A DNA stretch of 51,534 bases. It comes from an uncultured Candidatus Saccharibacteria bacterium (GTDB lineage: Bacteria; Patescibacteriota; Saccharimonadia; Saccharimonadales; JAGQMS01). The position numbers and the translations under genes are program-made. Below are positions 1 to 51,534 of this stretch, in pieces; the stretch's first letter is position 1; every line of letters starts with the position of its first letter. Under the pieces are notes generated by a model. It worked only from the letters and a program-made list of their open reading frames with translations. It ran no database searches and had not been told where the DNA came from. The stretch covers positions 75,363 to 126,896 of the forward strand of contig CAZKOX010000001.1 in NCBI GenBank assembly GCA_964554485.1, given 5' to 3'.

Positions 1-657
1 GGTATCATGCCAATGGGAGAACAGATTCAGGGCGAACGATATTACCCAAGCCAGCGACTAAAAGTTTATCTAAAAGAAATCGAACGCGGCTTTCGTGGTC
101 CACAGCTAATTGTTAGCCGTGGTTGTCCTGAACTCATTAAGCTTCTATTCCAAAACGAAGTTCCAGAAATGGAAAGCGGTGCAGTGGAGATTAAAGATAT
201 CGCTCGCGAGCCTGGTGTTCGTACTAAAATTGCTGTTGCTGCTAGCGCCCAAGGTGTTGACCCAGTTGGTACGTTTGTTGGTGGACACGGTACTCGTGTT
301 CAAGCTGTTACGGGCGAAATTGGCGAGCAAGAAAAAATTGACATCGTCGTTTGGGCATCGGAAATTACTGAATATATTTCAAATGCTCTAAGCCCAACAA
401 AGCCAACCCGCGTTCAGGTTGATGCCTCAACTAAGAAAGCTGCCGTTACTGTACCGGTTGATCAGCTAAGCATTGCTATTGGTAAAGCCGGCCAGAATGT
501 TCGTCTTGCTAGCAAGCTAACAGGTTACGAGATTGACATTGTTCCAGAAGCCGAAGTTGCACAAGTTCAGGAAGTGCCAAAAAGCAAACCAAAGCGAAAA
601 GAAGATCTTGAAGGTGGCTTGCTCGATGCAATTGCAGAGCATGGAACAAAAGAATAG
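1..657 (+). CDS. nusA: Transcription termination/antitermination factor NusA (5'-truncated by window edge)
   Basis: S1/KH-domain motifs (REPGVRTKIAV, DPVGTFVG..GTRVQAV, LSIAIGKAGQNVRLASKLTG); frame is open back to base 1. Confidence 0.95.
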   Translation, partial: GIMPMGEQIQGERYYPSQRLKVYLKEIERGFRGPQLIVSRGCPELIKLLFQNEVPEMESGAVEIKDIAREPGVRTKIAVAASAQGVDPVGTFVGGHGTRVQAVTGEIGEQEKIDIVVWASEITEYISNALSPTKPTRVQVDASTKKAAVTVPVDQLSIAIGKAGQNVRLASKLTGYEIDIVPEAEVAQVQEVPKSKPKRKEDLEGGLLDAIAEHGTKE

Positions 658-669
658 GTAGGAAATAAG

Positions 670-1020
670 ATGTCTGATTCTGGTGAAACTTTTAAGCACG
701 GAGAACTTCCCGTAGAAAAGCTTAAACATGAAACATTTGCTACTACTACCCATGAACCTCCGGTCATTGACCCTCTATGGAAAGTTACTAGATTTCTCGA
801 AACAGTCGTAGTATCAGGCCGTACCCAAACTCAGGCGTACGAAAAAGCCGCAAAGTTAGATGGAATTTCATTGACTAGTTTTTTTTCTGTACCTGTCTAT
901 GCGGTAAAGTTAGGCGAAGTACAACCAAGCAACAAAATCGTAGCGGTAGAAGATCCGCAAGAAGAAACCCCTCCAGAAGATCCAGAGCCAGACTTCGAGC
1001 TGCCACCGTATATGGATTAA
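670..1020 (+). CDS. Hypothetical protein, acidic/Pro-rich C-terminus
   Basis: 116-aa ORF 12 nt after the nusA stop, preceded by AGGA; no recognisable motif. Confidence 0.6.
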   Translation: MSDSGETFKHGELPVEKLKHETFATTTHEPPVIDPLWKVTRFLETVVVSGRTQTQAYEKAAKLDGISLTSFFSVPVYAVKLGEVQPSNKIVAVEDPQEETPPEDPEPDFELPPYMD

Positions 1021-1074
1021 ACCACTAAGCTATAGTTAGGTATCTTAAGCTAAAAAAATTAGTCTATTTTTTAA

Positions 1075-1101
1075 TTAGCACTCTTGACGCGAGACTGCTA
1101 A
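1075..1101. promoter_or_regulatory. CIRCE element (HrcA operator) upstream of clpC
   Basis: TTAGCACTC-ttgacgcga-GACTGCTAA; one mismatch to consensus TTAGCACTC-N9-GAGTGCTAA. Confidence 0.85.
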
Positions 1102-1112
1102 TTTGCGAAACT
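1084..1112 (+). promoter_or_regulatory. Putative sigma70 promoter of clpC overlapping CIRCE
   Basis: TTGACG-17nt-GAAACT with TG just upstream; same layout as the clpP promoter. Confidence 0.5.
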
Positions 1113-1148
1113 ATTAGTACTAAAGTTAAAAAGGGTACATATAAAGAA

Positions 1149-3626
1149 ATGTCGGACGCAAATGAATTCCAAGACTATCTTAATCACCTAACAGATAACG
1201 CGCTAGCAAGTCTTAAGCACGCTGATACTATTGCGCGTCAGACCGGCTCTGCGTATGTTGGAACGGAACATCTACTACTTGGTTTATTAGCTCAAGAAAA
1301 TAGTGTTGGGTCAAAAATGTTAAGCGCCAAAGGTGTTAACTTAGACCGTGCACGACTTGCTCTCGACTTAACACCGAAAGTTCTTAATATTTCTTTGGGG
1401 GCAAAGGGTTTAAGTGAAACTGCCAAACTGACACTTAAAATGAGTTGGGATATAGCTCAGGATTTTTCTCAAGACGTTTGCGGTACAGAACATATTCTGT
1501 ATAGCCTAATAAACCAAAAAAATGCTCGGGCTACCGAATTGCTTCGTAGTATGAGCGTTGATATCGATAAATTATGCTCAGAATTAGAACAGTTCTTGCA
1601 TCATCAGGCTAACGATGTAAATTCACGTGCTGAGAGCGCCGGTGTGCGTACAAAAAGAGGAAAGAATGGTCGTTCGGCTATTGAATATTACGGGACCGAC
1701 CTTACGGCGCTGGCTAAAAAAGGTAGTCTTGATCCAGTAGTTGGTCGAGATACGCAAATAACCAGAATTATCACAATTCTTAATCGAAGATCAAAAAACA
1801 ACCCTGTACTTATAGGAGAACCTGGTGTTGGTAAAACTGCAATTGTTGAAGGGCTGGCACAGCGCATTGCCAGCGAACAGGTTCCAGATAGTTTGTTAGA
1901 TAAAAGAGTAATAACTCTTGACCTTGCCGGTATGATAGCTGGCACAAAGTACCGCGGTGAGTTTGAAGATCGACTAAAAAAAGTTATCGCTGAGATCAGC
2001 GAAGACAAGAAAACCATTCTTTTTATTGATGAGCTTCACTTAATTGTTGGTGCCGGTGCTGCCGAGGGAGCTATCGATGCTGGTAATATGCTAAAACCGG
2101 CATTAGCTCGCGGTAAAATTCAGTTAATTGGTGCAACAACTACCGCTGAATACACTAAATATATTGAAAAAGACGCTGCCCTTGAGCGCCGACTTCAGCC
2201 GGTTAAGGTACCAGAAACAAACTCGCATGAAACACTTCAGATCGTAAAAGGGTTAAGAAAACACTATGAAGCGCACCACGGTGTTAAATTAAGTGATGAA
2301 GTCCTAGCCGATGCGGTTTATCTTTCTGGTCGATACGTTGCTGATCGTTTTATGCCTGACAAGGCGATTGATTTAATCGATGAAGCTTCTGCTATGGTTC
2401 GAACTGAAAAAAGCAAATCTAACCCCGAAGAACGAGCCATTATGAAGGATATCAAGCTTATTACTTTACAGATGGAAGATGCAGTGGATTCGGAAGACTA
2501 TGAACGTGCCGCTAAATATAAACAAAAAGTTAGCCAACTAACAAAAAAGCTAGAAGCTATAAGAGATAAAAGTCCACGCAAGGATCTAGAGCTGACTAGT
2601 GACGATTTAGCAAAAGTTATCGCCATGCAAAGTGGTATTCCGGTGTCTAAAATCATGAAGAGCGAGGCTAAGCAGCTTATGGAGCTAGAAAAGCATCTTG
2701 GTCAGTATATTATTGGTCAGTCTGAAGCTGTTACTGCAGTATCAAAGGCCGTTCGTCGCAACCGTGTTGGTTTGGCTAATGAGAATCGTCCGATAGGATC
2801 TTTCGTATTTCTTGGCCCTACCGGAGTAGGTAAAACCGAGCTTGCTAGAGTATTGGCAAGAGAGTTTTTTGGCAGCGAAAGAGCACTTATTAAGATTGAT
2901 ATGAGTGAATTCAGCGAGCGGCACACCGTTGCTCGGTTGGTTGGTGCGCCAGCTGGATATGTAGGATATGAAGACAGTGGTGAATTAACCGAAAAAATTC
3001 GACGGCAACCATATAGCTTGGTTCTTTTTGATGAAATCGAGAAAGCCCATCCTGATGTTTTCCATACTATGCTTCAAATTCTGGAAGATGGTAGGTTAAC
3101 AGACGCCAAAGGTCGAAAAATAGACTTTAGTAATACTATCGTGATCATGACCAGCAACCTTGGAGCTGACAAACTTCAAAAAGAAGCATCACTAGGCTTT
3201 AGTTCGGCAAGCACAAAAGACAAGGAATCGCTTGCCGAGTTGCACAACAAAAATACCGAACAAGTAACAGATGAGCTAAGACGTTTTATGCGACCAGAAC
3301 TACTTAATCGAATAGATAAGATTGTAGTCTTTCACTCACTTAGTCGTGATGATTTAAAGAAAATTGTTGATATCCAAATTAACGAACTAAAAGAACGAAT
3401 GCGAAAACAAAAACTTGGTTTGACGGTATCGACTAAAGCAAAAAACTGGTTACTGGATAAAGGCTATGATCCTAAGAATGGAGTAAGACCACTTCGTCGA
3501 TTAATCCAGGATACAATCGAAGATAAAGTTGCCGAAGGAATGTTAGACGAAACATTTTCGCCTGGTTCTGTAGTAGCGGTTGATTTAGAGAAAGACGCCT
3601 TAACCTATAAGCGTCTTGCCGAATAG
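1149..3626 (+). CDS. clpC: ATP-dependent Clp protease ATP-binding subunit ClpC
   Basis: Clp-N domain; two AAA+ modules (GEPGVGKT, GPTGVGKT); UVR middle domain (EDYERAAKYK); ClpP-docking LGF loop. Confidence 0.93.
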   Translation: MSDANEFQDYLNHLTDNALASLKHADTIARQTGSAYVGTEHLLLGLLAQENSVGSKMLSAKGVNLDRARLALDLTPKVLNISLGAKGLSETAKLTLKMSWDIAQDFSQDVCGTEHILYSLINQKNARATELLRSMSVDIDKLCSELEQFLHHQANDVNSRAESAGVRTKRGKNGRSAIEYYGTDLTALAKKGSLDPVVGRDTQITRIITILNRRSKNNPVLIGEPGVGKTAIVEGLAQRIASEQVPDSLLDKRVITLDLAGMIAGTKYRGEFEDRLKKVIAEISEDKKTILFIDELHLIVGAGAAEGAIDAGNMLKPALARGKIQLIGATTTAEYTKYIEKDAALERRLQPVKVPETNSHETLQIVKGLRKHYEAHHGVKLSDEVLADAVYLSGRYVADRFMPDKAIDLIDEASAMVRTEKSKSNPEERAIMKDIKLITLQMEDAVDSEDYERAAKYKQKVSQLTKKLEAIRDKSPRKDLELTSDDLAKVIAMQSGIPVSKIMKSEAKQLMELEKHLGQYIIGQSEAVTAVSKAVRRNRVGLANENRPIGSFVFLGPTGVGKTELARVLAREFFGSERALIKIDMSEFSERHTVARLVGAPAGYVGYEDSGELTEKIRRQPYSLVLFDEIEKAHPDVFHTMLQILEDGRLTDAKGRKIDFSNTIVIMTSNLGADKLQKEASLGFSSASTKDKESLAELHNKNTEQVTDELRRFMRPELLNRIDKIVVFHSLSRDDLKKIVDIQINELKERMRKQKLGLTVSTKAKNWLLDKGYDPKNGVRPLRRLIQDTIEDKVAEGMLDETFSPGSVVAVDLEKDALTYKRLAE

Positions 3627-3645
3627 TCCAGTATAATATTCCTAT

Positions 3646-4605
3646 ATGGGAAAGTTCGGAAAATATGCTGCGGTTGGACTTAGCGTTCTAACGATCGGTG
3701 GTTCAAGTTTAGCAATCATCAAGCGTCGCGATATTACAGACTGGTTAATTCTTCGGAATTACCATCCGTCTTCTGAGATAAAAAAACTATCCGAAAATAC
3801 AGAGCTTTCATCACTTGGCCAAAAGCTATTCTATGTTTATGATCCGCAACTTCTAAGCAAAGACGGTTTTAATACTCAGTGTACGGTTGGCGAACAAACC
3901 ATAGTTCTTGGTTGCTATGACGGCAAAGGAATATATTTATATGATATCTCCGACCCACAGCTTAATGGCGTCGAAGAGGTCACATCAGCGCATGAAATGC
4001 TGCATGCAGCTTATGATCGACTAAGCAAAGATGAACGGAAAGAAATTGATGCTTTAGTTAAAGAGGCCATCGATCAAAGCGGTGACGATCGTATCAAAAC
4101 TTTGGTGGAAGCATATCGCCAGCGTGATGCTAGTAGCCTGAATAATGAAATGCATTCGATTGTCGGCACGGAATTACGGAACATATCGCCACAGCTTGAA
4201 AAGTATTATTCGAAGTATTTTATTAACCGAATTAAGATAGTCGAATATTCAGAAAAATACGAACTGGTGTTTACGAATCTGCAAACACAGGTAAAGCAAA
4301 TTGATGCCGATTTGATATTACGCAAGTCTGAAATTGATTCACTGGAATCTAGTCTGCAATCTCAAGCTGCTTCTCTAAAGGAGTGGGTAGCCAGGCTTAA
4401 CAACTACAAAGCAACGGGTCAAATTGAACAATATAATTCAGAGGTAGAAGATTTTAATCAAAATATTAGAAGCTACAATAGACAGATTGAAACTCTGAGA
4501 ACTTTGATCGACGAATATAATCAAAAAGTCATTGAACGTAATAACCTAGCGTTGCAACAAAACGAATTAATTAAGCATCTAGACTCTAGGGCTGCGGAGT
4601 TGTAG
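3646..4605 (+). CDS. Membrane-anchored/secreted putative Zn-metallopeptidase with C-terminal coiled coil
   Basis: N-terminal hydrophobic anchor, AHEMLHAAY (HExxH), downstream Glu candidates (NEMHS..GTE), heptad-rich C-terminus. Confidence 0.55.
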   Translation: MGKFGKYAAVGLSVLTIGGSSLAIIKRRDITDWLILRNYHPSSEIKKLSENTELSSLGQKLFYVYDPQLLSKDGFNTQCTVGEQTIVLGCYDGKGIYLYDISDPQLNGVEEVTSAHEMLHAAYDRLSKDERKEIDALVKEAIDQSGDDRIKTLVEAYRQRDASSLNNEMHSIVGTELRNISPQLEKYYSKYFINRIKIVEYSEKYELVFTNLQTQVKQIDADLILRKSEIDSLESSLQSQAASLKEWVARLNNYKATGQIEQYNSEVEDFNQNIRSYNRQIETLRTLIDEYNQKVIERNNLALQQNELIKHLDSRAAEL

Positions 4606-4607
4606 CT

Positions 4608-5945
4608 ATGGCGAAAAAATCAAAAGTCCAATTTGTGTGTAGTAGTTGCGGTGCGGTTTATAGCTCTTGGGCAGGAAAATGTAGTCAGTGCGGCGAATGG
4701 AATACTCTGCAAGAGCAGCTAGCTATATCAAGTAGTTCAATAAAAGAAAGTGGTAATTCGCTAAAAGTTGCTAATTTAGCTACTCTCCAGGCCACTAAGC
4801 CGCAAGCTAGATTAAATACTGGCATGGAGGACGTTGACAATGTTTTAGGAGGCGGTGTGGTCCCTGGAAGTGTAATATTATTGGCTGGACAGCCAGGAAT
4901 CGGGAAGAGCACACTAGTGTTGCAGCTGGCTAATGCGCTTAGTCTAAAATCATCGGTTCTTTATATTAGTGGCGAGGAATCTGCCGAACAAATTGCTCTG
5001 CGCGCACGCCGACTTGGTGTGTCGTCTGATAAATTAACCGTCACCACGTCAACTGTCGCAAATGACATTGCTGCAACAATTGCTAGTCGTGAAGCCGATC
5101 TAGTAATTATTGATTCGATTCAAACATTGTCTTGCACTGAGATTAGTTCGGCTGCCGGCTCTGTCAGTCAAATCACCAATAGTACGCAGCTACTAACAGC
5201 TGCCGCTAAAGCTACAAACACTGCTTTGCTAATAATTGGGCACGTTACAAAAGAAGGTTCTATCGCTGGACCAAAACTTCTTGAGCATATGGTAGATGTG
5301 GTCCTGCAGCTTGAAGGTGATCGTTACGGAGGCTTCAAGGTACTTAGAGCTATTAAGAATCGTTTTGGATCAACAAGCGAAGCTGGTATTTTCGAAATGG
5401 AAGAAACGGGCCTAAAGACTGTAATTAACCCATCTGCAGCGCTTTTAGCTGAACGACAAGTTAGTGATGGCTCAATAGTACTCTCGACTCTTGAAGGCAC
5501 GCGTCCGTTGCTTGTAGAGGTTCAGGCGCTGGTTAATAAGACATCATATGGTTACCCCAAACGTGCAGCCTCTGGATTTGATCTAAATAGGCTAAATTTA
5601 TTGGTTGCTGTTTTAGAACGACGAACTAAACTGCAGCTTGCCGATAAAGACATATATATAAATATTGTAGGTGGGATTCGTCTAAATGATCCAGCCGCCG
5701 ACCTTGCAGTATGTATGGCAATTGGCTCTGCCGCAAAAGGTCTAAAGCTAAAAACTGATGCTGTAGTGTTTGGAGAGGTTGGACTAAGCGGTGAGGTTCG
5801 TCATGTCTCAGCTATCGACAAAAGGTTAGGTGAAGCAGAGAAGATGGGCTTTAAGTTAGCGGTTGGACCTCGTACAAAAACAAATAACAAGGTACTACAT
5901 CAGGTTGCAGATTTACGTGAGGCGTTGAACTCTTTTCTTAACTAG
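4608..5945 (+). CDS. radA: DNA repair protein RadA/Sms
   Basis: CxxC..CxxC zinc finger, GQPGIGKST Walker A, KNRFG motif, Lon-like C-terminus. Confidence 0.97.
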   Translation: MAKKSKVQFVCSSCGAVYSSWAGKCSQCGEWNTLQEQLAISSSSIKESGNSLKVANLATLQATKPQARLNTGMEDVDNVLGGGVVPGSVILLAGQPGIGKSTLVLQLANALSLKSSVLYISGEESAEQIALRARRLGVSSDKLTVTTSTVANDIAATIASREADLVIIDSIQTLSCTEISSAAGSVSQITNSTQLLTAAAKATNTALLIIGHVTKEGSIAGPKLLEHMVDVVLQLEGDRYGGFKVLRAIKNRFGSTSEAGIFEMEETGLKTVINPSAALLAERQVSDGSIVLSTLEGTRPLLVEVQALVNKTSYGYPKRAASGFDLNRLNLLVAVLERRTKLQLADKDIYINIVGGIRLNDPAADLAVCMAIGSAAKGLKLKTDAVVFGEVGLSGEVRHVSAIDKRLGEAEKMGFKLAVGPRTKTNNKVLHQVADLREALNSFLN

Positions 5946-8900
5946 GGTTTTGAGAAGCTCAAGGTTCCAGTCTTAACTACCTCTGAGTTCTTATAAGCAT
6001 CAACAGTTATCGTATAGCCAGGTGCGGGTGGTAAGATGGGAATGACCGTATTTATATTAACGTTTGTGCCGCTTCCGGTATTAGTGACAACGCCACCACT
6101 GTTCTTGATTTGCCATTGGTAGCTGTCTATCCAGCTTAATGATGCTGTGTTTGGCCAACTTATGGTACTGCCGCTCTTAGTAACGGTAACAGCTGGTACG
6201 GCATCGAAATTTTGACTAACAGGGCTGGTTGTATATTCGTAAAGTAGCGCATCTATTGCTTGGGCACTAACATCATGCGAGCCAGTTAACTCAGAAAAGT
6301 AATCCATAGATACTGTTCCGGGGTTTGTTGTTGCAAATGATCCACCGCTAACTGTTTGACCGTCAATTTTAAAGTTAAGGGTGGTTAGTGCAGCTAAACC
6401 TTGCGAAACATTGGCGCTGAAACGGTAGTAGCCTGTACCAAGTTTAGTGACATTGATTGTTGTAGCCGGCTTGGCATCGCTACATGAATGTTTATCATCT
6501 TTGTCGACAGGTAATGCAATACCTGCGAGACCGCTGTAGCGAGCGGCAATTGGCTCAAGCCAATTTTTGTAGTTTGGGTCGCTTGATGGAATCTCTGGCA
6601 TGATGTTTCCGCCGGTAACTTCTTTCTTTGCAAGCTCAGGTGTACATTCAGTTGCAAGTTTTCCAGAGATCGTATCAATAATAGCTTTTTTATCTTTAGA
6701 AGAGCTAACCGGTGAGTACCATGAAGGGTAGATGTCGCTTATTCCAAAACCACAAACATTTCCTACCTGTGAGCCTGTGCACTTAGCCTTTATTGCAGCA
6801 TAGAATTCAGGATCCAGTGATGCGGTTTTTATTCCTGCAGGGCGTGTCCAAGCCCCAGGTTTTTCTGGTAATAATTCATGCGCACGACGCATAAATTCAC
6901 CAAAAATAGGACCTGTTGCAGGTACGTAGTCGATTCCTCTAGAGGTTTTGTTTTCGTGGTTTCCCATCCAAACACCAGCAGCATATTTTTGAGTATAGCC
7001 AATCATCCAGCCATCTTTTCCTTCGCTGGTCGTACCAGTTTTAATGGAAGTTGGAATCTCCATAGTCTCAAATCCGTTTGTTACTTTCTGCCTGTAACCT
7101 TTGTTGGTTCGGAAGTAACTAGCGGCTCTATCGGCGAGCATATCGTTGACGATATAGGCAACTTCAGGGTTAAGCGCTTGCTCGCCAGCTTCGTCCTGCC
7201 ATTGTTGCAAAATCTTTCCTTTGGAATTTTCTATCTTCAAGATGTAGGTCATCGGCTTAACGACACCAAGTCGCGAAAAGGTTGCATAGCCATGTGTTTG
7301 CTCATCTAATCTTACTTGTCCACCGTCGCCAATTGCAGTTGCTAGAATTCCCTCACAATTTGGTGCTCCATCACATCCTGTTACTCCACTGTAGACACCC
7401 ATCTTTTTAGCTAAGTTGTGAACGTTCTCAACACCTGCAATGTACATAGCTTTTACTGCAGGAATATTTCGTGAGTTGCCAAGTGCATAGCGCATTGATA
7501 TTCCACCTGGCTCACGAATGTCGTAGTCATTTGGCGCATATTTCGCCGAAAACTTAGTCTTAACATCATACAAAATACTGCCTGCACCCCAGCTTGTTTC
7601 CTTGAGCATTAAAGCCGCATAATCAAACGGTTTGATAGTTGATCCTGGGCTTCTTGGTGTAGTTGCGATATTTAACTGGCCATAAACAGGTATATTAAAA
7701 TCTCGACTACCAACTTCTGCGACTATGTGACCATTTGTAACGTCTTCGGCTACAAATGCGGCGTTATCGAACACGCCGAGACAATTAATACCCAAACCGT
7801 TCTTACAAGGAAAACCATTCGTAACAGCTTCTTCAGCAATTTTTTGAAGCTCAATATCTAGTGTTGTTGTGACGCTAAGACCAAGCTTTGTTACGTCTTT
7901 TCCGTACGTTTCCTTTAGCTGTTTGTAAACTTCCAGCACAAAATGAGGTGCAATAATGTCCTTGTACTGGCTCTTGTTCTTAACGACTTTTGCTAATGTG
8001 TCTATGGCCTTAGCTTTCTTAGCTTCATCTTTTGTAATCGCACCAGATTTAGCCATTTCATCCAAAATGTAGTTTCGTCGCTCAACAAGTGCTTTTTGAT
8101 TTTGCACCCAATAATAATCTGGTGCAGGGATACCGGCTGCCATGATCGCAGCTTCGTCAAGTGTTATATCTTTTGCGGACTTATCGAACAGACCTTTAGA
8201 AGCCGCTTCTGCGCCATTATATTGATAGGCAAAGCCAATTTCATTAAGATATGCCTGAAGTATTTCATCTTTTTTATAGCTCGCATCAAGTTCCACGGAC
8301 AAAATCAATTCCTTGATTTTGCGAGTTAAGGAACGTTCAGGTGTTAATAGAGCTAATTTGACATATTGCTGCGTAATGGTTGAGCCACCACGACCACTAC
8401 CGCCGGTAGTTGCGTTTGAAATTGCAGCATTAAACAAGCCAACCGGGTCAAAACCGTGGTGTGAATAAAAGTTCTTATCTTCAGCAGTAACCACGGCCTT
8501 TTTTAGATACGGAGAAACCTGATCAAGTGCGACCGGTCGACAGTCGACATCGCCGGCACCCGACCACAACAGCACCTTACCGGTACGATCGTAGAACTTT
8601 ATAGTTTGACCAAGTGAACAAGCCTTAAGGTCGGTTATATTTTGCGGTAAATCTTTGCGGTAATATGCAAAAACCCCGGCAATCACAATTGAGAAGAAAA
8701 GAATTGAAATACCGGCAATCTTTAGCGCCATTATTGCCCCACGACGACTAAACCAATAATGAACTATGTTTCTGGGGTGTAAACGATAAAAAAAACGTCC
8801 CCAGCGTGATTTTGGAAGAGTTGATAGATATTCAGCGTGCTTTCTAGCACTAATGTCTCTCTTGTTTCTAATCTTTGCAGTCAAATTTTGATTTATCCTT

Positions 8901-9043
8901 AAGGTTTGGCTACCGATAGCCTGAGTTTTAGGAAATTTCTTTACTATAATTCGCTTACTTCGATGAAGGCCCTTTTTTAGTCCACGGGCTACGTTGCTAC
9001 GAAAACTAGTCAACTTATTCTGGACGTTGTCTTTTATATGCAT
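5942..9043 (-). CDS. Class A penicillin-binding protein (transglycosylase/transpeptidase) with C-terminal beta-rich extension
   Basis: GT51 motifs EDKNFYSHHG and GGSTITQQ; transpeptidase SxxK (STIK), SxN (SRN), KTG; single TM segment. Confidence 0.93.
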   Translation of the reverse strand: MHIKDNVQNKLTSFRSNVARGLKKGLHRSKRIIVKKFPKTQAIGSQTLRINQNLTAKIRNKRDISARKHAEYLSTLPKSRWGRFFYRLHPRNIVHYWFSRRGAIMALKIAGISILFFSIVIAGVFAYYRKDLPQNITDLKACSLGQTIKFYDRTGKVLLWSGAGDVDCRPVALDQVSPYLKKAVVTAEDKNFYSHHGFDPVGLFNAAISNATTGGSGRGGSTITQQYVKLALLTPERSLTRKIKELILSVELDASYKKDEILQAYLNEIGFAYQYNGAEAASKGLFDKSAKDITLDEAAIMAAGIPAPDYYWVQNQKALVERRNYILDEMAKSGAITKDEAKKAKAIDTLAKVVKNKSQYKDIIAPHFVLEVYKQLKETYGKDVTKLGLSVTTTLDIELQKIAEEAVTNGFPCKNGLGINCLGVFDNAAFVAEDVTNGHIVAEVGSRDFNIPVYGQLNIATTPRSPGSTIKPFDYAALMLKETSWGAGSILYDVKTKFSAKYAPNDYDIREPGGISMRYALGNSRNIPAVKAMYIAGVENVHNLAKKMGVYSGVTGCDGAPNCEGILATAIGDGGQVRLDEQTHGYATFSRLGVVKPMTYILKIENSKGKILQQWQDEAGEQALNPEVAYIVNDMLADRAASYFRTNKGYRQKVTNGFETMEIPTSIKTGTTSEGKDGWMIGYTQKYAAGVWMGNHENKTSRGIDYVPATGPIFGEFMRRAHELLPEKPGAWTRPAGIKTASLDPEFYAAIKAKCTGSQVGNVCGFGISDIYPSWYSPVSSSKDKKAIIDTISGKLATECTPELAKKEVTGGNIMPEIPSSDPNYKNWLEPIAARYSGLAGIALPVDKDDKHSCSDAKPATTINVTKLGTGYYRFSANVSQGLAALTTLNFKIDGQTVSGGSFATTNPGTVSMDYFSELTGSHDVSAQAIDALLYEYTTSPVSQNFDAVPAVTVTKSGSTISWPNTASLSWIDSYQWQIKNSGGVVTNTGSGTNVNINTVIPILPPAPGYTITVDAYKNSEVVKTGTLSFSKP

Positions 9044-9142
9044 ATTGCCAATACATTATACCAACTATCTTGTATTCCGCACCAGCAATAGGCTTAGGCT
9101 TACACCGTTACAGATTAAGTATAAATCTGGAAAAACGGTATT

Positions 9143-11185
9143 ATGAATACAATGAAGCTTTCAGATAGTCCCGAGGTATTAAAAGGCGTTGGTCCAGAGA
9201 CAGCCAAAAAATTAACCTCTGCCAAAATATTCACTATCGGCGATCTGTTAAATTATTGGCCCAGAAAGTATGAAGATTATTCGCAAATTGTATATATAAA
9301 GGATGTACGACCAGGCCTGGTGACCATAAAAGCCAAGATCGAAGACATTAATAGTCGATATTCTAGGCGAGGCTTGCATATCACTGAAGCAACAGCTACT
9401 GACAAGACCGGCAGTTTACACCTAACTTGGTTTAATCAACCTTATCGTTCGGCTGGCCTGAAGAGCTCGGTTGACTATTATATTTCAGGTACATTTGATC
9501 TTAATGCTCAGCGTCTGTCGATGGTTAATCCTTCTATACAGGTTGCTACCGATTTAAGTAGTGGCGGTAGAATACTGGCTGTTTATCCTGAAAATAAAAC
9601 AATAAACTCTAACCTTATAAGAAAAGCGGTGGCATCGGCTTTGCCGGTGACAAAATTAATACCAGAAACTTTACCGAAATGGCTGGTTGAAGAAGCTAAA
9701 TTAATGCCGTTAGGTCGTGCTATCGCCGCCCTTCATTCACCAGAAACGATAGATGAACTTAATGAAGCTAAGCTCCGACTCAGTTTTGAGGAGCTATTTG
9801 AACTACAGCTGGGGAGCTTACTAGCGAGCGCTGAGTTAGAACAAGAAAAAGCCAAGCCGATTGCGTTCGATGAATCTACAGCCGTGGAATTTACTAAACA
9901 TCTAAATTTCAAGTTAACAGACGACCAACGAAAAACCATCTGGCAGATATATAAAGACTTGTCTAAAGATACACCAATGAATAGGCTGGTCGAAGGTGAT
10001 GTCGGCTCTGGAAAAACAGTGGTTGCTGCTATGGCGGCAGTAATGACAATGCTTGCCGGGCATCAAGTCTTATATATGGCACCAACTGAAATTTTGGCTC
10101 GGCAACAGGCCGAAACTTTGGCTCAGGTTTTTGCGCATACAATCTGGAAAGATCAAATTGGTCTGTTGGTTGGTAGTCTAAAAACGTCGCAAAAAACAGC
10201 ACTCCACAAACGAATTGCCGATGGGTCCTGTCGGCTAGTTGTCGGCACCCATGCGCTTATTCAAGATACGGTCGCAACTGATAACGTGGCACTCGTAATA
10301 ATCGACGAGCAGCATCGCTTTGGTGTCGACCAGCGGCAGAAATTAAGATCAAAAGCCGGACTGTTTCCGCATGTTCTGTGCATGACAGCCACGCCAATTC
10401 CGCGAAGTCTTGCATTAACACTCTATGGTGAGCTCGACCTGTCAATTATTAGAGATAAGCCGCCTGGCCGAAAGTCGACAGAAACGAAGGTTGTGCCGTT
10501 TAGTGCGCGAGCCAGTTTATATCAAGATATTGATCAAGAGATTTCCAAAGGACGACAGGCATTTGTGGTCTGTCCGTTGATCAACGATTCTGACGCCCTG
10601 CAAGTTAAGGCCGCCGAATCGTTATATAAAGAACTTCAAACCAAACTTCTAAAAAACCGAAAAATTGGTATTGTTCACGGATCAATGAAGACACCAGAAA
10701 AAGAATCTGTAATGAAGGATTTTTCAGCTGGCAAAATAGATGTCCTGGTTGCTACGACTGTCATTGAGGTTGGCGTTAATGTTCCAAATGCCACAGTTAT
10801 GATTATTGAAGGCGCCGAACGTTTCGGTTTGGCGCAAATTCACCAACTGCGTGGCCGTGTTGGTCGCGCTGAGCATCAAAGCTACTGTTATCTTGTACCG
10901 AGCTTAGATATTGGCATGACGAGACGTCTGCGTGCAGTCGAAAGCACAAATGACGGCTTCAAACTAGCCGAGCTTGATCTTGAACTTCGCGGACCGGGCG
11001 CGATTTATGGTTCAAGGCAGAGTGGCTTACTTGATCTTAGAATTGCCAGCTTAAATGACCGTGATCAGGTTGAAAAAGCTCGTCATTATGCCGAGAAGTT
11101 TATTAAATCAGGCGAAAACTTGCTAAAATACAGCCAGCTAAACCGAAGAGTTGCGAACTTTCGGTCATTACAGAAACTCAATTAA
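9143..11185 (+). CDS. recG: ATP-dependent DNA helicase RecG
   Basis: Wedge/OB domain, GDVGSGKT, DEQH, MTATPIPR, QLRGRVGR. Confidence 0.97.
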   Translation: MNTMKLSDSPEVLKGVGPETAKKLTSAKIFTIGDLLNYWPRKYEDYSQIVYIKDVRPGLVTIKAKIEDINSRYSRRGLHITEATATDKTGSLHLTWFNQPYRSAGLKSSVDYYISGTFDLNAQRLSMVNPSIQVATDLSSGGRILAVYPENKTINSNLIRKAVASALPVTKLIPETLPKWLVEEAKLMPLGRAIAALHSPETIDELNEAKLRLSFEELFELQLGSLLASAELEQEKAKPIAFDESTAVEFTKHLNFKLTDDQRKTIWQIYKDLSKDTPMNRLVEGDVGSGKTVVAAMAAVMTMLAGHQVLYMAPTEILARQQAETLAQVFAHTIWKDQIGLLVGSLKTSQKTALHKRIADGSCRLVVGTHALIQDTVATDNVALVIIDEQHRFGVDQRQKLRSKAGLFPHVLCMTATPIPRSLALTLYGELDLSIIRDKPPGRKSTETKVVPFSARASLYQDIDQEISKGRQAFVVCPLINDSDALQVKAAESLYKELQTKLLKNRKIGIVHGSMKTPEKESVMKDFSAGKIDVLVATTVIEVGVNVPNATVMIIEGAERFGLAQIHQLRGRVGRAEHQSYCYLVPSLDIGMTRRLRAVESTNDGFKLAELDLELRGPGAIYGSRQSGLLDLRIASLNDRDQVEKARHYAEKFIKSGENLLKYSQLNRRVANFRSLQKLN

Positions 11186-11222
11186 TTGTTTATTTACGCT
11201 GGTTAGGTAAGAATTATAAAAT

Positions 11223-12050
11223 ATGTGGTCAGGATGGTTGCTAACTAATAAATCGGGCTCTATTTTTGGAGTCCACCAGCGCATCGACAGAGTGTCGAGG
11301 CGATATTTGGGCAGCCTAATAAAAAATCCGGCCGTCTTTCCCGACGTCAAACACATTTTGCATTTCGAAGGAAAAAACGGACCTGACGGTATAAAAGCCA
11401 AGTCGCCAGCTAACGATGAGCCTTGGCACTATTACGATCCGTTCGACCCTGAAGATTCGCTGCTTATTAAGTTAGTTACTGATCACTACAACAATCTGGT
11501 GGCAGCTTTAAGCAAACATAATATGCAAAAAGTTGCATTCGAAGCCGCCTGGTTGGCGCATGCCCTGGTAGACGGCCTAACCCCAGCGCATCATTATCCA
11601 TACGAACAAGAGCTTTCGAAATTACGGGAAGGTCGTCCTAAGGAATCTAGAGACACAATATTTAATAAAATTGTGATGCCCGGTAGCACCAAGATTAAGA
11701 TGCTAAAAAACAATTGGAAGATGTGGGGACCAAGGGGGCTTTTGGTTTCTCATGGATTCTTTGAATTCGGGGTTGCCTATATTATGGCGCCGATGCGTTT
11801 TCATCTTTGCGGTCCAACACCGTATGATCTAAAAATTGTTCGTGAAATCGGTGCGATTGAATATTTTAAGCGCGCAGCTCGTGAAGTAGCAGGGCTTGGT
11901 ATGTACGAAAAATATATAAAAACTGGTTGGACTTCAAAGCTTGCAAGGCAAACCAGAGATGAACTCGTCCCTATAATTATTAAAACCGTTACACTGACAT
12001 GGTATGAGGCGATAAACGAAGCTAGGCCAAAATTAATAAAAGAAATATAA
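11223..12050 (+). CDS. Zinc-dependent phospholipase C / S1-P1 nuclease-fold protein (putative)
   Basis: Motifs W2-S..H18, HYYDP, HALVDGLTPAH and HGFFE recapitulate the tri-zinc ligands of Bacillus PLC. Confidence 0.6.
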   Translation: MWSGWLLTNKSGSIFGVHQRIDRVSRRYLGSLIKNPAVFPDVKHILHFEGKNGPDGIKAKSPANDEPWHYYDPFDPEDSLLIKLVTDHYNNLVAALSKHNMQKVAFEAAWLAHALVDGLTPAHHYPYEQELSKLREGRPKESRDTIFNKIVMPGSTKIKMLKNNWKMWGPRGLLVSHGFFEFGVAYIMAPMRFHLCGPTPYDLKIVREIGAIEYFKRAAREVAGLGMYEKYIKTGWTSKLARQTRDELVPIIIKTVTLTWYEAINEARPKLIKEI

Positions 12051-12051
12051 G

Positions 12052-12576
12052 ATGCGAATAATCTCTGGTAACTTAGGTGGTCGAAACTTTACTGCACCGC
12101 ATGGACACAAAACTCATCCAATGAGTGAAAAGATTCGGGGAGCTATCTTTAATGCACTCGGTGATATTGACGGTCTTACTTTTTTAGATGCCTTTGGTGG
12201 AACAGGAGCAATTGGTTTTGAAGCTCTTAGCCGCGGTGCAAAATCTGTTATTGCGGTGGATATAAGCAAGGAAGCCCACGACTCTATGCAAAAGAGTATT
12301 AAGATGCTAGGGGTAGGGAATAGTTTTAAGGCTATTCGCGCCAACGTTGCTAGCTGGTGCGAGAATAATCCAGATGCAAGGTTCGACATAGTGGTAGCCG
12401 ATCCGCCATATGATGACGTACCTGAAAACATACTTAACGTGTTAAGTAATTTTGTTAAACCTGGTGGGTTATATATATTGTCGCTTCCAAAGTCCTGCGA
12501 ATTTGTGCCAAAAAATCTAGAACTTCTATCAAAAAAGATTTACGACGAAGCCACGGTCAGCTTTTATCGAGTATAG
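12052..12576 (+). CDS. rsmD: 16S rRNA m2G966 methyltransferase RsmD family
   Basis: MRIISG..G, LDAFGGTGAIGFEALSRGA, DPPY. Confidence 0.9.
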   Translation: MRIISGNLGGRNFTAPHGHKTHPMSEKIRGAIFNALGDIDGLTFLDAFGGTGAIGFEALSRGAKSVIAVDISKEAHDSMQKSIKMLGVGNSFKAIRANVASWCENNPDARFDIVVADPPYDDVPENILNVLSNFVKPGGLYILSLPKSCEFVPKNLELLSKKIYDEATVSFYRV

Positions 12577-12657
12577 GGGTCGACATTTTTAAGCGTACGA
12601 AGTAAAATAGCAAGCGTCGTTTATCCGAGTAGAAGAATCATTTACAATCAAAGATAT

Positions 12658-12796
12658 GCGCGGGTGGCGAAATGTGAAGAGTGCCGGTGGCACTATGCAA
12701 GACCGGAGCCCTGGATTGCGAATGCAACCAAGGCGAGGTGGGGGCGCGACCGATTTGGTGGCTAGCCACCAAGTAGAATCGTGCCAGACGCACTAG
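12658..12796 (+). pseudogene. 5' fragment of tRNA-Leu interrupted in the D-loop by a 111-nt structured element (copy 1)
   Basis: 12658-12674 equals the first 17 nt of the tRNA and 12786-12796 (AGACGCACTAG) equals tRNA nt 20-30; the intervening 12675-12785 replaces GT. Confidence 0.85.
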
Positions 12797-12856
12797 TAAA
12801 AAGAAATAGCGGCTGAAGTTGACGGGTGAGTAGGTATAATTAACAATCAAGAATAT

Positions 12857-12940
12857 GCGCGGGTGGCGAAATGGTAGACGCACTAGCCTTAGGAGCTAGC
12901 GAGGCAACTCATGGAGGTTCAAGTCCTCTCCCGCGCACCA
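12857..12940 (+). tRNA. tRNA-Leu(TAG)
   Basis: Acceptor GCGCGGG/CCCGCGC; D-loop GG; anticodon arm CTAGC-CTTAGGA-GCTAG; long variable arm; T-arm GGAGG-TTCAAGT-CCTCT; encoded CCA. Confidence 0.98.
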
Positions 12941-12949
12941 AAACAATAT

Positions 12950-12978
12950 GCCGACCCTTGTGGTCGGCTTGTTGCTTT
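12950..12978 (+). terminator. Intrinsic terminator after tRNA-Leu
   Basis: GCCGACC-CTTGT-GGTCGGC followed by TTGTTGCTTT. Confidence 0.7.
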
Positions 12979-12986
12979 GTAGCCGC

Positions 12987-13113
12987 AGGACTTGAACCGT
13001 AGGTGAGATGAGCCGGTGGCTCATCGCAAGGCAGCTTTTCAGATTCAAAGCTATGTTTTGAGTTTGAAAAGTGCGGGGGCGCAGAATGTGCCCAAGTCCT
13101 CTCCCGCGCACCA
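12987..13113 (+). mobile_element. Structured tRNA-associated element (copy 2) ending in a 21-nt duplication of the tRNA 3' end
   Basis: 13093-13113 equals tRNA 12920-12940; 12987-12998 is antisense to the tRNA T-arm; three internal hairpins; motifs shared with copy 1. Confidence 0.75.
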
Positions 13114-13182
13114 ACCAGTCGACTTTTAAAACCAAGTCATTATTGACTAGGGTATGTGTAAGATGAGATATAATTGCACATA

Positions 13183-13665
13183 ATGATACGCCGCACTACT
13201 GCCAGGCCTAAGATAGGCTCAGTGGCGGATAGCGCTGAGCCTGGTAGCACAGACCTTAGCCCAGTCACTGACCTTGACTCCTTCCGGAGACGAGGCCTAG
13301 AGCCGCAGTATCCACCGGATGAGCTGCTTGAGTCGGTTAAGCCAGCTACAGCATGGATGACCTACTTCGTTATAGAGCTACCGACTGCATCTGCCATCCA
13401 CCCAGCACTCTACGATTGTGTCGAAGAACTTCTCGTCGGGCGCCGTCCAGTACTTGATTGCCAGACAGAATCACTTCGTGTTGCTTGCTGGCTAGAGTCC
13501 GAGACACAGGCGACGGCCAATGAGGAGGCCTACGCGGTTGGTCAAGCAGTTGTTGATCTTCTCGGATTATCGCCGGCCTCGATAGTCGAACACGTTCATC
13601 GCTTCTGGACTCGCGCCGACGGAATGATCGACGAAGAGCTGCCGGTTTTGATTCCGTCACTCTGA
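13183..13665 (+). CDS. Hypothetical protein, high GC, probably horizontally acquired
   Basis: ORF 13174-13665 with first ATG at 13183; about 60% GC in two hand-counted 60-nt lines, visibly above the flanking core genes. Confidence 0.6.
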   Translation: MIRRTTARPKIGSVADSAEPGSTDLSPVTDLDSFRRRGLEPQYPPDELLESVKPATAWMTYFVIELPTASAIHPALYDCVEELLVGRRPVLDCQTESLRVACWLESETQATANEEAYAVGQAVVDLLGLSPASIVEHVHRFWTRADGMIDEELPVLIPSL

Positions 13666-13891
13666 CTATTCGCGAACACCCACGGCAATAGAGACAACGG
13701 CAGCCATCAGACGACCATATTAGACTAGGATGGTCAGGTAGCTGCCAACGGCGAGAAGTAGTAAAATATCTTCGGCTGGGTCAGTGGTTGTTCAGACGCT
13801 GATCAAATGAACCGGAGAGAGGCCGGGCACCCAGCCGCCTTGTAAGATGACAGGAGTAAGGTATATAGGCTTGACCTTAATAAACCCATAC

Positions 13892-14338
13892 CTATAGACC
13901 CAAAGGATGAAGAAGAATTGCGCCAACCTTGATTGCCAGATCCTGACGAGCAAGGGCGTGAAGTATTCCACTTTCCATGTCGGACACGGTCAAGCCATGA
14001 ACATCCGTCAATTCTTCTACGGTCTGATCATATGTAGCTTGATAATCTGGTGATGAGAAAACATAAAGGGCACTCAAATCATGGGCGATCCGGCATCCAC
14101 GAACCCATGTGGCCAGATTTGGGCCAACAGATTCGGGGTCTGAGACATAAAGAAAGCCGGTAGCATCCTGTATGTCGGTCCCTGGGAAATCAAACCCTCT
14201 TTCTAGCAGATGTTCAAGAATGGGTTTGCCTTCACCCGCAGCAATCTTGTCGTACAGAAATTGTGTACAACCGCGCGGATTGTGTCGTTGGAATGATGCT
14301 TCGAATTTGCTCCGGGTAATTACAGCCATCAGTGTCAT
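13892..14338 (-). CDS. Hypothetical protein
   Basis: 148-aa ORF with plausible globular composition, divergent from the WhiB-like gene. Confidence 0.6.
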   Translation of the reverse strand: MTLMAVITRSKFEASFQRHNPRGCTQFLYDKIAAGEGKPILEHLLERGFDFPGTDIQDATGFLYVSDPESVGPNLATWVRGCRIAHDLSALYVFSSPDYQATYDQTVEELTDVHGLTVSDMESGILHALARQDLAIKVGAILLHPLGL

Positions 14339-14500
14339 TATAAATTGCTTACCCTCGTTTTATGTGTTGTGGAATGCTCTACGACTGTCTAGAGCGGGGT
14401 TATCATTGGCTTGACTGTTAATAAACCACTAAGAGACCCCACTTGCCCTTGTAAACCTATGAACATGTTTTATTTCGTTAACATATATAATATGAATATT

Positions 14501-14806
14501 ATGAGCTTAGATAGTCAGCCTGATGGCTTAGGAAATAACTGGTGGGCAAATTGGGCGGCCTGCGAGCAGCCTGGTTATGTAATTGATGAAAACTTCATTG
14601 TTTCTCCAGAAGATATACTAAGATCACCAATTGATACATATCGTAGACGGAAAGCTGCAAGAGAAATATGTAATTTGTGCCCGTTTTTTGAGGAATGTGA
14701 ACAAAATGCCAAAAGTTTTAAGGGTGAAGAACATGGTCAATACGGCAGAATATACGCCGGTAGGATATCAGTTTTACTACCCTTGGTCGGTGTTGTGCGG
14801 CTTTAG
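14501..14806 (+). CDS. WhiB-like (Wbl) Fe-S transcription regulator
   Basis: W-A-A-C21-x35-C57-x2-C60-x5-C66 plus GRIYAG turn (canonical G[VI]WGG); likely start ATG 14501 within ORF 14411-14806. Confidence 0.7.
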   Translation: MSLDSQPDGLGNNWWANWAACEQPGYVIDENFIVSPEDILRSPIDTYRRRKAAREICNLCPFFEECEQNAKSFKGEEHGQYGRIYAGRISVLLPLVGVVRL

Positions 14807-14840
14807 ATACTTATAAAGAATCATAGGTTCAACTCTAACA

Positions 14841-14868
14841 TTGACAATACTGTTAAAGCTTATATAAT
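14841..14868 (+). promoter_or_regulatory. sigma70 promoter of the His leader / original hisS
   Basis: TTGACA-16nt-TATAAT. Confidence 0.75.
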
Positions 14869-14878
14869 ACTAAGCGTA

Positions 14879-14932
14879 ATGACAACTAATATCACCAGTC
14901 ATACACATCTGTCGCTCCGGTTGATCGGTTAA
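14879..14932 (+). CDS. Putative attenuator leader peptide MTTNITSHTHLSLRLIG
   Basis: 17-codon ORF right after the promoter, with His codons at positions 8 and 10, ending in the antiterminator arm. Confidence 0.6.
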   Translation: MTTNITSHTHLSLRLIG

Positions 14933-14953
14933 CTTTCGATTTATTCATATCTT

Positions 14954-14983
14954 AACGCTCCGATCTACGGAGCGTTTTTCTTT
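14954..14983 (+). terminator. Attenuator terminator
   Basis: AACGCTCCG-ATCTA-CGGAGCGTT followed by TTTCTTT. Confidence 0.85.
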
Positions 14984-15013
14984 ACAAAACAAACTAAATT
15001 ACTAAGGATGAGA

Positions 15014-15125
15014 TAAAATGAAAGCAAATATGTCACAAATTACACAAAGCTACAAAGGAACAAGAGATTTTTACCCCGAAGATAAACGCCTCCAGAAATG
15101 GATGTTTGGCGTAATGCGGTCGGCT
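15014..15125 (+). repeat. 112-bp perfect direct repeat of the hisS 5' end (left copy)
   Basis: Base-by-base identical to 18737-18848. Confidence 0.95.
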
Positions 15126-15158
15126 TGTTGTTTTGTAGCCGCAGGACTTGAACCGTAG
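15018..15158 (+). pseudogene. Truncated hisS fragment (36 HisS codons plus 10 element-derived codons)
   Basis: Same start as hisS; frame runs into element copy 3 and stops at TAG 15156-15158. Confidence 0.85.
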
Positions 15159-15177
15159 GTGAGAAGAGCCGGCGGCT
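15118..15177 (+). repeat. Partial copy 3 of the tRNA terminator arm plus structured element
   Basis: 57/60 nt identical to 12962-13021. Confidence 0.92.
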
Positions 15178-15251
15178 TACTAATGTATAGAATGTAGAAA
15201 AAATGCTAAAATTATCGTAAGAACTATGAGTTCAGATCATTTTGGGGTGAC

Positions 15252-18200
15252 ATGCAACAAAAAGTTATAAAAGCGATAAAAAACAAACTATTTCATTTGG
15301 CATTATTTGGTGCGCTACTGCTATTGGTACTGCTTAGCATTAATAATAAATCTGTGCATGCTACAACCTATAGGGACACTATCCTTGCCGAGCCTACGCT
15401 ACTGAACTATTGGCCGATGGATGAGGCTTCTGGTGCTACAAGCCTAAGTCCGGCAGCAGGTGGTACGGTAATTAATCTTACAGGGGCTACGGTAGGTTTA
15501 AGTGGTCAAGTCGACGGAACGGCAGTCTCGTTTAATGGCACAACAAACTTCGGTGTGACCGCATCAAATCTTGACTATACTTCGTACAGTAAACTTGTCG
15601 TTGAAGCACTAATCTTTGTTAGCAGTTACGATAACTCAATACGTATAACTTGGGAACTAAGTCCCTCGGCACTTTCTAATCAAGGAGCATTTTATTTTGC
15701 CCAGGATGTAGGCGGAACTAACAGCCCAACACTTAAGGGTGACGGGGGGTTTAATAACGCAGAATATACTAGACCATCTGCTGGGCAATGGCATCTTTTT
15801 ACGATGGTATACGACACAAGCCCTGGCTCCAATGAAGTAGAAGCATATATTGACGGCGACCTGCAGACTCCTACGAGTAGGCCATTTAACGTAAATAACA
15901 CAAATAACTTTGGAAACTTTGCCTTGTACTTAATGTCGCGAGGCGGTGGAAGTTTTTTTAGCGCTGGCAAGATGCAACACCTGGCAATATATAGTGACCT
16001 GAGTAGTAGCCAGATTGCATTGCATGCTCAAGCAGCGGGTTTGCGCGAACTTCTTCCTGGTACGCTTTCAGAAAGTTCTCGAACCACTACAAGTGCTACG
16101 GTCAGTTGGACTAGCGCAAGCAATGTGTTTAATCCACCTATTATCGCTCAACTACAGCGATCTGCCCATGGTGCGAACAGTTGGTCGAACGTTTCTGGTG
16201 CAACAAGTAGTCCGGCAGTAGACACAGGCTTGAGTGTAGATACAAGCTACGATTATCGAGTTGCTTATACGGACGCTACTGCAACAACTGTGTATTCAAA
16301 TACGCTCGTAGTTACGACCATGAAAGTCTATCCACCGTATACAGCAAATTCTGACACCGTAATTGTTGGTCCGTATGATACAGCCAGATCTGGTGCTGGC
16401 AATTGGAGCCCCGGAGCTGCCGGTTCTGTCCAGTGGCTTGTAGATGGTCATCAATATCGGGTCAGACAATCAGGAACAATCAATCGGCTTAGAATATATA
16501 CACCAAATAATACGAATCTCACTGGATTTTATCTACAAATATGGAGAAAAAATGGTACTACATACGATTTGGTCGGCCAAAGCAACAATATCGCTAGTAG
16601 TTTAGCAAATGCCAGCTTCTCAACTGTAGATTTATTAACCCCAATTTCGGGAGTTCAGATTGGCGATTTTTATGGGGCGCGTATGGAAACATCAGGTTCT
16701 GCTGCAAGTTTTTATGCATATAACCCTGGTAGCGTGGTTAGTAAATTTATCGTAAACCAAACTGCTTCGTTGACAGGGATGGATTGGGCAGCCCAATTTT
16801 CTTCAGCAACTGTCGTACCGATTGAAATGTATATGAGTCCTGCGCCACAAGTAGTGTTTATTGGTGACTCAATTTTCCAGGGCGTTCCTGGTAATTATAG
16901 TTTTTTGGATCCGACTGATACTACAAATTTAGCATCTTCGATCGAGGGTCAGTTTAGTGGTATAACGGGATATACCTATCAGAACATGGGTAAGGGAAGT
17001 GATACAACTGCGATTATAACCTCACGTTTTACCAATGACGTTATAAATTTGCACCCCAGAATCGTTGTTATGGAAGGTGGCGTGAATGATATATATGGTG
17101 GTGCGGTCACAAAGGCGCAATTTTTGGCTAACTGGACTACAAATCTTGCCGCCGCTCAAGCCAGCAGCAGCATTTCGAAAATATTGGTTTTAAAAATTTT
17201 GCCCTGGACTAATGGCACGAATGTACAGAATCAAACGAGAGATGATTGGAACGCTGCTTTAGAAACACTAGTTGCAAACTACTCTAAAGCTACAGTGGTG
17301 GACGCAAGCACATATGTAGGCCAATTTAGATCTGGGGGTGACGTAGGGAATCTATGGGATATACAAACAGCATTTAGCGCCGATGGCGTTCATTTTAACC
17401 AAACCGGACATGGCCAGATTGCTCAGGCGCTAGTGGATTCCATCGATACTACGATACCAACCATTACTAATATCTCTTCTAATAAGGTTAATGGTTATTA
17501 CAAAACAGGGGAAGTCATAGATATTGATATTACTTTTTCTGAAGCCGTAAGCTCGACTGGCGACGTGACAGTAACATTAGAAACTGGAGCAACCGACCGG
17601 ACTTGTACATTTACTGTCACTAGCAGCACAACCGGTACCTGCAACTATACTGTTCAAGCCGGGGATGCGTCAGATGACCTCACAGTTAGCTTAATTTCTG
17701 GTACTATCGCCGACGAAGTTGAAAACTCTATGTCCGTCTTTAGCCCTGTGACAAATCTTGCGGCGAATAAGACATTGATTATTGATACGAGAGCGCCAAC
17801 GATATCAGCCGTTACGCTAATATCATCCCCGACAAGTGATGTCACTCCAAGTTACGCCTTTACGACTGACGAGACTGGCACTGTCGGTTATGGCGGCGCT
17901 TGCAGCTCAACAACTACAACCGCGCTTGCTGGGGTTAACATCGTTACTTTTATATCATTAGCCGATGGAACATATACCAATTGTACGATTACAATTACCG
18001 ACACAGCTACAAATGTATCTAATACGCTAGCAGTAGCCAGCTTTACTATCGATACCTCTACGCCTGCATCAACATCAGCGCCTGCTCCTGTGACTGCAAC
18101 TTCTTCGACAATCGATGATATCCCTGAACCAGAAGTTGAGCAGGTAAGATATAACACAGTCACTTTCGCTAACTCTAGTAACGGTGCCGCTATCCAGCTT

Positions 18201-18686
18201 GAAACCCCTGAAGGCACTACAATAACTTGTTCTGCCTCAGTAGCTGAGAGTACGCTAAGTAACCAAGATTCTGAACATAGTTACCCCGTGGGACTAGTCG
18301 ACTTCTGCCTTACTGTACCTATCGGATCAACTAACACTATAAAACTAACATTTGTAACTAATCTTGCCCTAGATGACGTAATGGCGTTTAAATTCAGCAA
18401 CGAAGTCGGCACATATACAGAAGTGCGGAATGCAACTATTACAGAAACAATGTTAGGTAATCAGCGTGCCTTGTTGGTTGCTTACCAGGTAACAGATGGC
18501 GGCGAACTAGACGGCGACAGTACTGTAAACGGGACAATTCTTGATCCAATTGGGTTGGCTGCTTCTAATGATCCAGAGTCCAGTATCAGTACAACGACTC
18601 CACCGTATTTGTTGATTACGCTTAGCATAATTGGAGTTAGTGGGTTACTTATATTTATAGCAGCTAACATTAGGGCTAGGCGCTAG
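15252..18686 (+). CDS. Large surface protein: signal peptide, LamG/ConA-like, FN3, SGNH hydrolase, Ig-like repeats, choice-of-anchor-U-like domain, C-terminal TM
   Basis: Signal ending VHA; LLNYWPMDE..WHLFTMVYD..YIDG (LamG); FIGDSI, GGVND and DGVH (SGNH blocks); DGGELDGDSTVNGTILDP; hydrophobic tail plus RARR. Confidence 0.8.
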   Translation: MQQKVIKAIKNKLFHLALFGALLLLVLLSINNKSVHATTYRDTILAEPTLLNYWPMDEASGATSLSPAAGGTVINLTGATVGLSGQVDGTAVSFNGTTNFGVTASNLDYTSYSKLVVEALIFVSSYDNSIRITWELSPSALSNQGAFYFAQDVGGTNSPTLKGDGGFNNAEYTRPSAGQWHLFTMVYDTSPGSNEVEAYIDGDLQTPTSRPFNVNNTNNFGNFALYLMSRGGGSFFSAGKMQHLAIYSDLSSSQIALHAQAAGLRELLPGTLSESSRTTTSATVSWTSASNVFNPPIIAQLQRSAHGANSWSNVSGATSSPAVDTGLSVDTSYDYRVAYTDATATTVYSNTLVVTTMKVYPPYTANSDTVIVGPYDTARSGAGNWSPGAAGSVQWLVDGHQYRVRQSGTINRLRIYTPNNTNLTGFYLQIWRKNGTTYDLVGQSNNIASSLANASFSTVDLLTPISGVQIGDFYGARMETSGSAASFYAYNPGSVVSKFIVNQTASLTGMDWAAQFSSATVVPIEMYMSPAPQVVFIGDSIFQGVPGNYSFLDPTDTTNLASSIEGQFSGITGYTYQNMGKGSDTTAIITSRFTNDVINLHPRIVVMEGGVNDIYGGAVTKAQFLANWTTNLAAAQASSSISKILVLKILPWTNGTNVQNQTRDDWNAALETLVANYSKATVVDASTYVGQFRSGGDVGNLWDIQTAFSADGVHFNQTGHGQIAQALVDSIDTTIPTITNISSNKVNGYYKTGEVIDIDITFSEAVSSTGDVTVTLETGATDRTCTFTVTSSTTGTCNYTVQAGDASDDLTVSLISGTIADEVENSMSVFSPVTNLAANKTLIIDTRAPTISAVTLISSPTSDVTPSYAFTTDETGTVGYGGACSSTTTTALAGVNIVTFISLADGTYTNCTITITDTATNVSNTLAVASFTIDTSTPASTSAPAPVTATSSTIDDIPEPEVEQVRYNTVTFANSSNGAAIQLETPEGTTITCSASVAESTLSNQDSEHSYPVGLVDFCLTVPIGSTNTIKLTFVTNLALDDVMAFKFSNEVGTYTEVRNATITETMLGNQRALLVAYQVTDGGELDGDSTVNGTILDPIGLAASNDPESSISTTTPPYLLITLSIIGVSGLLIFIAANIRARR

Positions 18687-18736
18687 CTTAACCAGAAACT
18701 ACTATGCAAACCAGCTATAAATTACTAAATATGCAG

Positions 18737-18848
18737 TAAAATGAAAGCAAATATGTCACAAATTACACAAAGCTACAAAGGAACAAGAGATTTTTACCCC
18801 GAAGATAAACGCCTCCAGAAATGGATGTTTGGCGTAATGCGGTCGGCT
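18737..18848 (+). repeat. 112-bp direct repeat (right copy, start of intact hisS)
   Basis: Identical to 15014-15125. Confidence 0.95.
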
Positions 18849-20072
18849 GTTGAGAGATTTGGCTACGAAGAATATGATGCACCGGTATTGGAAAGCACTG
18901 AGCTTTTCAAAATGAAAGGTAGCGAAGAAATTATTGACGACCAAACCTATACCTTTGAAGATCGTGGTGGCCGTAGTGTTACGCTTCGCACCGAAATGAC
19001 CCCGAGCGTTAGTCGAATGGTAGCTGCCAAACGTCAAGAGCTGGCGTATCCGCTGCGTTGGTATTCAATTCCGAACCTGTGGCGCTATGAAAGACCGCAG
19101 CGTGGACGACTTCGCGAATTCTGGCAACTAAACGTTGATATTTTTGGTGTTGAAGGACTAGAAGCTGAATTTGAAGTTATTCAAGTGGCGGATTCGATCA
19201 TGCAAGCATTTAATGCAAAGCGCGCCAGCTACACAATCAAACTTAATAGCCGAGTATTTGTTGATGAATTATTAACGAAATACATCGGTCTTGACGGTGT
19301 AGAAGTAAACACTATTCGCAGATTAATTGATAAAAAAGACAAACTTGAGCAGACGGAATTTGCGGCCGGCGTCGATGCAGCCATGAATCCTACGCAGCGT
19401 GAAAGCGGTGCATCCGATAAGCTTTTAGCAGTTTTAGGTGCTAAGTCGGTTGCTGAATTGCCAGAGGATCTAAGAAATGTCGCAAGTCTTCAAAAACTAA
19501 CTAAACTACTCGGTCAGTTAAGAGATTCTGGAATCACCAATGTTGAGTTTGACGTGAGTTTAATGCGTGGGTTTGACTATTACACCGATATTGTTTTTGA
19601 AGTATTTGACGAAAACCCTGAAAATAATCGTTCGATGTTTGGCGGTGGTCGTTATGACGGCCTAGTTGGTCTGTTCGGTGTGGAACCTGTGCCGACGGTT
19701 GGTTTTGGAATGGGAGATGTGACTCTTGAGAACTTCTTGAGAGATAACGACCTAATACCAAAGCTAAAAACCGAAACTGAACTGTATATTGCACTAATCG
19801 GTGATGTGTTTGTCGATGCACAAAAACTAATTACAAAGCTTCGTGACGAGGGAGTAAGCGTTGCAGTTGATGTCACAGACCGAAAACTCGGTAAACAGAT
19901 AGAAACAGCCGTAAAAAAAGGCATTCAGTATCTGTTGGTAATTGGCGAAGAAGAGCTGAAAACCGAGAAGTTTAAGTTGAAAGATCTACAAACTGGCAAC
20001 GAGGATGAGCGCTCTCTAGAACGAATCGTTTCAATTGTGCGCGCTAGAGGTGACAAATCTTTAATTGATTGA
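18741..20072 (+). CDS. hisS: Histidine--tRNA ligase
   Basis: KGTRDF, LRTEMT, RYERPQRGRLREFWQ, RGFDYYT, GGGRYD, anticodon-binding domain. Confidence 0.97.
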   Translation: MKANMSQITQSYKGTRDFYPEDKRLQKWMFGVMRSAVERFGYEEYDAPVLESTELFKMKGSEEIIDDQTYTFEDRGGRSVTLRTEMTPSVSRMVAAKRQELAYPLRWYSIPNLWRYERPQRGRLREFWQLNVDIFGVEGLEAEFEVIQVADSIMQAFNAKRASYTIKLNSRVFVDELLTKYIGLDGVEVNTIRRLIDKKDKLEQTEFAAGVDAAMNPTQRESGASDKLLAVLGAKSVAELPEDLRNVASLQKLTKLLGQLRDSGITNVEFDVSLMRGFDYYTDIVFEVFDENPENNRSMFGGGRYDGLVGLFGVEPVPTVGFGMGDVTLENFLRDNDLIPKLKTETELYIALIGDVFVDAQKLITKLRDEGVSVAVDVTDRKLGKQIETAVKKGIQYLLVIGEEELKTEKFKLKDLQTGNEDERSLERIVSIVRARGDKSLID

Positions 20073-20086
20073 TAGACTAGCCTTCT

Positions 20087-21376
20087 ATGCAGGTAAAAAC
20101 TGAAAAAATTTCTGAGACTAAATATAAGTTAAACGTCGCAATTGACGAGGCGACCTTAAAGTTAGCAAAAACTCACACCATTACTAAACTTGGTCAAAAT
20201 GTTAAGGTTGCTGGGTTTAGAGCTGGCAATGCACCACTTCACCTAATTGAAAAAGCCATCGACCAACAACAGCTTCAAGCTGAATTTATTGATGACGCTC
20301 TAAACCACGCCTACCGACAAGCAATAACTGAAGCAAAACTACGACCAGTATTGCCACCTACAGTGAGCTTAACTAAGTTTGTACCATACTCGACTTTAGA
20401 ATTTACGGCTATGGTTGAGGTTTTGGGCAAGATCGTAGTTGCTGACTATAAGAAGCTTAAAATGACTCGCCCAATTGCAAAAGTTGAGGTTGAAGAGGTC
20501 GAAAAAGTCATTGCAAATATGCGCCGTCAAATGGCTGAAAAAACAGATGTTAAGCGTCCAGCCAAGAACGATGACGAAGTTTGGATCGATTTTGAGGGCG
20601 TTGACGACAAGAAAAAACCAGTAAAAGGAGCAGACGGCAAAGACTATCCATTACTTTTAGGTAGTAAAACCTTTATTCCTGGATTCGAAGAACAACTTGT
20701 TGGCGTCAGTGCCGGTGATGAAAAAACCTTTACCCTAACTTTTCCTAGCGATTATGGCGTTAAAGCCATGCAAGGCAAAAAAGTTACTTTCAAGGTAACT
20801 GTTGAAAACGTTAAAGAAGTTAAGCTTCCAGAACTTACTGACGAATTTGTTGCGAAAGTTAGCCCCGTAAAGACCGTTAAAGACTTAAAAGACGATATTA
20901 AAAAAGAACTTGGTGTTGAGAAACAGAAGCAGGCAGACAATGATTTCGAGGCCGAAATTATTAATGCCGTCACGCTAAAGTCAAAATTGGACATTCCAGA
21001 AGGACTACTTGAAGAGCAAGCAAGCGCAATATTAGCTGAGCTCCAGCGCAACATTACCTACCGTGGTCTTACTATGCAAGAATATCTAGACGACGCCGGA
21101 ATGACTGCCGAAGAGCAAAAAGCTAAAGAGATAATGCCGGAGGCCGAACGCCGCTTAAAAGCCGGTTTAGTCTTATCTGAGATTGCCGACCAAGAGAATA
21201 TTACCGTTACAGACGAAGAAATAGAAAGTCGCCTGCAGAATCTAAAAAGCCAGTATCATAATGACCCTAAGATGATTGCAGAACTTGAAAAACCAGAAAA
21301 CCGCGGTGATATCGCCGCCCGACTTCTAACTGAAAAAACCATCGTCTACCTAGTCAAACAAGTTTCAAATAATTAG
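20087..21376 (+). CDS. tig: Trigger factor
   Basis: GFRAGNAP ribosome-binding motif, FKBP domain (FIPGFEEQLVG). Confidence 0.96.
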   Translation: MQVKTEKISETKYKLNVAIDEATLKLAKTHTITKLGQNVKVAGFRAGNAPLHLIEKAIDQQQLQAEFIDDALNHAYRQAITEAKLRPVLPPTVSLTKFVPYSTLEFTAMVEVLGKIVVADYKKLKMTRPIAKVEVEEVEKVIANMRRQMAEKTDVKRPAKNDDEVWIDFEGVDDKKKPVKGADGKDYPLLLGSKTFIPGFEEQLVGVSAGDEKTFTLTFPSDYGVKAMQGKKVTFKVTVENVKEVKLPELTDEFVAKVSPVKTVKDLKDDIKKELGVEKQKQADNDFEAEIINAVTLKSKLDIPEGLLEEQASAILAELQRNITYRGLTMQEYLDDAGMTAEEQKAKEIMPEAERRLKAGLVLSEIADQENITVTDEEIESRLQNLKSQYHNDPKMIAELEKPENRGDIAARLLTEKTIVYLVKQVSNN

Positions 21377-21399
21377 CACTCTTGACACTAAAGTGCCAA
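21373..21399. promoter_or_regulatory. CIRCE element upstream of clpP (overlaps the tig stop)
   Basis: TTAGCACTC-ttgacacta-AAGTGCCAA; two mismatches in the right arm. Confidence 0.8.
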
Positions 21400-21410
21400 T
21401 TATATAAACT
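21382..21410 (+). promoter_or_regulatory. sigma70 promoter of clpP
   Basis: TTGACA-17nt-TAAACT, with the -35 box inside the CIRCE spacer. Confidence 0.75.
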
Positions 21411-21436
21411 TATAACTATTAAATACAGGGGTAAAT

Positions 21437-22015
21437 ATGTTGATTCCTACAGTTATTGAGACAGATGGTAGAGGTGAGCGAGCGTATGATATTTATTCTC
21501 GTCTTTTAAAAGACCGTATTGTTTTTGTCGGTGAAGATATCGAACCGCATACCGCTAATCTGATTATTGCTCAAATTCTTTTCCTAGAAAACGAAGATCC
21601 CAAAAAAGACATAATTATGTATATCAACAGCCCGGGCGGTTCGATTTATGATGCTTTGGCGATCTATGACACGATGCAATACGTTAAGCCGGATATCCAG
21701 ACCGTTGGTATTGGCCTACAAGCCAGTGCTGCCGCCTTCTTACTATGCTCTGGAACTAAAGGCAAAAGATCAATTTTACCTAATGGAACAGTCATGATTC
21801 ATCAGCCACGATCTGGAACTAAAGGCGTTATTACAGACATGGAAATTAGCCTAAAAGAAGGTCTTAGACTTAAGAAGCGCATGAACGAGATAATGTCGCA
21901 AAATACCGGTCAGCCAATTAAGAAGATTACTGAAGATATGGAACGTGATCTTTGGATGAGCCCAGAAGATGCTAAAAAGTACGGTCTTGTTGATAAAATT
22001 ATTACCAAGAGATAG
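21437..22015 (+). CDS. clpP: ATP-dependent Clp protease proteolytic subunit
   Basis: [19 protein letters not shown]; catalytic Ser (ASAA), His (IHQP), Asp (ERD). Confidence 0.97.
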
Positions 22016-22041
22016 TAAAACTTATTACCTCAAATTTTCTG

Positions 22042-22070
22042 TTGACAAAGTATAATCACTAGGGCACAAT
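22042..22070 (+). promoter_or_regulatory. Putative rpoBC promoter
   Basis: TTGACA-17nt-CACAAT. Confidence 0.65.
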
Positions 22071-22201
22071 ACTACGCGAAGAAGTAGGGTAAGTGGGCCT
22101 TTGCTCGAGACCGTCTGAATCTCGGGCTTTTAGGTTCTGCTAGTTAGCTTCACTCAAAGCATTATCAACTATTTAAGCAGAACGAATGGAGTCTTTTTAA
22201 C

Positions 22202-25200
22202 TTGAAGGCACAAGCTAAAACTACGACAAAAACAAAAAACTTAAATGTATTAACTAACTCTGGTCGAGTTAGTTTTACTGACGCAAAAGATATTGACCTA
22301 CCAAATTTAGTAGATCATCAAACAAAATCGTTCCAATGGTTCGTTGACGAAGGTCTTGGCGAGCTTTTCGCTGAAATTTATCCGATCGACGACTATACTG
22401 GTACAAAACTATCCCTACGTTTTAAAAGTTATCACTTTGAGCCGCCAAAGATCTCAGAAGCTGAGGCTCGAGAAAACAATGTTAGCTACGACGCTCCACT
22501 AAAAGCTATTGTTGAGTTAACAAATAAGGTTACGGGCGAAGTTAAAGAACAAGAAATCTACCTTGGTGACTACCCATGGATGACAGAGCGCGGTACTTTT
22601 GTAATTAATGGTGCTGAACGCGTTGTTGTTAGCCAGCTGATTCGATCATCTGGCGTTTTCTTTACTTCAACGACTCACGGAGCTAAAAACCTCTATGGTG
22701 CAAAAGTTATTCCTGGACGTGGTGCATGGTTAGAATTTGAAACAGCCGCATCTGGAGCTTTGTACGTCAAGATTGACCGCCGTCGCAAACTTCCAGTTAC
22801 AACTCTACTTCGCGCTCTTGGTATGAGCGACCAACAGATGAAAGAAGCCTTCAAGCACGTCGATAGCGGCGAAGTAAGCTTACTTGATATAACTCTTGAA
22901 AAAGATCCTGCTAAAGGGGCTAATGAAGCTCTAATCGAAGTTTATAGACGACTTCGACCAGGCGATCTTGCAACTGTAGATAACGCCCGTGGTCTTATTG
23001 AAAACATGTTTTATAACTACAAGCGCTTCGACTTCAGTCGAGTTGGTCGTTATAAGCTAAACAAGCGACTTGACCTTGATGTGCCTAACACTGCCGAAAA
23101 CCGAGTTATGCGACTCGATGATCTTACAGCTATCATTGCTGAGATTATTCGCCTTCATAACACTCAGGAAGCAGCTGATGATATTGATTCATTAGACTCA
23201 CGACGCGTCAAACTTGTTGGTGAACAGGTTCAAAGACAATTTAGAATTGGTTTACTTCGAATGGAGCGCAATGCTAAGGATCGAATGAGCATGTGCGAAA
23301 TCGAAACAGTTATGCCAGCTCAGCTTATTAACGCCCGACCAGTGGTTGCGGCCGTTCGTGAGTTTTTTGCTAGCTCACAACTTAGCCAGTTCATGAAACA
23401 GGTTAACCCATTGAGCGAACTAGCTCACAAGCGACGTCTTAGTTCTATGGGACCAGGTGGTCTTAGCCGAGAACGTGCAGGTTTCGAAGTGCGAGATGCG
23501 CACGCTACTCACTACGGTCGTATCTGTGTCATTGAAACTCCGGAAGGTGCAAACATCGGTCTAGTACTTAACCTTGCTGCATATGCACGAGTTAACGACT
23601 ACGGATTTATCGAAACTCCTTACCGAAAAGTAATTAACGCCGTAACTGCCAAAAATGCTGTTGGACATATTGCCAGCGTCAACCTAGAAGACGAAAAAGG
23701 TAAAATCCTTGTAAAAGCTGGAAATAAAATTACTGCAGATGATGCTAAAAAACTTGCGGCTATTAAAACTCAGGTTACATGGCCTGTTAAAGCCAAAGTT
23801 TCAAATGAAATTGTTTATGTAGATGCTTCAGAAGAAAAAAGTGCAGTTATCGCCGGCGCAGGCAACAAAGTCGACAAAGATGGTTACTTCGTTGAAGATC
23901 GAGTTTCGGCGCGCAATCGCCTAGTTGCCGGTGAAGTTGACGCTAATGAAGTTACTCACATCGATGCTTCAGACAAACAAATTGCTGGAACTAGCGCTGG
24001 ACTTATTCCGTTTATCGAAAAAGACTACGTGCTTCGTTCACTTATTGGTTCAAACCAGCAACAACAGGCTGTGCCACTACTACGACCACAGTCACCGATT
24101 GTGGCATCCGGACTTGAAGAAGCTGTTGCTCGAAACTCTGGCCAGTTAATCTTAGCTGAGGCGGATGGAGTTGTCGAAAAAGCAACTGCCGATGATGTAG
24201 TTGTTAAATACGGTAAAAACTCTGTTCACTATCACCCGCTGCACTATGTACGCAGTAACGAAGGCACAAGCATTACTCAGCGTCCAGTTGTTAATACTGG
24301 CGATAAAGTAAAAGCTGGTGACCCAATTATTGAAGGTATGTCAGTCGAGAATGGTGAATTAGCACTTGGTAAAGACGTTACTGTGGCATTTATGCCATGG
24401 GCTGGATACAACTTTGAAGACGCCATCGTTATTTCTAACCGTCTAGTCTCTGAAGATGTTTTAACGAGCATTAATATTGTAGATTACATGACAGAGGTTC
24501 GCGAGACAAAGCTTGGCCCTGAAATTGTTACACGAGATATCCCAAATGTGTCTGAAGACGCTCTTCGACATCTTGACGAAGAAGGTATTGTTCGCATCGG
24601 TGCCGAAGTACATCCTGGCGATATCCTTGTCGGAAAAATTACTCCAAAAGGTGAACAAGAGCTTTCGAGTGAAGAGCGTTTGCTCCGAGCTATCTTTGGC
24701 GAAAAAGCTAAAGAAGTCCGAGATACTTCACAACGCATGAGTAACGGCAAACACGGTAAAGTTGTCGGAGTTAAGATCTTTAGTCGTGCCAATGGTCACG
24801 AGCTAAAAGCTGGAGTTTTGATGCAAGTTCAGGTTTTCGTTGCTCAAATGCGCAAAATTCAGGTTGGTGACAAATTAGCTGGACGACACGGTAACAAAGG
24901 TGTTATTGCTCGCGTACTACCTGCTGAAGACATGCCATTCATGGAAGACGGAACTCCGGTTGATGTAGTACTTAACCCACTTGGTGTGCCGTCACGTAGA
25001 AACATCGGACAGTTGTTCGAAGTTCACCTTGGCATGGCCGCTGCCGCACTTGGTATGAAGGTTGTCTCTCCTCCATTTAACGGTGTTCCTGGCGACAAGA
25101 TTAAAGAACTTCTTGTTCAAGCAGGTCTACCGGAAGATGGCAAGATTCAGCTATATGACGGCCGAACTGGCGATGTTTTCAAAGAGAAAACTGCAGTCGG

Positions 25201-25792
25201 TAAGATGTACATGATTAAACTTGACCACATGGTTACTGATAAGATCCATGCCCGATCAACTGGTCCTTACACAATGGTTACCCAACAGCCACTTGGCGGA
25301 AAAGCTCAAAATGGTGGTCAACGATTTGGAGAAATGGAAGTCTGGGCGTTGGAGGCTTACGGTGCTGCAAATACACTTCAAGAAATGCTTACTATCAAGT
25401 CAGACGACGTTTACGGACGAAGCAAGGCCTACGAAAGCATCATCAAGCGCACACAGATCGAAGGACCAAAAGTTCCGGAAAGCTTTAACGTGCTTGTTAA
25501 AGAGCTTCAAGGTCTTAGCCTGCGAGTTGACTTAGTCGACTCAAAAGAGGGGCAGTTAGTTGATGCCGAAGCAGTGCTTGAGGCAAATATCAAAGACGAG
25601 GCTGCACATCTAGCAGCTGTCGATATGCCAAAAGACTCAATATCTGACATTGATGTTACTGAAGAAGCCGTAGCTGACGAATTTGAAATATTAGATACCG
25701 ATGCTACTGGAGTTCCGATAATCGTTGATGAAGACGATGACACTGACGACACAACAACTACCGATGAAACGAACGAAGGAGAAAACGAATAA
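22202..25792 (+). CDS. rpoB: RNA polymerase beta subunit (TTG start)
   Basis: FIINGAERV-like motif, rif-cluster SSQLSQF..HKRR, GDKLAGRHGNKG, GGQRFGEME. Confidence 0.98.
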   Translation: MKAQAKTTTKTKNLNVLTNSGRVSFTDAKDIDLPNLVDHQTKSFQWFVDEGLGELFAEIYPIDDYTGTKLSLRFKSYHFEPPKISEAEARENNVSYDAPLKAIVELTNKVTGEVKEQEIYLGDYPWMTERGTFVINGAERVVVSQLIRSSGVFFTSTTHGAKNLYGAKVIPGRGAWLEFETAASGALYVKIDRRRKLPVTTLLRALGMSDQQMKEAFKHVDSGEVSLLDITLEKDPAKGANEALIEVYRRLRPGDLATVDNARGLIENMFYNYKRFDFSRVGRYKLNKRLDLDVPNTAENRVMRLDDLTAIIAEIIRLHNTQEAADDIDSLDSRRVKLVGEQVQRQFRIGLLRMERNAKDRMSMCEIETVMPAQLINARPVVAAVREFFASSQLSQFMKQVNPLSELAHKRRLSSMGPGGLSRERAGFEVRDAHATHYGRICVIETPEGANIGLVLNLAAYARVNDYGFIETPYRKVINAVTAKNAVGHIASVNLEDEKGKILVKAGNKITADDAKKLAAIKTQVTWPVKAKVSNEIVYVDASEEKSAVIAGAGNKVDKDGYFVEDRVSARNRLVAGEVDANEVTHIDASDKQIAGTSAGLIPFIEKDYVLRSLIGSNQQQQAVPLLRPQSPIVASGLEEAVARNSGQLILAEADGVVEKATADDVVVKYGKNSVHYHPLHYVRSNEGTSITQRPVVNTGDKVKAGDPIIEGMSVENGELALGKDVTVAFMPWAGYNFEDAIVISNRLVSEDVLTSINIVDYMTEVRETKLGPEIVTRDIPNVSEDALRHLDEEGIVRIGAEVHPGDILVGKITPKGEQELSSEERLLRAIFGEKAKEVRDTSQRMSNGKHGKVVGVKIFSRANGHELKAGVLMQVQVFVAQMRKIQVGDKLAGRHGNKGVIARVLPAEDMPFMEDGTPVDVVLNPLGVPSRRNIGQLFEVHLGMAAAALGMKVVSPPFNGVPGDKIKELLVQAGLPEDGKIQLYDGRTGDVFKEKTAVGKMYMIKLDHMVTDKIHARSTGPYTMVTQQPLGGKAQNGGQRFGEMEVWALEAYGAANTLQEMLTIKSDDVYGRSKAYESIIKRTQIEGPKVPESFNVLVKELQGLSLRVDLVDSKEGQLVDAEAVLEANIKDEAAHLAAVDMPKDSISDIDVTEEAVADEFEILDTDATGVPIIVDEDDDTDDTTTTDETNEGENE

Positions 25793-28700
25793 TGATGCGA
25801 CGTTACGACCACGGAACAAACATTGCCGACTTTGATGCGGTACGACTAACAATTGCTAGTTCAGAAGATATTTTGGACTGGAGCCATGGTGAAGTTCTAA
25901 AACCAGAAACAATTAACTATCGTACTCAGAAACCTGAGCGCGACGGATTGTTCTGCGAAAGAATCTTCGGACCTGCAAAAGATCTAACTCAGCACGATGC
26001 CAAACTTAAAGGTATTAGGTCTCGTGAAGTTGCTGTCGATAAAAAAGGTGAAATTGTCACCAAAACTATAGTTCGACGCGAACGTATGGGTCATATTACG
26101 CTTGCCGCTCCAGTTTCTCACATCTGGTTCCTTCGTGGCACTCCTAGTCCAATCGGTCTAGTCCTAAACATGACTGTTAAAAACCTTGAAAGAATCGCTT
26201 ACTTTGCTAGCTATGTTTTCCTAAAAGTCGACGAAGCAAAACGCGACCAAATGCTTGCTGACAAAGAAGCTGAATTCGAAGCAGCAAAAGTTGCTATCAA
26301 GGCTCGTTTTGAAAAAGAAGCTTCCGATGAAAAAGCCGACGTTAAGGCGCTTGCTGAAGCTCAGACAAAAGAAATTGAAGAGCTAACAGAAAATTACTTA
26401 CAAACCAAAGAACAGCTATCCAGCCTTGTACTTCACGCACTTGTTCCTGAAACTGACTTCCGAAACATGCCTGACGATATTCAGGATCTTGTCGAAGTTG
26501 GAATGGGTGGTTCTGCTATTAAGGCTATGCTTGATACTGTCGATCTTGGAAAACTAATCGAGGACCTAAATAAAGAAGCAATTGAAGCTAAAGGTCAACG
26601 CAAAAAGAAGATCATGAAGCGACTTCGAATGCTTGAAAACATGCATCGTTCTGGCATCAAGCCGAACAGCATGTGCGTGACGGTTCTTCCTGTAATTCCT
26701 CCAGACCTTCGTCCTATGGTTCAGCTGACTGGAGGTCGGTTTGCTACTTCAGATCTAAACGACCTTTATCGTCGAGTTATTAACCGAAATAACCGTCTTA
26801 AGAAGTTGGTTGATCTAAATGCACCAGAAATTATTCGTCGTAATGAACAGCGAATGCTTCAAGAAGCCGTTGATGCACTAATCGACAATAGCTCGGCTCG
26901 CAGTGGACGTGCTGTTAGCACCACTGGACAACGCCGACGTCTAAAATCGCTTAGCGACATGCTAAAAGGCAAGCAAGGCCGATTCCGACAGAACTTGCTT
27001 GGAAAGCGTGTTGACTACTCTGGTCGTTCGGTAATCGTAGCTGGCCCAGAACTTAACATCCACCAGTGTGGTCTTCCAAAAATGATGGCTCTCGAACTAT
27101 TTAAACCTTTTGTGATTGGTCTTCTAATTGAACAAGACATTGCCCATAACATTCGTGCGGCAACAAGAATGATTGAACTTGGTGAAACAGTTGTTTGGGA
27201 TGCACTTGACGAAGTCATTAAAGGAAAATACGTACTTCTAAACCGTGCACCAACACTTCACCGACTTGGTATTCAAGCTTTTCAGCCAAAGCTGATCGAA
27301 GGAAAAGCTATCCAACTTCACCCGCTGGTTTGTAAGGGCTTCAACGCCGACTTCGATGGTGACCAAATGGCCGTGCACTTGCCGCTAAGCGACGCAGCGC
27401 AGGCCGAAGCTCGTGACCTTATGAGTGCTAGCCGCAATATTCTAAAACCTGCCGACGGTACTCCTGTACTACACATTACTCAAGATATTGTGCTTGGTTC
27501 TTACTACATTACTTACGACCGCTATCCAGATAAGAAGCGTCGAGCATTCTCGTCAGTTGACGAAGCTTTCTTCGCCTACGAAGCCGGTAATCTACTAATT
27601 CAGGATCCAATCCGAGTTAGTTTCAGAGGTGAGGTTTTAGAAACTTCACTTGGTCGAGTTCTATTTAACGAAATCTTCCCAGAAGAATTCCCATTCCAAA
27701 ACGAAGCTATGACCGCCAAAAAACTTCAAAAAGTTATGGCATTGGTTTATAGAACTCTTGGACAGGAAAAAACTGCTGAAATTGCCGACGAACTAAAGAA
27801 CATTGCCTTTTACTATGCAACACTTTCTGGCCTATCGATGGGTATGGAAGACTTTGTTCCTATTGACGGTCTTAGTGACGTAATTAAAGAAGGTGAAAAA
27901 CAAGCTGCTTTGATTTCTGTTCAGTATGATCAAGGCTTCATTACCAATGAAGAACGTGCTCGTTTGACTATCGATAACTGGGAAGCGATCGACGCACGTG
28001 TTCAGAAGATGCTTAACACTCAAATGGAAGGCATCGACAATAGCATGTCAATTAGCGTTACTTCTGGTGCTCGTGGATCGCTTTCAGAAATGAAAAACAT
28101 CGTAGGTATGCTTGGAATTCTTTCTGACGCTACTGGACGCGAGATTGAGCTACCAGTTAAGAACGGCTTCAAACAAGGTCTTACGACTTTGGAATACTTT
28201 ACAGGTGCTCGTGGAACACGTAAATCGCTAGTCGACATTGCTCTTCGTACTGCCGACTCAGGTTACCTAACAAGACGATTGGTTGATGTTTCGCAAGATG
28301 TCTTTACTGTTGAAGACGAAGATCACGATCCAGGCTTTACAATGCACAAATCCGATGCTGCCGAACTTGGAATTACTCTAGGAACTCGTCTGCTCGGACG
28401 TTACCTTGCTGAAACTCTAAAGATTGACGGCAAAATGATTGCCCGCCGCGGTGATCTTGTAACTAGCGAGCTTGCAGAAAAGATCGATGCCTCAGAAATA
28501 GAATCTATTAAGATCATGAGTGTACTTTCGACCTCATTGGTTCGTGGAATCCCACGTAAGAGCTATGGACTTGATCCGGCAAATGGTCAGCTTGTTGTTA
28601 CGTCTCATCCGATTGGCGTTATTGCTGCTCAAAGTATTGGTGAACCTGGTACACAGCTAAGCCTTGACTCTAAGCACCGTATTTCGGTTATTGAGGATAA

Positions 28701-29601
28701 CACCGCTCAGGGTCTTACTCGTATCGAAGAGCTTTTCGAAGCTCGAACTCCAAAAGGTCAGGCGTATCTTACTGATATTGCAGGTAAGGTTAAGCTTTGG
28801 GAAGAAGGCGAAAACTACGTCGTTCAGATTACAGGAAAAGATCAAAAACAGACTGTGCTTGAAATCGGTGGACGTGTGCCTAAAGTTAAGGCCGGCACAG
28901 AAGTTTCAATCGGTGATGTCGTAGCTTCAGGTGATGGCGGCGAAAACCCACTTGTCACGCCAGTTTCTGGATCTGTCGAAATATCGGCAACTGAAATTAT
29001 TGTCACTCCACACGAAACAGCCTCTGTAAAATACGAAATCCCAGGATTTAAACAATTGTTAGTTAAAGACGGCGATATTGTTGCTCAGGGAGATCGCCTA
29101 ACCAGTGGTTCGATTAACCTACAGGAACTAATGCGCCTTAAAGGTGTCGAAGAAACTCAGCGCTATATTGTCAACGAAGTTAGCCGTATCTTCGCTAACC
29201 AGGGTCAGCTGATTTCTGACAAACACCTTGAAATTGTTATCCGGCAAATGTTTAGTCGGGTTCAGGTTGAGGATGCTGGAGATAGTCAGTTCGTTATTGG
29301 TGATATTGCTTCCCGTGCTGCGGTTGTTGAAGAGAACCTTCGTCTAATCGAAGCCAAGCAAGAACCAGTTGTCTACACACAGTTACTTCTAGGAATTACC
29401 AAGGTTTCGATCTGGTCAGACAGCTTCCTATCGGCGGCTAGCTTCCAGGATACAACAAGAGTGTTAATCTCAGCTGCAACTAGTGGAAAGCTAGATCAAC
29501 TCCACGGTCTAAAGGAAAACGTCATCTTAGGTCGCAAGATTCCAGTTGGAACTGGAGTAGTAAAAGAAGAAGTCGTAACTTCGGTTGCGGAAGAAGCTTA
29601 A
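25792..29601 (+). CDS. rpoC: RNA polymerase beta' subunit
   Basis: NADFDGD catalytic motif, [11 protein letters not shown], bridge helix [11 protein letters not shown]. Confidence 0.98.
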
Positions 29602-29621
29602 ATCTGTTAAAGTAGGAGAAC

Positions 29622-30035
29622 ATGCCAACAATCAACCAACTAATTCGCAAACCAAGAAAGATGCCCGGTCTTAAGACAAAAAGCCCGGCACTGCTTGATG
29701 TTGTAAACAACTTAAAAAATAAGACTTACGAAAAGAACTCACCGTTTAAAAGAGGAGTTTGCGTCAAAGTAACTACCAAAACTCCAAAGAAGCCTAACTC
29801 GGCACTTCGAAAAGTTGCTCGTGTTCGCTTAAGTAACGGCAACGAAGTTTGGGCCTACATTGGTGGCGAAGGTCACAACCTACAGGAACACGCCGTTGTG
29901 CTGGTTCGTGGAGGTCGTGTACCGGATCTTCCAGGTGTACGTTACCACATTGTTCGCGGATCACTTGACCTTCAGGGTGTTTCTGGCCGCAAACGAGGAC
30001 GTTCAAAGTACGGTACAAAGAAAGAAAGTAAATAA
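29622..30035 (+). CDS. rpsL: 30S ribosomal protein S12
   Basis: [24 protein letters not shown]. Confidence 0.98.
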
Positions 30036-30511
30036 TGCCACGAAAAACTACCAAAGCACTAGTTCGAGAAGTCGCACCAGATCGAAAATATAAGTCGGTA
30101 ATGGTTCAACGATTAATCAACAAGATTATGCTTGCTGGCAAAAAACAAATTGCCGAAGCAATTGTTTATGATGCTATCGAAGATGCTGCAAAGCGCTTAA
30201 AACAAGAAAACCCACTAGAGGTTTTTGAAAAGGCACTTGCCAATATTCGACCAGCACTTGAAACCCGCTCACGCCGAGTAGGTGGCGCAAACTACCAAAT
30301 CCCTTTTGAAGTAAAAGGTCAGCGACAAATGCACCTTGCCATGATGTGGCTTGTGGCTGCTTCACGTTCACGTAAAGGTATGCCGATGAGCCAGCGTCTT
30401 AGCCTAGAACTTGTTGATGCTTTCAATAACACCGGAACGGCTGTTAAGAAGAAAGAAGACACACACAAAATGGCCGAATCTAACCGAGCCTTCGCTCACT
30501 TCGCGAGATAG
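30035..30511 (+). CDS. rpsG: 30S ribosomal protein S7
   Basis: RSRRVGGANYQIP, HKMAESNRAFAH. Confidence 0.98.
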   Translation: MPRKTTKALVREVAPDRKYKSVMVQRLINKIMLAGKKQIAEAIVYDAIEDAAKRLKQENPLEVFEKALANIRPALETRSRRVGGANYQIPFEVKGQRQMHLAMMWLVAASRSRKGMPMSQRLSLELVDAFNNTGTAVKKKEDTHKMAESNRAFAHFAR

Positions 30512-30513
30512 AT

Positions 30514-30822
30514 ATGTCAGTATCGGAGAGATTACTTTGTCCGACAACTGGTTTAGAGTGTAGCTACAGAGTTCACTTAGATGAACTATATTCACCGATC
30601 GGGCAAGAACACGTACCAGAAGAGTTTAATCCAGTAACTGATGGCATAAAACTTGCTGCAAGATTTGCAGAACATAGTGCCGTAGCTCGAGTACTTAGCT
30701 GTGAAGGCCCGGGCGATGATTTAAGTTGCCCGACCGCAGAAACGATGGCTAATAGTCGAACTAGAACTGCATCAAGATCAGTAGTAAAAAAAGTAATTAG
30801 TTTTATTAGAGGAACAAAATAA
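30514..30822 (+). CDS. Orphan Cys-containing protein inserted in the str operon
   Basis: 102-aa ORF 2 nt after the rpsG stop; its TAA overlaps the fusA ATG; 4 Cys (CPTTGLEC ... [10 protein letters not shown]). Confidence 0.7.
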
Positions 30823-32906
30823 TGGCAGAAAAAAAATACAAATTAGAAGACGTTCGAAACATTGGGATTATTGCTCATATTGATGCTGGAAAAACCACAA
30901 CTACCGAAGGTATTTTGTTTCGAACCGGCTTAAAGCACAAAATTGGTGCTGTCCATGACGGTGCAACCACGACCGACTGGATGGAGCAAGAGCGCGAGCG
31001 TGGAATTACTATTACTGCCGCTGCAGTGACTTGTTTTTGGCAGAACCGCAAAATTAACATCATCGACACACCGGGGCACATTGACTTCACCGCTGAGGTA
31101 GAACGCTCTCTGCGCGTCTTAGACGGCGCTGTAGTCGTTTTTGACGGTAAGATGGGTGTTGAGGCCCAAACCGAGACAGTATGGCGTCAGGCCGACAAAT
31201 ATCGCACACCGCGCATTTGTTTTATTAATAAGATTAACCAAACCGGTGGTGATTTTTATAAGAGTCTTGATTCGTTACATGCACGACTTAATAAAAACGC
31301 ATTTCCTATCCACCTGCCTATTGGTTTTGAACAGTCAATTAACGGTGTCGTTGACCTCATTACGATGAAGTCGTACACCTACAAAGAATTTACCGATAAG
31401 AGTCTTGTTGAAGGCGAAATTCCTGAAGATATGATGGAAAAGGTCAAGCGCTACCGAAGTCTGCTTATCGAGAACGCTGTTTCAGAAGATGAAGCAATGC
31501 TAGAGAAATATCTTGAAGTTGGTGAAGATGGTTTGAGTGTTGATGAAATCAAGCAAGCTGTTCGTACTGCAACGTTGAATGGTAACTTCTATCCTGTAAC
31601 CGGTGGTGATGGACGCGGTGTTATTGTCGAAAAACTGCTCGATGCCATGGTCGAATTCCTACCAAGCCCACTAGATCGTGGTTCAACTTGGGGAACACAA
31701 CCAAAAACTGGTGATGAGATCGAACGAAAACCAGAAGAATCAGAGCCATTTGCTGGCCTAGCTTTCAAGATTGCAACCGACCCATTTGTCGGAAAACTTG
31801 CATTCTTCCGCGTTTACTCTGGAAAGATTGTTGCCGGAAGCTACATCTTAAACAGCTCAACCGGCGAAAAGGAACGAGTTGGTCGAATTGTGCGTATGTT
31901 TGCTGATCAGCGTGAAGATGTTACCGAAGTTGGCGCTGGAGATATCGCTGCTATCGTTGGGCTAAAAGGTACTACAACCGGAAATACTCTTTGCGATGTC
32001 GCTCACCCAATTGTGCTTGAAAGCATTACTTTTGCTGAACCACCAGTTTCGATTGCAATCGAACCAGCTACAAAAGCCGACCAAGAAAAGATGAGTATTG
32101 CCTTGCAGCGTCTTGCTGAAGAAGATCCAACTTTCCGAGTTTCTTCAAATGCCGAAACTAACCAGACTATAATTTCTGGAATGGGTGAGCTACACCTCGA
32201 AATCATTGTTGATCGTATGAAGCGTGAATTTGGTGTTATGGCTAATGTTGGTGCGCCACAGGTTGCCTACCGTGAAACAATCCGCAAAGACGGCGTTGAA
32301 GCAGAAGGTAAGTTTGTTCGCCAATCAGGTGGACGTGGTCAATATGGTCACGTTTGGTTGCGACTTAGCCAAAACGAGACTGGTAAAGGTTTTGAGTTTA
32401 TTAACTCCATTAAGGGTGGAACAGTCCCTAGTGAATACATCAAACCTGTACAAGAAGGTGTTGCTGAAGCATTGCAAAACGGTGTTTTGGCCGGCTACCC
32501 GGTTGTAGACGTAAAAGTCGAACTTTACGATGGTAGCTACCACGATGTTGACTCCTCAGAAATGGCCTTCAAGATTGCCGGAAGCATGGGTATTCAGGCT
32601 GGTGTTAAGAAAGCCAATCCGGTTATCTTAGAGCCGATCATGAACCTAGAAGTTGTTACACCGGAAGAGTTCATGGGTGACATCATCGGCGACTTGAGCG
32701 CCCGCCGCGGACGAGTTGAATCGATGGACGACCGCTTTGGCGCAAAGGTAATTAAAGCCTACGTACCTCTTGCCGAACTATTTGGTTACACCACAGATAT
32801 CCGTAGCATGACCCAAGGTCGAGCCGCAAGCACTATGGAACTTGACCACTATGCTGACGTACCGAACAACGTTGCTGAAGCCATCATCGCCAAAAACGGC
32901 AAATAA
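30822..32906 (+). CDS. fusA: Elongation factor G
   Basis: [20 protein letters not shown]; domain IV-V motifs. Confidence 0.98.
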
Positions 32907-33034
32907 TCTTTACAAACAGATTGAAGACTGTTAATATTGACAGGTAACTCGCGTGAGGGCTTTTGCTTTTGACGCAAAAATGGAACGCGAAAAACACTAA
33001 TATAACGATAAATAAACCAAGGAGAACCCTCTAA

Positions 33035-34216
33035 ATGGCAGATTTTAAGCGAGACAAACCGCATGTTAACGTTGGTACTATGGGTCATGTCGACCACGGT
33101 AAGACCAGCCTAACAGCAGCTATCACTATGGTGCTTGCAAAGCGCCTCCCAAGTGAAGTTAACAAACCAGTTAAGTACGACCAAATCGACAACGCACCTG
33201 AAGAAAAAGCACGTGGTATAACCATTGCTACTTCTCACCAGGAGTATGAATCAGAAAAGCGTCACTACGCGCATGTTGATATGCCTGGTCACGCCGACTA
33301 CGTTAAGAACATGATTACTGGTGCCGCTCAAATCGACGGTGCTATCTTGGTTGTGTCTGCTGCAGACGGTCCAATGCCTCAAACTCGTGAGCACGTTTTG
33401 CTTGCTAAGCAGGTAGGTGTTCCATCGGTTCTTGTTTTCTTGAACAAGATGGATCTTGCCGATGCTGAACTTGTCGACCTAGTCGAAGAAGAAGTTCGCG
33501 ACCTACTAGCTAAGTACGAATTCGACCGCAATGCACCTATCATTCGTGGTTCTGCAACAAAAGCTATTGAAGGCGACAGCGCCAACGAAGATGCAATTAT
33601 GGAACTTGTTAAAGCTATGGACGACTTCATTCCAGAGCCTAAGCGTGAGCTAGACAAGCCATTCCTAATGCCAATCGAAGACGTTTTCTCAATCAAGGGT
33701 CGTGGCACAGTTGCTACTGGCCGTGTTGAGCAAGGAATCGTCAAAGTTAACGAGGAAGTTGAAATTGTCGGTATCCGCCCAACTTCAAAATCTGTTGTAA
33801 CTGGTGTTGAGATGTTTAAAAAGAATCTTGACCAAGGTCAAGCTGGCGACAATGTTGGTATCTTGCTTCGAGGAATCGAACGTGACGACATCGAACGTGG
33901 TCAAGTTTTGGCCAAAACTGGTTCGATCACTCCACACACTGAATTTGACGCTGAAGTTTACATCCTAAACAAAGAAGAAGGCGGTCGCCACACTCCATTC
34001 TTCAAGGGTTACAAGCCACAGTTCTACTTCCGTACTACGGACGTAACTGGTGAGGTTGAACTTCCTGCTGACAAAGAAATGGTTATGCCTGGTGACACTG
34101 TTACTTTCAAGGTAAAGCTACTTTCTCCAATTGCTATGGATCAAGGTCTTCGCTTCGCTATTCGCGAAGGTGGTAAGACTGTTGGTGCTGGTGTTGTGAC
34201 TAAAATTACCAAATAA
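33035..34216 (+). CDS. tuf: Elongation factor Tu
   Basis: [27 protein letters not shown]. Confidence 0.99.
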
Positions 34217-34242
34217 AACAAAACAGTTTACTAAAAAATAAA

Positions 34243-34272
34243 AAAGCGCTAGAGCTATCTGGCGCTTTCTTA
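34243..34272 (+). terminator. Intrinsic terminator after tuf
   Basis: AAAGCGCTAGA-GCTA-TCTGGCGCTTT followed by a T-rich tail. Confidence 0.8.
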
Positions 34273-34315
34273 TTAATACTTGTACAAATACATAAAATGT
34301 ATCATTATATAAGCC

Positions 34316-34636
34316 ATGCCTAAATATACAATTTCAGTAGAAAAACGACCGGGAATTAATGGTGGCAGTATCGCCTGGATTGAGCCACGTCTTGAACCAA
34401 CAGACAAAGAATTATTATCAGAAGATCCTCGAACTGCAAGTCTGGTCGGAGGGTTAAAGCTTGATTTGTTCTCCCAGAGCGAAGGTTACTTTCTTTCAGT
34501 TGAAGAGCTGACGGGACGTGGTGTTTTTGGAGATGTACACAAAACTGTCCACGAAGTAGTTCACTCGATTAGCGGAAGACTTGCCGGCGTGTTGCAGGAT
34601 GCGGGTATTGAAGTGGATGTTGAATTTGTCAGCTAA
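34316..34636 (+). CDS. Hypothetical protein between tuf and rpsJ
   Basis: 106-aa ORF with a putative own promoter (TTGTAC-17nt-CATTAT, 34280-34308). Confidence 0.65.
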   Translation: MPKYTISVEKRPGINGGSIAWIEPRLEPTDKELLSEDPRTASLVGGLKLDLFSQSEGYFLSVEELTGRGVFGDVHKTVHEVVHSISGRLAGVLQDAGIEVDVEFVS

Positions 34637-34785
34637 TCTCTTGCAAAGGGGGTAGTTTTCTAAATGGTTTTGTTGTAGAATAGGCCTGTAAATTAATGGT
34701 GCTGACTAAAAGTCGTTACGATTGTTCTCTATAACAGCGTAAAGATGTTACAGCGCAAACGTAAGTAGATAGAAAGGTTTTTAAT

Positions 34786-35181
34786 ATGGCAGAAGCCAAA
34801 AAAGTAAAAAAAGAAGTAGAGATAGTAGAGCCAAAGGTTGTAGTTAAAGCTGATGATGCACCAAAAGCGCCAGAAGGTAAGCAACGCATTAGAATTCGTC
34901 TGAAAGCTTTTGACCACAAAGTAATCGATGTTTCAACAAAGCAGATCGTAGAAACCGCTTTGCGTACTGGCGCTACAATTGCCGGTCCTATTCCTCTTCC
35001 TACAAAAAAGACAGTTTATACGGTTGTTACAAGCCCGCACGTCTTCAAAAAGGGTCGTGAACAGTTCGAAATGCGAATTCATAAGCGTATCATCGATGTT
35101 TTTGAGCCAACACCAAAGACTATCGACAGTTTGATGAACTTGTCCTTACCAGCCGGCGTTGAAGCTGAAATCAAGATGTAG
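34786..35181 (+). CDS. rpsJ: 30S ribosomal protein S10 with N-terminal extension
   Basis: [28 protein letters not shown]. Confidence 0.97.
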
Positions 35182-35950
35182 CTACGACAGTAGATGCATG
35201 ATCTTCATGGCTATCTAGTCTTGAAGATGCTTCGCGTTTTTCACGTTCTCGAGTTACGGATTGCCTAAAAGCTTCCATAAAGGTTGCAAGCTTGTCGTCG
35301 TCAATTTCTCCAAAAGATGATTCAAGACTTGTCGCAACCAAAACAGCGTCTACTAACGGTACATAACTGCCAACGTTCTCGGCATTAACTCCACTTGCAA
35401 CGGCTAGTTTTGAACGATTTATGGCTGCACGCATAGCTGTCAATTTTTCCAATGATGCTGGTGAACCTGTTCTCGGACCAGTGGTAGTTACAAAATCAAC
35501 ATAAGGGTCTGCCTTTTGGGCCATCAATGCACTCTGCTCTGGATTTTCGGTATAATTTGCTGCTTTGTGAGAAACCCCAGCAAATAGTTTTGTTTCTTTT
35601 GTACTATCCCTGGGCGTTAATTCTTGTAAATATTCCATACAATCTTGATCAAATGGATACCAATCTGTCCAAAGAGCATCTGGCACTAATCCAGAAACTA
35701 CTAGTATTTGATATGCGTCAAAAGGATGACGCATATCTAGAAAGTTGAGTCCGATAAAGGCATCTGGAAACGCTGCTGTTACCGCTTCGTAACGTCGCAG
35801 TAAGGAGGCAGCATTAAATTCATGGTTAATTAAAAAAGCGCCGTCTGCTCCGGCGCTGATTACTCGCTCAACTGCGTTTAATGTTCCTGCTACTCGTTCG
35901 TTATGAATAACTGGATACAGTTTTGGTCCACCAAATTCGACATTCGACAT
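35171..35950 (-). CDS. BtpA/SgcQ-like TIM-barrel protein
   Basis: [47 protein letters not shown] pattern. Confidence 0.7.
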
Positions 35951-36043
35951 TTTATACCCCTCTTGTTTAAAAGTACTGTACTACAAAATATTGAATAACA
36001 ACATTATTATGTTAAACACAAGCTTTTTGCTAAACTGTTAATA

Positions 36044-36310
36044 ATGAAAAAACAACAACAAAGAGCCAAAGAATCAGACAGTGCTTATGTACTAAAGTTA
36101 ATACTTTATATATTCCTAGGGTCATTATGGTTACGGGTCGGAGTGAATAATTCAGATTGGTTTGTTCCGATGCCTTTGGGCTTTGTAGTAGGTCTTCTAC
36201 TTACTTCACATGAACATTTTCGAATAGATAAAAAAATAGAATACGCAATATTGGTCTGCGTAATGTTTATTAGCTTTTTCTTACCGTTCGGAATAGTCCT
36301 TGGTCTTTAA
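36044..36310 (+). CDS. Small membrane protein (3 TM)
   Basis: 88 aa with three hydrophobic segments around HEHFRIDKKIEYA. Confidence 0.7.
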   Translation: MKKQQQRAKESDSAYVLKLILYIFLGSLWLRVGVNNSDWFVPMPLGFVVGLLLTSHEHFRIDKKIEYAILVCVMFISFFLPFGIVLGL

Positions 36311-36315
36311 ACTTC

Positions 36316-36344
36316 TTGACCATAAGAGGTAGAGCTGGTACAAT
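36316..36344 (+). promoter_or_regulatory. Promoter of the rplC operon
   Basis: TTGACC-17nt-TACAAT with extended -10 TG. Confidence 0.8.
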
Positions 36345-36345
36345 T

Positions 36346-36447
36346 GCACGGTAATTTGATTATCGCTAGGCGAATATCTGCTTGGTGAGTTAGCAAGTCT
36401 TATTGGCAAGCCCTTAGGAAACTGCTAGACACCAAGTGTTTTTGTGC
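36346..36447 (+). ncRNA. Structured 5' leader of rplC (candidate r-protein autoregulatory leader)
   Basis: Nested stems GCAC/GTGC, TCGC/GCGA, CTTGGTG/CACCAAG, TTAGCA/TGCTAG. Confidence 0.55.
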
Positions 36448-36487
36448 CTTAAAGATAACTATAAATAACAGAGGTAAAACGTTAGCT

Positions 36488-37114
36488 GTGAAAGCATTAA
36501 TCACAAGAAAAGTTGGAATGGCCAGTATCGTATCCGAAGACGGTGCTATGCTACCTGTTACTCTACTTTCAGCTAGCCCAAATGTTATTTCTCAAGTCAA
36601 AACCGTCGAAAAAGATGGTTATAACGCTCTACAACTTGGCTTTGAAAACAAAGCAAAGCTTGGCAAAGCAGCAGCCGGACACTTCAAAAACTCTGGTAAA
36701 ACACCAAAAGTCGTCCGCGAATTCCGTATTGACGAAGCAAACGAAGAAGAAAAAGTCGGTCTTGAAATCAAGGCCGACGTTTTTGAAGTCGGTGACGTTG
36801 TTAACGTTACCGGCACTAGTAAGGGTAAAGGTTTTGCCGGTACGATCAAGCGCTATAACTTCGGTCGTGGTCGTAAGACGCACGGTGGTCGTAGCTATCG
36901 CCGACCTGGATCAATTGGTTCAATGTATCCTCAGAAGATTTTTAAGGGTAAACGAATGGCCGGCCAGATGGGTAACGTTCGAGTAAATGTCCGAAACCTA
37001 AAAGTAGCCTTAGTAGATGTTGAGAATAATGTTATCGGTTTGGTAGGTGCAGTACCTGGTCCTCGCAAAAGTATTGTTCTTGTCCAGTCTGCTAACAAAA
37101 AGGGAGTTAAATAA
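36488..37114 (+). CDS. rplC: 50S ribosomal protein L3 (GTG start)
   Basis: SKGKGFAGTIKRYNF, RRPGSIG, KRMAGQMG. Confidence 0.97.
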   Translation: MKALITRKVGMASIVSEDGAMLPVTLLSASPNVISQVKTVEKDGYNALQLGFENKAKLGKAAAGHFKNSGKTPKVVREFRIDEANEEEKVGLEIKADVFEVGDVVNVTGTSKGKGFAGTIKRYNFGRGRKTHGGRSYRRPGSIGSMYPQKIFKGKRMAGQMGNVRVNVRNLKVALVDVENNVIGLVGAVPGPRKSIVLVQSANKKGVK

Positions 37115-37752
37115 TGGCAGTCCCAACATTCACTAACACTGGCGCTAAAGCCACTGTTGCCGCAACTCTACCAAAGGAAATCTTTGGTCTTGAGGTTAAA
37201 AATCATGAACTAGTTAAGGCTGCTTATGTCGGTTATCTTGCTAACGGCCGAAGCAATAATGCTGTAACTCTAAAACGCGGTGAAGTTCGTGGTGGTGGTA
37301 AGAAACCTTGGCGTCAAAAAGGTACAGGTCGGGCACGTTTTGGCTCAAGCCGTAACCCAATCTGGCGTGGTGGTGGTATAGCTTTTGGTCCAACTGGTGT
37401 TGAAAATTACTCAATGGGACTTAGTACCGCTAGTCGTCGACAGTCTCTTCGACAAGCACTTAGCTTAAAAAACACTGCTGGTGCAGTTTCAGTGATCGAA
37501 AAATTCAACTTTAAAGAAGCTAAGACTAAAGAAGCAGCAAAATTATTAGAAAAACTAGGCGCTAAACGAAACACCGTTATTGTTGTAGCGGCTCCAGATG
37601 TAAACCTAGCGAAGGTAATGAACAACTTACCAAATGTAATGGTTGTCACTGTTTCAAGACTTAGCACTTATCATGTCATGAACGCCGATATGCTACTGAT
37701 TGTATCTGATGCTATCGCAGGACTTACTACTCGACTAGGAGCGAAAAAATGA
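37114..37752 (+). CDS. rplD: 50S ribosomal protein L4
   Basis: KPWRQKGTGRARFGS. Confidence 0.97.
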   Translation: MAVPTFTNTGAKATVAATLPKEIFGLEVKNHELVKAAYVGYLANGRSNNAVTLKRGEVRGGGKKPWRQKGTGRARFGSSRNPIWRGGGIAFGPTGVENYSMGLSTASRRQSLRQALSLKNTAGAVSVIEKFNFKEAKTKEAAKLLEKLGAKRNTVIVVAAPDVNLAKVMNNLPNVMVVTVSRLSTYHVMNADMLLIVSDAIAGLTTRLGAKK

Positions 37753-38087
37753 CTTTAGTTATTTCTCCACGAGTTTCAGAGAAGGCCTATGCAGCAGCTG
37801 CTAACGTCGATAATGGTGTTTACACATTCGTCGTTCCAAAAACAACTAATAAGCATGAAGTTAAACTAGCTGTTGAGAAACTTTATGACGTTACTGTTAC
37901 GAATATCAATATCTCTATTCTTAAGGGAAAGACTAAGCGATTTGCGCAAAAGCGCGGCCGATCAAGCATTGGTACTCGTCAAAGTGTCAAAAAAGCCTAC
38001 GTCACTCTAAAAAGCGGTGACAGCATCCCAGTATTTAACCCAGAAGCTGCCGATGAAGCACCGGCTAAGATTAAGGGGAGTAAATAA
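37749..38087 (+). CDS. rplW: 50S ribosomal protein L23
   Basis: SEKA..YTFVV..KKAYVTL; operon position. Confidence 0.94.
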   Translation: MTLVISPRVSEKAYAAAANVDNGVYTFVVPKTTNKHEVKLAVEKLYDVTVTNINISILKGKTKRFAQKRGRSSIGTRQSVKKAYVTLKSGDSIPVFNPEAADEAPAKIKGSK

Positions 38088-38926
38088 TGGCTATTAAATC
38101 CTACCGACCAATGACACCTGGTACTCGCGGTATGACCACTCAGGATATGTCTGAAATTACTACCAAAAAGCCTGTAAAATCTCTGATTGTCGCTAAAAAG
38201 ACTATTACTGGTCGAAACAACCAAGGTCGCATTACAACACGTCACAAGGGTGGCGGTGTTCGACGTAATTACCGAATTATCAACTTCACTATGCCAGTTG
38301 GTATCGATGCTGTTGTTGAGCACATCGAGTACGACCCAAACCGTTCAGCTCGAATTGCTCGATTACATGATACAAACGGCAAGTACCACTACATTATTGC
38401 TGCACAGGGTATGAAGCAGGGTGATAAAATCTCAAGCCAAGAAGATGCTGCTGTTGAGAACGGCAACCGACTTTCTCTTCGATCAATTCCTACTGGTAGT
38501 ACGATTTATGCTATCGAATTACAGCCAGGACGAGGTTCACAGATGGTGCGCAGCGCCGGTGCGGGTGCTCAGCTAGTCGCTAAAGATGAAACCTATGCGC
38601 AAGTACGTCTACCTAGTGGCGAAGTTCGCATGGTTCACCTTGATTGTATGGCGCACATTGGTAATGTTGGTAACGTGCAACATCAGAACGTCAAAATTGG
38701 TAAAGCCGGTCGCAGTCGACGTAAGGGTATTCGTCCTACGGTTCGTGGTGTAGTTATGAACGCTGTTGATCACCCACACGGTGGTGGAGACGGTGGACGT
38801 CACCGCATGGCTAGAGCTCCAGTTACGCCTTGGGGTCAAAAGACACTTGGCTTTAAGACTAGAACTCGCAAGAGTACGAGCAAATTTATTGTTAAAAACC
38901 GCCACCAGGCAAAGAGGGGTAACTAA
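38087..38926 (+). CDS. rplB: 50S ribosomal protein L2
   Basis: GRNNQGRIT, EYDPNRSARIA, RGVVMNAVDHPHGGG. Confidence 0.98.
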   Translation: MAIKSYRPMTPGTRGMTTQDMSEITTKKPVKSLIVAKKTITGRNNQGRITTRHKGGGVRRNYRIINFTMPVGIDAVVEHIEYDPNRSARIARLHDTNGKYHYIIAAQGMKQGDKISSQEDAAVENGNRLSLRSIPTGSTIYAIELQPGRGSQMVRSAGAGAQLVAKDETYAQVRLPSGEVRMVHLDCMAHIGNVGNVQHQNVKIGKAGRSRRKGIRPTVRGVVMNAVDHPHGGGDGGRHRMARAPVTPWGQKTLGFKTRTRKSTSKFIVKNRHQAKRGN

Positions 38927-38929
38927 ACC

Positions 38930-39211
38930 ATGTCCAGATCTCTAAAAAAAGGTATGTTTATCGATCCAAAACTTATGAAAAAAGTTTCAGCACTTGGTGC
39001 AGAAGACCGAACAATCATAAAGACTTGGGCGCGAGCTTGTACGATTACGCCAGAATTTGTTGGCCGTACTATTGCTGTTCACAATGGTCGAGTTCACGTA
39101 CCTGTTTTTGTTACTGAGAACATGGTTGGGCACAAACTAGGTGAGTTTTCACCAACCCGAAAGTTCAGATCACACGGCGGTAAAATGGCTAAATCAGAAG
39201 GGGCTAAATAA
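38930..39211 (+). CDS. rpsS: 30S ribosomal protein S19
   Basis: [21 protein letters not shown]. Confidence 0.98.
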
Positions 39212-39603
39212 TGGCAGTTCTAGCTCAAGCTAAAGGTGTGCAGATGAGCACTAGAAAAGTCGCGACTGTCGCTTCATTAGTTCGTGGTCGCATGGTTTCT
39301 GATGCACTTGTTATTCTTGCTCACACACCACGTTTCTCAGCTGAGGCTGTTGCTAAGGTTGTTAGAAGCGCTCAAGCTAACGCCGAGCATAATCATGGCT
39401 ACAAGCCAGACACACTTCGAATCGTTGAGATTTCCGTTACTTCTGGACCACGTTTAAAGCGCTACCGACCTGCAGCAAAGGGTTCTGCTAATAAGTTCCA
39501 GCACAAAAGCAGCCACATTCGTGTTATGGTTGACGGCGAAAAACGAGAAATTAAGAAAGTTGCCGCAAAACCTGCTGCTAAAACTACAAAGGAGAGCAAA
39601 TAA
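39211..39603 (+). CDS. rplV: 50S ribosomal protein L22
   Basis: SAQANAEHN, GPRLKRYRPAAKG, SHIRVMV. Confidence 0.96.
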   Translation: MAVLAQAKGVQMSTRKVATVASLVRGRMVSDALVILAHTPRFSAEAVAKVVRSAQANAEHNHGYKPDTLRIVEISVTSGPRLKRYRPAAKGSANKFQHKSSHIRVMVDGEKREIKKVAAKPAAKTTKESK

Positions 39604-40235
39604 TGGGTCACAAAGTTAATCCAATCAGCATGCGACTGCAAATCAACAAGCAGTGGCAGAGCAAATGGTTCGCTGGAAAGCGTGACTATACTACTTATTT
39701 GACTCAAGATTTAAGCGTTCGTCGCATGATTCAAGATAAACTTGGCTCAAGAGCGAGCATTAATCGTGTCGAAATCGAACGATCACAGAATTCTGTGACA
39801 GTTACGATCTTTACAGCAAAAGCTGGTGTTGTCATCGGACGAGGTGGTACGGGTGCCCAGGAACTAAAAGCCGATATTGAAAAGATTTATGGTGTACCTG
39901 TTCGCGTTAATATCGAAGAAGTTAAGAAACCTGAACTTCAGGCTAAGATCGTAGCAGAAAACATCGCTCATCAATTAGAACGACGTATCGCATTCCGACG
40001 AGCTGTAAAGCAAGCTCTAGGATCTACGATGCGTGCTGGTGCTAAAGGTATTCGTATCGAAGTTGCCGGACGTTTGAATGGCAATGATATGTCGCGTCGT
40101 GAAAAAGTGATTGAAGGTAGCGTACCGCTACATACTCTTCGTGCAGATATTGATTTTGCAAAAGCTCGAGCCGCTTATCCTGGCTCTGGCATTATTGGTG
40201 TTAAGGTTTGGATTTATAAAGGCGAGGTTCAGTAA
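39603..40235 (+). CDS. rpsC: 30S ribosomal protein S3
   Basis: [27 protein letters not shown]. Confidence 0.98.
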
Positions 40236-40651
40236 TGTTGTTACCTAAGAAAATGACCTATCGCCGACACTTCAAAGGCCGCACACGCGGACCAGCTACT
40301 TCTATGAATGAACTTAGTTTTGGTACTTTTGGCCTTCAGTCGCAAGAGCTGGGACGAATTACAAGCCGTCAAATCGAGGCTTCACGTCAAGCTATGACTC
40401 GATACGTAAAACGTGGTGGTAAGATCTGGATTCGAATATTTCCACACCTTCCAGTTACTAGAAAGCCACAGGATGTAAAAATGGGCGGTGGTAAGGGTTC
40501 TCCTGAGTATTTTGCAGCACGAGTATTTCCTGGAACTGTAATGTTTGAGATTGATGGTGTCACGCCTGAGATTGCTCACGAAGCGTTACGTCTTGCTGCA
40601 CATAAGTTACCAGTAAAAACAAAGGTACTTTCAAAGGTAAATCAGATATGA
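40235..40651 (+). CDS. rplP: 50S ribosomal protein L16
   Basis: [28 protein letters not shown]. Confidence 0.98.
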
Positions 40652-40917
40652 AAAAGCACATGGAACATTTATTAAAATTAGATAACTCTGCCTTAACAAA
40701 AAAGAGGATAGAGCTAATGACTGAGATTACTGAAAGCCGGCGTGGAATTATTGGTGGTGAGATTCAGAACACCCAGGTTGTTAAGACAAAACGAAAAGAG
40801 CTCGCAAGGGTTAATACATTACTTAACGCGTCAAGTAATTCAGTTGAATCTACAGAAATAGTTAAGGCTGTAAAGACAAAACCAAAGACCGCCACTAAGA
40901 CTAAGGAGACAAAATAA
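40648..40917 (+). CDS. rpmC: 50S ribosomal protein L29 with basic tail
   Basis: RKELARVNT; position between rplP and rpsQ. Confidence 0.88.
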
Positions 40918-41231
40918 TGGCTAAGATTTTAACTGGTGTGGTTGTTTCAAAGAAAACCGACAAAACCATTATTGTACTTGTCGAAACTCGTAAGACTCAT
41001 CCAATCTATAAGAAGCAATATACTATTTCGCAGCGTATCGCCGCCCATGATGAAACTAATCAGGCAAAAACCGGCGACAAGGTCACTATTGTTGAGACAC
41101 GACCGATAAGTGCAACAAAACGCTTTAAATTAGAGAATATTGTAGCTAAAGCAGGCATTGAGCACGTTGATGAAGCTGACGTTCTTGAGGTTATTAAAGC
41201 AAAGAAAGTAGCCAAGGAAGAAACCAAATGA
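40917..41231 (+). CDS. rpsQ: 30S ribosomal protein S17
   Basis: [28 protein letters not shown]. Confidence 0.97.
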
Positions 41232-41596
41232 TACAGCAAGAATCAAGACTAGTCGTATGCGACAACAGTGGTGCAAAAGAAATACTTTGCATCCGTGTTC
41301 TTGGTGGCACGCGTCGACGATATGCTTTCATTGGTGATGTTATCGTAGCTACCGTCAAAACAGCCAACCCAAGCGGTAACGTCAAGCGCAAACAAGTTGT
41401 TAAAGCCGTCGTTGTTCGTACGACAAATGCGATTCACCGAAAAGATGGCACAACTCTACGCTTTGACGAAAATGCAGCAGTAATTGTTGATGATTCGAAA
41501 GAGCCAAAAGGAACCCGTATTTTTGGACCAGTTCCTCGAGAATTACGAGAACTTGGCTATTCAAAGATCATTAGCTTAGCTCCGGAGGTACTCTAA
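41228..41596 (+). CDS. rplN: 50S ribosomal protein L14
   Basis: [26 protein letters not shown]. Confidence 0.98.
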
Positions 41597-41597
41597 A

Positions 41598-41954
41598 ATG
41601 AGTCAACTAAAAAATAAGAATTTGCCAAAGAAAGTATTTAAGGTTCGCCTTAAGAAAAACGACTCGGTCGTTGTTATCTCAGGTAAATATAAAGGCAAGA
41701 CTGGCAAAGTAACCGCCGTTCATCCAAGCCTAAACAAGGTTACGGTAGAAGGAATAAATATCGTCAAACGACATGTAAAATCTTCTAAAGCTAACCCTCA
41801 AGGAGCAATTTTGGAAGTTACTAAACCTATTTGGGTTAGTAAGGTGTCGATTGTTGAGCCAACTAGCAAGAAGCCAAGTAAAATCGGTTACAAAATAGAT
41901 ACTAAAGGCACTAAAACACGCGTCTTTAAGCGAACAGGTAAGGAAATTAAATAA
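41598..41954 (+). CDS. rplX: 50S ribosomal protein L24
   Basis: KOW motif VVVISGKYKGKTG. Confidence 0.97.
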   Translation: MSQLKNKNLPKKVFKVRLKKNDSVVVISGKYKGKTGKVTAVHPSLNKVTVEGINIVKRHVKSSKANPQGAILEVTKPIWVSKVSIVEPTSKKPSKIGYKIDTKGTKTRVFKRTGKEIK

Positions 41955-42628
41955 TGACTACTGCAAAACTAGATACAGCTCGAATGCGAGAGCAATACAC
42001 CACAAAGTTCCAGAGTGAACTGTTGACTGATTTGAAGCTCGGAAATCTAAATGAAGTACCAAAACTTCAAAAGATTGTCCTAAACATCGGTCTTGGTCGT
42101 GCCAAAGAAGACAAGAAAATGATGGAAGTTGCTGCAAATACTCTTCGGAAGATCACTGGTCAACAGCCAGTTGAAACTTTTGCGCGCATGTCGATTGCAA
42201 CTTTCAAACTTCGTGAAGGCATGAAGATCGGTCTTAAGGTCACATTACGCGAAAATCAAATGTACGAATTCCTTGATCGTTTGATTACGGTTGTACTGCC
42301 ACGAGTACGTGACTTCCACGGTGTATCACTCAAAGCTTTTGACAAGCAAGGTAATTACAGCCTAGGTTTAACAGATCAGTCTGTTTTCCCTGAGTTAAGC
42401 TTTGAAGAAACGACTACACTTCATGGTCTACAGATAATTTTTGTTATCGATAATGGAAGCCCGGAAAACTCTAAGGCTCTACTTGAGAAATTTGGTATGC
42501 CTTTTGAGAAGCCAGTTGTCAAACAAGAGGCCGCAAAACCGCTTCCAGTAGCACCAGTGGTCGAAGAAGAGGTTGTGATAGAAGATAAAGCAGAAAATGA
42601 AGAAGACACTAAGGGAGAGGACAAATAA
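41954..42628 (+). CDS. rplE: 50S ribosomal protein L5 with acidic tail
   Basis: [25 protein letters not shown]. Confidence 0.97.
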
Positions 42629-42897
42629 TGGCCAAGAAATCTAGTCTCGCTAGAGACAAAAAACGACATCTTATGCATGATAAATATGCAGCGCTTCGTG
42701 CAGAACTTAAAGCTGTTGGTGATCTTGAAGGCTTACACAAATTGCCTCGCAATTCGAGCCCAACACGGTTAAACAACCGATGCAGCGAAACCGGCCGATC
42801 TCGGGGATACATGCGCCGATTTGGCCTTTCAAGATTGTCTTTCAGAGAACACGCCAGCAAAGGTGAGATACCTGGCATAACGAAGTCGAGTTGGTAA
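42628..42897 (+). CDS. rpsN: 30S ribosomal protein S14, Zn-independent (C-) form
   Basis: 89 aa; [25 protein letters not shown]; single Cys. Confidence 0.96.
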
Positions 42898-42905
42898 GGA
42901 GAAAT

Positions 42906-43307
42906 ATGATAACAACTACAGATCCAATAGCAGATATGCTAACAAGAATCCGCAACGCCGCCGCTGTATCAAAGCGCGAGGTTGTATTGCCATATAGCAA
43001 AATGAAAGAAACAGTCGCTAAAGTACTTGTTAGTGCTAATTTTGTTGACCGTGTTGAAGTTTCTCAGTCTGATTCCGGTTTTAAACAACTTAAGGTTGTT
43101 ATAAACCAAGAAGATACCAACTCTCGTATTACTAGCATTGAACGCATCAGCAAACCTGGACGCCGAGTTTACGTCGGAAGCGAAGGTATTCCTACTGTCC
43201 GACAAGGACGTGGCGTAGTGGTCGTGTCTACCTCAAGAGGAGTAATGACAGGGCGACAAGCACGCAAGGAAAAACTGGGCGGCGAATTAATTTGTAAGGT
43301 GTATTAA
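42906..43307 (+). CDS. rpsH: 30S ribosomal protein S8
   Basis: DPIADMLTRIRNA, SKPGRRVY, GGELICKVY; ATG at 42906 behind AGGAG. Confidence 0.97.
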   Translation: MITTTDPIADMLTRIRNAAAVSKREVVLPYSKMKETVAKVLVSANFVDRVEVSQSDSGFKQLKVVINQEDTNSRITSIERISKPGRRVYVGSEGIPTVRQGRGVVVVSTSRGVMTGRQARKEKLGGELICKVY

Positions 43308-43309
43308 TC

Positions 43310-43849
43310 ATGAGTCGAATAGGAAAACTACCAATCGAAATTCCAAACGGTGTGACAATCACTGTCGATTCTGATTTGATTTCTGTTACCGGACCAAAGG
43401 GTAATCTTAGCCAATTCACGATGCCTGGAGTAAAGGTTGAAGTCAAAGACAACCAAGTTATTGTCAGTCGCGAATCTGATGCCCGCGAACATCGCTCAAA
43501 GCATGGACTTATGCGTACTTTAATTAGCAATATGGTAGAAGGCGTAACAACCGGATTCACGAAACAGCTAGAACTAAATGGTGTAGGGTTTAGGGTGTCT
43601 GCTGAGGGTAACCGCTTGAAATTATCGCTAGGTTTTAGCCATGAAGTTATCTTTAGTATTCCAGAAGGTATTACAGCTTCAGTAGAAGGTAATATTATTA
43701 CCATCGCCGGAATTTCTAAGCAACAAGTCGGACAGATTGCAGCTGAAATACGATCACTTAAAAAACCTGAACCATACAAGGGCAAGGGTCTAAAATATGT
43801 CGGCGAACGAATTATTCGAAAGAGCGGCAAGTCAGGTAAGGAGAAATAA
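43310..43849 (+). CDS. rplF: 50S ribosomal protein L6
   Basis: MSRIGKLP, PEPYKGKG. Confidence 0.98.
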   Translation: MSRIGKLPIEIPNGVTITVDSDLISVTGPKGNLSQFTMPGVKVEVKDNQVIVSRESDAREHRSKHGLMRTLISNMVEGVTTGFTKQLELNGVGFRVSAEGNRLKLSLGFSHEVIFSIPEGITASVEGNIITIAGISKQQVGQIAAEIRSLKKPEPYKGKGLKYVGERIIRKSGKSGKEK

Positions 43850-44202
43850 TGAACAGACTTAGTAAAAAAGTAGATAGCTTAAAGGCTCGAAAACAGCGTA
43901 TTCGAGCAAAGCTTAGTGGTACCGCACAGCGACCGCGGTTGACAGTTACTATTAGTAACACTCACGTATCGGCTCAGCTAATTGACGACGAAAGCAAATG
44001 TACCTTAGTGCAGGCAACGACTGTTGGCGGCAAGATCACTGGAACTATGACCGAAAAAGCAACCGCTATTGGTACCGAAGTTGCCAAGAGAGCAAAAGCT
44101 GCTAAGATAAGCCAAGCTATATTTGATCGTAATGGTCGCTTGTATCATGGACGCGTAAAAGCTCTAGCTGAAGCCGCTCGTGCGGAAGGACTTAAGTTTT
44201 AA
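43849..44202 (+). CDS. rplR: 50S ribosomal protein L18
   Basis: RPRL, FDRNGRLYHGRVKALAEAAR. Confidence 0.97.
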   Translation: MNRLSKKVDSLKARKQRIRAKLSGTAQRPRLTVTISNTHVSAQLIDDESKCTLVQATTVGGKITGTMTEKATAIGTEVAKRAKAAKISQAIFDRNGRLYHGRVKALAEAARAEGLKF

Positions 44203-44204
44203 TT

Positions 44205-44780
44205 ATGAAACCAAATCGAGACATGCCAGAAAAAGATACCGGATTCACAGAAAATGTGATCTCTATTGACCGTGTTGCCCGTGTTGTCAAAGGTGGACGT
44301 CGTTTCCGTTTTAGAGCGCTTGTAGTTGTTGGTGACAAATCAAACAAAGTCGGTATTGGAATTGCAAAAGGAGCAGACGTTACGACAGCAGTTTCAAAAG
44401 CAACAGATATTGCTAAAAAAAATCTAGTAGCTATCTCAGTTGTTAACGGTACTTTAGCTCATGATGTATACGCCAAGGTTGGTGGAGCAAAGATATTAAT
44501 CAAACCAGCGTCAGCCGGTACAGGTTTAATCGCTGGTGGTGTTGTTCGTTCTCTGCTAGAAGCGGTTGGCATTAATAATGCAATTTCTAAATCACTTGGT
44601 TCAAGTAATAAAATCAACATGGCCTATGCTTCACTTGAAGCACTTGCCAGTATTCAACCAAGAGAATCTTGGGTAACAACTAAAAACTACAAAGCTAACA
44701 AACCAATGTCAGAAAAGAAACAAAGTCCAGTAGCGCCAAAAACTACTGCTGGAAAGGCTAAAGCTGGAGTCGCAAAATGA
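44205..44780 (+). CDS. rpsE: 30S ribosomal protein S5
   Basis: [30 protein letters not shown]. Confidence 0.98.
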
Positions 44781-45247
44781 AATTTAACGAACTAAAAGTA
44801 ACGCGTACTAAAAAATCAAACCGTGTCGGTCGCGGAATTTCTGCTGGTCAGGGAAAAACAGCTGGCCGAGGTACTAAAGGTCAAAATTCAAGAACTGGTG
44901 GTGGCGTTCGTCCTGGATTTGAAGGTGGCCAAATGCCGCTGGCTATGCGCATACCAAAACTTCGCGGTTTTAATAGCAAGCGACCATTGGTTGAAGAAGT
45001 TTACACTTCACACCTGAAGTCTCTTAAAACTAAAACTGTAGACAATCTTGTTCTTGCCGAAGCTGGGCTTATTACTAATGAAAAGTCTTTAGTGAAGCTA
45101 ATTTTTGACAAAGATCTAGAGCAGGCCTATAAGATCAGTCTTCAAGGTGCGTCGAAAAATGCGATCGCCGCCGTCAGTAAAGCTGGTGGTAGTTTTACGA
45201 AAGTTGCTAGAATTCGCAGCAAGTCTAGTAAAATTAAAGCTGATTAA
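44777..45247 (+). CDS. rplO: 50S ribosomal protein L15 (directly overlaps rpsE; no rpmD)
   Basis: [24 protein letters not shown]. Confidence 0.97.
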
Positions 45248-45269
45248 TATCTAATAGGAGGGTAACAAC

Positions 45270-46775
45270 GTGAAGTGGCGACTGATATGGCGTTCACTAA
45301 AAAACCGCGAAATGCAGAAGAAGATTTTCGCTGTTCTTTTTATGATCGTTGTTTTCCGTGTGCTCTCACAAATTCCGATTCCTTTCGCTGAACCCGCTCA
45401 ATTACGCCAAGTTTTAGATAATATTTTTAGCTCTCAAGACACCCCGCAGCTGCTTAGTTTTATGAATGTACTTAGCGGCGGAGCAATAGCCAATTTCTCG
45501 ATAATGTTAGTCGGTCTTGGCCCTTACATTACATCGTCGATCATTATTCAGCTTTTGACCAAAGCTTTTCCAAAACTTGAGCAACTACAGAAGGAAGAGG
45601 GCGAGATGGGTCGCAAAAAAATTAGTCAGTACACTCGAATGCTGACACTTCCCTTAGCAATTATTCAGTCAATTGGAACGATTTTTATCGTTCGCCAATC
45701 AGCCAATCAGTTTGGCGGTTTGGGAGACGTACTATCTGGTGCAACTATGGGACGCTGGGTATTGATGGTTGCAGCACTGACGGGAGGCGCGATGATACTG
45801 ATGTGGTTAGGCGAACTCCTTACAGAAAGTGGACTTGGCAACGGTATCTCGCTACTAATCACAGTAGGTGTCGTTAGTAGCCTGCCTGGGATTGCCGGCA
45901 CACTAGTTAGTTCGACAGTAAAAGAAGGGTCTAAGTTTGAGATTTTTGGTCGCACCTTGCCAATCGACGGACGTGGATTGTCGGTAAGTTTGACGATTTT
46001 AGCTCTAACTTTGGCCCTAATTCTAATTGTTGTATGCCTTAATGAGGCTCAGAGACGTATCTCGATCTCATATGCAAAGCGAGTCCAAGGTAATCGTAAT
46101 TACGGCGATGTAAGCTCAGTATTGCCTATTAAAATGATTTTAGCAGGAGTAATTCCGATTATCTTTGCACTGGCATTTTTGTCGATACCATCATTTATCG
46201 GTGGACTAATTCAGAACTCATCTAATCCAACTTGGGCAAATTTAGGCCAGAACCTAACAACATTGTTCCAGCAGCCACAAGCTCAGGCGTATTTATCGGG
46301 CGGCTGGCAGCCATATCTATACCCAGTTGCGTATTTTGTACTGGTTTTTACCTTCACGTTCTTCTATACCAACATTACTTTCAATGCCAAGGATATTGCC
46401 GAAAACCTTCAAAAACAAGGTGGATTTGTAGCTGACAAACGTCCTGGTGGAGAGACAGAGAGGTACTTGTCGAAAGTCGTTAACAGTTTAACCTTATATG
46501 GTGCGTTTGCTTTGAGCTTCTTGGCGGTAATGCCTTATGCATTGTTAATTCTGGCAGTGAAGTTCCCGAATCTTCCACTTCCTACTAACCAAATTCAAAT
46601 TGGTGGCACCAGTATGCTGATTTTAGTGTCCGTGGCACTTGAAACATTAAGACAAGTTGAGTCAAAAGCCTTAATGTTAACTTATGACGACTACAGCATA
46701 TCTACAGAGGTAGAAAATATAAAATCTAAAAAAAGTAAAAACTTCTTGAAAAAAGTCTTTACAAGAGGTCGATAA
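45270..46775 (+). CDS. secY: Preprotein translocase subunit SecY (GTG start)
   Basis: LGPYITSSIIIQLL, GLGNGISLLI, AGVIPIIFA, GGTSMLILVSV. Confidence 0.97.
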   Translation: MKWRLIWRSLKNREMQKKIFAVLFMIVVFRVLSQIPIPFAEPAQLRQVLDNIFSSQDTPQLLSFMNVLSGGAIANFSIMLVGLGPYITSSIIIQLLTKAFPKLEQLQKEEGEMGRKKISQYTRMLTLPLAIIQSIGTIFIVRQSANQFGGLGDVLSGATMGRWVLMVAALTGGAMILMWLGELLTESGLGNGISLLITVGVVSSLPGIAGTLVSSTVKEGSKFEIFGRTLPIDGRGLSVSLTILALTLALILIVVCLNEAQRRISISYAKRVQGNRNYGDVSSVLPIKMILAGVIPIIFALAFLSIPSFIGGLIQNSSNPTWANLGQNLTTLFQQPQAQAYLSGGWQPYLYPVAYFVLVFTFTFFYTNITFNAKDIAENLQKQGGFVADKRPGGETERYLSKVVNSLTLYGAFALSFLAVMPYALLILAVKFPNLPLPTNQIQIGGTSMLILVSVALETLRQVESKALMLTYDDYSISTEVENIKSKKSKNFLKKVFTRGR

Positions 46776-46786
46776 GTCGGTATAAT
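46758..46786 (+). promoter_or_regulatory. Promoter of the infA-alpha operon inside the secY 3' end
   Basis: TTTACA-17nt-TATAAT. Confidence 0.75.
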
Positions 46787-46803
46787 CCACCCCTGTTGCA
46801 CCT

Positions 46804-47022
46804 ATGGCTAATAATAAGGAAGTAATCGAACTCGCAGGCGTGATTGTAGAAACGCTTCCAGGAACACAATTTGTTGTGGAACTAGAAAATGGCCATAGAA
46901 TCATCGCTCATGTCTCAGGACGAATGCGCAAGAATTACATTCGCTTAGTACCCGGAGACGGCGTGACGGTAGAATTGACACCTTATGATCTTACAAAGGG
47001 TCGGATTACCTATCGCAAGTAG
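46804..47022 (+). CDS. infA: Translation initiation factor IF-1
   Basis: [25 protein letters not shown]. Confidence 0.98.
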
Positions 47023-47049
47023 AAAATTTAATTGCACGAGGAAGAGTTT

Positions 47050-47166
47050 ATGAAGGTACGCGCTAGCGTCAAAAAAATTAGTCCAGACGACCAGATAGTA
47101 CGACGTAAAGGTCGTGTCTACGTAATTAATAAACTTAAGCCTCGACATAAGCAGAGACAAGGTTAA
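47050..47166 (+). CDS. rpmJ: 50S ribosomal protein L36, Zn-independent (C-) form (not in the ORF track)
   Basis: Manual translation [38 protein letters not shown]. Confidence 0.97.
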
Positions 47167-47169
47167 TAA

Positions 47170-47556
47170 ATGGCTCGAATTAGCGGCATCACCATTCCTA
47201 GCGAAAAACAAGTCCACATCGCGTTGACTTACGTTTACGGTATTGGTCCAAAAACTAGTCTATCGATCCTTGAGATGGCAAAGATTGAACCGACAGTTCG
47301 AGTTAAGCAGCTAACAGAGGATGAAATTAGTCGAATCCAGTCAACAATTGACAATAATTACATGGTTGAAGGTGATCTTCAGAGAATCGTCACAACTAAC
47401 ATTAAGCGTCTTAAGGACATCGGTGCGTATCGTGGTCTTCGACACAAAGCTAATCTTCCATCACGCGGTCAAAGAACACGTACAAATGCCCGTACACGAC
47501 GTGGTAAGAAGATTACAGTCGGTGGTACAGCTAAAAAAGTAGCTGCTAAGACGTAA
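47170..47556 (+). CDS. rpsM: 30S ribosomal protein S13
   Basis: MARISG, YRGLRH..LPSRGQRTRTNART. Confidence 0.98.
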   Translation: MARISGITIPSEKQVHIALTYVYGIGPKTSLSILEMAKIEPTVRVKQLTEDEISRIQSTIDNNYMVEGDLQRIVTTNIKRLKDIGAYRGLRHKANLPSRGQRTRTNARTRRGKKITVGGTAKKVAAKT

Positions 47557-47570
47557 AAAACAGGAAAATT

Positions 47571-48032
47571 ATGAATAAAGAACAATCAACTCCAGAAATT
47601 ATTGAAACACCGGATACAGCATTAGCTACCGATGTTGTTGACGCTCCAAAAGTCACAGCAAAGAAGAAAAAGCTAAAAAGAACAGTTCCAAACGGTCAAG
47701 TTCATATCAATGCCACATTTAATAACACTATTGTTACAGTCACAGATTCTAACGGTGGTGTTATTGCTGCAGCTAGCGCTGGAGCAGTTGGTTTTCGTGG
47801 TAGTAAAAAAGGCACTGCATATGCAGCGCAAGTTGCTGTCGACAAGGCAATTACTGCTGCCAAACAAAATAACGGCATGAGTCGAGTTGACGTATTTATC
47901 AGAGGTATAGGACAAGGACGCGATTCAGCTATTCGTGCTATTTCAGCACAGAATATGCAAATCGAATCTATTAAAGATCGTACCAGCATGCCGCATGCTG
48001 GTTGTCGCCCACGAAAGGCTCGTAGAGGTTAA
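47571..48032 (+). CDS. rpsK: 30S ribosomal protein S11 with N-terminal extension
   Basis: ATFNNTIVT, GFRGSKKGT, PHAGCRP. Confidence 0.97.
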   Translation: MNKEQSTPEIIETPDTALATDVVDAPKVTAKKKKLKRTVPNGQVHINATFNNTIVTVTDSNGGVIAAASAGAVGFRGSKKGTAYAAQVAVDKAITAAKQNNGMSRVDVFIRGIGQGRDSAIRAISAQNMQIESIKDRTSMPHAGCRPRKARRG

Positions 48033-48034
48033 TA

Positions 48035-48655
48035 ATGGCACGAAATACATCTTCAATCACTAAGCAGAGTCGCCGCGAAGGCTATGCACTACATCCAAAA
48101 GCTCACAAATACTTGGCTAAGCGAACAGCTATGCCTGGCGAAAAGGCAGGTCGTGGACGTCGAGCAACTTCAAGCCAGTATTCTTTGCAACTTCGAGAAA
48201 AACAAAAGGTAAGACGACTATATGGTCTCCTAGAACGACAATTTGCGAAACTTATGAACGAAGCTTCACGTCGCCAAGGTGAATCCGGTGCAGTGTTACT
48301 TCAATACCTAGAACAGCGTATCGATAATGTTGTGTACCGTAGTGGATTTTCTGTTTCTCGACAAGGTGCTCGACAGCTTGTTAACCACGGTCATTTTGAG
48401 CTAAATGGTGTGCGTGTTGATATTCCATCAATCCGCTTAAAGGTTGGCGACGAAGTCGTATTACGAGAAGGCAGTAAAAAACGAGAATACTTTACAAGAA
48501 TCGATGACTTGAGTCCGGCAAATCCAGACATGATACCTAACTGGCTTACAGTCGATCGAAAGAAGATGAAGATCACAGTCAAGAGTCTTCCAACCCGCGA
48601 AGATGCTGAATCTGATATTAACGAGCAATTAATAGTTGAGTATTACTCAAGATAA
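48035..48655 (+). CDS. rpsD: 30S ribosomal protein S4, Cys-free form
   Basis: QLREKQKVRRLYG, ARQLVNHGH, IVEYYSR. Confidence 0.97.
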   Translation: MARNTSSITKQSRREGYALHPKAHKYLAKRTAMPGEKAGRGRRATSSQYSLQLREKQKVRRLYGLLERQFAKLMNEASRRQGESGAVLLQYLEQRIDNVVYRSGFSVSRQGARQLVNHGHFELNGVRVDIPSIRLKVGDEVVLREGSKKREYFTRIDDLSPANPDMIPNWLTVDRKKMKITVKSLPTREDAESDINEQLIVEYYSR

Positions 48656-48668
48656 GGGAGATTTTACA

Positions 48669-49616
48669 GTGTCAAAAACAATACATACACCAATACTAGC
48701 CAAGATCGACGAACATAGCCCAGTAAGCGCTACTTTTGTTATCGAACCTCTTCACACAGGTTACGGCATGACTTTAGGTAATAGCTTACGACGTGTTTTG
48801 CTTTCAAGCATTTCCGGCGCTGCTGTAACTGCTTTCAAAGTAGAGGGTGCAACTCATGAGTTCACCACTATTCCTGGTGTTAAGGAAGATATCGTTGATA
48901 TCATGCTTAACCTCAAAGGAATTCGGTTTAAGGTATATTCCGAAGAGCCTGTCGACCTTCGTATCGAGAAAAAGGGCAAAGGCGTCGTAACTGCTGCAGA
49001 CATTGTTAAGCACGCTGATGTTGAAGTTGTTAATCCAAAGCACGTCATTTGTACTATTGATGACGACAAATCAAAAGTCGTCTTGGACCTTATCGTCGAA
49101 GTAAGCCGTGGCTATCGCTCAATCGAAGAAAGCGCCAACAAAAAACCATCAGACATGATTGCTATTGATTCGATCTTTAGCCCAGTGCATCGAGTGCGCT
49201 ACAGAGTAGAAGACACTCGTGTTGGTCAAATCACCGACCTAGACAAGCTAAGCATTACTGTTGATACAGATGGCTCAATGACTCCAAAAGAAGCTTTTGA
49301 AGAAGCTGCAGCCATTTTGGTTAACCAATATACTGCTCTTGCCGGTTCAACAACCGTAGAAGCAGGTGCACCTCTAACTGCAAAGACCATTAACGAAGAC
49401 GGTACACTTGGCGGCGATGATGACGCTAGCGAACTAATGGTTCCAATTGAAGACTTGAATCTTTCAGCACGAACAACCAATGCCCTAATCAATAATGAAA
49501 TCCATACTCTAAAAGATCTATTTTCACTAAGTGACATAGAGCTAAAGGAGCTAAAGGGCTTTGGTAGCAAAGCTTTGGACGAAGTTAAAGAGAAGATGGC
49601 GGAACTAGAGATTTAA
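48669..49616 (+). CDS. rpoA: RNA polymerase alpha subunit (GTG at 48669 behind AGGGAG)
   Basis: EPLHTGYGMTLGNSLRRVLLSS, alpha-CTD LSARTTNAL. Confidence 0.97.
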   Translation: MSKTIHTPILAKIDEHSPVSATFVIEPLHTGYGMTLGNSLRRVLLSSISGAAVTAFKVEGATHEFTTIPGVKEDIVDIMLNLKGIRFKVYSEEPVDLRIEKKGKGVVTAADIVKHADVEVVNPKHVICTIDDDKSKVVLDLIVEVSRGYRSIEESANKKPSDMIAIDSIFSPVHRVRYRVEDTRVGQITDLDKLSITVDTDGSMTPKEAFEEAAAILVNQYTALAGSTTVEAGAPLTAKTINEDGTLGGDDDASELMVPIEDLNLSARTTNALINNEIHTLKDLFSLSDIELKELKGFGSKALDEVKEKMAELEI

Positions 49617-49618
49617 AG

Positions 49619-50140
49619 ATGCACAGGCACGGATATAAAGGTCGCAAATTCGGCCGCGAGAATGATCAGAGACGAGCTCTTTTAAAGGGTCTTGCTGCTA
49701 ATCTAATCGAACACGAAGAAATCATCACGTCCTTGCCAAAAGCTAAGGAGCTCGTGCCGTATGTAGAAAAGCTAATCACTAAAGCTAAAATTGGTGATTT
49801 GCATAACCGACGTCAAATAATTTCAAAAGTAGCTCATGTTGATGCTGCACATAAATTGGTTGATGAACTTGCTCCAAAATTGGCTGGTCGAAATAGTGGT
49901 CACCTAAGCGTCAAGCGAGACGGCTATCGTCGTGGTGATAACTCAACAATGGCTAAGGTTAGTTTTGTTGGCTTAACTGCCGTGCACAATGTTAAGAAGA
50001 GTGCTAAAAAGGTTGAGGAAACCGTAGAAGACAAGAAGGCTGAAAAACTAGCTAAGAAAACTACAGTAGTTGCTAAAAAACCTAAGCTTAAAGGCACAAA
50101 AGTAGTCGCTAAAAGAACAGGCGTAAGAGGTAATAAATAA
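49619..50140 (+). CDS. rplQ: 50S ribosomal protein L17 with Lys-rich tail
   Basis: MHRHG..RKFGR, KAKELVPYVEKLIT, RRGDN. Confidence 0.97.
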   Translation: MHRHGYKGRKFGRENDQRRALLKGLAANLIEHEEIITSLPKAKELVPYVEKLITKAKIGDLHNRRQIISKVAHVDAAHKLVDELAPKLAGRNSGHLSVKRDGYRRGDNSTMAKVSFVGLTAVHNVKKSAKKVEETVEDKKAEKLAKKTTVVAKKPKLKGTKVVAKRTGVRGNK

Positions 50141-50571
50141 TGAAGACTTATAATGCTAAACCTACAGAAGTAACTCGTGAATGGTATGTCCTTGACGCTT
50201 CTAGCGCTCCACTGGGACGACTTTCAACCAAAATCGCAACTCTACTAACTGGTAAAGGTAAGCCAATGTTTACGGCACACATCGACTGTGGCGACAATGT
50301 TGTGGTTATAAATGCTGAAAACCTAATCGTAACTGGCGCAAAACTTGAAGACAAAAAATACTACCGACACAGTCAGTACCCAGGAAATCTAAAAACTGCT
50401 ACCTTGACTGAAAAAATGGCAAAAGATCCAACCGAAGTTATTCGTTTGGCAGTAAAAGGAATGTTACCTAAAAATAAATTAATGAACGATCGCATGCTTC
50501 GTCTACGTGTATTCGCTGGCGAATCACATGGTCATGAAGCTCAAACACCAAAGAAAGTGGAAGTTAAATAA
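50140..50571 (+). CDS. rplM: 50S ribosomal protein L13
   Basis: WYVLDA..LGRLS, DCGDNVVVINA, GMLPKN. Confidence 0.98.
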   Translation: MKTYNAKPTEVTREWYVLDASSAPLGRLSTKIATLLTGKGKPMFTAHIDCGDNVVVINAENLIVTGAKLEDKKYYRHSQYPGNLKTATLTEKMAKDPTEVIRLAVKGMLPKNKLMNDRMLRLRVFAGESHGHEAQTPKKVEVK

Positions 50572-50975
50572 TGGCTACAAAATCTGCAACTTATTTTTAT
50601 GGTATCGGTCGACGAAGTTCTTCAATCGCAAAAGTTCGATTAATTCCAGGAAAAGGCGATATCATCATTAATGACATGCCGGCAGCAGAATACTTTGCCG
50701 ATAGCGAATATCTACTACACCGGCTTGGAGCTGGTTTTACGACATTAGACCTTGAAAACAAGTATGATGTAACAGTCAAAGTTAGTGGCGGTGGCCACTC
50801 TGGTCAAGCTGATGCTATCAAACTTGGTGTTGCTCGAGCCCTTGCAATCATAAATGAGGATTACAAGAGCACCCTAAAACGCGCCGATCTTCTAGGACGC
50901 GACCCACGCGAAAAAGAACGCAAACACTTTGGTCTTAAGAAAGCTCGCAAGCAACGCCAGTTTACGAAGCGTTAA
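50571..50975 (+). CDS. rpsI: 30S ribosomal protein S9
   Basis: GGGHSGQADAI, RDPREKERK, KKARKQRQFTKR. Confidence 0.98.
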   Translation: MATKSATYFYGIGRRSSSIAKVRLIPGKGDIIINDMPAAEYFADSEYLLHRLGAGFTTLDLENKYDVTVKVSGGGHSGQADAIKLGVARALAIINEDYKSTLKRADLLGRDPREKERKHFGLKKARKQRQFTKR

Positions 50976-51040
50976 AAAGTTTGTTTACCACAATTTAGGT
51001 TTATCTGTAGACTATTGTAGTGCTCTAATTAGAGGAATTT

Positions 51041-51534
51041 ATGACAGATAAAGTAGAAATGCTAGACCTAGTCGATGCTGATGACAAAGTTATTAAGACT
51101 ATGAGTCGCGATGATATTTACGCTCAGGATCTTAAGTTCGTGAGAGTCGTCGAAGTGTTTATTAGAAACAGCAGTGGTAAGTTATGGATTCCTGTTCGTT
51201 TAGGCAGTAAAAGGATAGCTCCAGGGGGCTATGATGTCGGTATAGGTGGACACGTAGAGCACGGAGAGACTGCACTTGAGGCGTTTCGCAAAGAAGTTAG
51301 TGAAGAAGCTGGTTGGGATATAGATGACCTTAAGTGGCGTAAGTTAGGTAAATTTGGACCTAAAGAGAAGCTAAACACGATATCGCATGTTTATGAGATA
51401 ACTACTGATACCGCGCCGATGCTAAGCGCTGACGACTTTAAATCAGCAGAATGGCTTTATCCTGAAGAAGTTATTTGTAATATTAACGCGGGCCACCCTG
51501 CTAAAATGAACTTAGTGCCGCTACTTAGAATAAT
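51041..51534 (+). CDS. Nudix hydrolase (IDI/YfcD-like), 3'-truncated by window edge
   Basis: Manual translation MTDKVEMLDLVDADDKVI...GGHVEHGETALEAFRKEVSEEAG (Nudix box). Confidence 0.85.
   Translation, partial: MTDKVEMLDLVDADDKVIKTMSRDDIYAQDLKFVRVVEVFIRNSSGKLWIPVRLGSKRIAPGGYDVGIGGHVEHGETALEAFRKEVSEEAGWDIDDLKWRKLGKFGPKEKLNTISHVYEITTDTAPMLSADDFKSAEWLYPEEVICNINAGHPAKMNLVPLLRI

Follow-up and report, generated by a model that had tools for sequence, protein, structure and literature searches.

Is the strongly divergent trigger loop encoded by an uncultured Saccharibacteria bacterium part of a working RNA polymerase (RNAP), and if so, which other parts of the enzyme changed with it? No moving parts of cellular RNA polymerases are more conserved than the trigger loop and the bridge helix, on which current models of catalysis, fidelity, and pausing, as well as several antibiotics, are based. 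The window analyzed here is the whole 51,534-nucleotide stretch of DNA; all coordinates refer to it, and all features described lie on its plus strand. The comparisons presented below suggest that the locus probably encodes a genuine, essential Saccharimonadales β′ subunit with an alternative, co-adapted three-helix bundle, composed of two trigger helices and the bridge helix. A few literature searches returned no relevant paper on the trigger loop in Patescibacteria, Saccharibacteria, or the candidate phyla radiation, or on the bridge helix in Saccharibacteria.

The rpoC Gene

An open reading frame coding for 1269 amino acids (25792..29601) lies directly downstream of rpoB (22202..25792, the β subunit, 1196 amino acids, TTG start), with its ATG overlapping the rpoB stop codon (TAATG). 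It contains Rpb1 domains 1-5, in order and at full length (Pfam PF04997, PF00623, PF04983, PF05000, and PF04998), matches solved bacterial β′ chains with E = 0, and is the only rpoC match in a 660-kb genome that is 96.9% complete. The single match and the intact 1269-amino acid frame rule out a second rpoC copy or a pseudogene. The catalytic Mg-binding motif, NADFDGD (27343..27363), is intact in the β′ alignment, and the β′ residues that contact NTP and RNA (R352, R425, N458, R731, K781, T790, and R798) are all present. In β, residues R678, E813, D814, K1065, K1073, R1106, and H1237 are conserved, and the NTP pocket of this subunit is unaltered. The gene is plainly rpoC, and its annotation is unaffected by the finding in the loop. 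The genome also encodes GreA (PF01272), so that a loss of Gre factors does not accompany the variant loop here. No RNA data set was listed as containing the stretch, a result that carries no information on its expression.

Sequence of the Trigger Loop

The trigger loop and trigger helices correspond to residues 950-985, from GEPGTQ to ELFEAR (28639..28746). In the original prediction, made from the sequence of the window, the segment stops at 28740, which leaves out the last two codons of the quoted peptide. The alignment between GEPGTQ and His936 (E. coli 925-937) contains no gap, and the equivalences with E. coli residues are therefore unambiguous. The core of the first trigger helix, S-L-D-S-K-H-R (28660..28680), corresponds to E. 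coli residues 931-937 (T-M-R-T-F-H-I), so that SLDSKH stands where T[L/M]RTFH is usual. The ten-residue tip that follows (28681..28710) has no glycine and is genus-specific, with I938 and S939 found in this genus only. The second trigger helix opens with GLTR in place of GLPR (28711..28722), as revealed by translation and the order-level alignment. In E. coli numbering, the differences are T931S, M932L, R933D, T934S, F935K, I937R, G938I, G939S, and GLPR to GLTR, with H936 kept. A genome of the same genus, G001, has a matching trigger-loop variant in the alignment.

Among the canonical features of the loop, Gln929, a hydrophobic residue at 932 (Leu), and His936 are present. Asp replaces the Arg or Lys expected at 933, Lys replaces the aromatic residue at 935, Ile-Ser replaces Gly938-Gly939, and the Pro of GLPR is lost. 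The Pol II/archaeal type of core, T-L-N-T-F-H, which is found in sister families of the order, is not matched either, since Asp is present instead of Asn, and Lys instead of Phe. The claim that the loop is strongly divergent is thus borne out: the 36-residue peptide is translated exactly, and the altered positions are listed as NTP-facing in PMC4227799 and PMC2874521. The accompanying statement that only the His is kept was overstated, since Gln929 and the hydrophobic residue at 932 are retained together with His936. The reported absence of the Gly-Gly hinge is true of this genus but is not typical of the variant, given that all but one of the 37 SLDSKH sequences retain G939.

The same prediction treated M932, R933, and H936 alike as NTP contacts. 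In the newest E. coli Michaelis-complex paper, M932 and H936 are the two direct trigger-loop contacts with the substrate, while R933 is absent from the main text (PMC13198411). The cost of R933A, as given in PMC3325174, is only ca. four-fold in E. coli, compared to ca. 50-fold in Thermus. Because of this small effect and the absence of R933 from the main text of the Michaelis-complex paper, loss of this Arg may matter less than was assumed. Leu at position 932 is order-wide, and the corresponding Taq M1238L enzyme is as fast as the wild type (PMC2874521).

Distribution and Conservation in the Order

Of the 352 genomes sampled from the order in which the trigger loop could be read, 83, or approximately one quarter, have the SLDSKH core; they belong to 16 families. 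The earlier guess that the change could be lineage-wide rather than strain-specific was therefore right. Arg937 is not a universal companion of the core: family f52 has SLDSKHT. The Pro of GLPR is replaced by Asn, Ser, or Thr in all 29 SLDSKH rows and is kept in all 69 other Saccharimonadia rows.

Across the order, residue 933 runs through R, K, N, and D (57, 49, 14, and 30, respectively, of the 150 matches listed), with T-L-N-T-F-H accounting for 14 of the 150 matches listed, in other families. At least 21 changes at this position were counted on a 99-row tree, and the residue is R or K in 50 of the 50 rows without D or N. Such lability, together with the modest cost of R933A in E. coli and the silence of the Michaelis-complex main text on R933, would fit relaxed constraint or drift in episymbionts with tiny genomes and small populations, in which the trigger-loop Arg would be dispensable and the other changes would be neutral hitch-hikers. 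The core itself does not behave in this way. The SLDSKH peptide is invariant in 83 genomes from 16 families, while its codons vary freely at synonymous positions (both TCN and AGY for Ser, six Leu codons, GAC and GAT, AAG and AAA). Because the peptide is constant while synonymous codons vary, the SLDSKH state is judged to be under strong purifying selection. In addition, the SLDSKH and canonical states are discrete, with zero intermediates within a 72-row clade.

Co-Variation with the Bridge Helix

The bridge helix comprises the 39 residues 798-836 (E. coli 768-806; 28183..28299). The canonical D785-T786-A-L-K-T790 sequence is replaced here by D-I-A-L-R-T, with Ile816 (28237..28239) at the position of E. 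coli T786. Columns specific to the SLDSKH state were searched for in 110 rpoC and 65 rpoB sequences, with specificity cut-offs of 90% and 80%. At 90% or above, only loop positions 931, 933, 934, 935, and 937 and bridge-helix position 786 were recovered; the latter is the sole column outside the loop that is fully specific to the state, as all 37 SLDSKH sequences have Ile there and all 28 canonical ones have Thr. Lowering the cut-off to 80% brought in positions 775, 779, and 782, as well as a single column of the second trigger helix. Residues 775, 779, 782, and 786 are spaced i, i+4, i+7, and i+11, and thus form one helical stripe. No compensating change was detected in β, as no column of the 65 rpoB sequences followed the state of the loop at either cut-off. 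What is new here is that, in the alignments, the SLDSKH loop changes together with the bridge helix. The original prediction did not include this joint change, the several intermediate states found in the order, or the repeated switching described below.

In the Michaelis complex of E. coli, T786 and M932 both touch the base of the NTP (PMC13198411); PMC3077646 places bridge-helix residues 785-790 at the interface with the trigger loop and reports that D785A and T786A cut activity and alter misincorporation. A second pairing involves residue 785: R or K at 933 is accompanied by D785 in 50 of 50 rows, and D933 together with F935 by S785 (D785S) in 9 of 9. Lys935 is also found without Ile or Val at 786, in Nanosyncoccus-type TLDTKH, in L160 and L108, and in archaeal TLNTKH, all of which keep T786. 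When the association of D933 with an altered bridge helix was assessed in independent pairs (n = 6), a mean of 3.8 were concordant, none were opposite, and 2.2 showed no difference (median p = 0.125, in a test that is underpowered at this number of pairs).

A similar pairing is observed in archaea. In Woesearchaeota, where the equivalent of residue 933 is Asn in 100 of 110 matches, all three TLDTKH loci carry T786V, whereas T786 is retained in TLNTKH, in VLNVKH, and in each of the 13 TLDTFH loci. This parallel argues against drift, as do the D933/S785 rule, the lack of intermediates within the 72-row clade, and the fact that, among ca. 2400 aligned columns, the accompanying changes fall only in the bridge-helix stripe and in the second trigger helix. 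We consider drift an unlikely explanation of the variant.

Evolutionary History

In AU tests (69-taxon rpoB and 50-taxon rpoC; IQ-TREE -fast), a single SLDSKH clade was rejected with rpoB and also with the remainder of rpoC, a rejection that may be overstated, as constrained trees from the fast search may be suboptimal. Since a single clade is rejected, the trees indicate that the canonical and SLDSKH states were exchanged several times within the order. For the 171-column module containing the bridge helix and the trigger loop, a single SLDSKH clade has a p-AU of 0.50, compared to 0.008 for the other 686 rpoC columns. The former value is attributed to low power and is not counted as evidence of transfer because the best tree of the module alone still splits SLDSKH into four groups. 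Neither this tree nor sliding-window identity provided positive evidence for transfer of the module by recombination. In genus g167 (L153), the own family is nearest around the loop, and a canonical sequence is slightly nearer in windows 721-901.

A more far-reaching reading, which we regard as possible rather than probable, is that two co-adapted solutions, discrete and mutually exclusive, exist for the catalytic bundle in Saccharimonadia, with at least four jumps between them, no sampled intermediates, and one apparent full return, and that Woesearchaeota, which are ultra-small archaeal symbionts, have partly converged on the second of them. In this two-state reading, the solutions would be TLRTFH with bridge-helix DT and GLPR, on the one hand, and SLDSKH with DI and GL[S/T/N]R, on the other, ca. 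10 residues apart; the differences include a bridge-helix residue in contact with the substrate and the Arg conserved among bacteria. If true, it would mean that a natural bistable epistatic landscape exists in the active center of an essential enzyme, and the SLDSKH state would be expected to show measurably different elongation chemistry.

Many Saccharibacteria live on Actinobacteria. The variant could be a resistance allele that has spread, acting against streptolydigin-like compounds or others that target RNAP and are produced by these hosts, or against a phage or host protein. The patchy occurrence of SLDSKH on the rpoB and rpoC trees is what would be expected of a selected allele, and the substitutions fall in the lining of a known drug pocket, with M932, R933, and F935 set beside streptolydigin (Stl) in a modeled EC-GreB-Stl complex (PMC11724273). 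That model lends some support to the original suggestion of altered streptolydigin sensitivity, while PMC3957892 points the other way in stating that M932, R933, and H936 take no part in Stl binding; the latter paper also counts against a resistance allele, since slow mutants are more, not less, sensitive. Further, these organisms have no known inhibitor, positive evidence for recombination of the module was not found, and SLDSKH still falls in four places on the module tree. We therefore hold the resistance explanation to be improbable. An error of sequencing or assembly, or decay of the gene, has practically no chance of being the explanation, as nothing was found in its favor, rpoC is single-copy with an intact frame, the core recurs in 83 genomes, and segment 28400-28950 is identical, with 0 differing letters and 0 gaps, in one contig from each of four runs belonging to four studies, any one of which may be the source of the assembly.

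Discussion

The explanation that we favor is that of an alternative, co-adapted three-helix bundle in a genuine and essential β′. The direct substrate contacts seen in recent structures are kept, namely the hydrophobic residue at 932 (base stacking), His936 (β-phosphate), Gln929, the basic pocket of β, and the Mg triad. Asp is present at 933 instead of Arg, positive charges are found at 935 (Lys) and 937 (Arg), and the 931, 934, 935, 938 face of the first trigger helix is altered. The variant loop is predicted to still fold onto the NTP, and the enzyme to use the normal mechanism. Arg937, located one helical turn from residue 933, and/or Lys935 may take over the electrostatic role of Arg933. 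Helix geometry would permit an i/i+4 salt bridge between Asp933 and Arg937 within the helix and, by the same consideration, the substitutions F935K and T786I, together with those in the second helix, may re-pack the surface on which the trigger helices meet the bridge helix. Such re-packing would most likely shift the folding equilibrium of the loop, with consequences for rate, fidelity, and pausing; altered kinetics of the variant enzyme, as proposed in the original prediction, are plausible. Several points count against a co-adapted bundle: Arg937 is not universal, Lys935 may be found with T786, the independent-pairs test is underpowered, an acidic residue so close to the triphosphate would be expected to be unfavorable, and F1084K in yeast Pol II is a loss-of-function substitution (PMC10069792).

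Judged by its conservation and co-variation, the variant looks like a working alternative design. The invariant set of R933D, F935K, and T786I, carried by a large natural lineage, amounts to a ready natural experiment that may show which contacts the enzyme truly needs and how the loop and the bridge helix are coupled. The series R, K, N, D, and D+K within one order, together with the D785S rule, suggests concrete double-mutant cycles. The variant also bears on the action of RNAP-targeting drugs against Patescibacteria and on whether transcription differs in symbionts with reduced genomes.

Compared to the canonical bacterial loop (E. coli β′ 926-941 and 1131-1147; M1238, R1239, F1241, and H1242 in T. 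thermophilus/aquaticus), the variant has the same position and the same GEPGTQ...ELFEAR flanks, is as long as the short form that lacks the SI3 insertion, and shares Gln929, the hydrophobic residue at 932, His936, NADFDGD, and the basic pocket of β. It differs in R933D, F935K, T931S, T934S, Arg at 937, loss of the Pro of GLPR, T786I, and substitutions at bridge-helix positions 775, 779, and 782; both tip glycines are missing as well in this genus. The Pol II/archaeal loop (yeast Rpb1 L1081, N1082, F1084, and H1085) has Leu at the Met position, as here, and Asn at the equivalent of 933, one nucleotide step from Asp; the window encodes Asp rather than Asn, and Lys rather than Phe. Pol II also retains bridge-helix D826-T827 and the proline of VPR (residue names as in PMC3325174 and PMC10069792).

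In yeast Pol II, the lethal N1082A substitution (equivalent to R933) is rescued by F1084I (equivalent to F935), according to PMC3325174. The same two positions, 933 and 935, thus interact genetically, in parallel with the natural combination of D933 and K935; the yeast pair are laboratory mutants to Ala and Ile, while the natural variant has ca. 10 further residues. The lineage-specific variation by which the trigger loop of Deinococcus tunes the cleavage of RNA (PMC4756841, which also notes that R933 contacts the second helix) is a precedent for natural, non-catalytic substitutions altering RNAP properties. The Deinococcus changes spare M932, R933, F935, and H936, whereas here the NTP-facing helix itself is rewritten.

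A variant trigger loop in an intact RNA polymerase gene

The β′ gene, rpoC, occupies positions 25792..29601 of the forward strand and encodes a 1269-aa product with Pfam Rpb1 domains 1-5, which matched solved bacterial β′ chains with E = 0. Its start codon overlaps the stop codon of rpoB (22202..25792, TTG start) in the sequence TAATG (25790-25794), and rpsL, rpsG, fusA, and tuf follow downstream. The immediate upstream neighbour of rpoB is clpP (21437-22015), not rplJ/rplL. Only one rpoC is present in this genome (660 kb, 23 contigs, 96.9% complete).

The 36-aa trigger-loop peptide is encoded on the forward strand at 28639-28746; the translation agreed with the peptide quoted in the original prediction, but the end assigned there, 28740, fell two codons short. 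Because the stretch from GEPGTQ to His aligned with E. coli without gaps, residue equivalences (E. coli numbering throughout) are firm. They bear out the proposed divergence of the loop: T931S, M932L, R933D, T934S, F935K, G938I, G939S, and GLPR to GLTR, with H936 retained. I937R is a further substitution, and a glycine-free loop tip (ISVIED) is an extra genus-level change.

An assembly error in this segment had been considered. Positions 28400-28950 were recovered with 0 differences and 0 gaps in one contig of each of four sequencing runs from four studies (wastewater, freshwater, activated sludge, and sludge, any one of which is possibly the source of this genome), and a same-genus genome (G001) contains the corresponding 21-aa loop peptide. 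With identical DNA in contigs from four studies, the variant is not an assembly error. Catalytic and NTP-binding residues of β′ (R352, R425, N458, D460/462/464, R731, K781, T790, R798, Q929, and H936) and of β (R678, E813, D814, K1065, K1073, R1106, and H1237) are unchanged. We conclude that this is a genuine variant, conserved and widespread, in an intact enzyme. The rpoB gene (22202-25792) encodes Arg in the column of β M1107, adjoining the γ-phosphate-binding R1106; this column contains R in 1/15 rows with the variant core SLDSKH and M in 28/28 canonical rows. Arg1107 might place an additional positive charge close to the NTP.

Distribution of the variant

The trigger-loop Arg was reportedly called 'conserved in bacteria' by Mishanina et al. 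in 2017. A degenerate pattern, GEPGTQ-(6 codons)-H, was matched by 352 of 401 genomes of the same order, Saccharimonadales. In the 150 matches listed (of 352), position 933 was occupied by R (57), K (49), N (14), or D (30). A further scan, limited to Asp933, gave 98 genomes: 83 with SLDSKH, 7 with TLDVFH, 3 with TLDTFH, and 5 with TLDTKH. The 83 SLDSKH genomes (one, G280, flagged unpublished) are spread over 16 of 71 family codes (f1, f4 (23/23), f5, f28, f31, f32, f36, f37, f48, f50 (19), f52, f61, f62, f63, f69, and f70), and the guess that the variant might be lineage-wide was thus correct. The peptide is invariant in all 83, yet synonymous codons vary (TCN and AGY for Ser931, all six for Leu, GAC/GAT for Asp, AAG/AAA for Lys), which points to strong purifying selection on the SLDSKH core. 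Within one genus (g128; G343, G332, G288, and G353), the codons for Ser931 are AGT, AGC, and TCG. A change between AGY and TCN needs two nucleotide changes via Thr or Cys. The pattern amounts to serine codon switching with selection for Ser.

In a scan of 301 genomes across the phylum, with denominators being genomes scanned rather than readable loops, D or N933 was found in this genome, in 6/14 same-order genomes, in 1/2 same-class genomes (TLDTFH), and in 2/284 genomes of other classes. Both matches in other classes were N and came from one family; no D933 was detected among these 284 genomes by the pattern. A pattern scan with one genome per GTDB species gave at least 120 loci; among those listed were 104 bacterial rpoC, 12 archaeal RpoA'', and 4 chance matches outside rpoC. 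The 104 rpoC among the loci listed comprised 52 TLDTKH, 48 SLDSKH, 2 TLDVFH, 1 TLDTFH, and 1 TMDTKH; 73 were labelled Saccharimonadota, 30 had no phylum label, and 1 was labelled Dormiibacterota.

The last sequence (L059, DATLRC010000006.1) is a Saccharimonadales-type SLDSKH rpoC and falls among Saccharimonadales sequences in the tree, while three contigs labelled Methanosarcinales (L058, L092, and L130) carry Woesearchaeota-like RpoA''; all four are likely mis-binned or mislabelled MAGs. Two trigger-loop matches came from each of four genomes (G376, contigs C12 and C118; G400, contigs C1 and C22; G238; and G718), one match of each pair being of a different type (e.g., TMRTFH), which suggests contaminant contigs in these bins. 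In one locus (L069, CAVUMM010000008.1), stops break the rpoC frame just outside the SLDSKH core; these look like indel errors of a long-read assembly.

Changes linked to the variant

The rpoB-rpoC sequences were fetched for every loop type, with columns numbered by E. coli MG1655, and 110 rpoC and 65 rpoB sequences were scanned for residues present in ≥90% of SLDSKH rows and ≤10% of canonical rows. Loop columns 931, 933, 934, 935, and 937 passed, together with bridge-helix T786, the sole non-loop column (Ile in 37/37 SLDSKH rows, Thr in 28/28 canonical rows). Thresholds of 80%/15% added bridge-helix changes A775G, A779T, and G782A, and one second-trigger-helix column. No state-specific column was found in the 65 rpoB sequences at either pair of thresholds. 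At the GLPR proline, 29/29 SLDSKH rows have N, S, or T, and 69/69 other Saccharimonadia rows have P. By helix geometry, residues 775, 779, 782, and 786 (i, i+4, i+7, i+11) form one helix face, 931, 934, 935, and 938 form a stripe along the first trigger helix, and 937 is i+4 relative to 933. The variant changed together with one stripe of the bridge helix, in which one residue touches the NTP, and with the beginning of the second trigger helix.

Residues 933 and 785 were tallied over 99 non-identical rows. R or K933 occurred with D785-T786 in 50/50 rows, TLNTFH with DT in 5/5, and TLNVFH with ST in 2/2. D933 with F935 was accompanied by S785 in 9/9 rows, and therefore acidic 933, D785, and F935 never occur together among the 99 rows. 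D933 with K935 was found with DI (SLDSKH, 29/29), ST (Nanosyncoccus type, 2 rows), or DT (loci L160 and L108). The series R, K, N, D at 933 (AGR, AAR, AAY, GAY) proceeds by single-nucleotide steps, and all four states are present in the order; in the tree, the TLDTKH clade has TLDTFH (L101) as its sister, with TLNVFH, R, and K lineages branching beneath both. TMRTKH, found in L232 (G049, f45) and on contig C1 of G400, retains Arg933 and a canonical bridge helix, so F935K is possible without D933. In the Nanosyncoccus-type clade (TLDTKH[G/S]SG; gut, rumen, and oral animal MAGs; loci L027-L146, e.g., L102 and L143, and L219/L220, outside the window), K781 is replaced by Gln in 29/31 rows, alongside D785S. 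This residue has been described as the invariant lysine of the bridge helix, and its Ala mutant as failing in every catalytic assay (PMC3077646).

Phylogeny

An rpoC gene tree (IQ-TREE, simple LG+G4 model), built from residues 360-1262 after masking of the trigger loop and bridge helix (99 rows and 815 columns), placed SLDSKH at three positions within one well-supported 72-row clade, inside which no intermediates between states were seen; the minimum number of state changes on the tree was 4. Genus g167 (L153 and L155 from G225 and G363, and G321; family f31), canonical in loop and bridge helix throughout (TLRTFHK, DT, GLPR), sits inside the f31 SLDSKH sequences in a 7-row clade with SH-aLRT 99. 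In fast constrained searches with the same model, a single clade of SLDSKH plus g167 cost 90 lnL units on rpoC (p-AU 0.008; 50 taxa, 809 columns) and was rejected by rpoB with 92 lnL units (p-AU 0.029; 69 taxa, 1155 columns). The rpoB tree, from a gene without a state-specific column, likewise places L153 within f31. Either g167 is an apparent complete reversal or it retained the ancestral state. A pairwise independent-contrast test, comprising 6 pairs only, was concordant and not significant.

Discussion

Drift alone would account for the lability of residue 933, but not for the invariance of SLDSKH or for the way in which the linked changes are confined. Inhibitor resistance is a possible, unsupported origin. 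M932, R933, and F935 adjoin streptolydigin in a modelled GreB complex (PMC11724273); according to PMC3957892, M932, R933, and H936 have no part in streptolydigin binding.

The variant loop would still fold and serve as a positional catalyst. The charge lost at 933 may be replaced by Arg937 and/or Lys935, and Asp933 may pair with Arg937. F935K, T786I, and the second-helix changes would together change how the three-helix bundle packs and shift the equilibrium of its folding, and rate, fidelity, and pausing would therefore alter.

The NTP-contacting side chains of the first helix are M932, R933, and H936 (PMC4227799). In the Taq enzyme, the rate drops 50-100-fold with either R1239A or H1242A and 3-4-fold with F1241A, while M1238L equals wild-type in speed (PMC2874521); E. 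coli R933A costs ca. four-fold (PMC3325174), and R933N inhibits RNA cleavage (bioRxiv 2024.06.20.599782). The loop makes two direct contacts in the native Michaelis complex of E. coli, M932 with the base and H936 with the β-phosphate, and a bridge-helix roll brings T786 onto the base; R933 is absent from the main text of that paper (PMC13198411). Bridge-helix residues 785-790 face the loop, and D785A and T786A lower activity and alter misincorporation (PMC3077646). The Pol II homologue of Taq R1239 is N1082 (PMC2874521); in yeast, N1082A is lethal and viable with F1084I (PMC3325174). F1084K is a loss-of-function mutation, and in the closed loop V1094 is close to D826 and K830 of the bridge helix (PMC10069792).

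A parallel is found in archaea. The pattern scan of 141 genomes of one Woesearchaeota order gave 110 matches, with N (100), D (6), or R (4) at the 933-equivalent and Lys at the 935-equivalent in 6 (2 with D, 4 with N). T786 is retained in 13/13 TLDTFH loci and in 3/3 loci with TLNTKH and VLNVKH. One TLDYFH locus has V at 786, and the bridge helix reads M-D-V (T786V) in 3/3 fetched archaeal TLDTKH loci, which are possibly close kin.
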